64,000 nucleotides of DNA, from the NCBI GenBank assembly GCA_030740155.1, contig JASLXV010000067.1, positions 70,144 through 134,143 on the forward strand. Direction: 5' to 3'. Positions within the stretch are counted from its first letter, which is position 1; every line of letters starts with the position of its first letter. The position numbers and the translations under genes are program-made. Shown piece after piece: positions 1 through 64,000 of this stretch. Under the pieces are notes generated by a model. The model saw only the letters and a list, made by a program, of their open reading frames with translations, ran no database searches and was not told the origin of the DNA. This stretch comes from Dehalococcoidia bacterium. GTDB lineage: Bacteria; Chloroflexota; Dehalococcoidia; Lucifugimonadales; UBA3495.

Positions 1-367
1 CAGGATCAACACGGGGTCGATTATCCTGGTGACCTTGGCCCTCACTTTCTTCGGGATAACGTCCCATTTTGGCAGCCTGGGTGTATCCCTGGTCGTTATT
101 GGAGTAATGGGTTTCTTCAACACCAGTTTTCGGCTGGTGAACAACGCCCTGGTACAGTCCAGAACTCCCGATGCGCTGCGCGGCCGGGTTACCAGCATAT
201 ACGTGATGGACCATGGCTTCCAGCCTCTGGGCAGCCTTGTGCTGGGGGCGCTGGCCGAAGAAGGGGTCCTGGGTGTGAAGAACGCCGTGGTTTTGGCGGG
301 GGTTGTGGCCATAGCGGTGACGGTCTTCATTGGCCTTCGGTTCCGGCAGCTGTGGAGCCTCAAGTAG
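1..367 (+). CDS. MFS transporter, C-terminal part (5' end outside window)
   Basis: Hydrophobic helices; MFS loop motif VQSRTPDALRGRVTS. Confidence 0.85.
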   Translation, partial: RINTGSIILVTLALTFFGITSHFGSLGVSLVVIGVMGFFNTSFRLVNNALVQSRTPDALRGRVTSIYVMDHGFQPLGSLVLGALAEEGVLGVKNAVVLAGVVAIAVTVFIGLRFRQLWSLK

Positions 368-503
368 GGCGTTTCCGATCCCCATTGGCGAGGGCCACCA
401 CCCTGAAAGTGGCGCCCAGCAAGTACCTCGCTAATCCCGACGATATTTGAAATATGGTTGTTCAATTGGCAAACAATAAACGGATGTTTCGAGGAGGTAC
501 CGC

Positions 504-1400
504 GTGTCTATAGAGACTGTTGCGATTCTCAGCCCCGGAGATATGGGGCATGCCGTAGGCCAGTTGCTTCGAGAGCACGAGCTGCGGGTCGTCACCTGCC
601 TGGCCGGGAGGTCCGGCCGGACTCGGGCCCTGGCCGAGAAAGCTGGCATCGCGGACATTCCGAGCCTTGAGGAGATGGTGAAGCAGTCCGACGTCATCCT
701 CTCCATCACGGTATCTGAGGTGGTGCCCGCAATGTGCCAATCGGTGGCTGACGCCATACGCGCCACCGGTTCAGACGTGCTGTTCGCCGAGTGCAACGCC
801 ATCGCTCCCCAGGTGGCCCGCCGCATGGAAACCGTCATCGAGACGGCCGGAGGCCGCTTTGTCGATGCCTCCATTATCGGAGGTCCGCCCAAAGGCGGGT
901 CTTGCCCCCGATTCTACGCCTCAGGCCCGCGACTAGCCGATTTCGAGCTGCTCCGGGATTTTGGGCTGGACGTGCGCGGCATGGGGTCTGAAATTGGCCT
1001 GGCGTCGGGCATCAAGATGTGCTACGCGGCCATGACTAAAGGGTCGTCGGCTCTGTACGCCGAGCTTTTGATGGCCGCCGAACTGATGGGCCTATCCGAC
1101 CATCTGCGGGAGGAGTTCCTCGGCAGCCAGCCCGCCATCTACAAACGGATGGAGGGCGGCATTCCCGGTGTGCCCGCCAAGTCACGGCGCTGGGTCAGCG
1201 AGATGCAGGAGATCGAAGCCACCTTCGACCATCTGGGTCTCACCCCGCGTATGTTCCAGGGTGTGGCCGACGTGTACCGGCAAATGGGCAGCACCTCGTT
1301 GGGTGACGAGACGCCCGAGACGAAAGACGCTGACCGGAACCTGCAGCAGACGATCAGTCAACTGGCGTCCCACGTCGAGTCGAATAAGCAACAAGACTGA
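504..1400 (+). CDS. NAD(P)-dependent oxidoreductase, 6PGD/3-hydroxyisobutyrate DH-like with DUF1932-type C-terminus
   Basis: SPGDMG Rossmann motif, VDASIIGGPP, ASGIKMCYAAMTKG; GAGGAGG RBS. Confidence 0.85.
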   Translation: MSIETVAILSPGDMGHAVGQLLREHELRVVTCLAGRSGRTRALAEKAGIADIPSLEEMVKQSDVILSITVSEVVPAMCQSVADAIRATGSDVLFAECNAIAPQVARRMETVIETAGGRFVDASIIGGPPKGGSCPRFYASGPRLADFELLRDFGLDVRGMGSEIGLASGIKMCYAAMTKGSSALYAELLMAAELMGLSDHLREEFLGSQPAIYKRMEGGIPGVPAKSRRWVSEMQEIEATFDHLGLTPRMFQGVADVYRQMGSTSLGDETPETKDADRNLQQTISQLASHVESNKQQD

Positions 1401-1674
1401 GAATCGAGCATCCTGGGAAACCCTCAATCGCGAGGGAAGTTCGCTGGGCGCTTTCAAGAGAAAGTTGCCTGTCTAGCTATCGGTGGGAGCCTCTTTCCCC
1501 ACCGGTAGTTGCACGAGTGGGATTCCTTTCGAATGGGCTTGGGTTGGAGAGGCTCGGGCGGTTCGCCGCTTTCGAGGAACGCGCTCGCCAGAAACGGGTC
1601 CATGCGATCGAAGGGCGGTGTGGGGGCATTTCAAGGCGCCGCCTCGCAACAATCTTCGCATCGGCGAAGTCGTG

Positions 1675-1866
1675 CGATCGTCTTTCCGGCGAAGGCCGGA
1701 ACCCAGGGAAGCGCTAACTGGATCCCGGCCTTCGCCGGGATGACGACCTGGGTATCGGGCCACTTACGGAGCATCGTTCCGGCGAAGGCTGAAACCCAGA
1801 GAAGCACAAGCTGGACCCCGGCCTTCGCTGGGATGACGGCTTGGGTATCTGGCCAATTACGAGGCA
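1675..1866. repeat. Two tandem (~93-bp period) palindromic REP/MITE-like units
   Basis: TTCCGGCGAAGG at 1684 and 1777, each closed by CCTTCGC(C/T)GGGATGAC; related copies at 40880-40958 and 53939-53966. Confidence 0.85.
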
Positions 1867-1887
1867 CCGTTCTGCTGAAGGGTGCTA

Positions 1888-2256
1888 CTACTCAGTCTGA
1901 GTGGTCTTGCTGCCCGGAATGGTGATGGTGATGTGGGCCATGGAGGTGTCATCGGGGGCGCCGTGCCAATGGTTTTCACCGGCGGGAATCAGGACCATAT
2001 CGCCCTCGGTAACCGTCAAGACCTCGCTGTCGTTCGCCACCTTGCCACTCCCCTGGGTGATGACCAGAAGCTGGTCTCCGGAGTGGGTGTGGAAACGGGT
2101 GCGGGAGCCGGCGTCGAAACTGACGACGGCGAAGTTGAAGTTGCTGCTCTCACCGGGCTGCAAAATGGCCTGCCTGTGGACCTGGTTGCCGGTCATCAAA
2201 CCACCAACCATGTTTACTTTCACCTTTGGCGCGTCGCTAAAGGTTACCTTCTTCAT
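1888..2256 (-). CDS. Cupin domain protein
   Basis: HTHSGDQLLVITQGSG and GDMVLIPAGENHWHGA cupin motifs; AGGAGAGG RBS before MKKVTF. Confidence 0.9.
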   Translation of the reverse strand: MKKVTFSDAPKVKVNMVGGLMTGNQVHRQAILQPGESSNFNFAVVSFDAGSRTRFHTHSGDQLLVITQGSGKVANDSEVLTVTEGDMVLIPAGENHWHGAPDDTSMAHITITIPGSKTTQTE

Positions 2257-2462
2257 GGGTCCTCTCCTTAACGAACGGTTTGGGCATGACCTTGGGGTTG
2301 TCTTTGCCGGCCGGCCCGCCGGCAAGGGGCAGGCGGCAGGCGGCGCGATTATGATACCCCGCGGACACCGCCAAGTCCACACGCGCTCCAGGCATGGCAA
2401 GAAGGGGAATTGCGCCGGCCCGGCGTCTGGCGATTGGAGGGCGGTTCAGGCCCCTCGCCGTT

Positions 2463-3746
2463 CTAGGCGGTGCATTTAACCCGGCGGCCCCCGTGGAACA
2501 CCGCTACCACCCGGCGCAGGGCGGCGAGGCCCTCCACCGGATTTCCCTCTACCAGAAGAAGGTCCGCCTCCTTGCCCGCCTCGATGGTGCCCACCGAGTC
2601 CAGTACGCCCAGGGCGGCCGCCGTATTCCGGGTGCCGGCCAGAATCGCCTGCATCGGGGATAGCCCCGCTTCCTTCATCGACAGAAGCTCGCCCTGGAAG
2701 TCGCCGAACTGGTACAGGCCCCAACCGGCGTCGGACCCTCCGACCAGGTTTACCCCCATCTCGATCAGCCGGCCGAACTGCTCCATGCGGGCCCGGCGTC
2801 CCTGCTCTAGTTTGTCGAGATCAGCCGACTCCTCGGCCGAAAGGTCCTCCTCGATCCGTTTCTGGCGCAGCATACCCAGGCGCAACGTGCCGAGGTGCAG
2901 GGTTGGATTGACCCAGACCCCGGAGGCAGCCAGGCGCTCGGCGGTGGCCTGGTCGAACCGGTGGGAACCGTCCGGGTCGTAGAACGCGCAGTGGAATATC
3001 ATGTCGACCCCGGCTTCCAGCGCATTGTTGATGGAAACCGTCGACCGGCAGTGGGCGGCGACGGGCCTGCTCCGGTTGTGGGCCTCTTCCGTCGCGGCCT
3101 TGAGTTCGCTCACCGTAAGTGACGGGCGAAAGGGGTCGCTGGTCACGGTGCTGCCCCCGGAAGCCACCAGCTTTATCAGGTCCGCGCCTTCTTTGATGAG
3201 CTGGCGGACCTGACGCCGCGCGCCCTCGGGTCCGTCGGCCTCCCCGCCCATGAACCACAGGTGGCCCCCGGTGATGGTGACGGGCCGCCCCGCGACCAGC
3301 ACCCGCGGCCCGTCCACCAGGCCCATGGCCAGCCCCTGCCTCAGTGAAAAACCGGTACGGTTCCAGGCCCCGCAGTCGGCCAGGGTAGTAACGCCGGACT
3401 CGAGGGCACGGCGCACGTTCCGGGCCGACCGCAGCAGCCGGATATCGTCGGTCTCGCAGTCCACTTCCTTACCGGTGCGCCCATCACCGGGCATGTTGGT
3501 ATGGGTATGGCAGTCGATCAAGCCGGGCAGGAGAGTGGCCTGAGGGAGATCCAGCACCTGGGGTTCACTCCCGTCGGCCAGACCGTCAAGGGGCCCGCTT
3601 CGGCTTCGCAGTTGCTCCCGAGGCCCCACCCAGTGGATGCGGCTCCCCTGGAGCACCACCGCCGTTCCTTCCGCTGGGGTTTCGCTCAGGCCGTCGATCA
3701 ACTGGCCGGGCTGGATCACCTGCAGGTCCGCTGTCGATGATGCCAC
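2463..3746 (-). CDS. Metal-dependent amidohydrolase
   Basis: PGLIDCHTH, GADLIK, AAH, GSDAG, GTIEAGKEADLLLVEGNP. Confidence 0.92.
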   Translation of the reverse strand: MASSTADLQVIQPGQLIDGLSETPAEGTAVVLQGSRIHWVGPREQLRSRSGPLDGLADGSEPQVLDLPQATLLPGLIDCHTHTNMPGDGRTGKEVDCETDDIRLLRSARNVRRALESGVTTLADCGAWNRTGFSLRQGLAMGLVDGPRVLVAGRPVTITGGHLWFMGGEADGPEGARRQVRQLIKEGADLIKLVASGGSTVTSDPFRPSLTVSELKAATEEAHNRSRPVAAHCRSTVSINNALEAGVDMIFHCAFYDPDGSHRFDQATAERLAASGVWVNPTLHLGTLRLGMLRQKRIEEDLSAEESADLDKLEQGRRARMEQFGRLIEMGVNLVGGSDAGWGLYQFGDFQGELLSMKEAGLSPMQAILAGTRNTAAALGVLDSVGTIEAGKEADLLLVEGNPVEGLAALRRVVAVFHGGRRVKCTA

Positions 3747-3798
3747 TGTCGCACCTCCGGGTTGCTGCCGCCGCCCCGGCGGGCCCGGTCATTATAGC

Positions 3799-5295
3799 CT
3801 ACCTTCGCTCCCGGAGCATGAGGAAAGCCAGGGGAATGGAGGAAGCCACTATCAACAGCAGCGCCGGCGCCGCGGCCTGGGCGAAAAACGCCTCGGAGGT
3901 CGCGGCCCAGATGGAGGTGGCCAGGGTGGTGAAACCGACGGGGCTCAGAATCAGTGTCGCCGGCAGCTCTTTCATGGTCAGCAAGAAGACCAGGGCCGCT
4001 CCGGACAGGATGCCGGGCTTGACCAGAGGCAGGGTGACGGAAGCGAAGACCCGTAGTGGAGACCGGCCCAGGCTACGGGCAGCCTCCTCCATGTGGGGGC
4101 TTATCTGAAGCAGAGAGGTCCTGGCCGCTCCCACCGCGGGGGAAAGGAAGAGGACCACGTAGGCGAAAATGAGCAGGCCCGTGGTCTGGTACAGAGGCGA
4201 GACGTACTTGGCCCCAAAGAATACCAGCGACAGGGCAATGGCGATGCCGGGCAACGCGAATCCGATGTAGGTCACCCGCTCGATGATGCTGCCGAACAGG
4301 CCGGGATAGCGGACCGAGACGATCGCTATGGGCAGGGACGCCGCCACCGCGGCGACTGCCGCTAGGCCCGCAACGTACATCGAGTTCCAGATGTTCCCCC
4401 AAACGATCAGGAGCGGCTCCCCCGCCGCGACTCCCCGGACCACCCAGTAGCCTAGAATGGACACGGGAAGCGCCAAGGCGGCGATGATCACGGCGGCGCA
4501 AAAGGCCACCGCGGGCCAGCGCCAGCGGCCCAACCGGACCGGTACCCTGGGCCGGGCTGCCCCGGCGCCGCTGCTGTAATACCGGGACCGGCCTCGAGTG
4601 AGGGACTCCGCGGCCACGAACCCCAACGCCAACCCGACCAGCGCCAACGACAAGGCCGCGCCCAGGGTCCGGTCGAGGGCGGACTCGTACTGAACGAAGA
4701 TGGCCCAAGTGAAGGTCTCGTACCGGAGCAGTGACACCGCTCCGAAGTCGCTGAGGGTATACAACCCCACCAGGAGGGCCCCGGCGGCCAGAGCGGGCCT
4801 CAGTTGAAACAGGGTGACCCGAAAGAACGTCGACCAGGGGCCGAATCCCAGACCGCGGGAGGTCTCCTCCAGCGACGGGTCCATGCGCTGCAAGGCGGCC
4901 CGCACGGTCAGTAGGACGTAGGGGTAGCTGAGGAAGGTGATGGTCAGGAAGGCCCCGGAGAAGCCGTGGATATCCGGCAGCCGTTCGACCCCAAGGAGTC
5001 TGTCCAGCAAACCTTGCAGCATCCCCCGGGGCCCCAGGGCGACGACGACGACGAACCCACCCACGTAGCTGGGAATCACCAGGGGCAGCGCCGTCAGCAC
5101 CACCCACATGTTCCGCAGGGGAAGGTCGGTGCGCATGGTGAGCCAGGCTAGAGGTACGGCCAGGGCTATTGAGGCCGCGCTGACGGAGACGACCAGCAAC
5201 AGGGTGCGCCCAAGGATTTCCAGGATCCGAGGGCGGACCAGCAGTTCCCACGCTTCCGTGCCGGCGCCCAGGGTGCGCAACACCAGATAGACCAC
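3799..5295 (-). CDS. Fe(III) ABC transporter permease (FbpB-like); true start probably further upstream
   Basis: Two EAA loops (LEETSRGLG, MEEAARSLG), PLVIPSYVGG, KELPATLIL. Confidence 0.92.
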   Translation of the reverse strand: MVYLVLRTLGAGTEAWELLVRPRILEILGRTLLLVVSVSAASIALAVPLAWLTMRTDLPLRNMWVVLTALPLVIPSYVGGFVVVVALGPRGMLQGLLDRLLGVERLPDIHGFSGAFLTITFLSYPYVLLTVRAALQRMDPSLEETSRGLGFGPWSTFFRVTLFQLRPALAAGALLVGLYTLSDFGAVSLLRYETFTWAIFVQYESALDRTLGAALSLALVGLALGFVAAESLTRGRSRYYSSGAGAARPRVPVRLGRWRWPAVAFCAAVIIAALALPVSILGYWVVRGVAAGEPLLIVWGNIWNSMYVAGLAAVAAVAASLPIAIVSVRYPGLFGSIIERVTYIGFALPGIAIALSLVFFGAKYVSPLYQTTGLLIFAYVVLFLSPAVGAARTSLLQISPHMEEAARSLGRSPLRVFASVTLPLVKPGILSGAALVFLLTMKELPATLILSPVGFTTLATSIWAATSEAFFAQAAAPALLLIVASSIPLAFLMLRERR

Positions 5296-5439
5296 CGGCA
5301 GCAGCAGGAGCGCCGTGACCCCGGCGGCCGGAATCCAAATGACGGCCGGAGGCCAACCGGGCCGATGGAACAGGTCCCGGTGGGCTTGATGGTCTCTCGT
5401 TGCCGGTCTAAAGGCCGTAACTCTGCTGCCTGTATGTGT

Positions 5440-6474
5440 TTACGGGAGTATCCCGGCGTCCCGAAGGAGCGCTTGCGTACCCGCAAGGTCGGTCAGGTCC
5501 TTCAAGGGAATACTGGATCGGTTGATGTCAGCCAGAGGTACCAAGACCCGGGGCGTCTTCACACCTTCCACCAGCGGGTACTCGAAGGTCTGCCCGGCGA
5601 AATACTGCTGGGCCACCGTGGAGAGCAGGAACTCCAGGAACTTCTCTCCCACGTCCTTGTTCTCCGAGGTTTCCAGGATTCCGGCTCCGGCAACCATGAT
5701 GGTGGCGCCCGGGCCGCCGGCCCTGGGGTGGTAGTTGCGGGCCGGGAAGGACTCGCCTTCCTCCGCCAGGAACCGGAACAGATAGTAGTGATTGACCAGC
5801 CCCACGTCTATCTCTCCGGCGGCCACCGCGGCAACCTGGGGGGTATTCTTGGGGTAAACCTTCGGGTCGTTGGCCTGGATTCCCTCCAGCCACCGGCGAG
5901 TCTTTTCCTCACCCCATACAGCGCGCATGGCGGTGACCATGGTCTGGAAAGAAGCGTTGGTGGGCGCCCATCCGATGCGGTCCTCCCACTTGGGGTCGAT
6001 GAAATCGAAGATGTCGTCCGGCAGGTCGGCTTCGGTCAGAGTCTCGGTATTGTACACGACCGTCCTGGCCCGCCCGGAAAGCCCAATCCACTTGCCTGCG
6101 GGGGATCGGGCCCAGTCGGGGACTCGCTGGAGGATCTCCTCGGGCAAAGGGTCCAGCAGGTGCTCCACGGCGCCCAGGCCACCCGGGTCTTGGGCGAAGA
6201 ACACGTCGGCGGGGGACCGGTCTCCCTCCTCCAGCAGCGTCGCCGCCAACTGAGAAGTCCCGGCGTATTTCGCCGACACTTTGATGCCCGTGGCCTCTCC
6301 AAACTGCTCGATGATCGGGCCGACCAGCGCCTCGCTGCGCCCCGAATAGATGGTCAGCGAGCCGGCTGAGTCATCGTCGGAGCCGTTGCCGCAGGCTGAA
6401 AGAAGCGCCACCAATAGTAGTGTGACTGCCAGTGGTGGCGCGAGGATTCCCCTGAGTCGCTTTAATCTAACCAT
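5440..6474 (-). CDS. Fe(III) ABC transporter substrate-binding lipoprotein (FbpA/FutA-like)
   Basis: Lipobox LSAC, YSGR, SPADVF, NHYY iron-ligand motif. Confidence 0.93.
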   Translation of the reverse strand: MVRLKRLRGILAPPLAVTLLLVALLSACGNGSDDDSAGSLTIYSGRSEALVGPIIEQFGEATGIKVSAKYAGTSQLAATLLEEGDRSPADVFFAQDPGGLGAVEHLLDPLPEEILQRVPDWARSPAGKWIGLSGRARTVVYNTETLTEADLPDDIFDFIDPKWEDRIGWAPTNASFQTMVTAMRAVWGEEKTRRWLEGIQANDPKVYPKNTPQVAAVAAGEIDVGLVNHYYLFRFLAEEGESFPARNYHPRAGGPGATIMVAGAGILETSENKDVGEKFLEFLLSTVAQQYFAGQTFEYPLVEGVKTPRVLVPLADINRSSIPLKDLTDLAGTQALLRDAGILP

Positions 6475-6654
6475 GGATCCCCCTGCTAACGATCATATAT
6501 ATCCATGGCCCGCGCCCTATCGGGGCCAGGCCTTCCTGCATATGGAATGTGACGTAGTCTGATCGCCAACGGGTCCATCTCAGCGGCGGCACCAGCGCAA
6601 TGGCTGCCCCGGGCCGGGTGACAATTCGACGACTCGAAAGAGATCCGACTGACT

Positions 6655-7025
6655 CGGTATAGTGTGCGCACTTCCTAAAAAGTTATGCTATACTGAATAA
6701 TAATAACATGTACGCACTAACAACCGGTCAAAAGAATATCTGGTTAGAGGCCAACTGTCAACTCTCAAAGGCCCTTGAAAACGGATGCGGCAGCCCCGAA
6801 AAACCTCGCCATGGACTCAGCGGGCAGGCGTGAGCCGCACCGCCAAATCACGGAGCGCAACGGTTCAAATCGCACGCCTGCCAGATACGCGAACTGCCTC
6901 ACTGATAAGAATCAATACGTGGTAAGAACAAATATTAATAAAGGCTGACACACTAACAATAGTGATGGCACTGTTCAGGAAAATATGTCTGCACATATAA
7001 TGATGTTAAACAACAGGAAAACAAA
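6655..7025. promoter_or_regulatory. AT-rich divergent control region with repeated TAGTG-N3-GCACT and CACTAACAA motifs
   Basis: TAGTGTGCGCACT 6660-6672, TAGTGATGGCACT 6960-6972, CACTAACAA 6715-6723 and 6951-6959. Confidence 0.45.
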
Positions 7026-7103
7026 CTCCAGTTCTGCCGCCGTGGATGGCGCCGCGGGTAACCGGACGTTCTGGCCGGGCCGCCGCCGGATGGCAAACCG
7101 GGA

Positions 7104-8285
7104 GTGTCTATGTTAGGCCTCGGTACGCGATCGCCCGGAAAGGCTAAACCGATGGCTCTGGAGCCGGACCGGGACCAACGGGGGCTTCCTCCGGACGGTG
7201 ATGACCGGGCCGCCCTGGAATGCCGCGGCTTGGTCAAATATTTCGGGAACGTGCCGGCAGTGGAAGGGTTGGACCTGACGGTGCGGCCGGGCCAGGTGTT
7301 GGCCCTGCTCGGTCCCAGCGGATGCGGTAAGACTACCGCGCTGCGCCTCATCGCCGGGTTCGAACAAGCCGACGCCGGCACCATCACCCTGGGAGGCCGG
7401 CTGGTTTGCGGTCCGGGTAAGGAGGTCCCACCCGAGAAACGGCAGATCGGCATGGTATTCCAGGAAGGGGCCCTCTTCCCCCACCTGACGGTGGAGCAGA
7501 ACATCTCCTATGGGCTTCCCCGGGCCCACCGGCGCAACGGCAAGACCGAAGAGATGCTGGCCCTGGTGGGCCTCCGCGGCCTGGGCCGCCGGCTGCCCCA
7601 CGAGCTTTCCGGGGGTCAGCAGCAGCGGGTGGCCTTGGGTAGGGCCTTAGCGCCTGAACCGGACGTGCTGCTGCTGGATGAACCGTTCTCCAACCTGGAC
7701 CCCAAGCTGCGGGAGCAGGTGCGCCACGACGTGATGCAGATTGTCCGGGCCAGCGGCGCAACCGCCATCTTCGTCACCCATGACCAGGAAGAGGCCCTGT
7801 TTGTGGGCGACATCGTCGCGGTGATGAACCAGGGCCGCGTCCTGCAGGTGGGCTCCCCCGAAGATATCTTTCATAGTCCGGCATCGAGATTCGTGGCCCA
7901 ATTCATCGGCACGGTGGACTTTCTTCCGGCGTGGCGCGCCGGAGACAAGCTGATGACCGAGGTGGGCTCGGCGGATTGGCCGTTCCCCCCTGACCCGGCT
8001 CAAGCCCCGGAGACCTCCGGGGAGGTCGCGCTTCCAGGACTGGAGGTGATGGTCCGCCCCGACTGTCTGGACTGCTACCCCAGCGAGCAAGGCGGGGGTG
8101 TCATCACCGAGCGGGAGTTCCGGGGCGCCTTCTATCTCTACCGGGTAACTCTTCAGTCCGGCCGTTCGGTGCGCTGTTTGGCCTCCCACACCGCGGGATA
8201 CCCGGTGGGCCAGTTGGTGGAAGTGGCGCTACGACCGGGACACGCCTTGAGACCGTTCATCGACCAACGGGCTGTCGGTGCCTGA
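7104..8285 (+). CDS. Fe(III) ABC transporter ATP-binding protein (FbpC-like, TOBE C-terminus); start uncertain
   Basis: GPSGCGKT, LSGGQQQR, LLLDEP. Confidence 0.92.
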   Translation: MSMLGLGTRSPGKAKPMALEPDRDQRGLPPDGDDRAALECRGLVKYFGNVPAVEGLDLTVRPGQVLALLGPSGCGKTTALRLIAGFEQADAGTITLGGRLVCGPGKEVPPEKRQIGMVFQEGALFPHLTVEQNISYGLPRAHRRNGKTEEMLALVGLRGLGRRLPHELSGGQQQRVALGRALAPEPDVLLLDEPFSNLDPKLREQVRHDVMQIVRASGATAIFVTHDQEEALFVGDIVAVMNQGRVLQVGSPEDIFHSPASRFVAQFIGTVDFLPAWRAGDKLMTEVGSADWPFPPDPAQAPETSGEVALPGLEVMVRPDCLDCYPSEQGGGVITEREFRGAFYLYRVTLQSGRSVRCLASHTAGYPVGQLVEVALRPGHALRPFIDQRAVGA

Positions 8286-8439
8286 CGCGACCCAGTCTTG
8301 GGCCGGCCCGAATCGGCGCTCCAGAAGGCGCCACACTACGCGGGTGTGCTTTTTACCGCCCCCACTGCCCCAGCCGGCCGCCCCATTAAACCCGATCTTG
8401 ATGTAAGATGCGGTAAACCCGTGTTTGTGAGGGCTGCCG

Positions 8440-9192
8440 ATGCCGCGACGAAAAAAAGACACCGGACCGGCCAACGCTGGGGAGACTGCCGCGCCTGCCG
8501 AGCGCTTGACCCCGGTAACCGAAAACTATCTGCTGTGTCTTTACAAGCTCTGGGAGGACTCGCTGATCCCCACTCTCACTCAGCTGACCGATACCATCAG
8601 GCAGTTGCCGGCTTCGGAGGGTCTGGGCACCTCCGTGCCCTCGGTGGCCGGCATGATCCGGCGGATGCGGCGGCAGGCCCTGGTCGACGTCGGGCCGGAC
8701 AAGCGCATCCGGCTGACGAAGAAAGGCCACGAAGGCGCTGAGAACATCGCCCGGCGGCACCGGCTGGCCGAGTGGCTGGTGGTACGCCTGCTGGGCATGG
8801 ACTTGCACAAGGCCCACACCGAGGCCCACCGGTTGGAGCACGTCATGTCCCGGGAGTTCGAGGAGAAGCTGGCCGAACGGCTGGGCTACCCGAAACGGTG
8901 CCCCTTCGGCAGGCCCATCCCGGGTTCCGGTGAACCCAGGATTCCCGTCGATTCCTTGACCCTGGACAGCGCATCAGTCGGCGTGACCTATATGGTGGAA
9001 AGGGTCCCCGAAGAGGACTCGGAGCTGCTGTATTTTCTGATCCGGTCATCGATCATACCAGACCATGAAATAACCGTCGTGGAGGCGGCCCAATTCCTTG
9101 GCGTGCTGATGGTGGCCACCCAGGAGGAGAAGGTGTCAATCGGCTACAACGTGGCGCGGCAGATCCTGGTCCGGGCTCCGGAGACGGCCTGA
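8440..9192 (+). CDS. DtxR/IdeR/MntR-family metal-dependent repressor with C-terminal FeoA/SH3-like domain
   Basis: ENYL, RRHRLAEW, EAHRLEH, CPFGRPIP. Confidence 0.92.
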   Translation: MPRRKKDTGPANAGETAAPAERLTPVTENYLLCLYKLWEDSLIPTLTQLTDTIRQLPASEGLGTSVPSVAGMIRRMRRQALVDVGPDKRIRLTKKGHEGAENIARRHRLAEWLVVRLLGMDLHKAHTEAHRLEHVMSREFEEKLAERLGYPKRCPFGRPIPGSGEPRIPVDSLTLDSASVGVTYMVERVPEEDSELLYFLIRSSIIPDHEITVVEAAQFLGVLMVATQEEKVSIGYNVARQILVRAPETA

Positions 9193-9762
9193 CTACCCTT
9201 GGCCCAGGAGGGTCTGGCGCATCGTGGCCCACCCCTCGGCCATGCTGCGGTGGGGCATTGCCGGAAGCTCGGCATCGCGGAACACCTTGACCAGGACGAA
9301 CACCGGACCGGGCTGAGCCATCACGTCCTCCAGCCCGATGAAGAACTCCTCCAGCTTGTCGAACTGGTAGGTCTTTACATAACCTGCGCCGCGGGCCATG
9401 CCGACGAAATCAACGGCATCGACACCTTTGACCGGCAGCCCGCCGGTAGACTGGTGGGACGCATCGTCGAATACGAAATGCACCAGGTTTTCCGGCTTGG
9501 ATTCGCCGATGGTCGCCAGGCTGCCGAGGTCGGTGCGCAAAGTTGCGTCGCAGTCCAGCACCATGACCTTGCTGCCGGGCTGGGCCAGGGCCAACCCCAA
9601 TCCCACGGCGGGCGCCCGGTCCATGCAGTCCGTCAGGTCCAGGTCCAGGTCGCGGCGCTCCGAGACGGCGTTCCAGTCCCGTAGCGCCGCGGAGGTAGCC
9701 ACAACCAAGGCGTCCTTACGGTGGTAGTTGACCGCCCTGGCCGCTTCCATCGAGGGAATCAC
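9193..9762 (-). CDS. TPP-binding beta-subunit paralog (ComE-like), degenerate TPP motif
   Basis: GLGLALAQP-x3-MVLD, STGGLP; LDCDA in place of LDGDG. Confidence 0.8.
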   Translation of the reverse strand: MIPSMEAARAVNYHRKDALVVATSAALRDWNAVSERRDLDLDLTDCMDRAPAVGLGLALAQPGSKVMVLDCDATLRTDLGSLATIGESKPENLVHFVFDDASHQSTGGLPVKGVDAVDFVGMARGAGYVKTYQFDKLEEFFIGLEDVMAQPGPVFVLVKVFRDAELPAMPHRSMAEGWATMRQTLLGQG

Positions 9763-9988
9763 CAGACTCGTCCTCCTCTTCTCCAGCCGGCTCGGCTGTC
9801 CTTGGCGCCAGGCTGGACTTCTTGGCGGCCACCATCAGATACATGGAGCCCAGCACCATGCCGCCGCCCAGGATGCCCAATCCAACGCTGGGGCGTGAGA
9901 TCCCCTGGAACAGCAACCAGAAGCCCAGGGCGAATGTGGCGTACCCCAGCAACCGGCCGAACAGGCCCCTCAGTAGTAATGTCAACAT
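9716..9988 (-). CDS. Small two-TM membrane protein
   Basis: Two hydrophobic segments; overlaps start of downstream gene on same strand. Confidence 0.6.
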   Translation of the reverse strand: MLTLLLRGLFGRLLGYATFALGFWLLFQGISRPSVGLGILGGGMVLGSMYLMVAAKKSSLAPRTAEPAGEEEDESGDSLDGSGQGGQLPP

Positions 9989-10009
9989 GGAAAAACCCGC
10001 ATGGTGGGG

Positions 10010-10148
10010 CCTTGCCTCAAAAGTACCCTGGAACATGTCACCCCTGGCGAAGCGAGGGGATTAGGGAGGCGGGTCCAGGCTCCGATGCAGGCTTCGATGA
10101 AGGAGCCTCGCACCAGATTCCTCGTCGCCTCGCTCCTCGGAATGACAG
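10010..10148. repeat. TGTCA...TGACA-bounded palindromic MITE-like element
   Basis: Related copy in the same orientation at 36505-36617 (CCTTGCC..AAAAG..CCTGGAA.ATGTCACCCC ... CGCACCAGATTCCTCGTCGC.TCGCTC). Confidence 0.8.
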
Positions 10149-10274
10149 TTTTGTCGGAATACCGCATGACGCCAAGAGGATGAGCCCGGTGTCGATTGTC
10201 ACGGCTGTCGCTATTCACGGCCCGCGAGTCGATGGTCTGACCATCGGCCCGGTAGCCGCCGCGCCGAGGGCAAG

Positions 10275-10865
10275 CTACTTGCTGTTCAGCGCCTCGGGCA
10301 TCTCTCGCAGGGCGGTCTGAACATTGCGCCGGGGCCGGACCCGCTGAGGCAGGGGGATGTTCTCGACATAGGGTACGACCGCGAGGTGCACGAACACGGG
10401 CCCCTGGGAAGCCATTACCTCGTCGATCCCGGTGGTGAGGTCCTCCAGGTTGTCGAAGGAGAAGGTGGCCGCATAGCCGGCCGCCTTGGCCATCCCCTGC
10501 CAGTCCACCGTCTCCGAGCTGGGAGTTGGCTGGCCGCCGGTGATCGCATAAATATTGTTCGCGAACAGGAAATGGTACAGGTTCTTGGGCGCCTTGTTGG
10601 ACAGGGTTACCAGGGTGCCCAGGTTCATCAGCAGGCTGCCGTCCCCGTCCAGCACCATCACCTTCCGCTCGGGACGGGCGAGAGCCAGGCCCAGGGCAAC
10701 GGAAGATGCCTTGCTCATGCAGCCCGACAGCGGGAAGTCCAGCTTTTCGTTGGAGGTCACGCTGGGCAGGCCGAGATGTGCATTGTTGGCGGTCATGGTG
10801 GAAACAATCGCGGCGTTATCGCGCTTGCTGTTAAGCACTCGAACGACATCGGCGTTCTCGATCAT
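10275..10865 (-). CDS. Sulfopyruvate/phosphonopyruvate decarboxylase beta subunit-like (ComE-like)
   Basis: LDGDGSLLMNLG...ANNIYAITGGQP TPP/Mg motif. Confidence 0.88.
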   Translation of the reverse strand: MIENADVVRVLNSKRDNAAIVSTMTANNAHLGLPSVTSNEKLDFPLSGCMSKASSVALGLALARPERKVMVLDGDGSLLMNLGTLVTLSNKAPKNLYHFLFANNIYAITGGQPTPSSETVDWQGMAKAAGYAATFSFDNLEDLTTGIDEVMASQGPVFVHLAVVPYVENIPLPQRVRPRRNVQTALREMPEALNSK

Positions 10866-10892
10866 AGTTTGTTGTCCTCTCTCCGGGTTGGT

Positions 10893-11399
10893 CTAGGCCC
10901 TGAACTCGCTGCCCATCAGCACTGCAACGGGTTTCTGGGTGCGCTCGGCTTCCTCCAGGGCGATGCTGATCCGGTCGGCGTCCTCGTCGGCCTCGACCAG
11001 GTAGTAGCTGATGCCCCAGGCGTGAAGAATGTGCTCGATAAAGCGGGCTGCCGAATCAGCGGTTAGGCCGTGGCGAGCCCAGCCGCGGTAGCCGACCAGC
11101 ATCACCAGAGGCTGGTTGATGTCCAGGCCCAGTCCTCGGATGGAGTCACCGGACTCGAAGATTCCCGTGTTCTGGATGAGGACCACGGGCTTCTTGCCGC
11201 CTACCCACAGGCCGGCTGCGATGGCCATGGTTTCCCCTTCCCGGCACACCGGAACCAGGTCTAGCGTCGTGTCGTTGATCAGCATCTCGTACATGAAGTT
11301 GGTCTCGCTATCGGGAAGCCAAACAACGTGGGTGACGTCGTTCTTCTTCAGCTCGGCGATGATTGCGGGTGGATGTAGCGCTGCCTCTGGGGTAGTCAT
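10893..11399 (-). CDS. Sulfopyruvate/phosphonopyruvate decarboxylase alpha subunit-like (ComD-like)
   Basis: LPDS, CREGE, IQNTG, GYRG. Confidence 0.85.
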   Translation of the reverse strand: MTTPEAALHPPAIIAELKKNDVTHVVWLPDSETNFMYEMLINDTTLDLVPVCREGETMAIAAGLWVGGKKPVVLIQNTGIFESGDSIRGLGLDINQPLVMLVGYRGWARHGLTADSAARFIEHILHAWGISYYLVEADEDADRISIALEEAERTQKPVAVLMGSEFRA

Positions 11400-11549
11400 A
11401 TTGGCTCCTTCCTCAGGCTGTTCATATTCAGTCAAGCCGCCATATTATATTCAGGTAGTGGTTTCGGCGTCAATACAGGCGGATTCGTCGCCGGTTGCCA
11501 CGCCCCCCAACAGCAACCGGAAATGGTCCAGGGCGCCATCCGGTTAGCC

Positions 11550-12935
11550 CTAGAACTCCGCGTTCTTTGGGGTCCTGGGGAAGGGTATCACGTCTCTGAT
11601 GTTGGTGACGCCGGTGACGAACTGGACGGTCCGCTCGAAGCCCAGGCCAAACCCGGCGTGGGGCACCGTCCCGTAGCTGCGCAGGTCCAGGTACCAGGAG
11701 TAGTCTTTCTCGGAGAGCCCGGCTTCCAGCAACCGGCGGAGCAGCACGTCTCGCCGCTCTTCCCGCTGGCTGCCGCCGATGATCTCACCGATCCGGGGGA
11801 CCAGAGTGTCCAGGGCCCGGACCGTCTTGCCATCGTCGCTCAGCCGCATGTAGAACGCCTTGATCTCCTTCGGGTAATCGGTAACGATGACCGGCCGGCC
11901 AATCTTTTTCTCGGTGAGGTAGCGCTCGTGCTCCGACTGGAGGTCCAGCCCCCATTCGACGGGAAACTCGAAGGTCTCCCCGGATCTCTGCAACAGCGCT
12001 ACCGCCTCGGTGTAGGATAGCCTCTCGAAGCTGGAGTCGACGATGCCCTCCAGGGTGGAGATGGCGGTCTTGTCGTACCACTGGTTGAAGAACGCCATAT
12101 CTTCGCCGCAGTGGTCCAACACGTATCTGAAGATGGATTTGAGGAAATCCTCGGCCAGCTCTGCCAGGCCGTCTAGGTCGCAGAACGCTACCTCCGGCTC
12201 CACCATCCAGAACTCGGCCAGGTGCCGGGAGGTGTTGGAGTTCTCGGCGCGAAACGTCGGTCCGAAGGTGTAGACGTCGCACAGGGCCAGGGCGAAGATC
12301 TCCGCCTCGAGCTGGCCGCTCACCGTCAAGAAGGCCGGTTTGCCGAAGAAGTCCTCCTGGTGGTCGATGAGCCCGTCCTTCCTGGGCAGGTTTTCCAGGT
12401 CCAGGGTGGTGACGCGGAACATGGACCCGGCGCCCTCGGCGTCGCTGGCGGTGATAATGGGGGTCTGGATGAAGTTAAAGCCCCGGTCCTGGAAGAAGCC
12501 GTGGACGGCGACGGACATGGCGTTCCTGACCCGGGCCATGGCCCCGAAGGTGTTCGTCCTGGGGCGCAGGTGAGCGATCTCCCGGAGAAACTCAGGAGTG
12601 TGCCGCTTCTTCTGCAGTGGGTAGGTTTCGGAGTCGGCCGTACCTACGAGTTCAATCTCTTTCGCATGAATCTCGTACTTCTGGCCCTTTCCCGGCGAGT
12701 CGACCAGGGCGCCCGATACGCTGACGCTGCATCCGGTGGTGAGTGATTCCACCAGCGCAGGGCTGGGGAAGTTCTCGTCGGCCACTACCTGGATGTCCGT
12801 CAGCGTGGACCCGTCGCTGATCTGAATAAAGGATACGGTCTTCGAGGAGCGCCTGGTTTTCACCCAGCCTTGGACCAGGACCTCGCCCCCCGCTTGCTCA
12901 CGTTTGAGGATGTCTTTGATTTTGCTGCGGCGCAT
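11550..12935 (-). CDS. asnS: Asparagine--tRNA ligase
   Basis: [54 protein letters not shown]. Confidence 0.98.
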
Positions 12936-13064
12936 CGGTTTCCTCCCGTTGCCTCCCATTCTAGCAGCGGAGGTAGCCCCGTCCAACCCTCGCGGGTTCA
13001 CCAGACTCAACATGAGCTGCAGCCCGAGCAATAATGCAACATGAATCGGAAATTGAGGGGGTGA

Positions 13065-13143
13065 CCCCCACTCTAATCTTCCCATTTGCAAGGGGAAGAG
13101 GGCTGTTCCTTCCCCTTACGAAGAGGGAGGCCGGGATGGGGTT
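13065..13143. repeat. CCCCTT...AAGGGG-type palindromic intergenic element
   Basis: Imperfect hairpins similar to 26528-26600, 23951-23982 and 22284-22331. Confidence 0.5.
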
Positions 13144-13264
13144 CCACGCCGGGGGTCGAAACACCTTGGGAACGGTGCTCGCTGGCCGGGAGAGGGCGCC
13201 GGCAGGCCGCCGGTGTTGCGGGACAGCTACCTCTATCGGCCCGGGGCTGGAGGTGGGGAGACGA

Positions 13265-13603
13265 CTAGCCGGTCAAGGCCGGCTGGGTCTCCACGCTGTC
13301 CCACTCATCGGCCCAGCGTTGAATGGCTTCCACCACCTTTCTCAACGCCGCGCCTTTGGCGGTCAGGGTGTACTCCACGGCCACCGGGCGCTGGGCGTAC
13401 ACCCTTCTCCTTACTATTCCCGCCTCTTCCAGCTCCTGTAGCCGCAGTGAGAGCAGGCGGTCGCTGAGCCCGCCGATGTAGCAGGATATATCGGTGAAGC
13501 GGCGGGCATCTCCCAGTAGACAGCGCAGGATCAGGCAGGTCCACTTCTTGCCAAGGATCTCCATGGCGCGGCCATAGCGAGGGCACGGGTCCCAAGGGTT
13601 CAT
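13265..13603 (-). CDS. HxlR-family winged-helix transcriptional regulator
   Basis: CP-x5-EILGKKWT, LSDRLLSLRLQELEEAG, VEYTLT.KG. Confidence 0.93.
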   Translation of the reverse strand: MNPWDPCPRYGRAMEILGKKWTCLILRCLLGDARRFTDISCYIGGLSDRLLSLRLQELEEAGIVRRRVYAQRPVAVEYTLTAKGAALRKVVEAIQRWADEWDSVETQPALTG

Positions 13604-13639
13604 CGAAGTCCCCTCCGTGGTCGGCTCGTTTGGAATATT

Positions 13640-13695
13640 CTAACTAGAAATTAGTAGCTTGACAACCTATAGCGGTAGTGCTAATCTTTAGTAAG
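13640..13695. promoter_or_regulatory. Two CTAAY-N5-RTWAG palindromes flanking a TTGACA hexamer (candidate HxlR operators)
   Basis: CTAACTAGAAATTAG 13640-13654; TTGACA 13659-13664; CTAATCTTTAGTAAG 13681-13695. Confidence 0.55.
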
Positions 13696-13858
13696 TTAAT
13701 TGACAAATATTGGCGGCAAGCATTTAGGAAGCCTGGCGCTCAAGCAAGGGACCCGGAAACGGAATATTTTCTACCACCGAGTTCAATGTACCGGATAGTC
13801 CGGCAACGGGTGCGAGCCCTCTGCCTCTCAGACGGAGTCTCAGGTCTAATTGAATTCG

Positions 13859-14146
13859 ATGGCAAATTTGGCGGGAGTAAACAGGATTATGGCGACACGA
13901 GCAATACAAAGAACAGCACCGGCAGCTGGGAATATAGAGCGCTCAAGAATCGAAACGCTGCGGACGGCCGGAGCGTCGGAAACTCGCGACCCAGGCCGCA
14001 TTGGCAACTTGGGGCACCGGATCTGGGCGATGTCTTTTCAGTTGGGTCTCACCGGGCCTTCGCGCCCGGCATACCAAGATTCCACGGCGCTTTCCGTGAG
14101 AGACAAAGCGCTCATGGATTCTCTGAGAAAGGGATACACTCTCTAG
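13859..14146 (+). CDS. Hypothetical small protein
   Basis: Plausible ORF downstream of the divergent promoter; no recognisable motif. Confidence 0.4.
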   Translation: MANLAGVNRIMATRAIQRTAPAAGNIERSRIETLRTAGASETRDPGRIGNLGHRIWAMSFQLGLTGPSRPAYQDSTALSVRDKALMDSLRKGYTL

Positions 14147-14176
14147 TCCGCCACTTCTGAGGGCGTTACCGGAAGT

Positions 14177-15676
14177 CTAAAGCTTCGGGGTGGCCTGGTG
14201 CCACTCCGAGGCCTGCTCGTAGGCGTGAGCCACCCGCAGCAGGGTTTCCTCTGACAGGTGCGGCCCGATGAGTTGCATCCCCACCGGGAGTCCCTCGTCG
14301 AAGCCGCACGGCACGGATATTGCGGGCAGGCCGGCGATGTTGGCCGGCATAGTACACACGTCGATCAGGTACATCTGAACCGGGTCGTCGGTCCGTTCCC
14401 CCAGTTGAAAAGCCACCACGGGCGACGTGGGAGTTACCAACGCGTCTACCTGTTGGAAGACCCGTTGGAAGTCCTGCCGGATCAGCGTCCGTACCTGTTG
14501 GGCCTTCAAATAATAGGCGTCGTAGTAACCGGCGGAGAGGGCGTAGGTGCCCAGCATGATCCGGCGCCGGACTTCGGGGCCGAAGCCGTGCTGGCGGGTC
14601 CCCTCCATGTCCGCCCACATGCTCTCCCCGCCCCGGTACGCGTAACCGTACTTGACCCCGTCGTAGCGGGCCAAGTTGGCCGAGCACTCGGATGGGGCGA
14701 TGATGTAGTAGCAGGCCAGGGCGTATTTTGTGGTGGGCAGAGAAACCGGCTCGACGGTTGCCCCCAAACCCTCCAGGGTTTTGATGGCGTTCTGCACCGC
14801 TTTTCGAGTCCCCTCTTCCATCCCATCAACGAAGTACTCTTCCGGGACCCCCAGGCGTAGCTTCCCCTTTTGCCCTTCCCGGGGGAGGGAGGATGAAGGC
14901 AGATCTCCGGTCAGCCTGGCGGCGTAATCCTTCGTCGCCACGGGTAGCGAGGTGGAGTCTCTGGAGTCGTGGCCCACGATGGCGTTCAACACCAAGGCGC
15001 AGTCGGTAACGTCCCGGGTCAGAGGCCCGATCTGGTCTAGCGATGAAGCGAAGGCGATCAGCCCATAGCGGCTGACCAGTCCGTAGGTGGGCTTCAACCC
15101 GACCACCCCGCAGAGGGATGCGGGCTGGCGGACGCTCCCGCCGGTGTCCGAGCCGAGGGCCAAGATTGACTCCCCCGCCGCCACCGCCGCCGCGCCGCCG
15201 CCGCTGCTGCCCCCGGGCACCCGGCCCAGGTCCCACGGGTTGTGGGTGGCGAAGAAGGCCGAGTTCTCTGTCGAAGACCCCATGGCAAACTCGTCCATGT
15301 TGCCCTTGCCCAGCAACACGGCGCCCTGGCCGAACAGCCTGCTAACCGCGGTGGCGTTGTAGACCGGAACGTAGTTCTGAAGCATTCGGGACGCGCAGGT
15401 GGTCCGGACCCCTTTGGTGCACATCACGTCTTTGATTTGCACCGGTATCCCGGTCAGCGGGCCGGATTCGCCGGCCGCAATGCGCCGGTCGGCCTCCTCG
15501 GCCTGTTGCAGCGCCACCTCCGGCGTGACCGTAACGAAGGCCTTGACCCGGTCTTCCACATTTTCAATCCGGTCCAGGCAGGCGCGGGTCAACTCCACGG
15601 AGCTGATCTCTTTTCGGTCCAGCCGCAGGCGGGCCTCGTGAGCGCTAAGGTACTCCCAATCGGCCAACGGTCTCAC
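14177..15676 (-). CDS. gatA: Asp/Glu-tRNA amidotransferase subunit A
   Basis: [44 protein letters not shown]. Confidence 0.98.
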
Positions 15677-15963
15677 TCCTCCAGCACCGCTTTTACCCGG
15701 AAAAACTCCCCTTCCCGCTGGGGCGCGTTGCTCAGTACCTCTTCCGGGTCCAGGGAGTCGCCGGGGATGTCGTCCCGCATCACCGCCCGGAGCTGAACCG
15801 CGTGGCCGGTGGGGTCTACGCCGGCGGTGTCCAGGTCGCGGAGCACTTCAAACTGCTCCAGTATGTGGGAGAGCTGCTCCCGAAACGTCTCGACCTCGGC
15901 TTCGGTGAGCCCGATTCGGGCCAGGATGGCGATGTGCTCCACATCAGAGCGGTCTAGGGCCAC
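15673..15963 (-). CDS. gatC: Asp/Glu-tRNA amidotransferase subunit C
   Basis: [12 protein letters not shown]...MRDD...LSNAP...[21 protein letters not shown] overlap with gatA. Confidence 0.95.
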
Positions 15964-16027
15964 GGCAAGGCCTCCAATACTCTTCCCGGCCGGACTTTTG
16001 CACTCAGTCAACCCGATCCTTGCGTCA

Positions 16028-16124
16028 TGTCACTCTGAGCAGCCGAGCGACGAAGGGTCTCAGCGCGGCGACGAGATTCTTCGCGGAGTTGATCCTGAGT
16101 GAAGCCGAAGGGCTCAGAATGACA
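16028..16124. repeat. TGTCA...TGACA MITE-like element
   Basis: Terminal IR TGTCACTCTGAGC / GCTCAGAATGACA; inverted near-copy at 28264-28359. Confidence 0.85.
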
Positions 16125-16432
16125 ATCAATGGTATTTAGCTGACCAGGTACTGGTTCTTCCCGGGAAGGGGGTCCCTCGCTCCGCCTTCGGCGGATGGGC
16201 GTCCTGAGCCCTTTGCCGCCCGGGTTCAGGGTGCGCTCGCCAGTATAGCTTCGCGCGGCCGGGAATGCCACCCCTCGGCCGTTGCCAGCAGCGTCCGAGC
16301 GCGTCGAGGCGGGCTGGAGGTCTGCTGGCTCGTGAATTGCGAATGCTGTATTATGAGGCTCTGAATAAGTGCGGCCGGCGGAACCCGGCCGTTGAATAAC
16401 GATACCGGGTAAACGATAATCCTCGATTCAGG

Positions 16433-17773
16433 GTGAATCCTCTGCTCAAAGCTGCGCTCGAATGGCGGCTCAAGACGCCCTTCTTCTATGGGTGGTTGAT
16501 CCTGGGCATCTGCTTCCTGGCTACCTTCGCCGCCACCGGGGTATCGCAGGTGGTGCTGGGCGGGATCCAGATCTTCGTCACCGAGGACACGGGCTGGAAA
16601 AAGAGCACCATATCATTGGCGGTGACCGCCGGCACCTGGAGTTCCGGGCTGCTGTCACCGTTAATCGGGCGGCTCGCTGACCGCCACGGCCCCCGCTGGC
16701 TGATGCCGGTGGGGATCATCGTTGCCGCGGTGGCTTTTTTCTCCCTGGCCGGCGTCGACGCCCTGTGGCAATTCTTCGCGGCCTACATTTTGGGACGCGC
16801 CGTTAGCAACCCGGTGCTCATCGGCCTGGTGCCCCGCACGGTGGCCGTCAACTTTTTCCGCCGCCGGCGCAACATAGTCCTGGCCCTGGTCACCTCTTAC
16901 CGGCCTATCACCGGCGCGTTCAACATCCAGATATTCTCGTTTATCGCCATTCGGTACGGTTGGCGGGCCGCCTATCGCTACATGGGGATCCTCTCCCTAG
17001 TGCTGGTGACTCCCATTGTCCTGTTCATGCGGCGGCGGCCCGAAGATATTGGACTGCTCCCCGATGGAGACAAGCCGAACGAGTCTACGCGGGCCGGGCC
17101 GGGGGCCCTGCGCCGGGCCGGGGGCGGGCGTCGTAGCCCTGCCGGCGAGGCCGAATTCAGCTGGACTGCTCCCGAAGCATTGCGCAGCAAGGCATTCTGG
17201 ATGGTTGTCATGACCGCGGTCACCGGCACCCTGGCTTCCGGTTCGGTGGGGTTCAGCCTGGTCCCCTATCTTTACGAAGACGCGGGGCTTTCCAAGGGAA
17301 TGGCTGCCGGAGTCCTTAGCATTGGAACCTTCCTGGCCATTGGGAACCTGGGTTGGGGTTACCTGGCCGACATCTACACTCCCCGCCGTTGCCTGATGGT
17401 GACGATGACCGGCGCCGGAGTTTCCGTTCTCTATCTGATTACAGTAGGTTCGTTGCCCATGGCCCTGGTCTTTGCCCTGGCTTTCGGGATTTCTTCGGGA
17501 CCGGCCACGCCATTGGAGAACATGATGCTGGCCCAATACTTCGGCCGGAACTCCTACGGCACTATCTCGGGCATCTATACTCCCTTCCAGACCATAATGC
17601 TGGGTCTTGGGCCTTCCTTCGCCTCGGTGCTCCGAGAGATAACGGGTGGCTACGAGACCCTGTACGTGATCGCAGCCGTCCTCTATTTCCTCTCCGCGAT
17701 TTTCGTTATCCTAGCCAGGCCGCCGGCCTTGCCGGCCCGGGCGCTCGCCGAATCGACCGTCCAAGCAGAGTGA
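16433..17773 (+). CDS. MFS transporter (OFA/MCT-like)
   Basis: FFYGW start, GRLADRHGPR motif A, about 12 TM. Confidence 0.92.
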   Translation: MNPLLKAALEWRLKTPFFYGWLILGICFLATFAATGVSQVVLGGIQIFVTEDTGWKKSTISLAVTAGTWSSGLLSPLIGRLADRHGPRWLMPVGIIVAAVAFFSLAGVDALWQFFAAYILGRAVSNPVLIGLVPRTVAVNFFRRRRNIVLALVTSYRPITGAFNIQIFSFIAIRYGWRAAYRYMGILSLVLVTPIVLFMRRRPEDIGLLPDGDKPNESTRAGPGALRRAGGGRRSPAGEAEFSWTAPEALRSKAFWMVVMTAVTGTLASGSVGFSLVPYLYEDAGLSKGMAAGVLSIGTFLAIGNLGWGYLADIYTPRRCLMVTMTGAGVSVLYLITVGSLPMALVFALAFGISSGPATPLENMMLAQYFGRNSYGTISGIYTPFQTIMLGLGPSFASVLREITGGYETLYVIAAVLYFLSAIFVILARPPALPARALAESTVQAE

Positions 17774-17801
17774 ACTTCGAAGTTCCCCCGAGGCAGTACG
17801 G

Positions 17802-18650
17802 TCAGCTCATTTCGGTGCCGCCGGAGACGCTGATGGACAACCCGGTGAGGTAGTCCGCCTCGCTGGAAGCCAGAAAGGCCGCCATCTTGGCGATGTCGCC
17901 TCCGACGGCTACCCTGCCCATGGGCGTGGTCCCCGCCCGCTCCGCGACCATGCTGACCCGGTACTCTTCGGCCGACTCGCCCTCGGGCGCCAGGGCGGCC
18001 GCGATGCCGTCGGCCCGCTCGGTATCCACCAGGCCCGGGCAAATGGCGTTCACGTTGATGCGATGGGAACCCAGTTCATGGGCCAGCGATTGGGTGAAGC
18101 CGATGAGGGCGAACTTGGAGGCGCAGTAGGCGGCGAAGCGGGCCCGTCCCCGTTTGCCCGCACCGGAAGAGATAACGATGATCTTGCCGCCGCCACCCCG
18201 CTGGATCATGTGACGGGCCACCGCCTTGCAGCACAGGTAGGTGCCCCGGACGTTAACCCGCATCACCTCGTCGAAGGCGTCGTCCTCCAGGTCGACCACC
18301 AATACCCGGTCCCGGTGCGGAGGCGCCCCCGCGTTGTTCACCAGAATATCGATGTGGCCGAACCGGTCCAGGGTGCGGCTGACCATGTCGGCCACCTGGG
18401 CCGAGTCGGAGACATCGGAAACCAGCCCCAGAGCTTGGCGTCCCAAGGCCTCGATCTCCCCCTCGAGGGTGGGCAAGCCCTCCCACCCGGCCTGGCGGTC
18501 TTCAGCCCGGATTGAGTCTGGTCCTCGCTGAATGTCGGTCACCACCACGTCGGCCCCTTCCCGGGCCAGCCGGAGGGCGATGGCCCGGCCGATTCCGTGC
18601 CGTCCCCCGGCGCCGGTTACAATCGCTACCTTGCCGCTCAGATCGTACAT
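17802..18650 (-). CDS. SDR family oxidoreductase
   Basis: TGAGGRHGIG, NNAG, YCASK. Confidence 0.93.
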   Translation of the reverse strand: MYDLSGKVAIVTGAGGRHGIGRAIALRLAREGADVVVTDIQRGPDSIRAEDRQAGWEGLPTLEGEIEALGRQALGLVSDVSDSAQVADMVSRTLDRFGHIDILVNNAGAPPHRDRVLVVDLEDDAFDEVMRVNVRGTYLCCKAVARHMIQRGGGGKIIVISSGAGKRGRARFAAYCASKFALIGFTQSLAHELGSHRINVNAICPGLVDTERADGIAAALAPEGESAEEYRVSMVAERAGTTPMGRVAVGGDIAKMAAFLASSEADYLTGLSISVSGGTEMS

Positions 18651-18823
18651 ATTTTCTCTCACCCCTTTGCGCTGGCGTTTCGTGCATCACGTTCGCTCTC
18701 CCCGGCCTTTGGACAACATTGGCCTCCCGGGTCCGTCACGCCACGATGCCATCTCCCACGACGCCGTTTCAATAAGTAGGTTCCCATCATCCAGCGCCAT
18801 GCCGGCCGGCGCCGGACCGGGGC

Positions 18824-19702
18824 CTAGCCTGACGCCTGCCCCGCTGCTTCTTCGCTGGGCGTGAGGGAAGGGCGCCTCCGCCAGACCAAGCCCATGCTGG
18901 GGGAGAACAGCAGGGTCAGCAAGAACAACCCGGTGGCCACCACGACGATGCTGGGCCCGGAGGGAAGGTCTAAATGGAAAGACAGGTACAGGCCGAGGAT
19001 GGTGGCCAGGATGCCGGCGGCGACGCTCAAGGCGATGATGCCGGGGAGCCGCCGGGCCAGCAGCATGGCGGTGGCCGGAGGCGTGACCAGGAGGGCCAGG
19101 ACCAGGATGATGCCCACCGCCTTGAGGGAGGCCACCGTGGTGACGCCCACCAGGACCGGCAGCAGGTATTGCACGAAGCGCACCGGCACCCCCGAGGCCG
19201 CCGACATGGTGGCGTCGTAAGAGGTGAACAGCAGCTCTTTGTAGAAGGCCAGCACCAGGAGCAGGACACCGCCGGTGATGCCGCCGATCAGGGCCACCTC
19301 GTTCCAAGAAACCCCCAAGACGTTGCCGAAGAGCAGGCCGAACAGGTCGGCCGTGTAATTGTTGACCCGGCTCATCAGGATGATTCCCACGGCGAACCCG
19401 CCGGCGAAGATAATCCCAATGGAAGCGTCGAGGCGCAGGTTGGTCCGCCGGCTGATCCCGGTCATGGCCAGCGAAGCCGGCACGGCCCAGGCCAGCGCGC
19501 CCCAAAAGACGTTTCCGCCGAACAGATAGGCCACCGACATGCCGGCCAGAGACGAGTGGGCCACCGCGTCACCCATGAAGGTCATCCCCTTCAGCACCAC
19601 GAAGGTGCCCACCACGGCACATACCACCGCGGCGAACCCGGCGGCCAAAAAGGCGCGCTGCATGAACGCGAACTCCAGGGGATCAGTCAACCCATCGATC
19701 AT
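18824..19702 (-). CDS. Zn/Mn ABC transporter permease (ZnuB/MntB-like)
   Basis: GDAVAHSSLAG, LFGNVLG, ABC-3 family pattern. Confidence 0.93.
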   Translation of the reverse strand: MIDGLTDPLEFAFMQRAFLAAGFAAVVCAVVGTFVVLKGMTFMGDAVAHSSLAGMSVAYLFGGNVFWGALAWAVPASLAMTGISRRTNLRLDASIGIIFAGGFAVGIILMSRVNNYTADLFGLLFGNVLGVSWNEVALIGGITGGVLLLVLAFYKELLFTSYDATMSAASGVPVRFVQYLLPVLVGVTTVASLKAVGIILVLALLVTPPATAMLLARRLPGIIALSVAAGILATILGLYLSFHLDLPSGPSIVVVATGLFLLTLLFSPSMGLVWRRRPSLTPSEEAAGQASG

Positions 19703-19720
19703 CGCTTGCTATTCCCAAAT

Positions 19721-20593
19721 CTATTCCTCGTGCTGGTGGTGGTCGTAGGCGTAGGCCTTGCCGTCCATGTGGACCAGTAAGAGGTGGGTGCCAAAGGTCT
19801 CGCTCAGCACCTTTTCGTTCAGAATGTCCGCCGGGGCGCCAAAGGCAATCAGCCTTTGGTTGAGGCAGACCGCCTTGGCGCACCGGCTCGACACGCAGGA
19901 AAGGTCGTGGGTGCTAAAGACGACGGTCGTCCCTTCGCCGCGCAACTCGTCGACTATGTCCAGGAACCGGTGTTGCGCGGTGGCGTCCAAGCCCGCCACC
20001 GGCTCGTCCAGCAGCAGCAGGGCCGGGGCGTTTGCCAGCGCCCGGGCCAGGAGCACCCGCCGGCGCTGCCCGCCGGAAAGCTCCCCGATTAGCCGCTGCC
20101 GCAAATCGTGCATTCCCACCTTTTCCAGGGCCCTTTCGGCCGCGTCCCGGTCTTCACCCGTGGTGCGGCGCAAGAGGCCCCGGCGGCCGTACCGGCCCAT
20201 CAGCGCTACATCGCCCACGGTCACCGGAAAGTCCCAGTCCACCAACTCCACCTGGGGCATGTACCCCATCCGGCGCCGTTGGACGATGGACGACTGGCCC
20301 AGCACCAGCACCTGGCCGCGCCAGGGCTTGACCAGGCCGAGGACCGCTTTCAGCAGCGTGGACTTTCCGGAACCGTTGGGTCCGATTATTCCCACGGCGT
20401 CGCCCTGGGCAACTTCGAAAGAGATATCCTCCAGGGCCGGGTGATGGTTATATCCGGCCCAGAGCCCCCGGATCTCCAGGGCCATGGCGGATTCCACTGG
20501 CCGTTCCGAACAGGCGGTCACGGCCGCGCTACGCTCGCCGCCCGGCACCGTGGCCGGGCTCTGATCTCTTGTTTGGCTCATTGGATGGCCCAT
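19721..20593 (-). CDS. Zn/Mn ABC transporter ATPase with His-rich tail
   Basis: GPNGSGKS, LSGGQ, LLLDEP; C-terminal DHHQHEE. Confidence 0.93.
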   Translation of the reverse strand: MGHPMSQTRDQSPATVPGGERSAAVTACSERPVESAMALEIRGLWAGYNHHPALEDISFEVAQGDAVGIIGPNGSGKSTLLKAVLGLVKPWRGQVLVLGQSSIVQRRRMGYMPQVELVDWDFPVTVGDVALMGRYGRRGLLRRTTGEDRDAAERALEKVGMHDLRQRLIGELSGGQRRRVLLARALANAPALLLLDEPVAGLDATAQHRFLDIVDELRGEGTTVVFSTHDLSCVSSRCAKAVCLNQRLIAFGAPADILNEKVLSETFGTHLLLVHMDGKAYAYDHHQHEE

Positions 20594-20617
20594 CTCCTGT
20601 ACCGGCGGGTGCCGCCC

Positions 20618-21601
20618 TTACTTCAAGTACTCCGCCAAGGTCCGGGCATTCGCCCGCATCATCTCGATGTAGGTGCTTACATCCTCGTCCAAAACGTCGG
20701 AGTAGATCGTCCCAACGGCCACCCCGGCGTCTTGGGCGGCCCGCTCGATGACTTCCGACCGGAACTGGGGCTCGACGAAGACCGCGGGGAGTCCCCCGTC
20801 GGCCACCTGGTCCAGGACGGCGACGATGGCTGCCGGAATCACGTCACCGGCGTCGCTGGAGACGAATGATGACACCTGCCATCCGTAGCGCCAGCCGAAA
20901 TGGCGAAAGGCGTCGTGGAAGGTCACCAGGTGCCGGCGGTCCGGTCCCACCTGGCTCAAGGTTTGGGAGATATCGAGGTCCAGGTCACGTAACTCCTGGA
21001 TGTAGGCTTCGGCGTTCGCCCGGTATTCCGAGGCGTGGTCCGGGTCGGCGCCGGCCAGGCTGTCCCGAACTCGCTCCACGGAGTGGATGGTGAGCAGAGG
21101 GTTCTGCCAGTAGTGGGGGTCCCCTGCCAGGTACTGAGGTTCGTCCGCGGGCCGGCCCTCGATGCTGCCCTCCAATCCCTCCGACGCGACCACGTGGACC
21201 GCGCCGGCCCCGCTGGCGGCCCGCAGCACCGGCTCCAGAAAGGCGTCCAACTCCAAGCCGTTGGACACGATGACCGCGGCCTGACTGATGTTGATGCTGT
21301 CAGTGGGGGTTGTTTGGAATGAATGCACGTCTGCCCCCGGCGGCACGATCGAGCGAACCTCGACCCGGCTGCCACCCACGTTCTTGACCAGGTCGGCCAG
21401 GAGCACGGTGGTGGTGATCACCTGAAGCCGTGAATCATCGCCGGCAGGGCCGATGGTTTTCGCTTCATCCCCGCCGCAGGCCGCCAGCAGCCAAAATGCC
21501 GCCACGAGGGCCCAGGCGAGCGCAGGTTGGACTGGCGCCCGCCCCAGGAGTCCCGGTACGCTCCCGGCTCCAAAGAAAGCCAATTTGATTTTGGTATCCA
21601 T
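20618..21601 (-). CDS. Zn/Mn ABC transporter substrate-binding lipoprotein (ZnuA/TroA family); start uncertain
   Basis: LAAC lipobox, GADVHSF, DPHYW, FHDAF. Confidence 0.92.
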   Translation of the reverse strand: MDTKIKLAFFGAGSVPGLLGRAPVQPALAWALVAAFWLLAACGGDEAKTIGPAGDDSRLQVITTTVLLADLVKNVGGSRVEVRSIVPPGADVHSFQTTPTDSINISQAAVIVSNGLELDAFLEPVLRAASGAGAVHVVASEGLEGSIEGRPADEPQYLAGDPHYWQNPLLTIHSVERVRDSLAGADPDHASEYRANAEAYIQELRDLDLDISQTLSQVGPDRRHLVTFHDAFRHFGWRYGWQVSSFVSSDAGDVIPAAIVAVLDQVADGGLPAVFVEPQFRSEVIERAAQDAGVAVGTIYSDVLDEDVSTYIEMMRANARTLAEYLK

Positions 21602-21668
21602 ACGCCTGATCTCCTTTCCGTGCCCCGCCACGCTGAGTGGGATCAACACCGAGGCAGCGGCTGCTTTT

Positions 21669-21712
21669 TAATACCTGGTCTCACTAGCATTAACGAGTGA
21701 GACATTGTATCA
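21669..21712. promoter_or_regulatory. Tandem 7-1-7 Fur/Zur-type operator candidates
   Basis: TAATACC-T-GGTCTCA 21669-21683; TGAGACA-T-TGTATCA 21698-21712; related TGATACC-T-TGTCCCG 22192-22206. Confidence 0.65.
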
Positions 21713-21731
21713 ATACTCCATAAAAAAAAGA

Positions 21732-22142
21732 CTAAGCCGTAGCGGGCTGGGCGCGGACGCAGCCGCGGCAGCGCCCGTACACCTCCAACCAGTGGCCGCT
21801 GATCTGGAAGTCATGGGCCGACGATAGCCCCTGGAGGAGTTCCTCGATGTCACACCCCAGCAGGTCCTCGGAGGCCCCGCAATCCACGCATAGAAGGTGG
21901 TGGTGGTGCCCTCGGTGGCTTAGCTGATAGTGGAGCGTGCCATCTTCAAGAAGGACCCGGCAGAGGACCCCGGCCTCCACCAGCAGTTTCAAAGAGCGGT
22001 AGACGGTGGCCCGGCCCACTGCGGGCAACAGCCCCCGCAGCTCCTCGGCGGTAAAGTGACGCTGCTGGGCGGCGATGGCCTGGGCCACGGCCCGGCGAGG
22101 CGACGTCGACCGGTAGCCCTGCTCTTCCAGGGTATCCAGCAA
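21732..22142 (-). CDS. Fur-family regulator, probably Zur by context; start may lie a few codons upstream
   Basis: HFTAEE, ATVYRSL, HHHHLLCVDCG, YGRCRGC. Confidence 0.93.
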   Translation of the reverse strand: MLDTLEEQGYRSTSPRRAVAQAIAAQQRHFTAEELRGLLPAVGRATVYRSLKLLVEAGVLCRVLLEDGTLHYQLSHRGHHHHLLCVDCGASEDLLGCDIEELLQGLSSAHDFQISGHWLEVYGRCRGCVRAQPATA

Positions 22143-22283
22143 CTGTTCTCCCAGCGAGAATCCCCGTTTACGTGCGATACCGGTTCCTTATTGATACCTT
22201 GTCCCGATTATGATTTGACTGTAGCACAATGGGGGCGGCAAGTCTAGGGTTGGTTGGTCCGGAGTGCCGCGGGCCGGATCGAC

Positions 22284-22331
22284 GAAATGCCCCTTGGTCC
22301 CCCTTTATAAAGGGGGACCAAGGGGCATTTC
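22284..22331. repeat. Perfect 48-bp spacerless palindrome
   Basis: GAAATGCCCCTTGGTCCCCCTTTA|TAAAGGGGGACCAAGGGGCATTTC. Confidence 0.95.
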
Positions 22332-22400
22332 ACCACAATATCAACCGATCCGAAGCATATAAAGGAAGACCAGTAGGCCCGCCAACCCTGACCGGCGCTC

Positions 22401-23321
22401 CTACCGGTACCAGGAGTCGCCGGCGGGAGGCCAGGGGTTTTCTAGGACCAGCACCTGGGAGAGCTGGGTGAACACCCCTTTCATGGCGCCGGGGTGCAGC
22501 CAGATGCTGTTGAACCCCAGGTTGGTGTAATTGGCGGTGACGCGGGAAGAGGTGTACCGCAGGCCCGTGCCCCGGATGTGATCGTCCATGGCCAGGGAAT
22601 CGTCAATCTGGTAGATAACCAGGTAGATGCCCTCGCCGTACTTTTCCAGGAAACGGGCCGACGGCGCATTCTCGCTCTTGGGCTGAGCCAGCTCGATGAA
22701 CGTGTCCTGGCCCGCCAGCGGAAGTACCACGATCTCCAGGTCGGTGAAGCTGATCTGATGACGGGCCGTGACCTGGAGCCCGAACATCTCCCCCCAACGC
22801 TGTATGGCCTGCTCCAGGTCGCGCACCAGCACCGCCACCTGTCGGATCTGGCGGGTCAGCGGGCGCCATTCCTTTTTGTGCCAGTTGGGCCCGGCGGGCG
22901 GCCATGGGTTGCCGGTGGCGCCGACCTCCAGTATCTCCAGGAATGCCCCGTTGGCGGAGGCGGGATGGACGAAGGCGGAACGGTGGTCGTCCTGCTCGTT
23001 CTCCCCGGTGATGCGGACGCCGAGGGATTTGAGGTGCGGAATCAGCCGGTCGTACTCTTTCGTCTCGAAGACCAACAGGTAGGGGGCTTCACCTCGCCGG
23101 CTCAGGAACCTGGCCCCGGGGGAATCGCCTGAAGTGGGCTGGAGCAACTCGACGAAGGTGCCGTTCCCGGCCGGCAAGACCATGTTGGTAAGTCCGTATT
23201 CGGGCAGGTCATGGGATTCGCAGACTTCCAGGCCCAGGGCCCGCCGGTAAAGTTCGCGGCCTTCTTCCAGGTCGTTGACCATCATGGCCACTTGGCGCAA
23301 CCGCTCCAACATGTCAGTCAC
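22401..23321 (-). CDS. VOC/glyoxalase superfamily protein with two tandem methylmalonyl-CoA-epimerase-like domains
   Basis: Internal duplication RQVA...TF(V/I)EL.QP...ARFL..GE; both halves end NPWPPAG. Confidence 0.85.
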   Translation of the reverse strand: MTDMLERLRQVAMMVNDLEEGRELYRRALGLEVCESHDLPEYGLTNMVLPAGNGTFVELLQPTSGDSPGARFLSRRGEAPYLLVFETKEYDRLIPHLKSLGVRITGENEQDDHRSAFVHPASANGAFLEILEVGATGNPWPPAGPNWHKKEWRPLTRQIRQVAVLVRDLEQAIQRWGEMFGLQVTARHQISFTDLEIVVLPLAGQDTFIELAQPKSENAPSARFLEKYGEGIYLVIYQIDDSLAMDDHIRGTGLRYTSSRVTANYTNLGFNSIWLHPGAMKGVFTQLSQVLVLENPWPPAGDSWYR

Positions 23322-23446
23322 CTGCCAACGGGATTTGGCTTACCGGCCGAGAGGCCAAGTGGAGGGCAACCGGACATCGCACACGAGTTCCGTCCGGAGA
23401 GGTTCTCCAGGATCCGCTGGGACATCGCGGTGAACTTGCGACTGCC

Positions 23447-23881
23447 CTAGGGGCGGTTGGGTAGGGCCAGGATGGCCTTGCCGCCCACGTGGCGTTCGCC
23501 TTCGGCGCCGGTGAGCAGGATATCGCACTCGACCAGGTTCTCCCCGTTTTCCTCGCGGGTGTCGGTAACGGTGGCGGATATCTTCAGCGGTTTGTTGTGG
23601 GGGACCGGCTGGCGGAACACCAAGTCCAAGTCTTTGATGGTGTCCGGCCCGGCCCAGTTGGTCAGGAGCCGGGTCATCATCGCCATGGACATGATGCCGG
23701 GCACGATGGGGCCGGGAAGCCCCACCTTCTCCGCGGTCTCCTGGTCGGTGAACCGGCTGGCCTTGGCTTGGCCCCAGACGCGGCAGAATGCGAGCACCCG
23801 TTCGTCCGTAGCTTCGGTTTCCAGCGGTCCGATTTCAGCGCCAAGCTCGACGTCTTCTATATAAAGCAACTTAGTCCCCAT
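23447..23881 (-). CDS. MaoC-like (hotdog) dehydratase subunit
   Basis: AEKVGLPGPIVPG, LVFRQPV. Confidence 0.8.
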   Translation of the reverse strand: MGTKLLYIEDVELGAEIGPLETEATDERVLAFCRVWGQAKASRFTDQETAEKVGLPGPIVPGIMSMAMMTRLLTNWAGPDTIKDLDLVFRQPVPHNKPLKISATVTDTREENGENLVECDILLTGAEGERHVGGKAILALPNRP

Positions 23882-24053
23882 TTACCGGTTGTTGATTTGA
23901 CGGCATTACTCGATTCATAAGATCGATCGTCAGCAAGAGCCCCGCTGCTTCCCCTTTGGCGAAGGGCGGCCGAGGGCGATTCGCGCGTGATCCTGTTTGC
24001 AAAATGGTGAACAGTTCATGGTTCCGGCACGGTGGCGCGCGGCCCGAACCGGG

Positions 24054-24497
24054 TCACTCCTTCCTGGCGAAGGACTCCTGTACGTCGGCGACAACCTCGT
24101 TGTTCTGGTTGCGGAAGGTCGTCTCCCACACGATGAATACCATGGTGCCGCTGCGGCCCGTCTTCGGGTAGACATCTTTGAGATGGGAGGAAGCCGTCAG
24201 GAAGTCTCCGGCGACGATGGGCGCTCTGGGCTCGACTCGCTGCCCCGCGTGCATCTGCATTCGGCCAAACTTGATGTTGATGTTGGGCAGAGCCACCTTC
24301 CGGACCATCACCGTAACCAGGGTTGGCGGCGCAAGTTGCCCGCGGTAGCCCGCGGCCTTGGCGGCGGCCTCATCGAGAAATACGGGGTTGGTTTCGCTGA
24401 GGGCTCCGGTGAAGGTGTCGATCAGCTCCTTGGTCACCTCGAAGGGTCCGGCCAAGTGCTCCTTACCGTATAGAGAGCGGTCGTATTCCATTACCAA
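24054..24497 (-). CDS. MaoC dehydratase N-terminal-type (HadA/FAS1-like) protein
   Basis: NPVFLDEAAA...APPT, MHAGQ, PIVAGD, FRNQ. Confidence 0.85.
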   Translation of the reverse strand: MVMEYDRSLYGKEHLAGPFEVTKELIDTFTGALSETNPVFLDEAAAKAAGYRGQLAPPTLVTVMVRKVALPNINIKFGRMQMHAGQRVEPRAPIVAGDFLTASSHLKDVYPKTGRSGTMVFIVWETTFRNQNNEVVADVQESFARKE

Positions 24498-24577
24498 TTA
24501 TGAATCTCCCTCTGCGGAATCACCGGGGCGTAAACGGTCTTCATCTGCCGTGGTGTTCCGGAGTTCCCGTAGCGCCG

Positions 24578-25240
24578 TTAACTGCCGGCGGCGCCGTTTA
24601 TAGTAGCCTCCAGCCAGACCGGCTGGTACCGGCCGGAGAGGAGGGCTTCGACCAGCTCTTTCTCGCTGCCGACCCGCTCCTCAAAATTGGTGAGGCAGGT
24701 GCCGATGTGACTCGCTAAGTGGGCATCGCTTCCGCCGACCCCCCGGTAGCCGTACTTGTCGCAGAGGTCCGTGGCCCGTTCGTTCTCCCCTTTCCGGTTA
24801 CCGCCGTTCAGCAGCTCGACGATGTGAACGTCCTCGAATTCCTCTCCCCGGTTCATGAAGTCGACCAGCCCGATGCCGAAGCGGCCGGGGTGGGCTGGAA
24901 TCGCCAGGCCGCCGTGCTGCCGGGCTGCCCGCATCAGCTCGTGGGAGTCCATTCGCACGTCGCCAAAATCGATATCATTGGTCAGCGCCTCGGTCACCCC
25001 GTACACCAGGAAATGGCCAAACCGGGTATCCAACTCCGAACCCTTCAGGACCAGTACGCCGTATTCGGCCGCCATCTCCGAGTAGTCCTTGTCGAAGTCG
25101 AACTTCCGGTGCTCAGTGAGGACGATGCCGTCGACGTTGTAGCCTCGTTTTCGAAGGACTTGAATCCACTTCAAGTACTGTTCCACAGTGGCCCGGGAGT
25201 CGTCGGAGGATATGGAATGGCAGTGCAGGTCCAGATACAT
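24578..25240 (-). CDS. PHP domain metal-dependent phosphoesterase
   Basis: DLHCHS, LTEH, GH, PAHP, GGSDAH. Confidence 0.9.
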   Translation of the reverse strand: MYLDLHCHSISSDDSRATVEQYLKWIQVLRKRGYNVDGIVLTEHRKFDFDKDYSEMAAEYGVLVLKGSELDTRFGHFLVYGVTEALTNDIDFGDVRMDSHELMRAARQHGGLAIPAHPGRFGIGLVDFMNRGEEFEDVHIVELLNGGNRKGENERATDLCDKYGYRGVGGSDAHLASHIGTCLTNFEERVGSEKELVEALLSGRYQPVWLEATINGAAGS

Positions 25241-25405
25241 ATTGAGGGCGGTTCCTCCCAATTCAGTTGCCGGGGTTCAAATCGGCCGGTGAATGCCCGA
25301 GGTGACGGTGGAAAATCGAGACTAAGGCGGACGCCGACCGTGAACATAATAACGGTTGGCGGGAGATTCATCAACCACCCGTGACCGATCCGGAGGGGTC
25401 CCGGG

Positions 25406-25987
25406 TCAACTGCCGGTGGCCGAATCGAGCCAGCGGGTGAAGCGTCCGGCCAGGGCCACCGGGTCTTCCAGTAGAAAGGGGACCGAGGCGTTTCCAGGCG
25501 CGATTTTCATGAGAATGAAGCCGGGTTCCCGGGTATTCACCGCCTCGGAGATCGATTGTTTCAGGGTTTCCAGGTCGTCGGCCTTCCAGGTGCGAAGGCC
25601 GCACTCGGCGGCGATGACCGCCAGGTCCAGCCTGGTCGTGAAGGTTGGCTGACCGCCGGTGGAGGCGTACTGCTCGTTGTCCAGGACGATCAGGAGCAGG
25701 TTTTCGGGCCGCAAAAAACCTATTGTGGTCAGGGCGTTCAGGTTGGTCAGCATCCCCCCGTCGCCCTCAACGCCCACCACCCGTCGCCCGGAGTCTTGCT
25801 CCAGACCCAGGCTTAAGCCCAAGACGATGGGGCCGACCAGGCCCATGGCTTCCACCACCAGCAGGTGGTTGTCCCGGCGCTCCACTGCCGCCATCTCCCG
25901 GCTGGTGGCGCCGCAGGTAAAGACTACCGGGTCGTTGGGGAACTGCTGAGATATGAGGCGCAAGGCCTCGATTCGGGCAACTGTCAT
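25406..25987 (-). CDS. ComE-like TPP-binding decarboxylase beta subunit (second set)
   Basis: EGDGGMLTNL...LDNEQYASTGGQP. Confidence 0.88.
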   Translation of the reverse strand: MTVARIEALRLISQQFPNDPVVFTCGATSREMAAVERRDNHLLVVEAMGLVGPIVLGLSLGLEQDSGRRVVGVEGDGGMLTNLNALTTIGFLRPENLLLIVLDNEQYASTGGQPTFTTRLDLAVIAAECGLRTWKADDLETLKQSISEAVNTREPGFILMKIAPGNASVPFLLEDPVALAGRFTRWLDSATGS

Positions 25988-25999
25988 CGTTCGGGCGCT

Positions 26000-26509
26000 C
26001 TACTCTTTGAGGTTTACGAAGACTACGATGGGCCGGCAGGTTATCTGGGCGTATTCGTATGCTTGCTGGACGGCTCGGGGCCAGTCGCTCAGAGGGACCC
26101 GGTAGTCCAGCACGAATGCCTTCATCCGCATCGTCTCGACCATGTCCACCGCGGTCTCGGAGAACATGAAGGCGGCCGCGTTGTACTCGCCGAATCCGCC
26201 CCGCCGGATCGCCAGGAGCAGCATCGGAGCGTGGTAGGCCATCGCATAGGTGGTCAGGGCGCCGATGGAATTTCCCAGCCCGGTGTCCTGGAAGAAAAGC
26301 ACACCCTTCTTTCGGGCCATGGCCAAACCCGAAGCGATGCCGATGCCCTCCTCTTCCCTCGCCACCGCGAAGGAGCGGACGCCGGGGCTGGCCTCGAAGT
26401 GGGCGATGACCGCCGCGCCGAAGCTGTCTGGAACGTGGATGAAGAACTCGATGCCAATGGCTTCCAGCCCTTCAATCACCGCGGCGCAGGAGTCTTCGGG
26501 ATAACCCAT
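26000..26509 (-). CDS. ComD-like decarboxylase alpha subunit (second set)
   Basis: VPDS, REEEGIGIASG, QDTGLGNS, RRGGFGE. Confidence 0.88.
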   Translation of the reverse strand: MGYPEDSCAAVIEGLEAIGIEFFIHVPDSFGAAVIAHFEASPGVRSFAVAREEEGIGIASGLAMARKKGVLFFQDTGLGNSIGALTTYAMAYHAPMLLLAIRRGGFGEYNAAAFMFSETAVDMVETMRMKAFVLDYRVPLSDWPRAVQQAYEYAQITCRPIVVFVNLKE

Positions 26510-26846
26510 AATTCAACCTTGATCGAACCCCATCCCTTCCCCCCGTAATGGGAATGAACAATCCTCTCCTCCTTTATGAAGGGGGAGATAAGAGAAGGGG
26601 TGAATTCGTATCCACCGGATTCACCGTGAAGTGGCTGGATCTAATCCGGCCTCGGGCCGGAGCCACATTTCGTCCCGCTCACTTTATGGCATCGGAGTCG
26701 GCCGCGCAACTCCGCCCGTCGCTTGGTCAGCCCAAATCGGGTGGGCGGAGGCCCTTTTCGGAGAGATTTCAGGGGAACCCCTCCCAAAGGACCTCCGCCC
26801 ATGCAGACCTCTGCCCAGGCAAAATGCTGGCAGAGGCGGATGAACT

Positions 26847-28076
26847 CTAAGGACTCGGCCGCACTTTGGTAACCACCATCGTGGCCGTGTAATCGGGTGG
26901 TTGAGGGGCGGTGGTCTTGGGATACGGGTCGAGGACCGAAAGCTCGAACCGGTACTCGTCGAAGACGCCGGTCACGGTGCCGGCCTCCGGGTCCACCAGG
27001 CCGGCTTCCAGGGTCAATTCCGGTGTGCCGAACCCGAGTACGTCGCCGGGGCTGGAGACTTGAAGCAGGACCCTGGCCCTACCCGCCTGGATGCAGACGA
27101 CGTCGAGGGCGCACCGGGAGTCCTCCACTACCTCCACGAACTCCACCGCGGGGCCTTGCCGGTCGATCAATGCCGTCTGTCCGGTCTTGAGCTGGAACGG
27201 GCTGTCGAAGGTTGCCGCAACCCGGCCGGGCGCCGGGGCCTCGCCCTCCGTCGTAAAGCTGGTGGTTGCATCATTGACCTGCACGGTGTAGGTGGTGGCG
27301 GGATCGAAGTCGGCGCCACTGCCTAGCCGAATGTTGGTGCTTACCGTCCGGTGAATCTCGATGCAGGCTACATCCTGGTCCTCCGGCTCCAGATTCGTGA
27401 CCGTGACGCGGATGGACTTGCCTTCATGTTGCACCTCGTACCCTTCGAACTCGATGCAGCCGTTCCGGAGGCCCGATTCTATTTGCAGGAAGTACTGGAC
27501 TGGAAAAGACTCGGCGGCCAAAACTTCCGCGCTGAGTATCGAGGCCGGGATGCTGACCATGTCCCACTCGGCGGGCCCGGCTGCCGGGGGCGTTGGGGTC
27601 GGTTCCTCAAACTGTCCGCTGGGAACGCTGGGACAGCTGGAAGGAACCGAGTACGTCTCGCCGTTCACCTCGACCGTGTAGGTCTCGCAGGCCTCGATGG
27701 CATCGCTGGGGAGTTCTATGTCGTGGCTCAAGGTCCCGTAGATGGCCGTGCACGGCACGCCGGGAGCAGACTCTCTCAGGTTCGTGACCTGGAGCCGGAA
27801 GGCGTCGCCGTCGCGGGTCAGGGCGTAGTCCTTGAAAGTTTCGCAGCTGTTCAACCCACCCGAGACCACTTTCAGGGTGGCGTTCGGTGCTTTGGCCTCT
27901 ATCTTCTCGATCTTGACGCTCTCGATGGGCGCCGCGACCTCGGTGACGTTGGTCGCGCCGGGCACGTCGGTCGCGCTGAGGGTGGCGGTGGCGCTGTCCC
28001 CGCTAGAACAGGCTATAGTGATCAACACCGCGATGCTTGCCACCATGGCCGTTACGATTCGAGTTAGGGGTTTCAT
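26847..28076 (-). CDS. Multi-domain lipoprotein of unknown function
   Basis: TIAC lipobox; two repeated beta-rich Cys-pair domains; C-terminal EDSRC-x4-C domain. Confidence 0.8.
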   Translation of the reverse strand: MKPLTRIVTAMVASIAVLITIACSSGDSATATLSATDVPGATNVTEVAAPIESVKIEKIEAKAPNATLKVVSGGLNSCETFKDYALTRDGDAFRLQVTNLRESAPGVPCTAIYGTLSHDIELPSDAIEACETYTVEVNGETYSVPSSCPSVPSGQFEEPTPTPPAAGPAEWDMVSIPASILSAEVLAAESFPVQYFLQIESGLRNGCIEFEGYEVQHEGKSIRVTVTNLEPEDQDVACIEIHRTVSTNIRLGSGADFDPATTYTVQVNDATTSFTTEGEAPAPGRVAATFDSPFQLKTGQTALIDRQGPAVEFVEVVEDSRCALDVVCIQAGRARVLLQVSSPGDVLGFGTPELTLEAGLVDPEAGTVTGVFDEYRFELSVLDPYPKTTAPQPPDYTATMVVTKVRPSP

Positions 28077-28263
28077 TAGGGTCCGCTCCTTGCCGTCCGG
28101 CTGTATCGCCAATCACCAACTATGACGGAAACCGGAGCAATTTTGTTCCCTGGTTCCTGATCCAGCCTAGGTGGAACGAAACCTCAGGCTGGCGAGACCC
28201 GGGCCGGGGCCATTCCGGATCAAGGGGGCTCGGCCGGGTCCCGTTATTTACAATGCTGCAAAT

Positions 28264-28359
28264 TGTCTTTCTGAGCCCTTGGCTTCGTTCAGGATCGGAC
28301 CGGCGAAGAACCTCAGTGTCACGCCGGATTTCTTCGTCGCTCCGCTCCACAGAATGACA
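28264..28359. repeat. MITE-like element (inverted near-copy of 16028-16124)
   Basis: TGTCTTTCTGAGCCCTT...CAGAATGACA. Confidence 0.85.
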
Positions 28360-28431
28360 TCGAGTCAAAGCCAAGTTATCTGTCGCTAGGTTCAATTGGA
28401 GCCGGCATGGCCTCGGGGTTTGGCCCCATGC

Positions 28432-31400
28432 TTAGCCGCCCAGCATCGTGATAATCACGTTGGCGGCGGCGTCGGCGAGTTCATCGCGGTCGAAGCCCGA
28501 ACCGTTGGCCATGATGGCGACGGCGAACCCGTCCTCCATGTACAGTCGCAGCTTGGTCTGGATACCTGCGCCGCCGCCGTCGTGCTCGAGGTAGGGATGG
28601 CCGGCATCCTCACCAAAGTGCCACGACAGGCCGATTGGCAAGGGCCCACCGCTGGTGGAATTCTGGACCTGTTGAAGCAGGGTGACTGATTCTGCTGCGA
28701 GAACGCGGACCCCATCAAGCTCGCCTTCATCCAGCATCATCTGGGCGTATCGGATCATGTCGGTTGGAGGTCCCATCAGCCCGCCACCCGCCGATTCGCC
28801 GACGATGTAGGGGTTCATCCAGGTGTGGCTCTCGTCCGTCTCCCCGAAGAAATCCGCGCCATCCTCGAGGCCCCTTGCCTCGTCCAGCAGAGGTATCAGG
28901 GCTTCTGCTTCGGCGACGGGGACGGCAGCGCCCGCCACATTGGCGTCCATGAAGTCGTTGCTGAAGGTGAAGTCCGTATTCGTCATTCCCAGCGGATTCA
29001 GAATGTGCTCCTTCACGTACTCCACGTACGGTTGCCTGGAGACCGCTGCGATGATTTGGCCCAGCGTCACGTAGTCGGGATTGACATAAGCGGATTCTGA
29101 ACCGGTATCGAACATCAGACTGGGGACACCGTCGTAGTATTCTCTATCCACCGAATCGAAGTCAGGCAAGGGCTGTCCTTGCAGCCTGAGATTCACCAGC
29201 AGGAAGTCCGAAGGCTCGGGCAGCCCGGTGCTGTGGGTGAGCATGTGGCGCACGGTGATCGGGGCCGGGTACTGGGTGGGGAAGTAATCCAGATAATCCG
29301 AAACCGGCACATCGAGATCGATCAAGCCCTGCTCACGAAGCTGCATGATGGCGGTCGCGGTCGCCGTCTTGCTGACGGACGCCCAGTGATAGACAGTGTC
29401 TGGCGTGGCCGGGATACCTCGGGGGCCGTCCGCCAAGCCAAACCCTTTCTCGTAAATAACATCTTCTCCCAGCGCGATCGCGATCGACAGTCCCGGCGGT
29501 CTGGTCCCGACAAAGCTGTTGACGTAGGTCTCAAACTCTTCCACAGTGGCTGGCAAGGCGACCTCACCGGAGAGCGAGAATCCCTGTATCGTCATCAACG
29601 TGTCCTCGGGAGGGTTTGCGACTAGGTCCTCGGGGCCCGTTGCAACGAAATAGTAGCTCGTACCATCCCTTGTCTGGCCCAGAACGGTGAATCCTTGACC
29701 GTCTCCCAGTGCGTAGGAAATTATGTCCCACCTGTCCCACGATGAACGCCCTGTCTCCGTGAGGGCCGCGGGGTCAACACCGACTTGCCTCACCGCCGCG
29801 TCGACGCTGGCCTCGACGGCGTCAGCTTCGACGGTGACGAGAGACAAGTTGATTGGTAGACCAGCGTAGGCTAACTGGACGTAGGTCCCGTCGGTTTCCA
29901 CCCGTGTCCAATCCCCAGCCAGCGTTATGCTGAAGCGGCCTTCGGGGTCCCGGTAGACGTTGCCAGGTTCAGCGGCAAGCTTCCTCATCAGGTAGCCTGA
30001 GAAGAGAAGATGCTCTTCACCATCGACATCGACGACACTGACTGTCTCCCCTCGGATTCTTTGTCCCAGCCCCAGGATCACGGCTTCATCGTCTGAAATG
30101 GGACCGATGGGAAGGACGACTTGGTCACCGGTTTCCGAGAGTGTGACGTCCAACGATAGGAGTTCGTTGTCGTACTCCAACTTTACGTTGGTCAAGAAGG
30201 TGAAAAAGCCGGGCTTTCCATTGGTGATCTCATAGGCGCCTACGCGGTCCATCCACGATTCAGAAACGGTGGCCGGCTCAATCCGTTCACCGAAGCCCAG
30301 ACCACCGAGTGCAAAGCCATAGAATTTTAGCGCCGTCCGTCCATTCACCGTTTGAATGGTCATTTGGGCGTCGCTCCAGTCCAGGCCCTCAATGGAGAAC
30401 CGCCCTTCGCCGCGGGGGAGGAGTGCGAAGGATTGCCCGAAGATGTCAGCAACGAGGCCGTTTCCATCTACGCGGATGTCCATTCGACCAAGGTCCGTAG
30501 TGTATACACCCACATAGCTGAGGGATTCGTCCGCGGACAGGGAAACGATGTCCGGAGCCTCTGGCATTGGCCTTTCGATACCGGTCTTGAGTTCCAATGC
30601 CTGCTGCAGAATCGTGGTGGCGATTTGAAAGTTGGCCGTTGCCGCCTCACCGGAGTTGCTGAGGACCACGACGCCGAGCTTGTTCTCTGGCAGAGTGACC
30701 AGGAGGCTGTTCCACATGCCCTCTCCGCCTGCATGCCAGGCGGTGTCGCCCGCGTTTTCCAGGCCGGGAAGAGGAAGCAGCCACCAGCTCAAGCCCCAGA
30801 GAACACTCGAATCCAACGGAACGTCGCTGTTCTGGGGCCTTAGCATCTCGGCCAGCGTCTCGGTCTTCAGGATCTGTTGACCGTCAACCTCGCCGTCGCC
30901 GAATATCATCATCATGAACCGGCTCAAATCGGCGGCTGTGGTATGCAACGATCCCGCCGGAATATCCCGGCCCCAGACGTACTCCTGCTCCTCACCTTTC
31001 AGGTACTCTTTTGACCGCAGCACTTTCATGTCGGACGTAAGCTTGAACGATGAGGAGTCCATGCCCATCGGTTGCAGAATCGCTTGGTCCACATATTCGC
31101 TGAAATCTTGACCCGTGACCTGTTCCACGGTGTGCCCCAGCAGACTGTAGCCCAGGTTCGAGTAGGAGAACACGGTATTTGGGGGGGTTGCGACGTATGC
31201 CGTACTGAACTGTTGCACCAGATTGTCAAACCCGCTACTGGTCAGTGCTTCCTTGTCATCACCATGTGCAAACATGCCGTTCAGCAGGTCGGAGGGCAGA
31301 CCTGAGTGATGGGTCATGACATTTCGCGGCGTGATAGGACCTGAACTGGTGAAACGGCTGTTGATGGAAAACCCCGGTAGGCAGGTTTGCAGCGGCCGGT

Positions 31401-31875
31401 CAATATCTATCTTGCCGTCTTCCGCCAGCTGCATGATGGCGGCTGAGGTGAACAGCTTCGAGATAGAGGCGACTCCGTAAACCGTCTGGGGAGTCGCCTT
31501 GACGCCGCCTTCCTTGTCGGCGTAGCCGAATCCCTCGGACCATACGATTTCCTGATCGTCGACGAGAGCCACGCTGAGCCCGGTGATTCCAGATTCTTCC
31601 TGGACACTCTGGACAAGCTGAGAGAGGCCTCCGGTGATCGAGGAGTAGTCCGGCGACGCTGTTGGCGGAGGAGTGGGTGTTGCCGCCGGTGTCGCTGCCG
31701 GTGTTGGCGGCGGCGGTGTGGGAGTAGCCACCGGCGCGATGGTCGGCGCCGTGGTGGGTGTGGGGGCGGGAGTTGAGGTCGGGTCTCCGCCGCCGCAGGC
31801 CAGGGTCACCAAGAGGACCGAGGCCAGTAATACCGCTATCAATCCTCTGACCGGTTTCTTCGCGCTCGTGATCAT
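28432..31875 (-). CDS. Lipoprotein serine hydrolase with two class C beta-lactamase/PBP-like domains
   Basis: TLAC lipobox and PT linker; SISK/YSN/HAG and SVSK/YVN/HDG triads. Confidence 0.92.
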   Translation of the reverse strand: MITSAKKPVRGLIAVLLASVLLVTLACGGGDPTSTPAPTPTTAPTIAPVATPTPPPPTPAATPAATPTPPPTASPDYSSITGGLSQLVQSVQEESGITGLSVALVDDQEIVWSEGFGYADKEGGVKATPQTVYGVASISKLFTSAAIMQLAEDGKIDIDRPLQTCLPGFSINSRFTSSGPITPRNVMTHHSGLPSDLLNGMFAHGDDKEALTSSGFDNLVQQFSTAYVATPPNTVFSYSNLGYSLLGHTVEQVTGQDFSEYVDQAILQPMGMDSSSFKLTSDMKVLRSKEYLKGEEQEYVWGRDIPAGSLHTTAADLSRFMMMIFGDGEVDGQQILKTETLAEMLRPQNSDVPLDSSVLWGLSWWLLPLPGLENAGDTAWHAGGEGMWNSLLVTLPENKLGVVVLSNSGEAATANFQIATTILQQALELKTGIERPMPEAPDIVSLSADESLSYVGVYTTDLGRMDIRVDGNGLVADIFGQSFALLPRGEGRFSIEGLDWSDAQMTIQTVNGRTALKFYGFALGGLGFGERIEPATVSESWMDRVGAYEITNGKPGFFTFLTNVKLEYDNELLSLDVTLSETGDQVVLPIGPISDDEAVILGLGQRIRGETVSVVDVDGEEHLLFSGYLMRKLAAEPGNVYRDPEGRFSITLAGDWTRVETDGTYVQLAYAGLPINLSLVTVEADAVEASVDAAVRQVGVDPAALTETGRSSWDRWDIISYALGDGQGFTVLGQTRDGTSYYFVATGPEDLVANPPEDTLMTIQGFSLSGEVALPATVEEFETYVNSFVGTRPPGLSIAIALGEDVIYEKGFGLADGPRGIPATPDTVYHWASVSKTATATAIMQLREQGLIDLDVPVSDYLDYFPTQYPAPITVRHMLTHSTGLPEPSDFLLVNLRLQGQPLPDFDSVDREYYDGVPSLMFDTGSESAYVNPDYVTLGQIIAAVSRQPYVEYVKEHILNPLGMTNTDFTFSNDFMDANVAGAAVPVAEAEALIPLLDEARGLEDGADFFGETDESHTWMNPYIVGESAGGGLMGPPTDMIRYAQMMLDEGELDGVRVLAAESVTLLQQVQNSTSGGPLPIGLSWHFGEDAGHPYLEHDGGGAGIQTKLRLYMEDGFAVAIMANGSGFDRDELADAAANVIITMLGG

Positions 31876-32240
31876 GAACTTTCCTCCATTTGACCCGGTT
31901 TCGCGCTTTCGTTTCCGCGCCATTCCCTGGTCCATACCTCATGGCTTGCTACTCTTCCAGATGATAGCCCGAACCCGGTGCGGAGTAATCGCTAGAAGGG
32001 GTGATTGTTTCCTAGAAAATACAAACGACCCGGCCATCGGCCTTTCTACCTAAGGGGACCTAGCACTTTGGACCATATGGAGCGCGATTGCACTCCGGGT
32101 CCAGCGACAGGTGGATTGAGCCGGCCGGCTCTAACGTCACGGACCCGAGGCCGCGGTTTGGCGCAAGGTAAGGCGATAGATAACGCCCGTCGGGGGCAAA
32201 CGCGTGTCGCGTCAAGTTCGAGGAGCGATGGGAAAAAGAG

Positions 32241-32700
32241 GAGAGCCACGCAGACCTGTAAGCCGGGTTCTGTAACCCGCGGCGCCGCGCCGCAGAGCGG
32301 CGGGACCGCGGACGGTGACCATCTATCTAGCCCGCCCAAGGCCACGTGGGCCATTGGACACCCGCGCAGTGCGGGACGATGTTACCATCGGGGTCGAGCA
32401 GCCAACCCGGGGACGGGCCGGGCACCCATAGTCCCCCTATTCGGCCTTGCTCCAGGTGGGGTTTGGCCGTCGCTGTGTCACCACAGACGACCGGACGCTC
32501 TTACCGTCCGATTTCACCCTTATCCTTCCGATGCCGGAAGGACGGTATGTTTCTGTGCCACTTTCCGTCTCCCACGGCGGCGAGGCCGCCGCGGAAGCCT
32601 GGGCGTTACCCAGCACCCTGCCCAGCGGAGCCCGGACTTTCCTCCCCGGCGTCCCAACTGGTTGGGCCGCCGGGGCGGTCACCCGGTCTACCTGGCTCTC
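32241..32700 (-). ncRNA. rnpB: RNase P RNA (type A-like, expanded, ~460 nt)
   Basis: GAGGAAAGTCCGGGCTCC, ACAGAAA, GGGTGAAA, AAACCCC, GAGCAAG, ACAGAACCCGGCTTA; P1 GAGAGCCA/TGGCTCTC. Confidence 0.97.
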
Positions 32701-32707
32701 CACAAGA

Positions 32708-32736
32708 ACTCTAGCATAGCCTCATGAAAGGTTCAA
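32708..32736 (-). promoter_or_regulatory. Sigma70-type promoter of rnpB
   Basis: TTGAAC-N17-TAGAGT with extended TG, 7 nt before P1. Confidence 0.6.
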
Positions 32737-33035
32737 CTTGGCGCGGGCGTGGCGGGCTCTTTTGGCTCTCTTTGACGAAGGCCGGTTGGAGGTGGGTTCG
32801 CCCGTGGCGGGCGCTTGGCCTCCGAACCTACCGGGGGGTCGGGGATTAAGATGCCCACCGCCCATAGTTTCCGAATGAGACCCGATACCTGAAGATCTAC
32901 GCTCTGCCCGGTGGGCGGGTTTGGAAAGTAACATCCGGCTTGAGAGGCCGCCGGGTATCTGCAGCGGGGCCGGTGAGGATTCGGTGAGGGTTCTATGAAG
33001 CTGAGGAACGGGGGAGGGTTCCCCTTATCGAGGTG

Positions 33036-33737
33036 CTAGCCGGGGAGAAGCATCCGCCCACAGTTGTTGCACAATACGACTTCGCGGCCGGATTTCACCC
33101 GCTGCTGCTGGTGGGTCGGCAAAGACATCCGGCACGCCTGGCACAAACCCCTTTCCATCTTGGCTACCGCCAGGCCTGCCTTGGCCCGGCGCAGATTCTC
33201 GTACTGCCCAATTTCCGCCGCTTCCAGCGTGGCGGCCAGGCTCTCCCTCTTGGCTGCCATCTCTTCGTGTTCCGCATTCAGGCGCGCGGTTTGCTTCTTC
33301 AACTCCGCCTGCCGGGTTTGCCAGGCGCTCCGGGCTTCGGCAAGCTGCTGCGTCAGGGTGGTGTGGTTGGTTTGGGACACCTCGGCTTGCTCCGAAAGTT
33401 CCAGCAACTCGGTGGCCTGCCGCTGCACCAGTTCCCGGGCGCGGGAAGCTTCTTGCTCCAGGCTCTCCAGGTCCCGAGGGTTGGCGACGTCCCCGCCGTA
33501 GAGCTGCTCGTCCAGGTGGGCGGACCGCTCCCGGCCGCTCACCGCCTCCTCTTGATGGAGCCGGTGCTGGCTCTGCAGCTCTTGGAGCCGCTCGGTTTCT
33601 TCTTGTAGCCCCGCTTCCAATTCGTCCACCGCGATGCCGGTGCTGAGTTCCTGCTCGGCCGTTTCCGTCTCTTCCCGTAGGCGGTCCAGCACCAGATCCA
33701 TTCCCTGCAAGATGTACAATTGCCTGACGTTTGTCAT
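33036..33737 (-). CDS. Coiled-coil C4 zinc-ribbon protein (CT398/DUF164-like)
   Basis: Long coiled coil, CQAC...CNNCGRML. Confidence 0.92.
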   Translation of the reverse strand: MTNVRQLYILQGMDLVLDRLREETETAEQELSTGIAVDELEAGLQEETERLQELQSQHRLHQEEAVSGRERSAHLDEQLYGGDVANPRDLESLEQEASRARELVQRQATELLELSEQAEVSQTNHTTLTQQLAEARSAWQTRQAELKKQTARLNAEHEEMAAKRESLAATLEAAEIGQYENLRRAKAGLAVAKMERGLCQACRMSLPTHQQQRVKSGREVVLCNNCGRMLLPG

Positions 33738-33999
33738 ATTGGCGTATCTACGGGTCCTTCTTGGATATCATGGGGCGGTCCGTTGCTCTCCCCTGATTCT
33801 AGGAACCGCGACGGCGATTGTCAACGTTGCGGCAAGGACCACGCCTGAGTCACCCTCCAAGGAACGCATATTTCGTAACGCTTCGACCGGCCGAGGGCAT
33901 CAGGTATAGTATGGGAGCCGATGGGCTGCGCGATACCAGGCTCAGCCCATCAAAGGTTCGCCGGTTCGGAACCCGGCCCTCGGCGAGCAGGAGTACCTC

Positions 34000-35256
34000 A
34001 TGCACATTCTGCACTTCTCCGACTTGCACATAGGGGTGGAGAACTACGGCCATATTGACCCGGAGACCGGGCTCTCCACCAGGCTGGGGGACTTTCTGGC
34101 CTCTCTGGACCAGGTGGTGGACTACGCATTGAACCGCGACGTCGATCTGGTGCTGCTGGCCGGAGACGCCTACAAGGGTCGAGACCCTTCTCAAACCCAC
34201 CAGCGGGAGTTCGCCAAGCGCCTGGCGCGGCTGTCCGGGGCGGGTATCCCGTCCTTCCTGCTGGTGGGCAACCACGACCTCCCCAACGCCGTGAGCCGGG
34301 CGACGGCGGTGGAGATTTTCTCCACGTTGCGGGTGCCCCACATTTACATCGGCGCCAACCTGCAAACCTACCTGGTCCCCACCCGTGCCGGCCCGATCCA
34401 GATCGTGGCAGTACCCTGGCCGCGGCGCAGCACGATGGTAAGCCAGGAAGAGTCAAGAGGGCTTTCCATTGGGGAAGTCCGCGAGGAGATCCAACGGCGG
34501 ATGACCGAGGCCATCGAGAGCCGGGTCCAGATGTTGGACCCGGAGGTGCCGGCCATTATCGCCGGCCACGTTACCGTCAACGGGGCCACCCTGGGCACCG
34601 AACGCTCCATGATGCTGGGCCAGGACCATGTGCTGCTGGCCAGCGCCCTGGACTGGCGCCAGGTAGACTACGTCGCCCTGGGCCACATTCACAAGCATCA
34701 GGTGCTCCGGGCGGGCCCGCCGATGGTCGTGTATTCCGGCAGCTTGCAACGGGTGGACTTCAGCGAGGAGGGAGACGAAAAAGGCTTCTGTGTGGTGGAG
34801 TTGGACCCGGCGGCCGCCCAAGGGCAGCGGCTGGTTGATTTCAAGTTCGAACGCGTGGAGGCCCGGGCCTTCGTGACGGTGGACGTTACGGTGGCCTCCG
34901 GAAGCTCGGATCTCCCGGACCCCACCGAAGCGGTGCTGCGCGCCATTGCCCGGAAGGACGTGGCCGGCGCGGTGGTGCGGGTGCGGGTGACCCTGCCCCC
35001 GGAGCTGGAACCCCAATTTCGGGAAGCGGACGTGCGCCAGGCGCTCCAGTCAGCCCACTACGTTGCCGCCATCAGCCGGGAATCGGCCGAGGGCAGGCGC
35101 CGGACCCGGCTGGAAGCGGAAACGGCCGAAGGTCTGCAGCCCATCCAGGTCCTGCGGCTCTATTTGGAAGGCCGGGGCATCGAGTCCAAGCGGCAGGAAC
35201 AGATCATCCGCCGCGCGGAGGAACTGGTGGAGTGGGAGTCATCCGGGCCTGAATGA
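34000..35256 (+). CDS. sbcD: SbcD/Mre11 nuclease subunit
   Basis: SDLH, AGD, GNHD, GH, ALGHIH, YSGS...FSE. Confidence 0.92.
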   Translation: MHILHFSDLHIGVENYGHIDPETGLSTRLGDFLASLDQVVDYALNRDVDLVLLAGDAYKGRDPSQTHQREFAKRLARLSGAGIPSFLLVGNHDLPNAVSRATAVEIFSTLRVPHIYIGANLQTYLVPTRAGPIQIVAVPWPRRSTMVSQEESRGLSIGEVREEIQRRMTEAIESRVQMLDPEVPAIIAGHVTVNGATLGTERSMMLGQDHVLLASALDWRQVDYVALGHIHKHQVLRAGPPMVVYSGSLQRVDFSEEGDEKGFCVVELDPAAAQGQRLVDFKFERVEARAFVTVDVTVASGSSDLPDPTEAVLRAIARKDVAGAVVRVRVTLPPELEPQFREADVRQALQSAHYVAAISRESAEGRRRTRLEAETAEGLQPIQVLRLYLEGRGIESKRQEQIIRRAEELVEWESSGPE

Positions 35257-35518
35257 GGCTTGAATGCTCTGCCAGATTCGCTTTAATATCTGGCCCGCCA
35301 CAAAGTGTCGCCGGGAGAACGAAAAAGGGAGAGTTATGTTGCCCCACCCATGGCGGGGCAACACAAGAGCATCTCAATTCTGGTCAGGACCGGCACTGTT
35401 CGTGTTCGGCGCCATTTTATGGGCGATGGCCCTCGTCAGACTCGTTGCGTACACGTACTCGAAGGATCGCCCATGCCCCGGGTGCGGAGAGCTTTCGTTG
35501 GAGAGACCCCGGCCGGGA

Positions 35519-36481
35519 TCAGGTCAAGCGCCGGGTGAGGGCCTGGCTTCCCTCCAGCAGTTCTCTGAAAACTTCCTTGACGTTGGTGACCTCCGAGATG
35601 AGGCCGGCGCCGGCGCCGGTGTAGGCAACCCCGGCTTCCAGGTCGCCATCGACCATCGCCGCCCGGGCTTGTGCCATGCCCAATTCGGCCTCCCAGGCGT
35701 TGAAATCGTTGCCCGGGCCGGTAAGGCCGCTCTCTTTCAAGCGCAGGGCGATACCGTTGCGCAGGACCCGGGTGGGCCAGCGGTCGCCGCCAACGATCAC
35801 GGTGCCACTGTCGATCGCCGCCACGATGGCTTCTTTGTAGTTTTGATGGGAAGTGCACTCTCGGGTGGTCACGAAACGGGAGCCCATCTGAATCCCCTGG
35901 GCCCCAAGGGCCAGGGCGGCCACGTACCCCCGGGAGTCGACTATGCCGCCCGATGCGATAACCGGTATCGAGACCGACCCCACAACCTGGGGCACCAACA
36001 CCATGGTTGAGACCTTGTCAGCCCCCCGCAGGCCTCCCCCCTCGAACCCCTCCGCGATGATGACATCCACCCCCTGAGCCTCGGCGCCGCGGGCGTGACG
36101 GACCGTGGCCACCTGATGCATCACGGTGACGTCATGCTCCTTGAGGGTGCCGGTGCACAGGGCCGGGCTGCCGCCATAGGTGATAGCGATGCGCATGCCC
36201 TCTTGAACGGCCACCTGGATCAGCTCGGATATCCGGGGATGGGGCAGATACAGCGCGATTCCGAAGGGTTCACGGGTCAACCGCTGGATCTGGCGGATAT
36301 TCGCTTGCAAGTTGGCTACCTGGTCGCCACCGGGCTCCGACCCGGCTGTTGGGTGCAGTACGCCCAGCCCGCCCGCATCTGAGACCGCGGCAACCAATTC
36401 CGGATTGGAAACCCACGGCAATCCCGCTTGCAATACGGGATGTTCGATGCTGAGGATTTGGCAAACCCTGCTCCGCTTCAT
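35519..36481 (-). CDS. Nitronate monooxygenase / FabK-like FMN oxidoreductase
   Basis: AVSDAGGLG, EGFEGGG, PVIASGGI.D, QMGSRF. Confidence 0.88.
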   Translation of the reverse strand: MKRSRVCQILSIEHPVLQAGLPWVSNPELVAAVSDAGGLGVLHPTAGSEPGGDQVANLQANIRQIQRLTREPFGIALYLPHPRISELIQVAVQEGMRIAITYGGSPALCTGTLKEHDVTVMHQVATVRHARGAEAQGVDVIIAEGFEGGGLRGADKVSTMVLVPQVVGSVSIPVIASGGIVDSRGYVAALALGAQGIQMGSRFVTTRECTSHQNYKEAIVAAIDSGTVIVGGDRWPTRVLRNGIALRLKESGLTGPGNDFNAWEAELGMAQARAAMVDGDLEAGVAYTGAGAGLISEVTNVKEVFRELLEGSQALTRRLT

Positions 36482-36504
36482 ATCACCTCTTCCGACTCGC
36501 TGGC

Positions 36505-36617
36505 CTTGCCGCAAAAGCAACCTGGAATATGTCACCCCGATTAGAGCGAGGAGTTTGGGGTTATGGGTGCGGGCTACGATGGAGGAATCCCGCACCAGAT
36601 TCCTCGTCGCTTCGCTC
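36505..36617. repeat. Truncated copy of the 10010-10148 element
   Basis: Direct sequence similarity. Confidence 0.75.
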
Positions 36618-36888
36618 ATCGGTTGACAGTTTCAAGGCAAAGCCCGGCACGCTGGCTCTGGGCCGAAGTGTGACCGATTTTACGGCGGGGTTCGACCGCT
36701 GTCAACCGGCAAAAAGTCCCCGCCTGCGGAGGCCTCGTTTGGACGGTTTTGTTCCGCGGTGACATCCATCCGGACCGGTCGCCTAGGCGGAAAAGCCCGA
36801 GATTCAGATCGGGCAGGGATGAATCGGTGATGTTGCCTTGTAGTAGAGTTCCTATCCCACTATAATTCATGGTGTGCCTAATATATCG

Positions 36889-38015
36889 ATGAAACTCCTC
36901 CTTATTGGGTTCAGTGTCCTGCTGCTGGCGGCCTGTGGCGGTGCGGCGGCAACGGCAACCACGGTTCCACCTCCAACGGCGACGCCTACCCCACCCTCGC
37001 GTCCACTGCGACCCCCGCGCCCACGCCGGCGCCCACCAACACCCCGGTTCCGCCGCCCACCGAAACGCCTACCCTGACCGACTCGGTGCCGGTGGAATTT
37101 GCCGACCTGGCCGCCTGCTTGGAAGATCGGCTGGGCTCCGTCGTGGCACGGGAGCTGGTTTCGGGATCGAGGAGGGAGACGGCTGAGGAAGAGGCGGTGC
37201 TGGTGGACTGTCTCGCCGCAGTCACCGCGGGCATCGAGGCGGAGGCCATCACCGCGCCCGTCGTTTCCTGTCTGGAAGAGGGACTGGGCGCCGGGGTGGT
37301 CGAGGCTGTCGGCGCGGGAGCCAGGGTGTTGGACGCGGACGAGGAGGCGATCCTGGTGGAATGCCTGCTGGTGTCGGCTCTGGATTCCCAATGGGAAGAG
37401 ATCGTCGTCACCACCGAGTCATGTTTGGAAGAACGCCTGGGTCTCGATTTGGCCGCGGTGGTCGCCTCCGGGGCGGTGCACTTGAATGAGGCGGAAGAGC
37501 AGGCGCTGGGGGACTGTCTCTTGGTGGCTGCTTTGGACACCTCCGATGAAACCGCCAGTGATAGTCTCATCGACTGCCTGGCTGAAGGGTTAGGGGCCGA
37601 TATTGCCGCGTTGGTCGCCTCCGGAGCGGTGCCGTTGACCGAGGCGCAGCAGGCGTTAATGGGGGAGTGCCTTTTGGGTTCGGCCCTGAGTCCCTCTACG
37701 GAGACCGGTACCCAGAGCTTGACCGCCTGTCTGGAAGAGCGGCTGGGAGCCGATATCGCCGCGGTGGTTGCCTCGGGAGCGATACCATTGACCGAAGCCG
37801 AGGAAGCGGTGATGGGGGAGTGCCTTTTGGGATCGGCCTTTGATGACGATACTTCGTCGGATACTGTTTCGGACGGTGTGCTTGCCTGTTTGGAGAAAGA
37901 GTTGGGGACCGACATAGCTGCCGTAGTTGCTTCCGGAGCTATACCCCTGACCGATTCAGAGCAGGGGGTGATGGGCGACTGCCTGCTCGCTGAGGCTCTG
38001 GGCGGCTCGCCATGA
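36889..38015 (+). pseudogene. Lipoprotein with six C-x30-C helical repeats; -1 frameshift at CCCC 36989-36992
   Basis: MKLLLIGFSVLLLAAC lipobox in one frame; PT linker and repeats continue in another; adding one C restores TPTPTLASTATPAP. Confidence 0.8.
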
Positions 38016-38120
38016 CGCCTTGGCGCAACCATTCTCGGAGCGGACGAGCCGGCAGGGGCTCCGGCACCGCCTGATCCGCCGGTGACCGGCCGCGCCGGCC
38101 CCGGCTAATCCAATTCCGTC

Positions 38121-40548
<2,428 letters not shown>

Positions 40549-40879
40549 GAGGTGCCATCTTCCGGTCTTCATCTTGCCCCCCTTGCTGTCTGTCGCCGGG
40601 GTTCGTGATGCCTCGCTTCCAGACGGTCACGATACTATTTGCATGGTACGCCCGGCCTGGAAGTACCTTCCGTGATCCGGGTCACATTCTGTGCGTGAGA
40701 TTGGCTGCGTTTTACCCTACTCTATCTTAGAATGGCGAGACCTTAACTTAAACGGTGCCGCCAAGTTCGAATCCCCGGTCTGCCCACACCTTGTGTAACC
40801 GGGCATATAGGTGAGGGCTAGAGTGGGCTCCCTAGCAAGGAGCATTTCATCGGCTATAGTATACGCCGTTCCCTCCCCA

Positions 40880-40958
40880 CGATCGTCTTTCCGGCGCAAA
40901 CACGTATCCCGAGAAGCATCGACTGGATCGCAGCCTTCGCCGGAATGACGGATCGGGT
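40880..40958. repeat. Copy of the 1675 palindromic element
   Basis: CGATCGTCTTTCCGGCG...CTGGATC..GCCTTCGCCGGAATGACG. Confidence 0.8.
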
Positions 40959-41203
40959 GTGAAGCCACCTGCGGGACGGTACGGTAGGAGCGCCCGGGCG
41001 AGGCTTGACGCTGGGGATGGCAGGCTGTAGGCTGCCTTTACCCTGCGCCCGGTTTAGGCAGGGGCACCGGGCCTGTGACGGTCTTCAGTCGTGTTCTCCG
41101 CCGCGCCTGCGAATAGAATGCTACAGAGCCCCTTAGGCAGAGTGAAACCGGCTACAATGCCACCGGGTTTCTGCATCTCGGCGGCCAAACAGGAGCAAGG
41201 CAA

Positions 41204-42298
41204 ATGAAAGCAGCGGTGTTGTACGAAAAGCAGAAGCCCCTGATTGTCGAAGAGCTGACCCTGGAGGGGCCCCACCAACGGGAAGTACTCGTGAAGCTGG
41301 CCGCCAGCGGGGTGTGCCACAGCGACCTGCACTATATCAAAGGAGACCGGCCGCACCTCGTGCCGACGGTTCTGGGCCACGAAGGAGCGGGCACGGTCGA
41401 GGAGGTCGGACCCGGCGTCACCTACGCTAAGCCGGGCGACCACGTGGTGCTCTCGTTCGTTCCCACCTGTGGCCGGTGCTCCTATTGTCTTGATGGCAGG
41501 CATAACCTGTGCAACGCCCGGGGTGAACTTCGGGGAGGAACTTTGCTGGACGGAACCGGCAGACTGCGCCTGGGGCAGCAGGAGATCTACCACCACAACG
41601 GCCTGTCCACTTTCGCGGAGTATGCCGTGGTTCCTGAAGACAACCTGGTGCTGGTGCGCGATGACGCGCCGCTGGACAAGCTGGTCCTCATCGGCTGCGG
41701 CGTGTCGACAGGCGTGGGCGCGGCTATCCACACGGCCAAGGTCCGGCCGGGAAGCAAGGTGGTGGTAATCGGCGCCGGAGGGGTCGGCCTCAACGTGATC
41801 CAGGGGGCGGCATTGGCCGGCGCGGAGATGATCATCGCCGTGGACATCCACGGCCCAAAGCTGGAACTCTCCCTGGAGTTCGGCGCCACCCATCTCATCA
41901 ATGCCGCCACCGACGACGTGACGGACCGGGTCCGCGATATCACCAACGGCGAGATGGTGGACTACGCCTTCGAGGTGATCGGAACTGCCGGGACGGTCGG
42001 CCAGGCCCTGCACTCCACCCGAAAGGGGGGAGTGACGGTGGTCGTTGGGAATCCCCCCTCCGGGACCCAGTTCACCGTGGACCCGGACTTTCTGCACATG
42101 GACCGGGTGCTCATGGGCTGCACCTACGGGTCGTGCTACCCCCGGGCCGACATCCCCAGGTTCGTTGACTTGTACCTGGCCGGCAAGCTGAAACTGGACG
42201 AGCTTATATCCCGCACCTTCACTTTGGAGGAGATCAACACCGCCTTCGATCTTCTGGACCGGGGCGAGGTGGCCCGCAGCATCATCCGGTACGGGTAG
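41204..42298 (+). CDS. Zn-dependent alcohol dehydrogenase (class III/AdhC-like MDR)
   Basis: CHSD, GHEGAG, CGRCSYC...C, GCGV.TG, GAGGVG. Confidence 0.95.
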   Translation: MKAAVLYEKQKPLIVEELTLEGPHQREVLVKLAASGVCHSDLHYIKGDRPHLVPTVLGHEGAGTVEEVGPGVTYAKPGDHVVLSFVPTCGRCSYCLDGRHNLCNARGELRGGTLLDGTGRLRLGQQEIYHHNGLSTFAEYAVVPEDNLVLVRDDAPLDKLVLIGCGVSTGVGAAIHTAKVRPGSKVVVIGAGGVGLNVIQGAALAGAEMIIAVDIHGPKLELSLEFGATHLINAATDDVTDRVRDITNGEMVDYAFEVIGTAGTVGQALHSTRKGGVTVVVGNPPSGTQFTVDPDFLHMDRVLMGCTYGSCYPRADIPRFVDLYLAGKLKLDELISRTFTLEEINTAFDLLDRGEVARSIIRYG

Positions 42299-42490
42299 GC
42301 GGGACCTGGGTGTTGCGCTCCTTTCGATGCGCCTGATCCCTGAGAAAGCCGGAACAATACTCCTAGGAGGGTAGTTGCCTGCGGGTCCGAACCACGGCTT
42401 ACTCGGGCGTCGCCAGTTGGGCGTGAGGGCTTTCGCCCAGAAGAGCGCATCCCGCCGCCCATCAGGCACCCGGTAGCTGTGAAGACGACA

Positions 42491-42519
42491 TTGACACCAA
42501 GTAGGCTATTGATTAGACT
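42491..42519 (+). promoter_or_regulatory. Sigma70-type promoter
   Basis: TTGACA-N17-TAGACT. Confidence 0.65.
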
Positions 42520-42591
42520 CCGCGTTATCGACGGTGTGGACTAATCCAGGTGGTCCCAAGTGAGAACGAAGAATACGGGAAAGGTGTTTTG

Positions 42592-44033
42592 ATGCTTTCC
42601 TGCGCACGCGCATCGGTGGCCCCTGGCGTCGTGGCCGGGCTGCTAACTTTGGGAGTTTTGGCCCTTTGGTGGGCCCACGTTTCACCCGCTTCCGCCCAGA
42701 GCCCGCCGATCTAGGAGATCCGAGAGTGCATCATCAAGGTCTTGGGGCACTTGCCGGCAAACCTCCAGGAGTTGACGAACGAGCAGCGAAGGGCTGTTGA
42801 GCGAGACTGTCCGAGGGCAAGGGGCCGCCTGGGCGAGGTGCTCCGGGGACCGCTGCCGCCGGGGGATCAACTGCAACCCCAGCGCGACGGACAGCAGCCG
42901 CGCCCGGTGGCTGACGGCGCGTCCGATGAGGAGTTGCTGGAGTGCGTCCGAAAGGTCTTAGGGAAATTGCCCGCAAATCTCGCTGAGGTGACGGAAGAGC
43001 AACGGAGGCTCGTTGTTCGTTCCTGCCCGGAAATTAGGGAGCGGCTGGCGGAGGTGCTCAGAAAGCAGCCGCTTCGCCCCACGGACCAGCAGCAGCCTTC
43101 GCTCATCGATAAGCAGCCTGCCCCGGTGGCCGACGGTGCATCCGGTGTATCCGATGAAACATTGAAGGAGTGCATCCGAAAGGCATTGGGGAAATTGCCC
43201 GCAAACCTTGGTGAGGTTACGGAGGAGCAGAGGAGGCTGATCGTCCGTTCCTGCCCGGAGGTGAGGGAACGCCTGGAGGAGGTGCTTGGGAAGCAGCAGC
43301 AGCTCCCCACGGACCAGCAGGAACAACCTCAGCCCAGCGATCAGCAGCCGGCCCCGGTGGCGGCCGACGTGTCAAAGCAGGCGTTACGGGAGTGCATCCG
43401 GAAGGCCTTAGGGTATTTGCCTGAAGGCACCCAAGAGATGACGAACGGCCAGCGGAGGATAGCCGAACAAGCGTACCCGGAAGTGCGGGGACGCCTGGGC
43501 GAATTGCTGGTGCCTCGGACGGATGCCGCGACTCAGCAATGTATTCAAAACATCCTACGGCGGGTGCCGGGGAGGGCGGAGGAGGTGAACGACCAGGAGC
43601 GGAGACAGATTCAGGAGTCTTGCTTCTCCGAGGTATCCGGTGTGCCGGGGCAGCCCGTGGTCGCGGGACAACCGCCTCTTGATGGTCAGGGCGCGGCCGG
43701 CGCGGGTGGTGGCTTGGCCGCCGACGCCTTCCAGCAGTTGTTGGAGCAACAACTGGCCTTGATGCAAGAGCAGCAGCGCTTGAGCAGGTCCGCCTCGACC
43801 AGGAGCAGGAGCGCTTGGAGCGGGAGAGTCAGGAGCAGACTACGGCAGAGGGGGAGGACCAACCGGCCGACGGCCAACCGAACGATGAGGGACCCCGCCG
43901 GGGCTTCTTCACCAACTCCGCCGCCGGCGAGGCCAACGCCGTTGGCAAGATCATGGATCCGAGCACTCTGGCGGTTCTCGGTATCCTGCTCACCCTCGTC
44001 GCGACAAGCCTATCTCTGCTGAAGGGGAACTAG
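42592..44033 (+). pseudogene. Exported protein with five C-x26-C repeats and a C-terminal TM anchor; in-frame TAG at 42712-42714 and -1 frameshift at ~43781
   Basis: Signal peptide ...LALWWAHVSPASA|QSPPI*EIRECIIKVLG in frame with ORF 42742; tail EQVRLDQEQER...LLKGN in the shifted frame. Confidence 0.85.
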
Positions 44034-44035
44034 AG

Positions 44036-44725
44036 ATGACATCCGTGCCCCGAAGGGCAGTGGCCACTCGTGGCTCCGGGAACCCGTTCCTGACCATGCT
44101 GAAGCGGCTGATAGTCAGCGCCTTTATCGCCACACCGTTTTTCGTCGGCGGCGCATACGGTTTCGCCGTTGGCGACTTCCCGCTGTGGGCCTCCTTCGTG
44201 AAAGTCCTGGTGGGCGCAGCCCTGATGATCGTCGGCCTTTACATGAGCCTTACGGGCATAGTTCCCTCGCCGCCCCTGATCCCCGGTGAGGAGCAACTGA
44301 TTACGTGCCATCCGGCGATGAAACCGGCCTACGCCAGAATCTTCCTCAGCATCCCATTCTTCTTGGGCGCTCTTTATCTGTCGGGGTTTACCGAACTCCC
44401 CTACGTCTACCCCTTTGTCTTGTTCCTGGTCGGGATGTATAGCTTCTTCAAAGGCGCCATGCGGTACCTTCGCAACCTGCACATCACCTACACCGTGACC
44501 GACCGCAGGGTGGTCCACATGTACCGCTTCCTTTGGCTCAACACCAAGGAGATTCCGGTCGGCCGTATCATCTCGATTTCCGAGGCGCGGAGCTTCTTCG
44601 AGATTCTCACCCACCGAGGCAGCGTGGTGGTGGCCAGCGGCATCGGCGAACGGCAAGTCATTCGCATCGAGGATATCAACGACCCCGGAACCGTGGCCGA
44701 GACTGTCAGGGCGCTTCTGCCGTAA
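44036..44725 (+). CDS. Membrane protein with bacterial PH (bPH_2) domain
   Basis: About 4 TM, then YTVTDRRVV...IPVGRI...GSVVVASG...IEDINDP. Confidence 0.85.
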   Translation: MTSVPRRAVATRGSGNPFLTMLKRLIVSAFIATPFFVGGAYGFAVGDFPLWASFVKVLVGAALMIVGLYMSLTGIVPSPPLIPGEEQLITCHPAMKPAYARIFLSIPFFLGALYLSGFTELPYVYPFVLFLVGMYSFFKGAMRYLRNLHITYTVTDRRVVHMYRFLWLNTKEIPVGRIISISEARSFFEILTHRGSVVVASGIGERQVIRIEDINDPGTVAETVRALLP

Positions 44726-44881
44726 TCGTGCTGGGGAGCGAGGTGCCGCTGCGACACCGGGTCTAATGATCCGGCGTTTCGCATCCCAGCGCCTGATCCG
44801 TGCCTGACGGGCGAAAAACCGGGCGTAAAGACGGGTTAGGCAGTTAGTCTTGCCGGGCTTTGGCCTTGGGGGTTGAGGGGG

Positions 44882-45718
44882 CTACTCCAGTATCACGTTG
44901 TCGATCAGCCGGGGTATGCCCAACTGCACCGCCACCGATACCATAGCCCGGCAGTTCACCGTGTCCAGCTCCTCCAGCGAATCGGCGCCGGCCACGCTCA
45001 CATAGTCGATGCGCTCAATGAGGGGCTCGCTTTCCAGGATGCTCCTTACTTCCAGCCGCAGCCGTTCCGCGTCCCGCACCCCTTGTTTCCACAACTGATC
45101 GGCGCAATCCAGCGCCCGGTGGATGACCGGGGCCGCTTTTCGCTGCTCGGGAGTCAAGTACACGTTGCGGCTGCTGAGGGCCAGGCCGTCCGCCTCGCGC
45201 ACCGTGGGGGCGACCACGATTTCCAGTCCCAGAGACAGGTCGCGGGTCAATTGGCGTATCACCACCGACTGCTGGCCGTCTTTCTGGCCGAAGTAGGCAC
45301 GGTCGGGCCGGACCACGTTGAACAGCTTGGTTACGACGGTGGCGACGCCCCGGAAGTGGCCGGGGCGATGCGCCCCTTCTAGCTTGTCGGCCAGGCCGCC
45401 GACATCGACCCAGGTATCGAACCCCGGCGGGTACATCTCCTCCACGCCGGGCATGAAAACCAGGTCGGTGTCTTCCCGGCGGAGCAGGTCCAGGTCGCGG
45501 TCCAGGTCCCTTGGGTAGCTTGACAGGTCTTCCTGGGCCCCGAATTGGGCGGGATTCACGAAGATGCTGACCGCCAGAGTGCTGTTTTCCCGGCGCGCCC
45601 GCTTCACCAGGGCCAGGTGTCCTTCATGAAGCGCGCCCATCGTCGGGACCAGGCCCAGGGGCCGGGGAGATTCCCGGCAGGCCCGGGCCATTTCGTCGCC
45701 GGTCTCTAGCAGGCGCAT
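44882..45718 (-). CDS. panC: Pantoate--beta-alanine ligase
   Basis: VPTMGALHEGH, FVNPAQF, RPGHFRGV, FGQKD, GLALSSRN, RLIDN. Confidence 0.98.
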   Translation of the reverse strand: MRLLETGDEMARACRESPRPLGLVPTMGALHEGHLALVKRARRENSTLAVSIFVNPAQFGAQEDLSSYPRDLDRDLDLLRREDTDLVFMPGVEEMYPPGFDTWVDVGGLADKLEGAHRPGHFRGVATVVTKLFNVVRPDRAYFGQKDGQQSVVIRQLTRDLSLGLEIVVAPTVREADGLALSSRNVYLTPEQRKAAPVIHRALDCADQLWKQGVRDAERLRLEVRSILESEPLIERIDYVSVAGADSLEELDTVNCRAMVSVAVQLGIPRLIDNVILE

Positions 45719-45745
45719 TTCGCCGCCCGCGCCCTCACGCCTGGA

Positions 45746-46594
45746 TCATTGGACAACGGTCAGCTCATCCAGGACCGCTTCATCCATGGTGAAGCTATGC
45801 TCCTCGGCAGGGAAGGTGCCGTCTTTTACTTCCTGGACGTATTGGGTAAATGCCTCACGAATCGTGTCCCCCAGGTGGGCGAACTGCTTGGTGTGCTTGG
45901 GCACGAAGTCGGTGAACAACCCCAGCATGTCGTGGAGCACCTGTACCTGGCCGTCACAGCCGACGCCGGCGCCGATCCCAATGGTAGGAATGGTCAGCCG
46001 TTGCGATATGAAGCGCGCCAGCGAGGCCGGGACCAGCTCCAGCACGACGGCGTAGGCTCCGGCCTGCTCCACGGCCTGGGCGTCTCTGAGCAGCTGTACC
46101 GCCTCCCGGCGATTGCGGCCCTGTACCCGGTAACCCCCGAAGCCGTGTACCGATTGGGGGGTGAGGCCGATATGCCCCATCACCGGTATTCCGGCATCCA
46201 CGACGCGGCGGATCGTCTCGGCCACCTTTTCGCCGCCCTCCAGCTTGATGGAGTGGGCGCCGCCCTCCTGCACCAGCCTGGCGGCGTTGGTCAGGGCCTG
46301 AGATGTGTCTATCTGATAGGACATGAAGGGCAGGTCGCCCAGAATCAAGGAACGTTTGACGCCCCGGGCCACGGCCTTGGTATGGTGCACCATGTCGTCC
46401 ATGGTCACCGGAATCGTGGAATCGTGGCCCAGCATCACCATGCCCAGGCTGTCACCCACTAGCAGAATGGGGATTCCGGCCTCATCGGCCAGCCTGGCGC
46501 TGGTGTAATCGTAGGCCGTGACCATGGGTATCTTCTCGCCCTTGGCCTTCATTTCCGCGATGTGCCGGATAGTTACGCGCCGCATTGTGTTCAC
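45746..46594 (-). CDS. panB: 3-methyl-2-oxobutanoate hydroxymethyltransferase
   Basis: [25 protein letters not shown]. Confidence 0.98.
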
Positions 46595-46655
46595 CTCCCG
46601 TCGATCATCAGGCTTCTGGGGGCAGTCTCGCCCGGCTCCTGGGTTGAAGCGCCGC

Positions 46656-47546
46656 TCATTCGGCGCCGGAGTAGTGATCGATCAGCTCCTGCATCGCAAG
46701 TAGCTGTCCGGGGCCCACGCCGCGTTGCGCCACCAGAGGCAGCGAAGCGCGAATCAGAGCACCGTAGAGGGGCACCACGTGAGGCAGCCTCTGGTAAAGG
46801 GCCTCGAGGTGGCCGCGAATGGTGGAGACATCGCAGCGGACCGTGGGACCGGTGAGGCTGGCGGCCACCCCCTGGCGCGCCACGTTCTCCACGATTCCTT
46901 TGGTGAGGGGATACAGAGACTCGATGGCCTGCTCCGCGGAGAAGCCCATGGCCTGCCAGATGTCGACGGCGGCTTGCATCACGGCCGCCAGCAGAGGGCA
47001 GGCCAGGACCGCGGCCGCGTGGTAGAGGGGACGGTCGGCATCGGAGATCGAAACGTGGCGCCCGCCCAACTCCGAGGCCATCTCTTGCAGAAAGCCGGCC
47101 AGCGAGCCCTCCCCGGATACCGCGAAGGTGACGCCGGATAATCTGGCGGCGGCTTCCTCCGGCTCGTTGAGTCCGGCGAAGGTCTGGAGGGGGTGCAAGG
47201 CTCCGGTGAGCGAGCCTTGCCGGGACGCGGGCCCCAGGACCTCGGTTGACGCCACCCCAGAGCAGTGGACCACCCACTGGCCGGGTCGCCACGTGACATC
47301 GGTAGCCACCTGGCCGATGCTCGAGTCAGGGGTGGTGATGAAGACCAGGCCGGCCGCGTCCGACAGTTCCTGCGCCGTGTCGAATACTCGACAGCCGGGG
47401 AGCCTGCCAGCCAGCCACTCGGCGGAGCTTTTGCTCCGGCTGTGGGCCGCGGCCACCCGGTAGCCGCGGGAGGCCAGCGCCAGGGCCAGTCCCTTGCCCA
47501 GGATACCCACGCCGATGAACCCGATGGCCGGGTTGCGCTCATCCAT
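46656..47546 (-). CDS. Rossmann-like/DUF2520 protein (PanG-type ketopantoate reductase)
   Basis: [29 protein letters not shown]; located in pan operon. Confidence 0.88.
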
Positions 47547-48510
47547 GGGTCACCTCCGACACCGAGGGGACCCCGCCCAGCCCAGTTGCCGTCTCGAGGG
47601 CGCGCAGCACCGCCCGAGCCGTTACTTCGACGACCGCCGCTCCCAGCACGGTGAGGTCCACCGGGGAAGGGAACCGGCCTGTGGCCAGCGCGAACATGGT
47701 ATCGCCGTCCCGGATGGTGTGGCAGGGGCGGATGGTGAGGGCCAGGCCGTCGTGGCTGAGCGAGGCCAGATAGTTGGCCTCTTCCCGGGTCACCGGGGCG
47801 TCGGTCGCCACCACGCCGATCGTGGTGTTGGTCAAGGGTGGGGCCTCGCGGCCGGTTCTTTCTTGCAACACCAGGGCCATGGTGTCGTCGAATCCGCCGT
47901 TCCGGTTGCGAGGTCCCGCGATCACGCGGCCCGACCGGTGGTCGGAGACGCCGCCGTAGGCGTTGACCGCCACCGCCGCCGCCACCACCGCGCCGCCGGG
48001 CAGCTTCAAGCTGGCGGAACCGATCCCGGATTTGACGGCATCGGCCAGGCCTCGGGCCTTGGCAACAGTCGCGCCGGTGCCGGCGCCGACGCTGCCTTCC
48101 TCCATGGGGCCGCTCCCGGCGGCCAGGCAAGCGGCGCGCCCCTCGGCCAATCCGGGACGGACCTCGGACGTTATCAGGCCCAGGTCGAACAGAATGGCTG
48201 AAGACACGATGGGGATGATGGTGGGGCCGACTTTGACCCCGATGCCCTGCTCGGCCAGATAGCCGGCCACTCCGGAGGCGGCGTCCAACCCGAAGGCGCT
48301 GCCGCCGCTGAGAACCAGGCCGTGCACGCTGTCGATCCGGTGCATCGGCCGCAGCAGGTCCGTCTCCCGGGTGCCCGGTGAGCCGCCCCGCACGTCGACG
48401 CCGCCCACGGCGCCTTCGCGGCAGATGATCACGGTGCAGCCCGTGGCGTTGACGAGGTCGGTGTAGTGCCCAGCTTCCAGCCCGGCGACGGCGGTTATCG
48501 TCGGGTTCAA
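47539..48510 (-). CDS. P1/S58 (DmpA/OAT) family hydrolase, ThnT-like
   Basis: RGGSPGTRETDLL, LSGGSAFGL, GAGTGA, NTTIGVVATDA, DGDTMF. Confidence 0.9.
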   Translation of the reverse strand: MNPTITAVAGLEAGHYTDLVNATGCTVIICREGAVGGVDVRGGSPGTRETDLLRPMHRIDSVHGLVLSGGSAFGLDAASGVAGYLAEQGIGVKVGPTIIPIVSSAILFDLGLITSEVRPGLAEGRAACLAAGSGPMEEGSVGAGTGATVAKARGLADAVKSGIGSASLKLPGGAVVAAAVAVNAYGGVSDHRSGRVIAGPRNRNGGFDDTMALVLQERTGREAPPLTNTTIGVVATDAPVTREEANYLASLSHDGLALTIRPCHTIRDGDTMFALATGRFPSPVDLTVLGAAVVEVTARAVLRALETATGLGGVPSVSEVTHG

Positions 48511-48551
48511 CCGGCCCTCCGCGAGACTCCTGGGAGGTGCGGGCCGCGGGC

Positions 48552-48578
48552 AAAAGAAAAGCCCCGACGCAACGGGGC
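48552..48578 (-). terminator. Intrinsic terminator/attenuator in the pan operon leader
   Basis: GCCCCG-TTGCGT-CGGGGC-TTTTCTTTT. Confidence 0.8.
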
Positions 48579-48605
48579 GTAGCTAATTGACCTTAGTTTG
48601 TTGCC

Positions 48606-48638
48606 GGCCGTCTCGGTCCACATTAGATCCCAGCGGCC
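48606..48638 (-). ncRNA. pan motif cis-regulatory RNA
   Basis: GGCCGCTGGGATCTAATGTGGACCGAGACGGCC hairpin with two bulged A's upstream of pan genes. Confidence 0.75.
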
Positions 48639-48912
48639 CACCCGATCGTCAATCAGGGAGGGGTCCATGAAGGCTCATCCCCACTCAGGGTGGATGGCAC
48701 CCCCATTGTATGCACCCCGGATAGGCGTGTCAAGCTAGGTACTACTGTCAAGCTTGACATAAACAATACCCATATTCGAAGGACGGGCCGCTTGGATAAA
48801 CACTTCTCGGCAAATCGTGGGACCGAGTTTGACCATTGTCACCGTGAGCCTGGCGGAGCCGGCGGCGGGAAACCTGTGCTGAAAGGGAATCTCGGCGTAA
48901 CAATGAAATTGC

Positions 48913-49068
48913 TCCGAAAGTGTCATGCTGAGCCAGCCGCAGCGGCGAAGTATCTGGGGAGGTGGCGGAGAAGCCCCACCCCAGATACTTCGTCCTTCCC
49001 GCGAAGGACTCGGGATGACAGGGCGGTGCCCATTTTCGTGGGCCGCGGTGCCCCGACTGAACCGAGGA
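48913..49068. repeat. ~155-bp MITE-like element; inverted near-copy at 60311-60467
   Basis: TGTCATGCTGAGCCAGCC...CGTCCTTCCCGCGAAGGACTCGGGATGACAGGGC.GTGCCCAT.TTCGTGGGCCG.GGTGCC. Confidence 0.9.
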
Positions 49069-49101
49069 GTGACAATTTGCCGGTTTAAGTTGACTGGGCA
49101 G

Positions 49102-50403
49102 CTAGCTGGCCGGGCCGGCCGGCTTCCGGGATAAGGGGACCAAAATCACAATGAGGGCTGCCACCGCCGTTAGCGCGCCGGAATAGTAGTAAACAGACCC
49201 GTATCCCCCAAAGTGGTCTATGATGACCGTGGCGATGAAGGGAGTGACGCCACCGAGTGCCCCGTTGATGCCGAAGATCAAGCCCGTCACCGTGGCCTCC
49301 GTCCCCTTTCCAGTCACGTCCAGGACGGCGGCCAAGAGGATCTGGTGCAGGGCGAAGCTGAAGAGGCCCAGACCCGCCAGGACCACCGGCAGCAGGAAGG
49401 TGTCCCCGGCGCCGACCACCAGGAACGCCAGGATCGCGGCGCAGGCCGTGCCGGGCGCCAGGACCTGTTTTCGCCCGAACTTGTCGGACAGTACCCCCAG
49501 CACCGGCGCCGAAACTATCCCCATTCCGGTGAGCAGGGCGAAATGCACCCCGGCGTTGAAGTGTCCCATTCCCAATTCTTCTTCCAGGTAGAAAGGGGTC
49601 CAGTTGAACAACGCGTTGAGGCCCACGCCCCGGAACGCGGCTGCCAGCACGAGCCATAGAATAACGGGGTTTCTGAGCAATTCCTTGCTCTGGTGGAACT
49701 GTGCGCCCAGCCCCTTCCCTTGAGACCCGCCACCGCCTTTGCCGAGGTCTTTCAGGGACCACCAGGTGAAGACTGCCACCAGTAGGGCCGGGGTGGTGTA
49801 AACGAAGAGCACGTTTCGCCAAAAGAACAGCTCCAAAAGCCCGCCGGCCAGCAGCGGGCCCAGAACGTTGCCCGCGTTCGCCCCCAGCCCGTGCATGGAT
49901 ATGGCGAAGCCCCTGCGGTCCGGGAACCGTTGGGACAGGGCTGCCGTGGCAGGCAAATGCCAGAGCGCCCCCGGCACTGTGGTCAGGATCACGGCTACGA
50001 TCAACAGGGGATAGCTGTATGCCGCTCCCAACGCCGCGAAGGCGATGGCGGACCAGAGCATGCAGCAGGTCAAGATCAAGCCCCACTGGCTCCGCAGCAT
50101 GTCCACGAAGATTCCGCCACCCAGGTTTACCACGCCGAACCCGGCCTGGCGGATACCTAGAAGGCTGGCCACCTGCAGGTTGCTGAGCCCCATCGTGGAG
50201 GTAATTGTCGGCGTGAAGACCGGGAAACCGTGGTCGTAAAGGTGCTGAACGGCGTGGCCGAATGTCAGGCTGCTCAGCACGAATCCTCGAGTCTGCTTCA
50301 CCTCTGCCGGGGCAGGTATAGCCTCTTCCACCAACGTTGCCTCCTCGCGCACCTGGCTGATTCTATGCTGAAGACGCGGGCCCCGCAAGCCGCCCTCCGG
50401 CAT
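49102..50403 (-). CDS. MFS transporter (Fsr-like); start uncertain
   Basis: HAVQHLY, WHLPA...RRGFAISMHG, GVLSDKFGRK. Confidence 0.9.
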   Translation of the reverse strand: MPEGGLRGPRLQHRISQVREEATLVEEAIPAPAEVKQTRGFVLSSLTFGHAVQHLYDHGFPVFTPTITSTMGLSNLQVASLLGIRQAGFGVVNLGGGIFVDMLRSQWGLILTCCMLWSAIAFAALGAAYSYPLLIVAVILTTVPGALWHLPATAALSQRFPDRRGFAISMHGLGANAGNVLGPLLAGGLLELFFWRNVLFVYTTPALLVAVFTWWSLKDLGKGGGGSQGKGLGAQFHQSKELLRNPVILWLVLAAAFRGVGLNALFNWTPFYLEEELGMGHFNAGVHFALLTGMGIVSAPVLGVLSDKFGRKQVLAPGTACAAILAFLVVGAGDTFLLPVVLAGLGLFSFALHQILLAAVLDVTGKGTEATVTGLIFGINGALGGVTPFIATVIIDHFGGYGSVYYYSGALTAVAALIVILVPLSRKPAGPAS

Positions 50404-50596
50404 TTCACGCCACGCGGACCGTCAAGGGCGGCCCAGATCGTGGAGACGGAGCCGGGGTCCGGAGCCGGACCGAGTCCGTTACGCCCGTGGCGGCGGTATG
50501 GTATGCTACCGCGGGACGCCGTCCCGGGCTCTCCGGCCACCCCTCTCCCAAGACCCAGCGGGTGGCCACATCGCCAAGCGAAGGAGGCAAGCGGAA

Positions 50597-50983
50597 ATGT
50601 TTCGCATCAACCACATCCACCTCAAGGCCCCCAACCCCAAAGCAACGGCCCAATGGTACGTGGACAAGTTCGGCGCCAATATCTTTGGTGAGGGGAAGGG
50701 CCTGGGAGACTCCCAGACGGTGAGGATGGATATAGACGGCACTCACGTCTACGTCACCAGCGCCCCGGCTGGAGAGACGCTGCCCGATGGCACCTCCGAG
50801 TCTCATTACGGGTTGGAGCATTTCGGTTTCGATACCGACGACATCGAAGGCGCGATGGCCCGGCTCCAGGCCCAAGGGGTCAAGGTGTTGCTGCCCATTA
50901 CTCCGGGTGCTTCCGGCAACAAGATCTCCTACATCGAAGGGCCGGACAACGTTCGTATAGAGTTGGTGCAGCCCAGCCCCTAG
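50597..50983 (+). CDS. VOC/glyoxalase family protein
   Basis: NHIHL, LEHFGF.TDD, GPDNVRIEL; AAGGAGG RBS. Confidence 0.9.
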   Translation: MFRINHIHLKAPNPKATAQWYVDKFGANIFGEGKGLGDSQTVRMDIDGTHVYVTSAPAGETLPDGTSESHYGLEHFGFDTDDIEGAMARLQAQGVKVLLPITPGASGNKISYIEGPDNVRIELVQPSP

Positions 50984-51203
50984 CAGCTAGGCGTCAGAGA
51001 GCCCCGGCTGGTGTAGACGAAGAAGCCGGGGCATGAAGCCAATTCCCGGGGGCGTCGCCGACGGCTTGCGCCCGCTGGACCACCATGTTGGTCAACTCCG
51101 GTGCCATCTCAGGGTTAACCTGCGCCCGGCCACCTCGTGCCTGAGCCTGGTTGGCCCGGAGTTGCTTTAGTGAGTCACCATTCGAAAAGGGGGACCGTCG
51201 CAT

Positions 51204-51980
51204 ATGGGTTACGCTGGACTTAGTTTGGAAGGGCGGGTCGCCCTGGTAACCGGCTCGGCGCATGGTATCGGCAGCGCCTTGGCCGTCGGGCTGGCCGAAG
51301 CCGGGGCGGAGGTCGCGGTCTCCGACATACCGGACCGGCTGGCCGAAGCCAAGACCGTGGCGGAGCAAATCGAAGGGTTGGGCCGCCGTAGCGGCGCCTA
51401 CCCCCTGGACGTGCTGGACCTGGCCGGGGTGCGGACCGCCATCCAGCAGGTTGTGAACGACTTCGGCCGGCTGGACGTGCTGGTCAACAACGCCGGCATC
51501 CGCATCCACAAGCCGGCGCTGGAGGTGACGGAGGAAGAGTGGGACGCCGTCATCGACATCAACCTGAAAGGTGTCTTCTTCTGCGCTCAGGCGGCCGCCC
51601 GTTTCATGATCGACCAGGGTGGCGGCCGCATCGTCAACATCGCCTCCCAGCTTGCCATCGTCGCCAGGGAAGACCGGGTTGCCTACTGCGCCAGCAAAGC
51701 TGGGGTGGCGAACATGACCCGGGCCCTGGCCCTGGAGTGGATGAAGTACGGCATCACGGTCAACGCCATCGGCCCGGGGCCTACCAACACACCCGGATCG
51801 CGGGCCGCCAACCCCCTCGCGTCCCAGGAAGACCGGGAGGGTCTGGGCCCCCAATCACCCCTGGGCCGGCGCATGGACCCGAAGGAACTGGTGGGAGCAA
51901 CGGTCTATCTGGCCAGCCCGTCGGCGAGTTCCACCACGGGCCATCTGCTGATTGTAGACGGTGGCTGGACCGCGCTTTAG
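51204..51980 (+). CDS. SDR family oxidoreductase
   Basis: TGSAHGIG, NNAG, YCASK. Confidence 0.93.
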   Translation: MGYAGLSLEGRVALVTGSAHGIGSALAVGLAEAGAEVAVSDIPDRLAEAKTVAEQIEGLGRRSGAYPLDVLDLAGVRTAIQQVVNDFGRLDVLVNNAGIRIHKPALEVTEEEWDAVIDINLKGVFFCAQAAARFMIDQGGGRIVNIASQLAIVAREDRVAYCASKAGVANMTRALALEWMKYGITVNAIGPGPTNTPGSRAANPLASQEDREGLGPQSPLGRRMDPKELVGATVYLASPSASSTTGHLLIVDGGWTAL

Positions 51981-51983
51981 TTT

Positions 51984-52055
51984 AGCGATCAGCTCTCAGC
52001 CGTTGGCTATCCGCGACCGGTTGCCAACCCGAGTCGCTGCTGAAAGCTGATCGCT
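51984..52055. repeat. Intergenic hairpin of GCTGATAGCT-type units
   Basis: AGCGATCAGCTCTCAGC ... GCTGAAAGCTGATCGCT. Confidence 0.6.
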
Positions 52056-52068
52056 GATAGCTTTAACC

Positions 52069-52998
52069 ATGGAGGCTCCCGTGAAGTTCGGCATCATGCT
52101 GCCCCATTACCGGCAAGTAGCGTCCGCCGACGCCATTGCCCGCGTGGCCAAGGAGGCGGAACGCCTGGGCTATGACACCATCTGGGTCTGCGATCACATC
52201 GTCATCCCCAATGAAGAAGTGAACCGCTTTGGCGCGGAGTTCTACGACCCCTTCTCCGTGCTGGCCTACGTATCGGCCTGTACCAGCGAGGTCGGCCTGG
52301 GCTCCAGCGTGTTCATTCTGCCCTACCGCAACCCGATTCAGGTTGCGAAGACCCTGTCAACGATCGACACCCTGTCCCACGGCAGGCTCATCGTCGGCGT
52401 AGGGGTGGGCGCCCTCACGGCCGAGTTCGTGAACATCAACGCGCCCTATGAGGATCGAGGTGACTATAGCGACGAGGCCCTTCGCATCTTCCAGGAGCTG
52501 TGGACCAACGCCGATCCCCAGTTCCAGGGAAAGTACTACCGGTTCTCCGGCATCCAGTTCTACCCCAAGCCGGTGCAACGGCCCAGGCCGCCCATGTGGA
52601 TTGGCGGGAACACCCGCCGGGCCCTGCGGCGGGTGGTGGAGTTCGGCGACGTGTGGCACCCCACCAGGGCCAGCCCCGAGATGCTGAACGAAATGATGCC
52701 CCGCCTGCGGATGCTGGCGGAACGGGCGGGCCGGGACCCCGGGAAGATTGGGATCGCCGTGCGGCAGCCCATGAAGATCGTTTCGGACCCGTCCCAGTCC
52801 CTCGATTCGTGGCTGCTGGTAGGCACCACGGAACAGGTCATCGACGGTGTCGGAAAGTTTGCCGAGGCGGGAGTAGGCCACTTCGTCCTGGACACGTTCT
52901 ACAGCATACCGGAGCTGTGGGGCGAGAACGTGGAGACCATGCTGGAGACCATGGAGCGCTTCGCCACCACGGTGATGCCCCACTTCGCCGAGGGCTAG
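52069..52998 (+). CDS. LLM class (probably F420-dependent) oxidoreductase
   Basis: GYDTIWVCDHIVIP, LPYRNP, GRLIVGVGVG, PKPVQRP.PPMWIGG. Confidence 0.92.
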   Translation: MEAPVKFGIMLPHYRQVASADAIARVAKEAERLGYDTIWVCDHIVIPNEEVNRFGAEFYDPFSVLAYVSACTSEVGLGSSVFILPYRNPIQVAKTLSTIDTLSHGRLIVGVGVGALTAEFVNINAPYEDRGDYSDEALRIFQELWTNADPQFQGKYYRFSGIQFYPKPVQRPRPPMWIGGNTRRALRRVVEFGDVWHPTRASPEMLNEMMPRLRMLAERAGRDPGKIGIAVRQPMKIVSDPSQSLDSWLLVGTTEQVIDGVGKFAEAGVGHFVLDTFYSIPELWGENVETMLETMERFATTVMPHFAEG

Positions 52999-53045
52999 CC
53001 GCCGGCCGTAGGGTGAGCGCGACGGGCCCAACTCAGGAGGCTGGA

Positions 53046-53861
53046 ATGGGTAAGTTCGACGGCAAGGTGGCCGTGATAACCGGCGCCGGCCGCATGCGGG
53101 GCATCGGCCACGGCGCGGCCCTTGCCTTTGCCAGGGAGGGGGCCCACGTGACCATAACCGGCACCGGGCGGGACCCCCGGAGCTTCCCCCCCGATGAGCA
53201 GGCCGCCGGCTGGAAGGACATCGAAAGCGTGGCTCAGGAGATCCGGGACCTGGGCCACGGCGCCCTGCCCCTCGTGGCCGACGTCACCAATGCCGGCCAG
53301 GTTCAGGCCATGGTCGACCGCACCTTGGCCGAGTTCGGGCGCATCGACTTCCTGGTCAACAACGCGAGCGCACCCCGTCTGGGGGCCTCGGCGCCCCTTG
53401 TGGATCTGTCTGTGGAGGCCTGGCGGAAGGAAATCGACGTCAAGGTCACCGGAACCTTCCTGTGCACCCAGGCGGTGGCTCAGGTCTTGATACGCCAGGG
53501 CCATGGTGGCAGCATAGTGAACCTGGGTTCCATTGTGACCAGGATCGGTAAGGCCAACGATGTGGCCTATGCCACCGCCTGCGGCGCGATAGACACCTTC
53601 ACCCAGAGGGCCGGCAAGGCCCTGGCTCCCCACGGAATAAGAGTCAACGCGGTGAATCCTGGGACCACCGACACCGCCCGCAACGACTCCCAGTATGGGT
53701 ATCCCAGGACCCAGGCGTGGACGGACCGCATGGAAACCGTCCCCCTGGGCCGGGTCGCCCGGCCGGAAGAGGTCGGAGATTTCGTTGCTTGGCTCTGCGG
53801 CAAAGAGGCCGAGTTCATTGTGGGTCAGTGCATCTACATTGACGGGGGCCTGACTGCCTGA
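53046..53861 (+). CDS. SDR family protein with atypical active site (YxxxC)
   Basis: TGAGRMRGIG, NNAS, YATAC; AGGAGG RBS. Confidence 0.88.
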   Translation: MGKFDGKVAVITGAGRMRGIGHGAALAFAREGAHVTITGTGRDPRSFPPDEQAAGWKDIESVAQEIRDLGHGALPLVADVTNAGQVQAMVDRTLAEFGRIDFLVNNASAPRLGASAPLVDLSVEAWRKEIDVKVTGTFLCTQAVAQVLIRQGHGGSIVNLGSIVTRIGKANDVAYATACGAIDTFTQRAGKALAPHGIRVNAVNPGTTDTARNDSQYGYPRTQAWTDRMETVPLGRVARPEEVGDFVAWLCGKEAEFIVGQCIYIDGGLTA

Positions 53862-54136
53862 AGGGATCAGACCGTGGTTTGCTGCCGTGCCAAGCCGGGC
53901 GCCGGTCGGGTGTCTCGCACCTGGTTTGATAGCCGGTCCGTCAGTCCGGCCTTCGCCGGACTGACGAGTGAGGGGACAAGATGACGCTCTCGCCTAGGTA
54001 GGGCTACTTACAAGCCAGCGTGCCGGAGTCGGGCCTTACCACCCCTCAGCTCTAGCCGGGATCTGCCGGGACCGGCCAGCTTCCGAGCGGCGCTCGACTA
54101 GGGGGAGGCAAAACCAGACTCGCCAAGGGGGATGAC

Positions 54137-54892
54137 ATGGGCAAAATGGAAGGGCTTGTGGCTATCGTCACCGGGGCCAGCCGCGGCCTGGGCCGGGCCA
54201 TCGCCAAGGAGTACGCCCGGGAGGGGGCTAAGGTGGCCGTTTGCGCTCGGCCCCAGTCTCCCACGGGGCTGGCGGGGAACGTCGAGGAGACCGCCGGGGA
54301 CATCCAGGCCGCCGGGGGAGAGGCCTTTGCCGTGGCCTGTGACGTGGCGGATGAAGCGCAAGTCTCGGAGATGGTCCGGCAAGTGCTCGACCGGTACGGC
54401 CGGATCGACGTGCTGGTGAACAACGCCGGGGTCATGGTGCTGGGCGAGAGCATCCTGGAGATAAGCCCGGCCCAGTGGGACCTGTCCGTCGCAGTCAACA
54501 TGCGGGGGCCGTACCTGACCTGTCGCGCCGTTCTGCCGGCGATGAGGAGCCAGGGCCGGGGCAGCATCGTCAACATCGGCTCCCGGATGGGTAGCGACCA
54601 TACCCGGGGTGGAGGCGTGCTCTACAGCGCCAGCAAGGCGGGCCTGCACATGTTCAGCCTGACCCTGGCCGAAGAGGTGCGCGAGTACAACATCGCGGTC
54701 AACATCCTCAGTCCCGGCTCTTTGAAGAGCGAGGGCTCGGCGGCCATTCCCTGGACCCAGTGGGACTGGGCCGTGCGTGACCTGCCCGAGGTGGTGGGCC
54801 CCAGCGCCGTATACCTGGCGCTGCAGGACGCCCAATTGTTTACTGGAAACCTGGTCTCGCGCGCCGAGTTTGGCAAGACCTGGGGGCTTTAG
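54137..54892 (+). CDS. SDR family oxidoreductase
   Basis: TGASRGLG, NNAG, YSASK. Confidence 0.93.
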   Translation: MGKMEGLVAIVTGASRGLGRAIAKEYAREGAKVAVCARPQSPTGLAGNVEETAGDIQAAGGEAFAVACDVADEAQVSEMVRQVLDRYGRIDVLVNNAGVMVLGESILEISPAQWDLSVAVNMRGPYLTCRAVLPAMRSQGRGSIVNIGSRMGSDHTRGGGVLYSASKAGLHMFSLTLAEEVREYNIAVNILSPGSLKSEGSAAIPWTQWDWAVRDLPEVVGPSAVYLALQDAQLFTGNLVSRAEFGKTWGL

Positions 54893-54984
54893 AAGCCGGC
54901 GAAGCGGCGCCACCTTGACGCCGGGTCCGATTTCATAGAGTATGGGGTAGACAAATCAGAGCTTAGGCTTGAACGGAGGCTGCA

Positions 54985-55167
54985 ATGCCTGACCTGAACC
55001 AGGACGAAATACGGGCGCTGGGCCACGCCGTGGGGCTGGAGATACAGGAGCCGGAGCTTACCGAGGTGATGCACAGCCTCAACGCCCTGCTGGAAGCCCT
55101 GGACCAGATCAACCCTCCGGGGCTGGAAAGTGTCGAGCCTCTGCCCATCATCTTGCCCGCCGCCTAA
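54985..55167 (+). CDS. Small GatC/AtzG-like protein
   Basis: EIRALGHAVGLEI...L.....L....LESVEP pattern; GGAGG RBS. Confidence 0.7.
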   Translation: MPDLNQDEIRALGHAVGLEIQEPELTEVMHSLNALLEALDQINPPGLESVEPLPIILPAA

Positions 55168-55258
55168 GCTGGTCGGTGGCCCGCCGCCGTGAACCCGCAA
55201 TCCGTCCCTCACCCTGAGGGGCGGATGTTTTTTCCTTCCGGAGCCGCGAGATGGGCGC

Positions 55259-56257
55259 CTAGCTCTGGGTAAGCTCTCGCACCGCCTCCATGAACGCGGG
55301 CACCACCTGGTTCCAGTCCCCCACCACGCCGTAGCGCGACTCCTTGAAGATGTTGGCTTCGGAGTCCTTGTTGATCGCGACGATCACCTTGGACCCAGAG
55401 CACCCGGCCATGTGCTGGCTGGCGCCGGAGATGGCAACGGTGATGTAAAGGTCGGGGGTGATGGTCTTGCCGGTGAGGCCCACCTGGTAGGCAACGGGCA
55501 CCCAGCCCGAGTCCACCGCGGCGCGGGAGGCTCCGACTGCGCCACCCAACAGTTTGGCCAGCTCCTCCAGGGGCTGGAAGCCATCGGGGCCGCCCAAACC
55601 GCGGCCGCCGGAAACGACGATTCTGGCGTCTTCGAGTTTGATCCCAGAGGCCTCCTCCTGGACCACTTCCACCACCCGGGTCCGGGCCTGGGAAGCGTCC
55701 AACTCCACCGGGAACGAGACCACCTGGCCCTGACGGGAGGAGTCCGGCTCCAGGGGTTCATACACCTTGGGGCGGACTGCGGCGATCTGAGGGGTGTAGT
55801 CGCAGCTGATGACCGCCACGGCGTTGCCGCCGTAAACCGGGCGGTTGGCCAGCAGCTTCTTGGCTGACACGTCTACCGAGACCTCCAGACAGTCCTGGGC
55901 TAGCCCTACGCCCAGGCGGAACGCGAGCCGCGGGGCCAGGTCCCTGCCCTCGTTGGTTCGCCCGATCAGGACGATATTCGGGCTCGATTCCTTGCAGAGG
56001 GCCTCGATTGCGGAAAGGTAGTGATCGACGTGGTACTCCGCAAGCAGAGGGTTGGTAACTGTGTAGACTTTATCCGCCCCATGGCTGATGGCCTCCGGGG
56101 CGGCCCCTTCCACGCTGGCGCCCAATAGGCCGATGGCCAACTCCTCTCCCAGGTCATCGGCTATCTTGCGGCCCGCCGCCAGCAGTTCCTGAGAGGTTGA
56201 ACTCAGCGCGCCGCCGGCTATCTCCCCAATTACCAGGACTCCCTTTGCCTCTGCCAT
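55259..56257 (-). CDS. etfA: Electron transfer flavoprotein alpha subunit
   Basis: [33 protein letters not shown]. Confidence 0.97.
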
Positions 56258-56370
56258 GGTCGCCTCCACCAGCGATTTGTGTAAACGGTTTCCTCGAAGG
56301 TACCCCTCTCATTCCGCGCCTGCCGGTTGAAGAGCGGGTCTTGTCTAAAGGGCCGGCGTCTGACCGCCGG

Positions 56371-57171
56371 TCAGAGCAGCTTCGCCTCTCGGAGTTTCAA
56401 GGCCAACTGCCGCCCGGCGTCGGCGTCGTTTTCACCCTCGATAATCTCGCAATCCTGGGTGCGTTCCGGCACGAAGAGTTCGTGTAGGGTGACCCTCGAC
56501 TGCAGTTGGGCGGCCTCGATTCCCAAGTCGGCCACGGCCCAGATGGTCGGCCGCTTGCGGGTGGCTGCCATGATGCCTCGAAGGGTGGGATACCGGGGCT
56601 GGCCCAGTTCGTTGCTGACGGTGACCAGGGCGGGCAGTGAAGCCTCCAGCACCTCATAGCCGTCGGGTATAACCCGCTCCGCCACAACCTTCCCGTCGGT
56701 CACATCAACCTTTCGGCAAAGGGTGATGCAGGATAGGCCCAGGATTTCCGCGATGCCCAGCGGCACTTGGGCGTTGTCCCAGTCGGACGCTTGCCGGCCG
56801 CAGATCACCAGGTCGAATCCCTCCAGCTTGCGGATGGCGGCAGCCAAAACCTGGGCAGTGAAGAAGCTGTCCACGGTATTGGCGAAGGCGTCGTCTTGCA
56901 GCAGATAGAGATCGTCGGCGCCCATCGAAAGGGGCTTTTTCATCACGTCCAGGGCGAAGGAAGTTCCGGAGGAGATCACGGTGATGGTTACATCCTGGGC
57001 ATCCTTGATGCGCAGCGCGGCCTCCACGGCGTTCTCGTCAAATCCGTTCACCACGGGAGGGATGTTCGGGGGAGTAACGACCACCTTCGCCGCCGAATCG
57101 ACCCGGAAGGCCGCCATGGGCATCTCGGGATCAATGACCTGCTTGGCGAGCACCGCGATTTTCACTGGCAT
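56371..57171 (-). CDS. etfB: Electron transfer flavoprotein beta subunit
   Basis: KQVIDP, FDENAVEAA, SMGAD, CGRQASD, PRYPTLRGIM. Confidence 0.97.
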   Translation of the reverse strand: MPVKIAVLAKQVIDPEMPMAAFRVDSAAKVVVTPPNIPPVVNGFDENAVEAALRIKDAQDVTITVISSGTSFALDVMKKPLSMGADDLYLLQDDAFANTVDSFFTAQVLAAAIRKLEGFDLVICGRQASDWDNAQVPLGIAEILGLSCITLCRKVDVTDGKVVAERVIPDGYEVLEASLPALVTVSNELGQPRYPTLRGIMAATRKRPTIWAVADLGIEAAQLQSRVTLHELFVPERTQDCEIIEGENDADAGRQLALKLREAKLL

Positions 57172-57207
57172 GCCCCTTCCTCCTCTAGGATCAGTCCCTT
57201 AAAACCG

Positions 57208-57223
57208 TGTGAAACATATCACT
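57208..57223. promoter_or_regulatory. TGTGA-N6-TCACT site (CRP/Rex-like) upstream of etfB
   Basis: TGTGAAACATATCACT. Confidence 0.4.
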
Positions 57224-57385
57224 ATGGGCTGTACCGTGTCAACGAACGGGAAACTGCCCCGCCTCGAGGCAAGCGGCAACCGAATTTTCTCATCGGAGTG
57301 ATATAATTGTACTATATGAGACTACCGCTTGGCCGGTGCGTCGACCATCTCGGCTCGGAAGAATAGCCTGGAGGGCGCTCGAATC

Positions 57386-58234
57386 ATGAACACCGCGAAG
57401 ACCTTCTTCTTGATGATGGCCTTGACCGGCCTGCTCCTGGTCATCGGGGCCATGCTCGGCGGAGAAGCGGGGATCGTCATCGCACTGGCCTTCGCCCTGG
57501 TCATGAACGGGTTCGCGTATTGGTCCAGCGACAAGATCGCTCTCAAGATGGCTCACGCCCACCCGGTGACCGAGCGCGAAGACCCGGAGCTGTACAGCAT
57601 TGTATCCGAGCAGGCGACGCTGGCTGGCCTGCCTATGCCCAAGGTCTACGAGATCGCTTCCGACTCGCCCAACGCTTTCGCCACCGGCCGCAATCCACGG
57701 CACGCCACGGTGGCCGTGACGACCGGCATTCGCCGCATCCTGACCCGGGAAGAGTTGGGTGGAGTGCTGGCCCACGAGATGGCCCACGTGGGCAACCGGG
57801 ATACTCTGATCATGGCGATGGTCGCCACCGTCGCCGGGGCCATCTCCATGCTGGCCTTCATGGCCCAGATTAGCGCCATGTTCGGGGGCATGAGGGGAGG
57901 CAGGGGCGGTGGCGGGAACATAATCGGCCTGCTTATCGTAGCCATCGTCATGCCCCTCGCCGCGGGCTTGATACGGTCGGCTATTTCCCGGACCCGGGAG
58001 TTCCAGGCGGACGCCACCGCGGGACGCATCTCGGGTAACCCCTACGCGTTGGCCAGCGCCCTGGAGAAGCTGGAGATGGGCAGCCGCGCCCGCCCGATGA
58101 AGGTGGCTGAAGGAGCCTCCCACCTGTTCATAGTTAACCCCCTCAGCGGCGCGTCCATGGCCCGGCTGTTTTCAACCCATCCCCCCGTGGTGGAACGGGT
58201 GCGCCGGCTGCGGGAGATGCCGCCCAATTACTGA
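57386..58234 (+). CDS. htpX: Zinc metalloprotease HtpX
   Basis: PNAFATGRNP, HEMAH, SRTREFQAD, FSTHPP. Confidence 0.96.
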   Translation: MNTAKTFFLMMALTGLLLVIGAMLGGEAGIVIALAFALVMNGFAYWSSDKIALKMAHAHPVTEREDPELYSIVSEQATLAGLPMPKVYEIASDSPNAFATGRNPRHATVAVTTGIRRILTREELGGVLAHEMAHVGNRDTLIMAMVATVAGAISMLAFMAQISAMFGGMRGGRGGGGNIIGLLIVAIVMPLAAGLIRSAISRTREFQADATAGRISGNPYALASALEKLEMGSRARPMKVAEGASHLFIVNPLSGASMARLFSTHPPVVERVRRLREMPPNY

Positions 58235-58766
58235 TCAGCGGCCAAATTCGCTCCGGCCCCGGCCTCACCGGCCCCGGCTTCAATGGAGGGTCACCGCGAG
58301 GACAAAAATGGAAAAAGGGCGGCGCTCCGCTGTGGCGGGCACCGCCATTCAATGTCAATCCTCGTGGGGTTCAGCAAGGCTATTGCCGAGCGCCATTGAC
58401 AAGGCGATAGCCCTCGTCAGACCGGTTGTGCCGACCCACTCAAACCGATTCCCCTACCGCCAATCCTCTGCTAACCGCGCCTTAACCGCGTCCCGCGGGC
58501 CGTTTTCGAAGCGATAACCGGGGATTGACTCCCTAAAGAAACCTGCGCCTCGGTTCGAGCAGGGTCTTCCCGCCAGCGGCGTGGTTCAAGCGGCGATTTG
58601 TGCTAGAATCGGCCCGGGACGGGAGTCTGCTGCTGCAGCGAATTCTCTCGTCCGGAATAACTGATGGCAGGGATAGCGCCGGCGGGATTATCCTCTAGCC
58701 CGCATTCACTGGCGGTCAGGGCCACCCCCGTTGCGGCGGCGAATCCCAGGGGAGTCAAAGGTAGAG

Positions 58767-60065
58767 ATGGGCTGCGCAACTTCGATTATCCGGGCCGTGG
58801 CGAGCCTCATTCTGGGAGTCGTCATCTTCTTCGGCTTCATGTTCTGGCTGCTGATGAACAACTTTTCCGACAGACTGCTGGACGCCGAATTCTACAACGA
58901 CACCATCACCGGAGAGGATACCTACAACCGGATTTACGACGAAGTACTGCTGGACGACGAGCTGAAAGAGACCACCAATGATCTGCTGGGCGACATCCAG
59001 GTGGTGACTCACGACGAGATCGTGGGGTTGCTCAAGGCAATCGTCCCGCCCGCCTACGTCCAATCACAGGTTGAGGGCGCCGTCGAGCGGACCGTAGCCT
59101 ATTTCAACGAGGATGTGGATACCCTTGAGCTGTACGTATCGCTGGGGCCACCTCTGGACAATCTCAAACCGGCCCTATTCCGGTTCATCGACGGGCGGAT
59201 TGACGCGCTGGATGAAGAAGACCCGGGCGTCCCGGAGTGCAATGCCCAGCGGGTCAGCCAGGTCTCCGGCCGCTTCGAGGCGACGTGGAGCGAGTTGGCC
59301 CAAGGGGCGGTGCCCAAAACAATCCCATCGCTAAAGGCCTTCACCGAGATATGCCGGCAGTTGATCTTCGACGCGGCCTTTGACCGGGCTATCGATGGAG
59401 TCGCCCTGGACGCGCGGGTCAAGGAAGGCCTGAGGCTCAGCCGGAGCGAGATCCGAGATGAGTTCATCCAGGGTGATACCCGGGGAGTGTTGAAGCAGGC
59501 GGCGCGGCCCCTGGCGACGCCACTGATGGACGACGCCATCGAGGAAATTAGAAAGGAACTGGACGCGAGAGACCGGTTTGACCTGATCCACCGGATAACC
59601 GAGTGGAACGACACTGTTTCCGAAGCTGATCTGCGCTCCGACCTCGATGAGGGCCGAACCTGGATGAACCGGGGCCGCAAGTTCGGAAAACCAGTGGCCC
59701 TGATCATGGTTATCGGCGGGTCGATCCTCATGGGGTTGGTGTATTTCCCCAGTCTGGCCGGCGGGCTGCGCTGGCCCGGCGTCACCCTGGTCATCACCGG
59801 TTTCGTTTTCTTCGTAGTTGGCAGGGTGCTGGCGTCCCGCGTGCCGGACTGGTTGCAGGAGTTGGTTGACCGGGGGGCCGAGGACGTTTCGCAGATTCCG
59901 CAGTCAGTTACCGGTCTGGGCGGTGACCTTCTGGTCTCCTTTGGGAAGCAGCTTACGGAGGGTTTCGCCGCTCCTTCACTGACTCTGCTGGTGGTCGGCG
60001 GCATTCTTGTGGGATCGTCATTCTTCGTGTTCCTGGTGAAGCCTTTCATCCCCGGCGTCAAGTAG
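58767..60065 (+). CDS. Hypothetical membrane protein with large extracytoplasmic helical domain
   Basis: N-terminal TM, long acidic soluble region, three C-terminal TMs. Confidence 0.8.
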   Translation: MGCATSIIRAVASLILGVVIFFGFMFWLLMNNFSDRLLDAEFYNDTITGEDTYNRIYDEVLLDDELKETTNDLLGDIQVVTHDEIVGLLKAIVPPAYVQSQVEGAVERTVAYFNEDVDTLELYVSLGPPLDNLKPALFRFIDGRIDALDEEDPGVPECNAQRVSQVSGRFEATWSELAQGAVPKTIPSLKAFTEICRQLIFDAAFDRAIDGVALDARVKEGLRLSRSEIRDEFIQGDTRGVLKQAARPLATPLMDDAIEEIRKELDARDRFDLIHRITEWNDTVSEADLRSDLDEGRTWMNRGRKFGKPVALIMVIGGSILMGLVYFPSLAGGLRWPGVTLVITGFVFFVVGRVLASRVPDWLQELVDRGAEDVSQIPQSVTGLGGDLLVSFGKQLTEGFAAPSLTLLVVGGILVGSSFFVFLVKPFIPGVK

Positions 60066-60235
60066 GGGAACAGCCGGCCGTTGACCCCTGGGTCTTACTA
60101 AGGGGAGCGCCAGCCTCGGCCGAGGCCCCTCGCCTCGAGATGCGGTGCTGTCCGCGGTGAGCAACTGCCCACCCGCCGCAAGCGACGCGCCACAGGCCCT
60201 TTTCGATCAATCAGTCAACGCGGTTCTTGCGGCGC

Positions 60236-60467
60236 GTCATTCCGAGTAGCGGAGCGACGAGGAACCCAAGCGTAAGAACGGGGTTTCTCGCTCCGCCCGG
60301 AACCGTTCAAGCCCCGATTGAAGCGTGGCACCACGGCCCACGAAGATGGGCACAGCCCTGTCATCCCGAGTCCTTCGCGGGAAGGACGAGGGATCTGGGG
60401 AGGCGGGGGGGGACCCTCACCGCAGATGCTCCGCCGCCGTGGCTGGCTCAGCAGGACACTTTCGGAC
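60236..60467. repeat. Cluster of MITE-like palindromic elements
   Basis: GTCATTCCGAG...GCGACGAGGAACCC plus an inverted copy of 48913-49068. Confidence 0.85.
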
Positions 60468-60681
60468 CAAGTCCCTATGCCGCTTGCGACCGGCACCCCG
60501 AAGTTTGAGAATCGTCCGGCGCTTTTCACTTGGACCCCAGTGAAAGATGAAGGAAGAGGGGCGCGTGCCGCTTCGCCATCGGCGGAGCAGCACGCGCCTT
60601 AATCTCGTCCCCTGGGGAGGGGCGGCCCCGGAGGGCATTTTCGTGCCAATTACACCCGGCAAAAACCGAGTTGGCTGAGGA

Positions 60682-61629
60682 CTAGAACAGGGCTATCGGG
60701 TTAACCGGGGAGCCGGTCACGTTCCGCAAGCGCAATGGCGCCACCGTCAGCATGAACTCGTACCGGTTACGTTGGCGGCAGGCCTCGGCCAACTGTTCCA
60801 GGTCGGCGTTGTCGATCAGCCATAACCCCAAGGTGACCAGGCACATCGTGTGCAAGGGGGACCCCACCAAAGGGTAGTCGCTGGGCCGCACGTCGTTCGA
60901 CGTATCGGTGCCCAGCATGGCCACACCTCGCTCTTTGAACCAAGGAGCACAGGCCACCTGGCAGGCGGTCGCCGGCTCGCTGCCGGGCACCGGCCCTTTC
61001 TCCAGCCGCATGCGATAGTTCCCAGTCCGCACCAGCAAGATGTCCCCTTCTTCTACCTGAACGCCGTGCCGCCGCTCCGCCGCTTCCAGGTCCACCGGCT
61101 TGACGCTGTCGGTCGGGTCCAGCCAGGGCACTCCCCGCGCCGCCGGGATGTCCAGAAGCACTCCCCGCGTCACGATGCCGTCGGCGGCCGGCTCTATCGA
61201 GTGGCTCTGAGCCCCTTCACGGGAGGTGACCAGGCTATGGGGCTTGCCATTGTACATCTTCCCTTCCCAGGAATAGTGGGAAAGGGCGTCCACGTGGGTA
61301 ATGGTCTGGCCGTGAAAGACCATGCCGATGTACTCGGCCGCGCCGCGGCGGGTCTGGAGGCGCTCCAAGGGGTCGGTGTCGCGGCCTTCGCCGCTGTCCA
61401 CCATGAACCGCTGCACTGGGTGGGTAACGTCGGGCGCCGAGCCGGTGACGATGGGCCGGGCGCAGCTAACCGCAATCCCGTCGCGAACCAGTCCCGCCGC
61501 TTGTTTCCGCTTGTCCGGCCCAATCAAGTTCAAACACCCCAATTGGTCGTCGCCGCCCCAACGCCCCCAATTGCTGAGAGAGGACATCCACTCCAACACC
61601 TGGGTTTCGGACGGAATCTCTCCTGCCAT
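60682..61629 (-). CDS. Cyclase family (kynurenine formamidase-like) metal hydrolase
   Basis: NWGRWG.DDQLG, HGQTITHVDA, RGVLLD, GDILLVRTG, GSPVNPIA. Confidence 0.92.
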   Translation of the reverse strand: MAGEIPSETQVLEWMSSLSNWGRWGGDDQLGCLNLIGPDKRKQAAGLVRDGIAVSCARPIVTGSAPDVTHPVQRFMVDSGEGRDTDPLERLQTRRGAAEYIGMVFHGQTITHVDALSHYSWEGKMYNGKPHSLVTSREGAQSHSIEPAADGIVTRGVLLDIPAARGVPWLDPTDSVKPVDLEAAERRHGVQVEEGDILLVRTGNYRMRLEKGPVPGSEPATACQVACAPWFKERGVAMLGTDTSNDVRPSDYPLVGSPLHTMCLVTLGLWLIDNADLEQLAEACRQRNRYEFMLTVAPLRLRNVTGSPVNPIALF

Positions 61630-61818
61630 CGACGTCTCCTCCTGCTTGAAAAGTCTAGCGAGCTGAAAAGCCCGGTGAAAAGCCCGGCTGAAGTCCGGTT
61701 CTGGCCAGGGCCATTGTACGCTGCCGCCTCCGTTTCACCAACCGGCCGGTGCCGGCCTCTTCTCAAATAGAGCCTCGCCTCGGACATACTCCCGGAAACT
61801 GGGCCCCTTCGCAGCTGC

Positions 61819-62760
61819 TCACAGCCGCGCGCCGGCGAAGTGAGGGTGGCCCAGAAGGAACTCAGCGGCCGGCATGGCGCGGCGGCCTTCCACCTGCACG
61901 GTGCGCAATCCCAGGATGCCGTCCCCGGTGCCCACTCCCACAGGGGCATCCCTCGACCCCAGCAGCGTCACTTGGCCTGGAGGAACCGGCGGAGCGCCCG
62001 TCCGAGGCAACGGGGTTACGTCCAGGAGCTTGAGCACCCTGCCCTCCCAGCGAGTGAACAAGCCCGGCCAGGGAGAGTAAGCCCGGCAGCGCCGGTCCAG
62101 CGCCAGTGCAGGGAGCGTCCAATCGGCCTGTCCGTCGGTGCGCTCCAGCTTGCGGGTGGCGGTGGCCCTGGAATCATCTTGGGGTTGGGCCTCGATCCGG
62201 CCCGCCGCCCAGGGCGCCAGGCACCGGAGCAACAGATCCGCTCCCAGTTGGAATAGGGAGGCGGTCAGTGTCTCGGCGGTCTCCCGGCCGGACAGGGGAT
62301 ACCCTTGCTGGGAGATTATAGGCCCGGTGTCCATCCCCTGGTCCAGCAGCATGAGAGTGACCCCGGTGGAAGCCGCGCCCTCGACGATGGCTGTTGCCAC
62401 GGGTGAGGGTCCCCGGTACAGCGGCAGCATTGACGGGTGAAGGTTGAGGCAGCCGTGCGCCGGGGTATCCAGGACCTGGGCCGGCAGCAGCTTGCCGTAG
62501 GCCGCCACCACAATCACGTCGGGTTCGAGACCGGCCAACTCTTGCTGCGCCTGCTCCGAGCGCAAATTCGGGGGCTGGAAAACCCGCAGACCCTGGGCCG
62601 CGGCGTGGCTTTTGACCGGGGGGAACTCCATCGGGCGGCCCCGGCCTTTGGGACGGTCCGGTGGGGTGTACACCCCGACCACCTGAACGTCCGGAGCGGC
62701 GGCCAGGGCTTGCAGGACGGGGACGGCGAAGGACGGCGTTCCCATGAAAACCAGGCGCAT
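61819..62760 (-). CDS. fmt: Methionyl-tRNA formyltransferase
   Basis: FMGTPSFA, PDRPKGRG, AAYG, NLHPSMLP.YRG, GMDTG. Confidence 0.98.
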   Translation of the reverse strand: MRLVFMGTPSFAVPVLQALAAAPDVQVVGVYTPPDRPKGRGRPMEFPPVKSHAAAQGLRVFQPPNLRSEQAQQELAGLEPDVIVVAAYGKLLPAQVLDTPAHGCLNLHPSMLPLYRGPSPVATAIVEGAASTGVTLMLLDQGMDTGPIISQQGYPLSGRETAETLTASLFQLGADLLLRCLAPWAAGRIEAQPQDDSRATATRKLERTDGQADWTLPALALDRRCRAYSPWPGLFTRWEGRVLKLLDVTPLPRTGAPPVPPGQVTLLGSRDAPVGVGTGDGILGLRTVQVEGRRAMPAAEFLLGHPHFAGARL

Positions 62761-62964
62761 TGACCCTCCGGGGGCGAAAGGTGATCCGCGGTTCGGTCGC
62801 GGAGCGGTCGAGGAGGACCCTCAATTGGGATGCCTCCTGGTTCCCGACGGCAGGGACCCTTCACCAAGGCTCCGATTTCGTCGAAGCCATCTCAACCATG
62901 TAGGGGAACTTGAAGAAGGCTAGGGAGCATGTGCGGTTTCCCCTGCGGTGAGCCCTGGTCTGGC

Positions 62965-62994
62965 TTGACATTGTACCAAGGCGATTGCTAGAAT
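62965..62994 (+). promoter_or_regulatory. Sigma70-type promoter with extended -10
   Basis: TTGACA-N18-TAGAAT, TG at 62986-62987. Confidence 0.7.
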
Positions 62995-63037
62995 GCGGAT
63001 ACCGCTTGGCGGAATCTGGCGAAGGAGGTGAGAGTGC

Positions 63038-63109
63038 ATGGATGTAAGTTTAGCACGCAGGGGCGATGGTAGGCATCTGTCTGGACGCGACGAGGTGATC
63101 GTTTCCTAA
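63038..63109 (+). CDS. 23-aa small ORF MDVSLARRGDGRHLSGRDEVIVS
   Basis: AAGGAGGTGA SD at 63022-63031, 6 nt before ATG. Confidence 0.5.
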   Translation: MDVSLARRGDGRHLSGRDEVIVS

Positions 63110-63301
63110 TTACCCTTCGTTAACATACGAGAACCCGTTTGTCGGGCCCAGGCCAATGCTTACCATCGCCCCTACGGATTTGGAAACGCAAAGGGCGAAT
63201 TTACCGCGGATTGGCTGGGCCCGATCCCATTTTAATGATGGCGACGCTCAAGAGTTGACCCGGATTCGGCAAGAACCTTAGAGATATACTCAGAAAACGC
63301 C

Positions 63302-63332
63302 ACCCCGGCTGGACCGGGGTTTTCGTTCGTTT
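63302..63332 (+). terminator. Intrinsic terminator
   Basis: ACCCCGG-CTGGA-CCGGGGT followed by TTTCGTTCGTTT. Confidence 0.75.
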
Positions 63333-63360
63333 GGTGGCCGGTGGAGGCGTGTCGTAAAGA

Positions 63361-63389
63361 TTGACAACCGCGCACCCTCGGCCTAAAAT
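63361..63389 (+). promoter_or_regulatory. rpsP promoter
   Basis: TTGACA-N17-TAAAAT. Confidence 0.75.
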
Positions 63390-63431
63390 TCTCCTAGCAT
63401 AGTTGCCAGCATACGACGTATCGGAGATTGC

Positions 63432-64000
63432 ATGTTACGAATTCGACTTAGAAGGGTGGGGAAGAAGGGGAATCCGTCATACAGGATCGTGGTCGCCGAG
63501 GCTACCGCGCCTCGCGACGGTGCCTACCTGGAGTGGATTGGCAACTATGACCCAATGGTTGATCCGCCGACTTCTACTATCAAAGAAGACCGGGCTGCCC
63601 AGTGGCTGAGCCGCGGGGCCCAGCCGTCGGACGCGGTGCGGCGTATCCTGGACAAGGCGGGGATTCTGGACCGGATTCCCCAACAGTTGTCCGCCGCTTC
63701 TGCTGCCAAAGCCGGGACGGATTCAGAGGCCGCCAACGGCGCAAGCGCGGCACCGGCCGCCGTGGAGAAAGTGGCCGACGAGCCGCCCGCCGATGAAGCC
63801 CCCGCGGCAGTGGCCGACGAGCCGCCCGCCGAAGAAGCCCCCACTGCAGAGGCTGACGAGCCGCCCGCCGATGAAGCCCCCACCGCAGTGGCCGACGAGC
63901 CGCCCGCCGATGTAGCCCCCGCCGCAGTGGCCGACGAGCCGCCGGCCGATGAAGCCCCCGCCGCAGTGGCCGACGAGCCGCCAGCCGATGAAGCCCCCGC
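63432..64000 (+). CDS. rpsP: 30S ribosomal protein S16 with long acidic C-terminal extension (runs off window; not in ORF track)
   Basis: Manual translation MLRIRLRRVGKKGNPSYRIVVAEATAPRDGAYLEWIGNYDP...WLSRGAQPSDAV. Confidence 0.97.
   Translation, partial: MLRIRLRRVGKKGNPSYRIVVAEATAPRDGAYLEWIGNYDPMVDPPTSTIKEDRAAQWLSRGAQPSDAVRRILDKAGILDRIPQQLSAASAAKAGTDSEAANGASAAPAAVEKVADEPPADEAPAAVADEPPAEEAPTAEADEPPADEAPTAVADEPPADVAPAAVADEPPADEAPAAVADEPPADEAP
63771..64000 (+). repeat. 39-bp tandem repeat (five full units plus a truncated sixth) encoding VADEPPADEAPAA
   Basis: Units start at 63771, 63810, 63849, 63888, 63927, 63966. Confidence 0.95.

Follow-up and report, generated by a model that had tools for sequence, protein, structure and literature searches.

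A conserved stand-alone RNA gene of SAR202-type Dehalococcoidia, proposed to act as a translation-sensing switch

Leader-peptide attenuators such as trpL and hisL, as outlined in PMC1183508, carry a Shine-Dalgarno (SD) sequence and a short ORF with a rare regulatory codon, and a strand of the ORF competes with a terminator-like pairing that is followed by a U-tract. The Bacillus toxin mRNAs txpA and bsrG are, in the account of PMC8167048, short stand-alone mRNAs with a 10-11-nt SD pairing and long internal pairings. 6S RNA (RF00013) forms a long irregular rod and is present as one copy per genome, and the sRNA Ms_IGR-5 (RF02471) is described as uncharacterised where it is treated in bioRxiv 10.1101/2021.12.14.472595.

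The traits listed for attenuators, toxin mRNAs and 6S RNA recur in a short element near the end of the window, which is the whole 64,000-nucleotide stretch of Dehalococcoidia bacterium DNA that was analysed (assembly GCA_030740155.1, contig JASLXV010000067.1). A preliminary description of this DNA had placed a promoter, the SD AAGGAGGTGA, a small ORF, a terminator and a separate rpsP promoter here, and all of them were found where it had put them. The features of the locus, with the SD compared against a 16S 3' tail read from the same genome, are as follows.

61819-62760, minus strand: divergent neighbour, an fmt-like formyltransferase gene (PF00551 and PF02911)
62965-62994, plus strand: sigma-70-type promoter, TTGACA-18-TAGAAT with TG, 11/12 matches
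63002-63012, plus strand: 5' mini-hairpin CCGC-loop-GCGG, 92.7% of cells paired in 58 homologues, no double changes
63022-63031, plus strand: Shine-Dalgarno AAGGAGGTGA, a 10-nt complement of the genome's own 16S 3' tail
63038-63109, plus strand: 23-codon ORF, start and stop register conserved, no Pfam match
63047-63052, plus strand: codons 4-5, AGT TTA, with AGT in 114/128 and TTA in 125/128 homologues
63059-63091, plus strand: 5' arm of the rod within the ORF, made up of arm a (63059-63076) and 63079-63091
63110-63119, plus strand: pyrimidine-rich apical stretch, candidate mask of the SD with the rod open, in part of the family
63141-63155, plus strand: arm c, the switching strand, with 63079-63091 (rod) or c' as partner
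63156-63173, plus strand: arm a', closing the 18-bp basal helix, 99.5% of cells paired, double changes at 6/18 pairs
63210-63233, plus strand: arm c' and U-tract, predicted conditional terminator T1, 10-bp core 95% paired
63302-63332, plus strand: intrinsic terminator T2, hairpin at 63302-63320, sequence not conserved
63361-63389, plus strand: rpsP's own promoter, also detected in 51/55 homologues with rpsP downstream (hand count)
63432-64000, running off the window, plus strand: rpsP, ribosomal protein S16 (PF00886, E 2.7e-20)

The element has the short ORF of an attenuator, with its SD, a fixed stop and an overlapping strand 1, and across the family it folds in silico into mutually exclusive pairings, one of which is a U-tract terminator (families f5 and f51 and locus L154 have a separate terminator). 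Unlike an attenuator, however, it has no consistent downstream operon, and often another terminator or a separate promoter lies beyond it; it has one codon rather than a run, its rod of 31-33 pairs is near-invariant, and its terminator-like pairing spans a 50-60-nt insert. No operon lies directly downstream on the same promoter, as rpsP is separately promoted and the neighbours vary across families. Having no regulated gene, the element is therefore attenuator-like yet outside the class. Set against txpA and bsrG as PMC8167048 presents them, it lacks a hydrophobic peptide, a conserved frame and a detected antisense gene (the antisense search covered convergent consensus promoters only), and it occurs once, on the chromosome, at a stable housekeeping locus. 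In contrast to 6S RNA, it has no large central bubble, its 5' and 3' ends are unpaired, and it carries an SD and an ORF; RF00013 gave no 6S match in the genome. RF02471 was rejected, with no match at the locus (E up to 10) or at ten homologous loci (E up to 5), and its best score in five genomes was 18.8 bits, elsewhere than the locus, against a membership threshold of 45 bits.

The preliminary description had recognised no known RNA here, and an Rfam search of 62000-64000 at E up to 10 bears this out: nothing matched over the element, and three chance matches lay outside it. Ten homologous loci gave just weak terminator-like matches and an unrelated T-box. The genome's tmRNA, RNase P RNA and SRP RNA were considered and set aside, as its copies lie elsewhere, each above cut-off. 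The 16S, 23S and 5S genes sit on three different contigs of the genome, and two 23S motifs lie about 2,530 nt apart (G000:C32:146656-149190), presumably about 550 nt above the E. coli spacing, suggesting an insertion or intervening sequence.

The unit had been put at about 330 nt. As read from the alignments, the conserved unit is about 235 nt long, ending near 63235 at the U-tract after c', and the terminator at 63302 is found in about half of the relatives: a T2-like hairpin of unrelated sequence was seen in 32/58 homologues by a rough detector and hand count, and no second terminator was detected at 26/58 family loci. A DNA search matched 57/60 genomes of the family. A covariance model built on 40 homologues matched the sister families f5 (4/4), f14 (4/4) and four f51 genomes at 93-107 bits and, weakly, f41 and f39, for 21/151 genomes of the order in all, and the model (R1) gave just three weak matches in 150 further genomes of the class. 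When half of the species collection was scanned by pattern, 120 loci emerged, of which 100 were scored; the 78 titled Dehalococcoidia, Chloroflexota or SAR202 reached 78-173 bits, and the other 22 stayed below 22 bits. The SD-AUG-UUA pattern occurred in 1/300 other genomes of the class and 0/200 of the phylum, and viral contigs gave no match to the element; these class, phylum and viral searches are samples with a loose first look, in which a locus not found is not an absence. Two loci were discarded, L094, a weak match in the order that proved to be the start of an ordinary gene, and L048, which held no real match, and alignment A1 leaves out L045 (cut by a contig end) and L066 (masked bases). 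Counts such as those among 128 distinct homologues overstate independence, since the homologues are related to one another.

These comparisons indicate that the element is a conserved, structured RNA family, new for SAR202-type Dehalococcoidia and present in its own family and at least three sister families. Literature searches turned up no title or abstract that describes an RNA of this kind, although large motif catalogues in supplements or in other journals could contain one. The novelty proposed at the outset thus holds, with no Rfam match and strong conservation, and two outcomes that could have undone it did not occur: the element is single-copy in the genome, not a multicopy REP pair, and it shows strong conservation with some covariation in the rod. 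Three small low-G+C genomes of the family (L045, L046, L047) have a shortened form with a 10-codon ORF, no TTA, an altered 5' hairpin, a short apical region and a long U-tract. Distant promoter-SD-micro-ORF-hairpin units of 17-28 codons were also noticed in other Dehalococcoidia families (L091:1501-1644, L092:1501-1641, L093, L104, L105:1501-1655); that of L105 directly precedes birA and that of L092 precedes a T-box leader. The covariance model weakly matches two 17-codon units (L091 and L092, E ~1e-8) and the 24-codon unit before birA (L105, E 0.002), and these three share with the element an SD-AUG-AU-rich start and a terminator-competing hairpin, although the signal of kinship is weak. No mini-gene was found before the window genome's own birA.

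A promoter scan of the region found two promoters, at 62965-62994 and 63361-63389, against 0.2 expected in shuffles, and the first predicts a start site at about 63000-63001. The TTGAC...-10 site recurs upstream of 124/127 homologues. In L032 and L033 the usual promoter and 5' hairpin are missing directly before the SD, and the promoter is possibly some 55 nt farther upstream. The loop of the mini-hairpin ranges from 3 to 8 nt among homologues. The GGAGGTG core of the SD is present in 127/128 homologues, which were picked on this motif, and AGGAGGTGA followed by ATG occurs at 10 sites in the genome. The ORF has 23 codons in 111/128 homologues and 10, 11, 19 or 20 in the rest, and codon 24 is a stop in all 83 distinct 23-codon ORFs (TAG 49, TAA 34); on sequence grounds this TAG/TAA exchange at a fixed position appears to be the best sign of real translation. 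A second ORF, from an ATG in arm a', was rejected as not conserved (6 to 90 codons or open).

No codon of the genome is rarer than TTA (749/683,761 codons in 1,490 long ORFs; CTG is 45x commoner), and at codon 5 it is invariant in 83/83 distinct 23-codon ORFs with no synonymous change, although it is lost in three low-G+C genomes. It is also 5x commoner in codons 2-10 than later (4.2 vs 0.8 per 1000), which counts against a rare-codon role, and the conserved TTA could be a site at the RNA level rather than a codon. A purine follows UUA in 126/128 homologues and gives TAA or TAG in the +1 frame; this +1-frame stop (63050-63053) may be a frameshift exit or purine bias alone. Across the 128 homologues the helix begins 20-24 nt downstream of the A of AUG. 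In a comparison of spacings its distance from the AUG was 21-24 nt and the SD-to-AUG spacing varied from 11 to 16; the position of the helix is tied to AUG and not to the SD.

The region 63000-63335 folds beyond chance (z = -3.5, 0/100 shuffles), as does 63056-63176 (z = -7.9, 0/200 shuffles). The preliminary description had paired arms a/a' (21 nt, one mismatch, one G-U), b/b' and c/c' (15 bp, one bulge), all of which read as it claimed, and had noted that in their interleaved order these helices would form pseudoknots or alternative folds. Alternative folds remain, of a/a' and c/c'; the three-helix pseudoknot is not supported, as b/b' is paired in 43% of cells over 58 homologues and in 43% of cells in shuffles, and so is chance. 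Helix a/a' extends inward by 63079-63091 with 63141-63153 into one long rod that already holds arm c. The rod comprises 31-33 pairs and, taken with the 5' hairpin, is 98.7% paired over 58 homologues, with double changes at 7/33 pairs (0/500 shuffles) and slid controls at 33-43% paired; in a family-balanced set (n=23), double changes occur at 11/31 rod pairs. The majority of rod pairs are invariant, and invariance alone is no proof of pairing. The inner 5' partner of arm c in the rod is conserved (99.5% paired). The exact sequence of the basal helix is kept across families, three frames and loci of 39-65% G+C.

The lowest-energy fold was the rod in 58/58 homologues and c/c' in 0/58. With 63022-63091 blocked in folding, c/c' of at least 8 bp formed in 53/58, with a median gap of 14 kcal/mol. 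The rod is predicted to be the default state, with c/c' taking over once the 5' arm is occupied. At least 5 T within 8 nt 3' of c' are found in 100/117 homologues; in the window genome this tract has only four consecutive T. Evidence for c/c' differs between families: against 200 shuffled tails it was beaten by 0-1 in f14 (4/4 loci) and by 1-4 in f51 (4/4 loci), five family-f1 loci had 1 to 27 shuffled tails as good, and in f5 16-70 were as good, that is, no better than chance. Covariation of c/c' inside the family alignment did not exceed shuffles (152/500), and across families it was weak (12-32/500 on three measures, 412-474 on two), with f5, f14 and L154 out of register in the cross-family alignment. 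The SD is paired with the apical region in 53/117 homologues when the arm is blocked, against 3/117 in the rod fold, and the window genome's own apical stretch pairs the SD no better than shuffles (p 0.43).

The gene downstream is rpsP at 55/58 family loci. Other neighbours take its place in three family members and in all sister families examined; the gene after the RNA converges on it in f5, and c' is followed by an ordinary terminator in f5, f51 and L154. On these comparisons the RNA gene is a stand-alone one, independent of neighbouring genes. Mobile-looking genes (restriction-modification-like, IS-like and VapC-like frames, by eye) adjoin the RNA in L015, L054, L055, L049 and L089, as if the locus attracted insertions in several genomes. 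The S16 encoded beside it in the window has a long, low-complexity, acidic tail with ADEPPADEAP-like repeats (63432-64000, at least 189 codons, running off the window).

The reading preferred here, with a probability of about 0.5, is that the stand-alone RNA gene acts as a translation-sensing switch. A ribosome-coupled switch had been among the options first proposed, and sequence, alignments and folding uphold it as the likeliest logic. A ribosome would load on the strong SD. The leading edge of a ribosome lies about 11 nt ahead of its P site, and it would meet the rod when codons 4-5 are at the decoding sites. A ribosome that moves past the rare UUA would unzip the rod, upon which c' would capture c and the rod could not re-form; without successful initiation, or with a ribosome waiting at UUA, the rod would persist and transcription would continue to T2. 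Brisk translation would thus give the c/c' fold and stop transcription at T1; in some members of the family the c/c' fold would also hide the SD. Since an ordinary terminator follows c' in f5, f51 and L154, termination is not a universal output, and since no gene is regularly found downstream, the amount of RNA in the rod form is likely what the switch delivers; the RNA itself is probably the output. The sequence of the basal helix is frozen beyond what pairing requires, suggesting that a sequence-specific double-strand-binding partner likely reads it. RNase III can be guessed at as the first candidate partner of the rod; it is present in 5/5 genomes, and the long duplex consists of the 18-bp helix and its extension. 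Arms a, a', c and c' showed no complementarity to the 5S, tmRNA, RNase P and SRP RNAs (longest 9 nt), their complementarity to 16S and 23S was within the range of shuffles, and a 15-nt arm-a pattern with 2 mismatches found no shared target in five genomes.

RNA libraries contain traces of the element: 20/23 listed RNA runs hold part of the stretch, and contigs lie over or beside the element in libraries of four studies. In X3 the sole piece on 2.2 kb is a contig of 63062-63240 with no differences from the window, X2 has a contig of 63079-63262, and X7 is covered only after 63247. The contig in X1 (63079-63431) runs through both terminators, which counts against a role in termination. These contigs mark presence in RNA libraries, in which DNA may also be present, rather than ends, strand or level. 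The SD-AUG part is poorly covered by contigs in all four runs, and as contigs cannot show ends, this is not taken as 5' trimming.

Among the alternatives, the RNA may be a clamp or chaperone of ribosomes that holds the 30S subunit through the 16S 3' tail and a second 16S site and parks it before the rod; the first 13 nt would contact the CCGC-ACAA-GCGG region of 16S, and release would be the task of the ORF and c/c'. This would suit an SD complement of 10-11 nt, and the first 13 nt (63001-63013) are near-complementary to the CCGCACAAGCGG region of the genome's own 16S (G000 contig C25). The 5' hairpin gives the best 16S duplex among seven segments relative to shuffles, the two best of 64 3-nt loops on a fixed stem are the two commonest loops (68/109), and the 16S site beats 289/300 genomic control sites that are self-complementary in the same way. 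However, the p of about 0.04 comes from a scan of seven segments against rRNA and does not survive correction, 11/96 random G-C hairpins pair equally well somewhere in 16S, and the 16S site is self-complementary. It ranks in the top tenth for just 16/38 distinct motifs (the pattern had picked 3 of the 38 wrongly), and three genomes keep a 5' hairpin of different sequence. The proposed site is, we assume, paired inside the mature 30S, which also counts against the clamp. A clamp is unlikely on this balance, and the second 16S contact, a matter of predicted pairing, is a lead only.

It is rather unlikely that the element is instead a structured non-coding RNA whose rod is the working part, with the SD and ORF merely protective in that a bound ribosome blocks 5' decay, and with c/c' a mere long-looped terminator. 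A TIGR00649 gene, which we take to belong to the RNase J family, is present in 4/4 genomes, and RNase E/G in 0/4 tested. The nearly invariant helix sequence would also fit, and in Bacillus 5' roadblocks such as stalled ribosomes stabilise the RNA downstream, as reported in PMC3997798. Protection, however, needs neither the fixed stop at codon 24 nor the invariant UUA; c/c' is retained in f51 despite a separate terminator, and its formation requires partial opening of the rod.

Regulation of the rpsP operon in cis by a leader-peptide attenuator, in which stalling at UUA would lead to read-through into rpsP and the genes behind it, would account for the classic 1:2 versus 2:3 layout with its U-tract and for a rare codon, since rare regulatory codons give attenuators their sensitivity according to PMC1183508. 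It also agrees with the prevalence of rpsP as the next gene, with the loci in which no second terminator was detected, and with the 4/55 homologues in which no rpsP promoter was detected upstream of rpsP. It is made improbable by the promoter that rpsP has of its own in nearly all such homologues, by the second terminator at many of the family loci, that of the window genome included, and by the sister families, in which the RNA is retained although the genes beside it are unrelated, convergent or served by promoters of their own.

That the gene serves to make its peptide, like a type I toxin gene or another gene for a small protein, with the folds restraining synthesis, is very improbable. 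Codons 22-23 vary synonymously within the family, as a coding role would have it, and very strong SD pairing is given as a feature of txpA-type toxin mRNAs in PMC8167048. Yet the peptide is polar and lacks any hydrophobic stretch. Across codons 9-20 it is the bases that are frozen, and most changes there are non-synonymous. Among the sister families all three frames are in use (10-23 aa), and the sequences are unrelated after codon 7. In f14 and the three low-G+C genomes the stop falls within arm a, which leaves 10-11 codons; in f51 the arm is read in a third frame (19 codons), and f5 has 20. As the frame in which the rod is read differs in the sister families, the encoded peptide is unlikely to matter. 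A convergent promoter consensus for an antisense RNA was found in 1/112 homologues, and the viral contigs gave no match, so that the toxin mRNA first suggested is not borne out. Least credible is a fixed H-type pseudoknot of a/a' and c/c' that stimulates frameshifting or pausing at UUA: both helices can be drawn together, a helix begins 7-9 nt after UUA and the following purine supplies the +1-frame stop, but the conserved rod partner of arm c would be needless, and there is neither a conserved tandem slippery heptamer nor a longer product in any frame.

The translation-sensing reading may extend to a new class of RNA, which is possible but doubtful at present: a gene-less housekeeping mini-mRNA whose near-perfect SD captures ribosomes, whose hungry UUA holds them before the sequence-specific rod, and whose fold translation flips once into a locked second state, possibly with a second 16S contact at its 5' end. 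Ribosome-driven switches are known as leaders for the gene behind them, whereas here the same logic is conserved across families without such a gene. The frozen helix and the lack of a gene behind it point to an unrecognised trans-acting report of translation state. If the new-class reading is true, the cell would read its translation capacity from the shape of an RNA.
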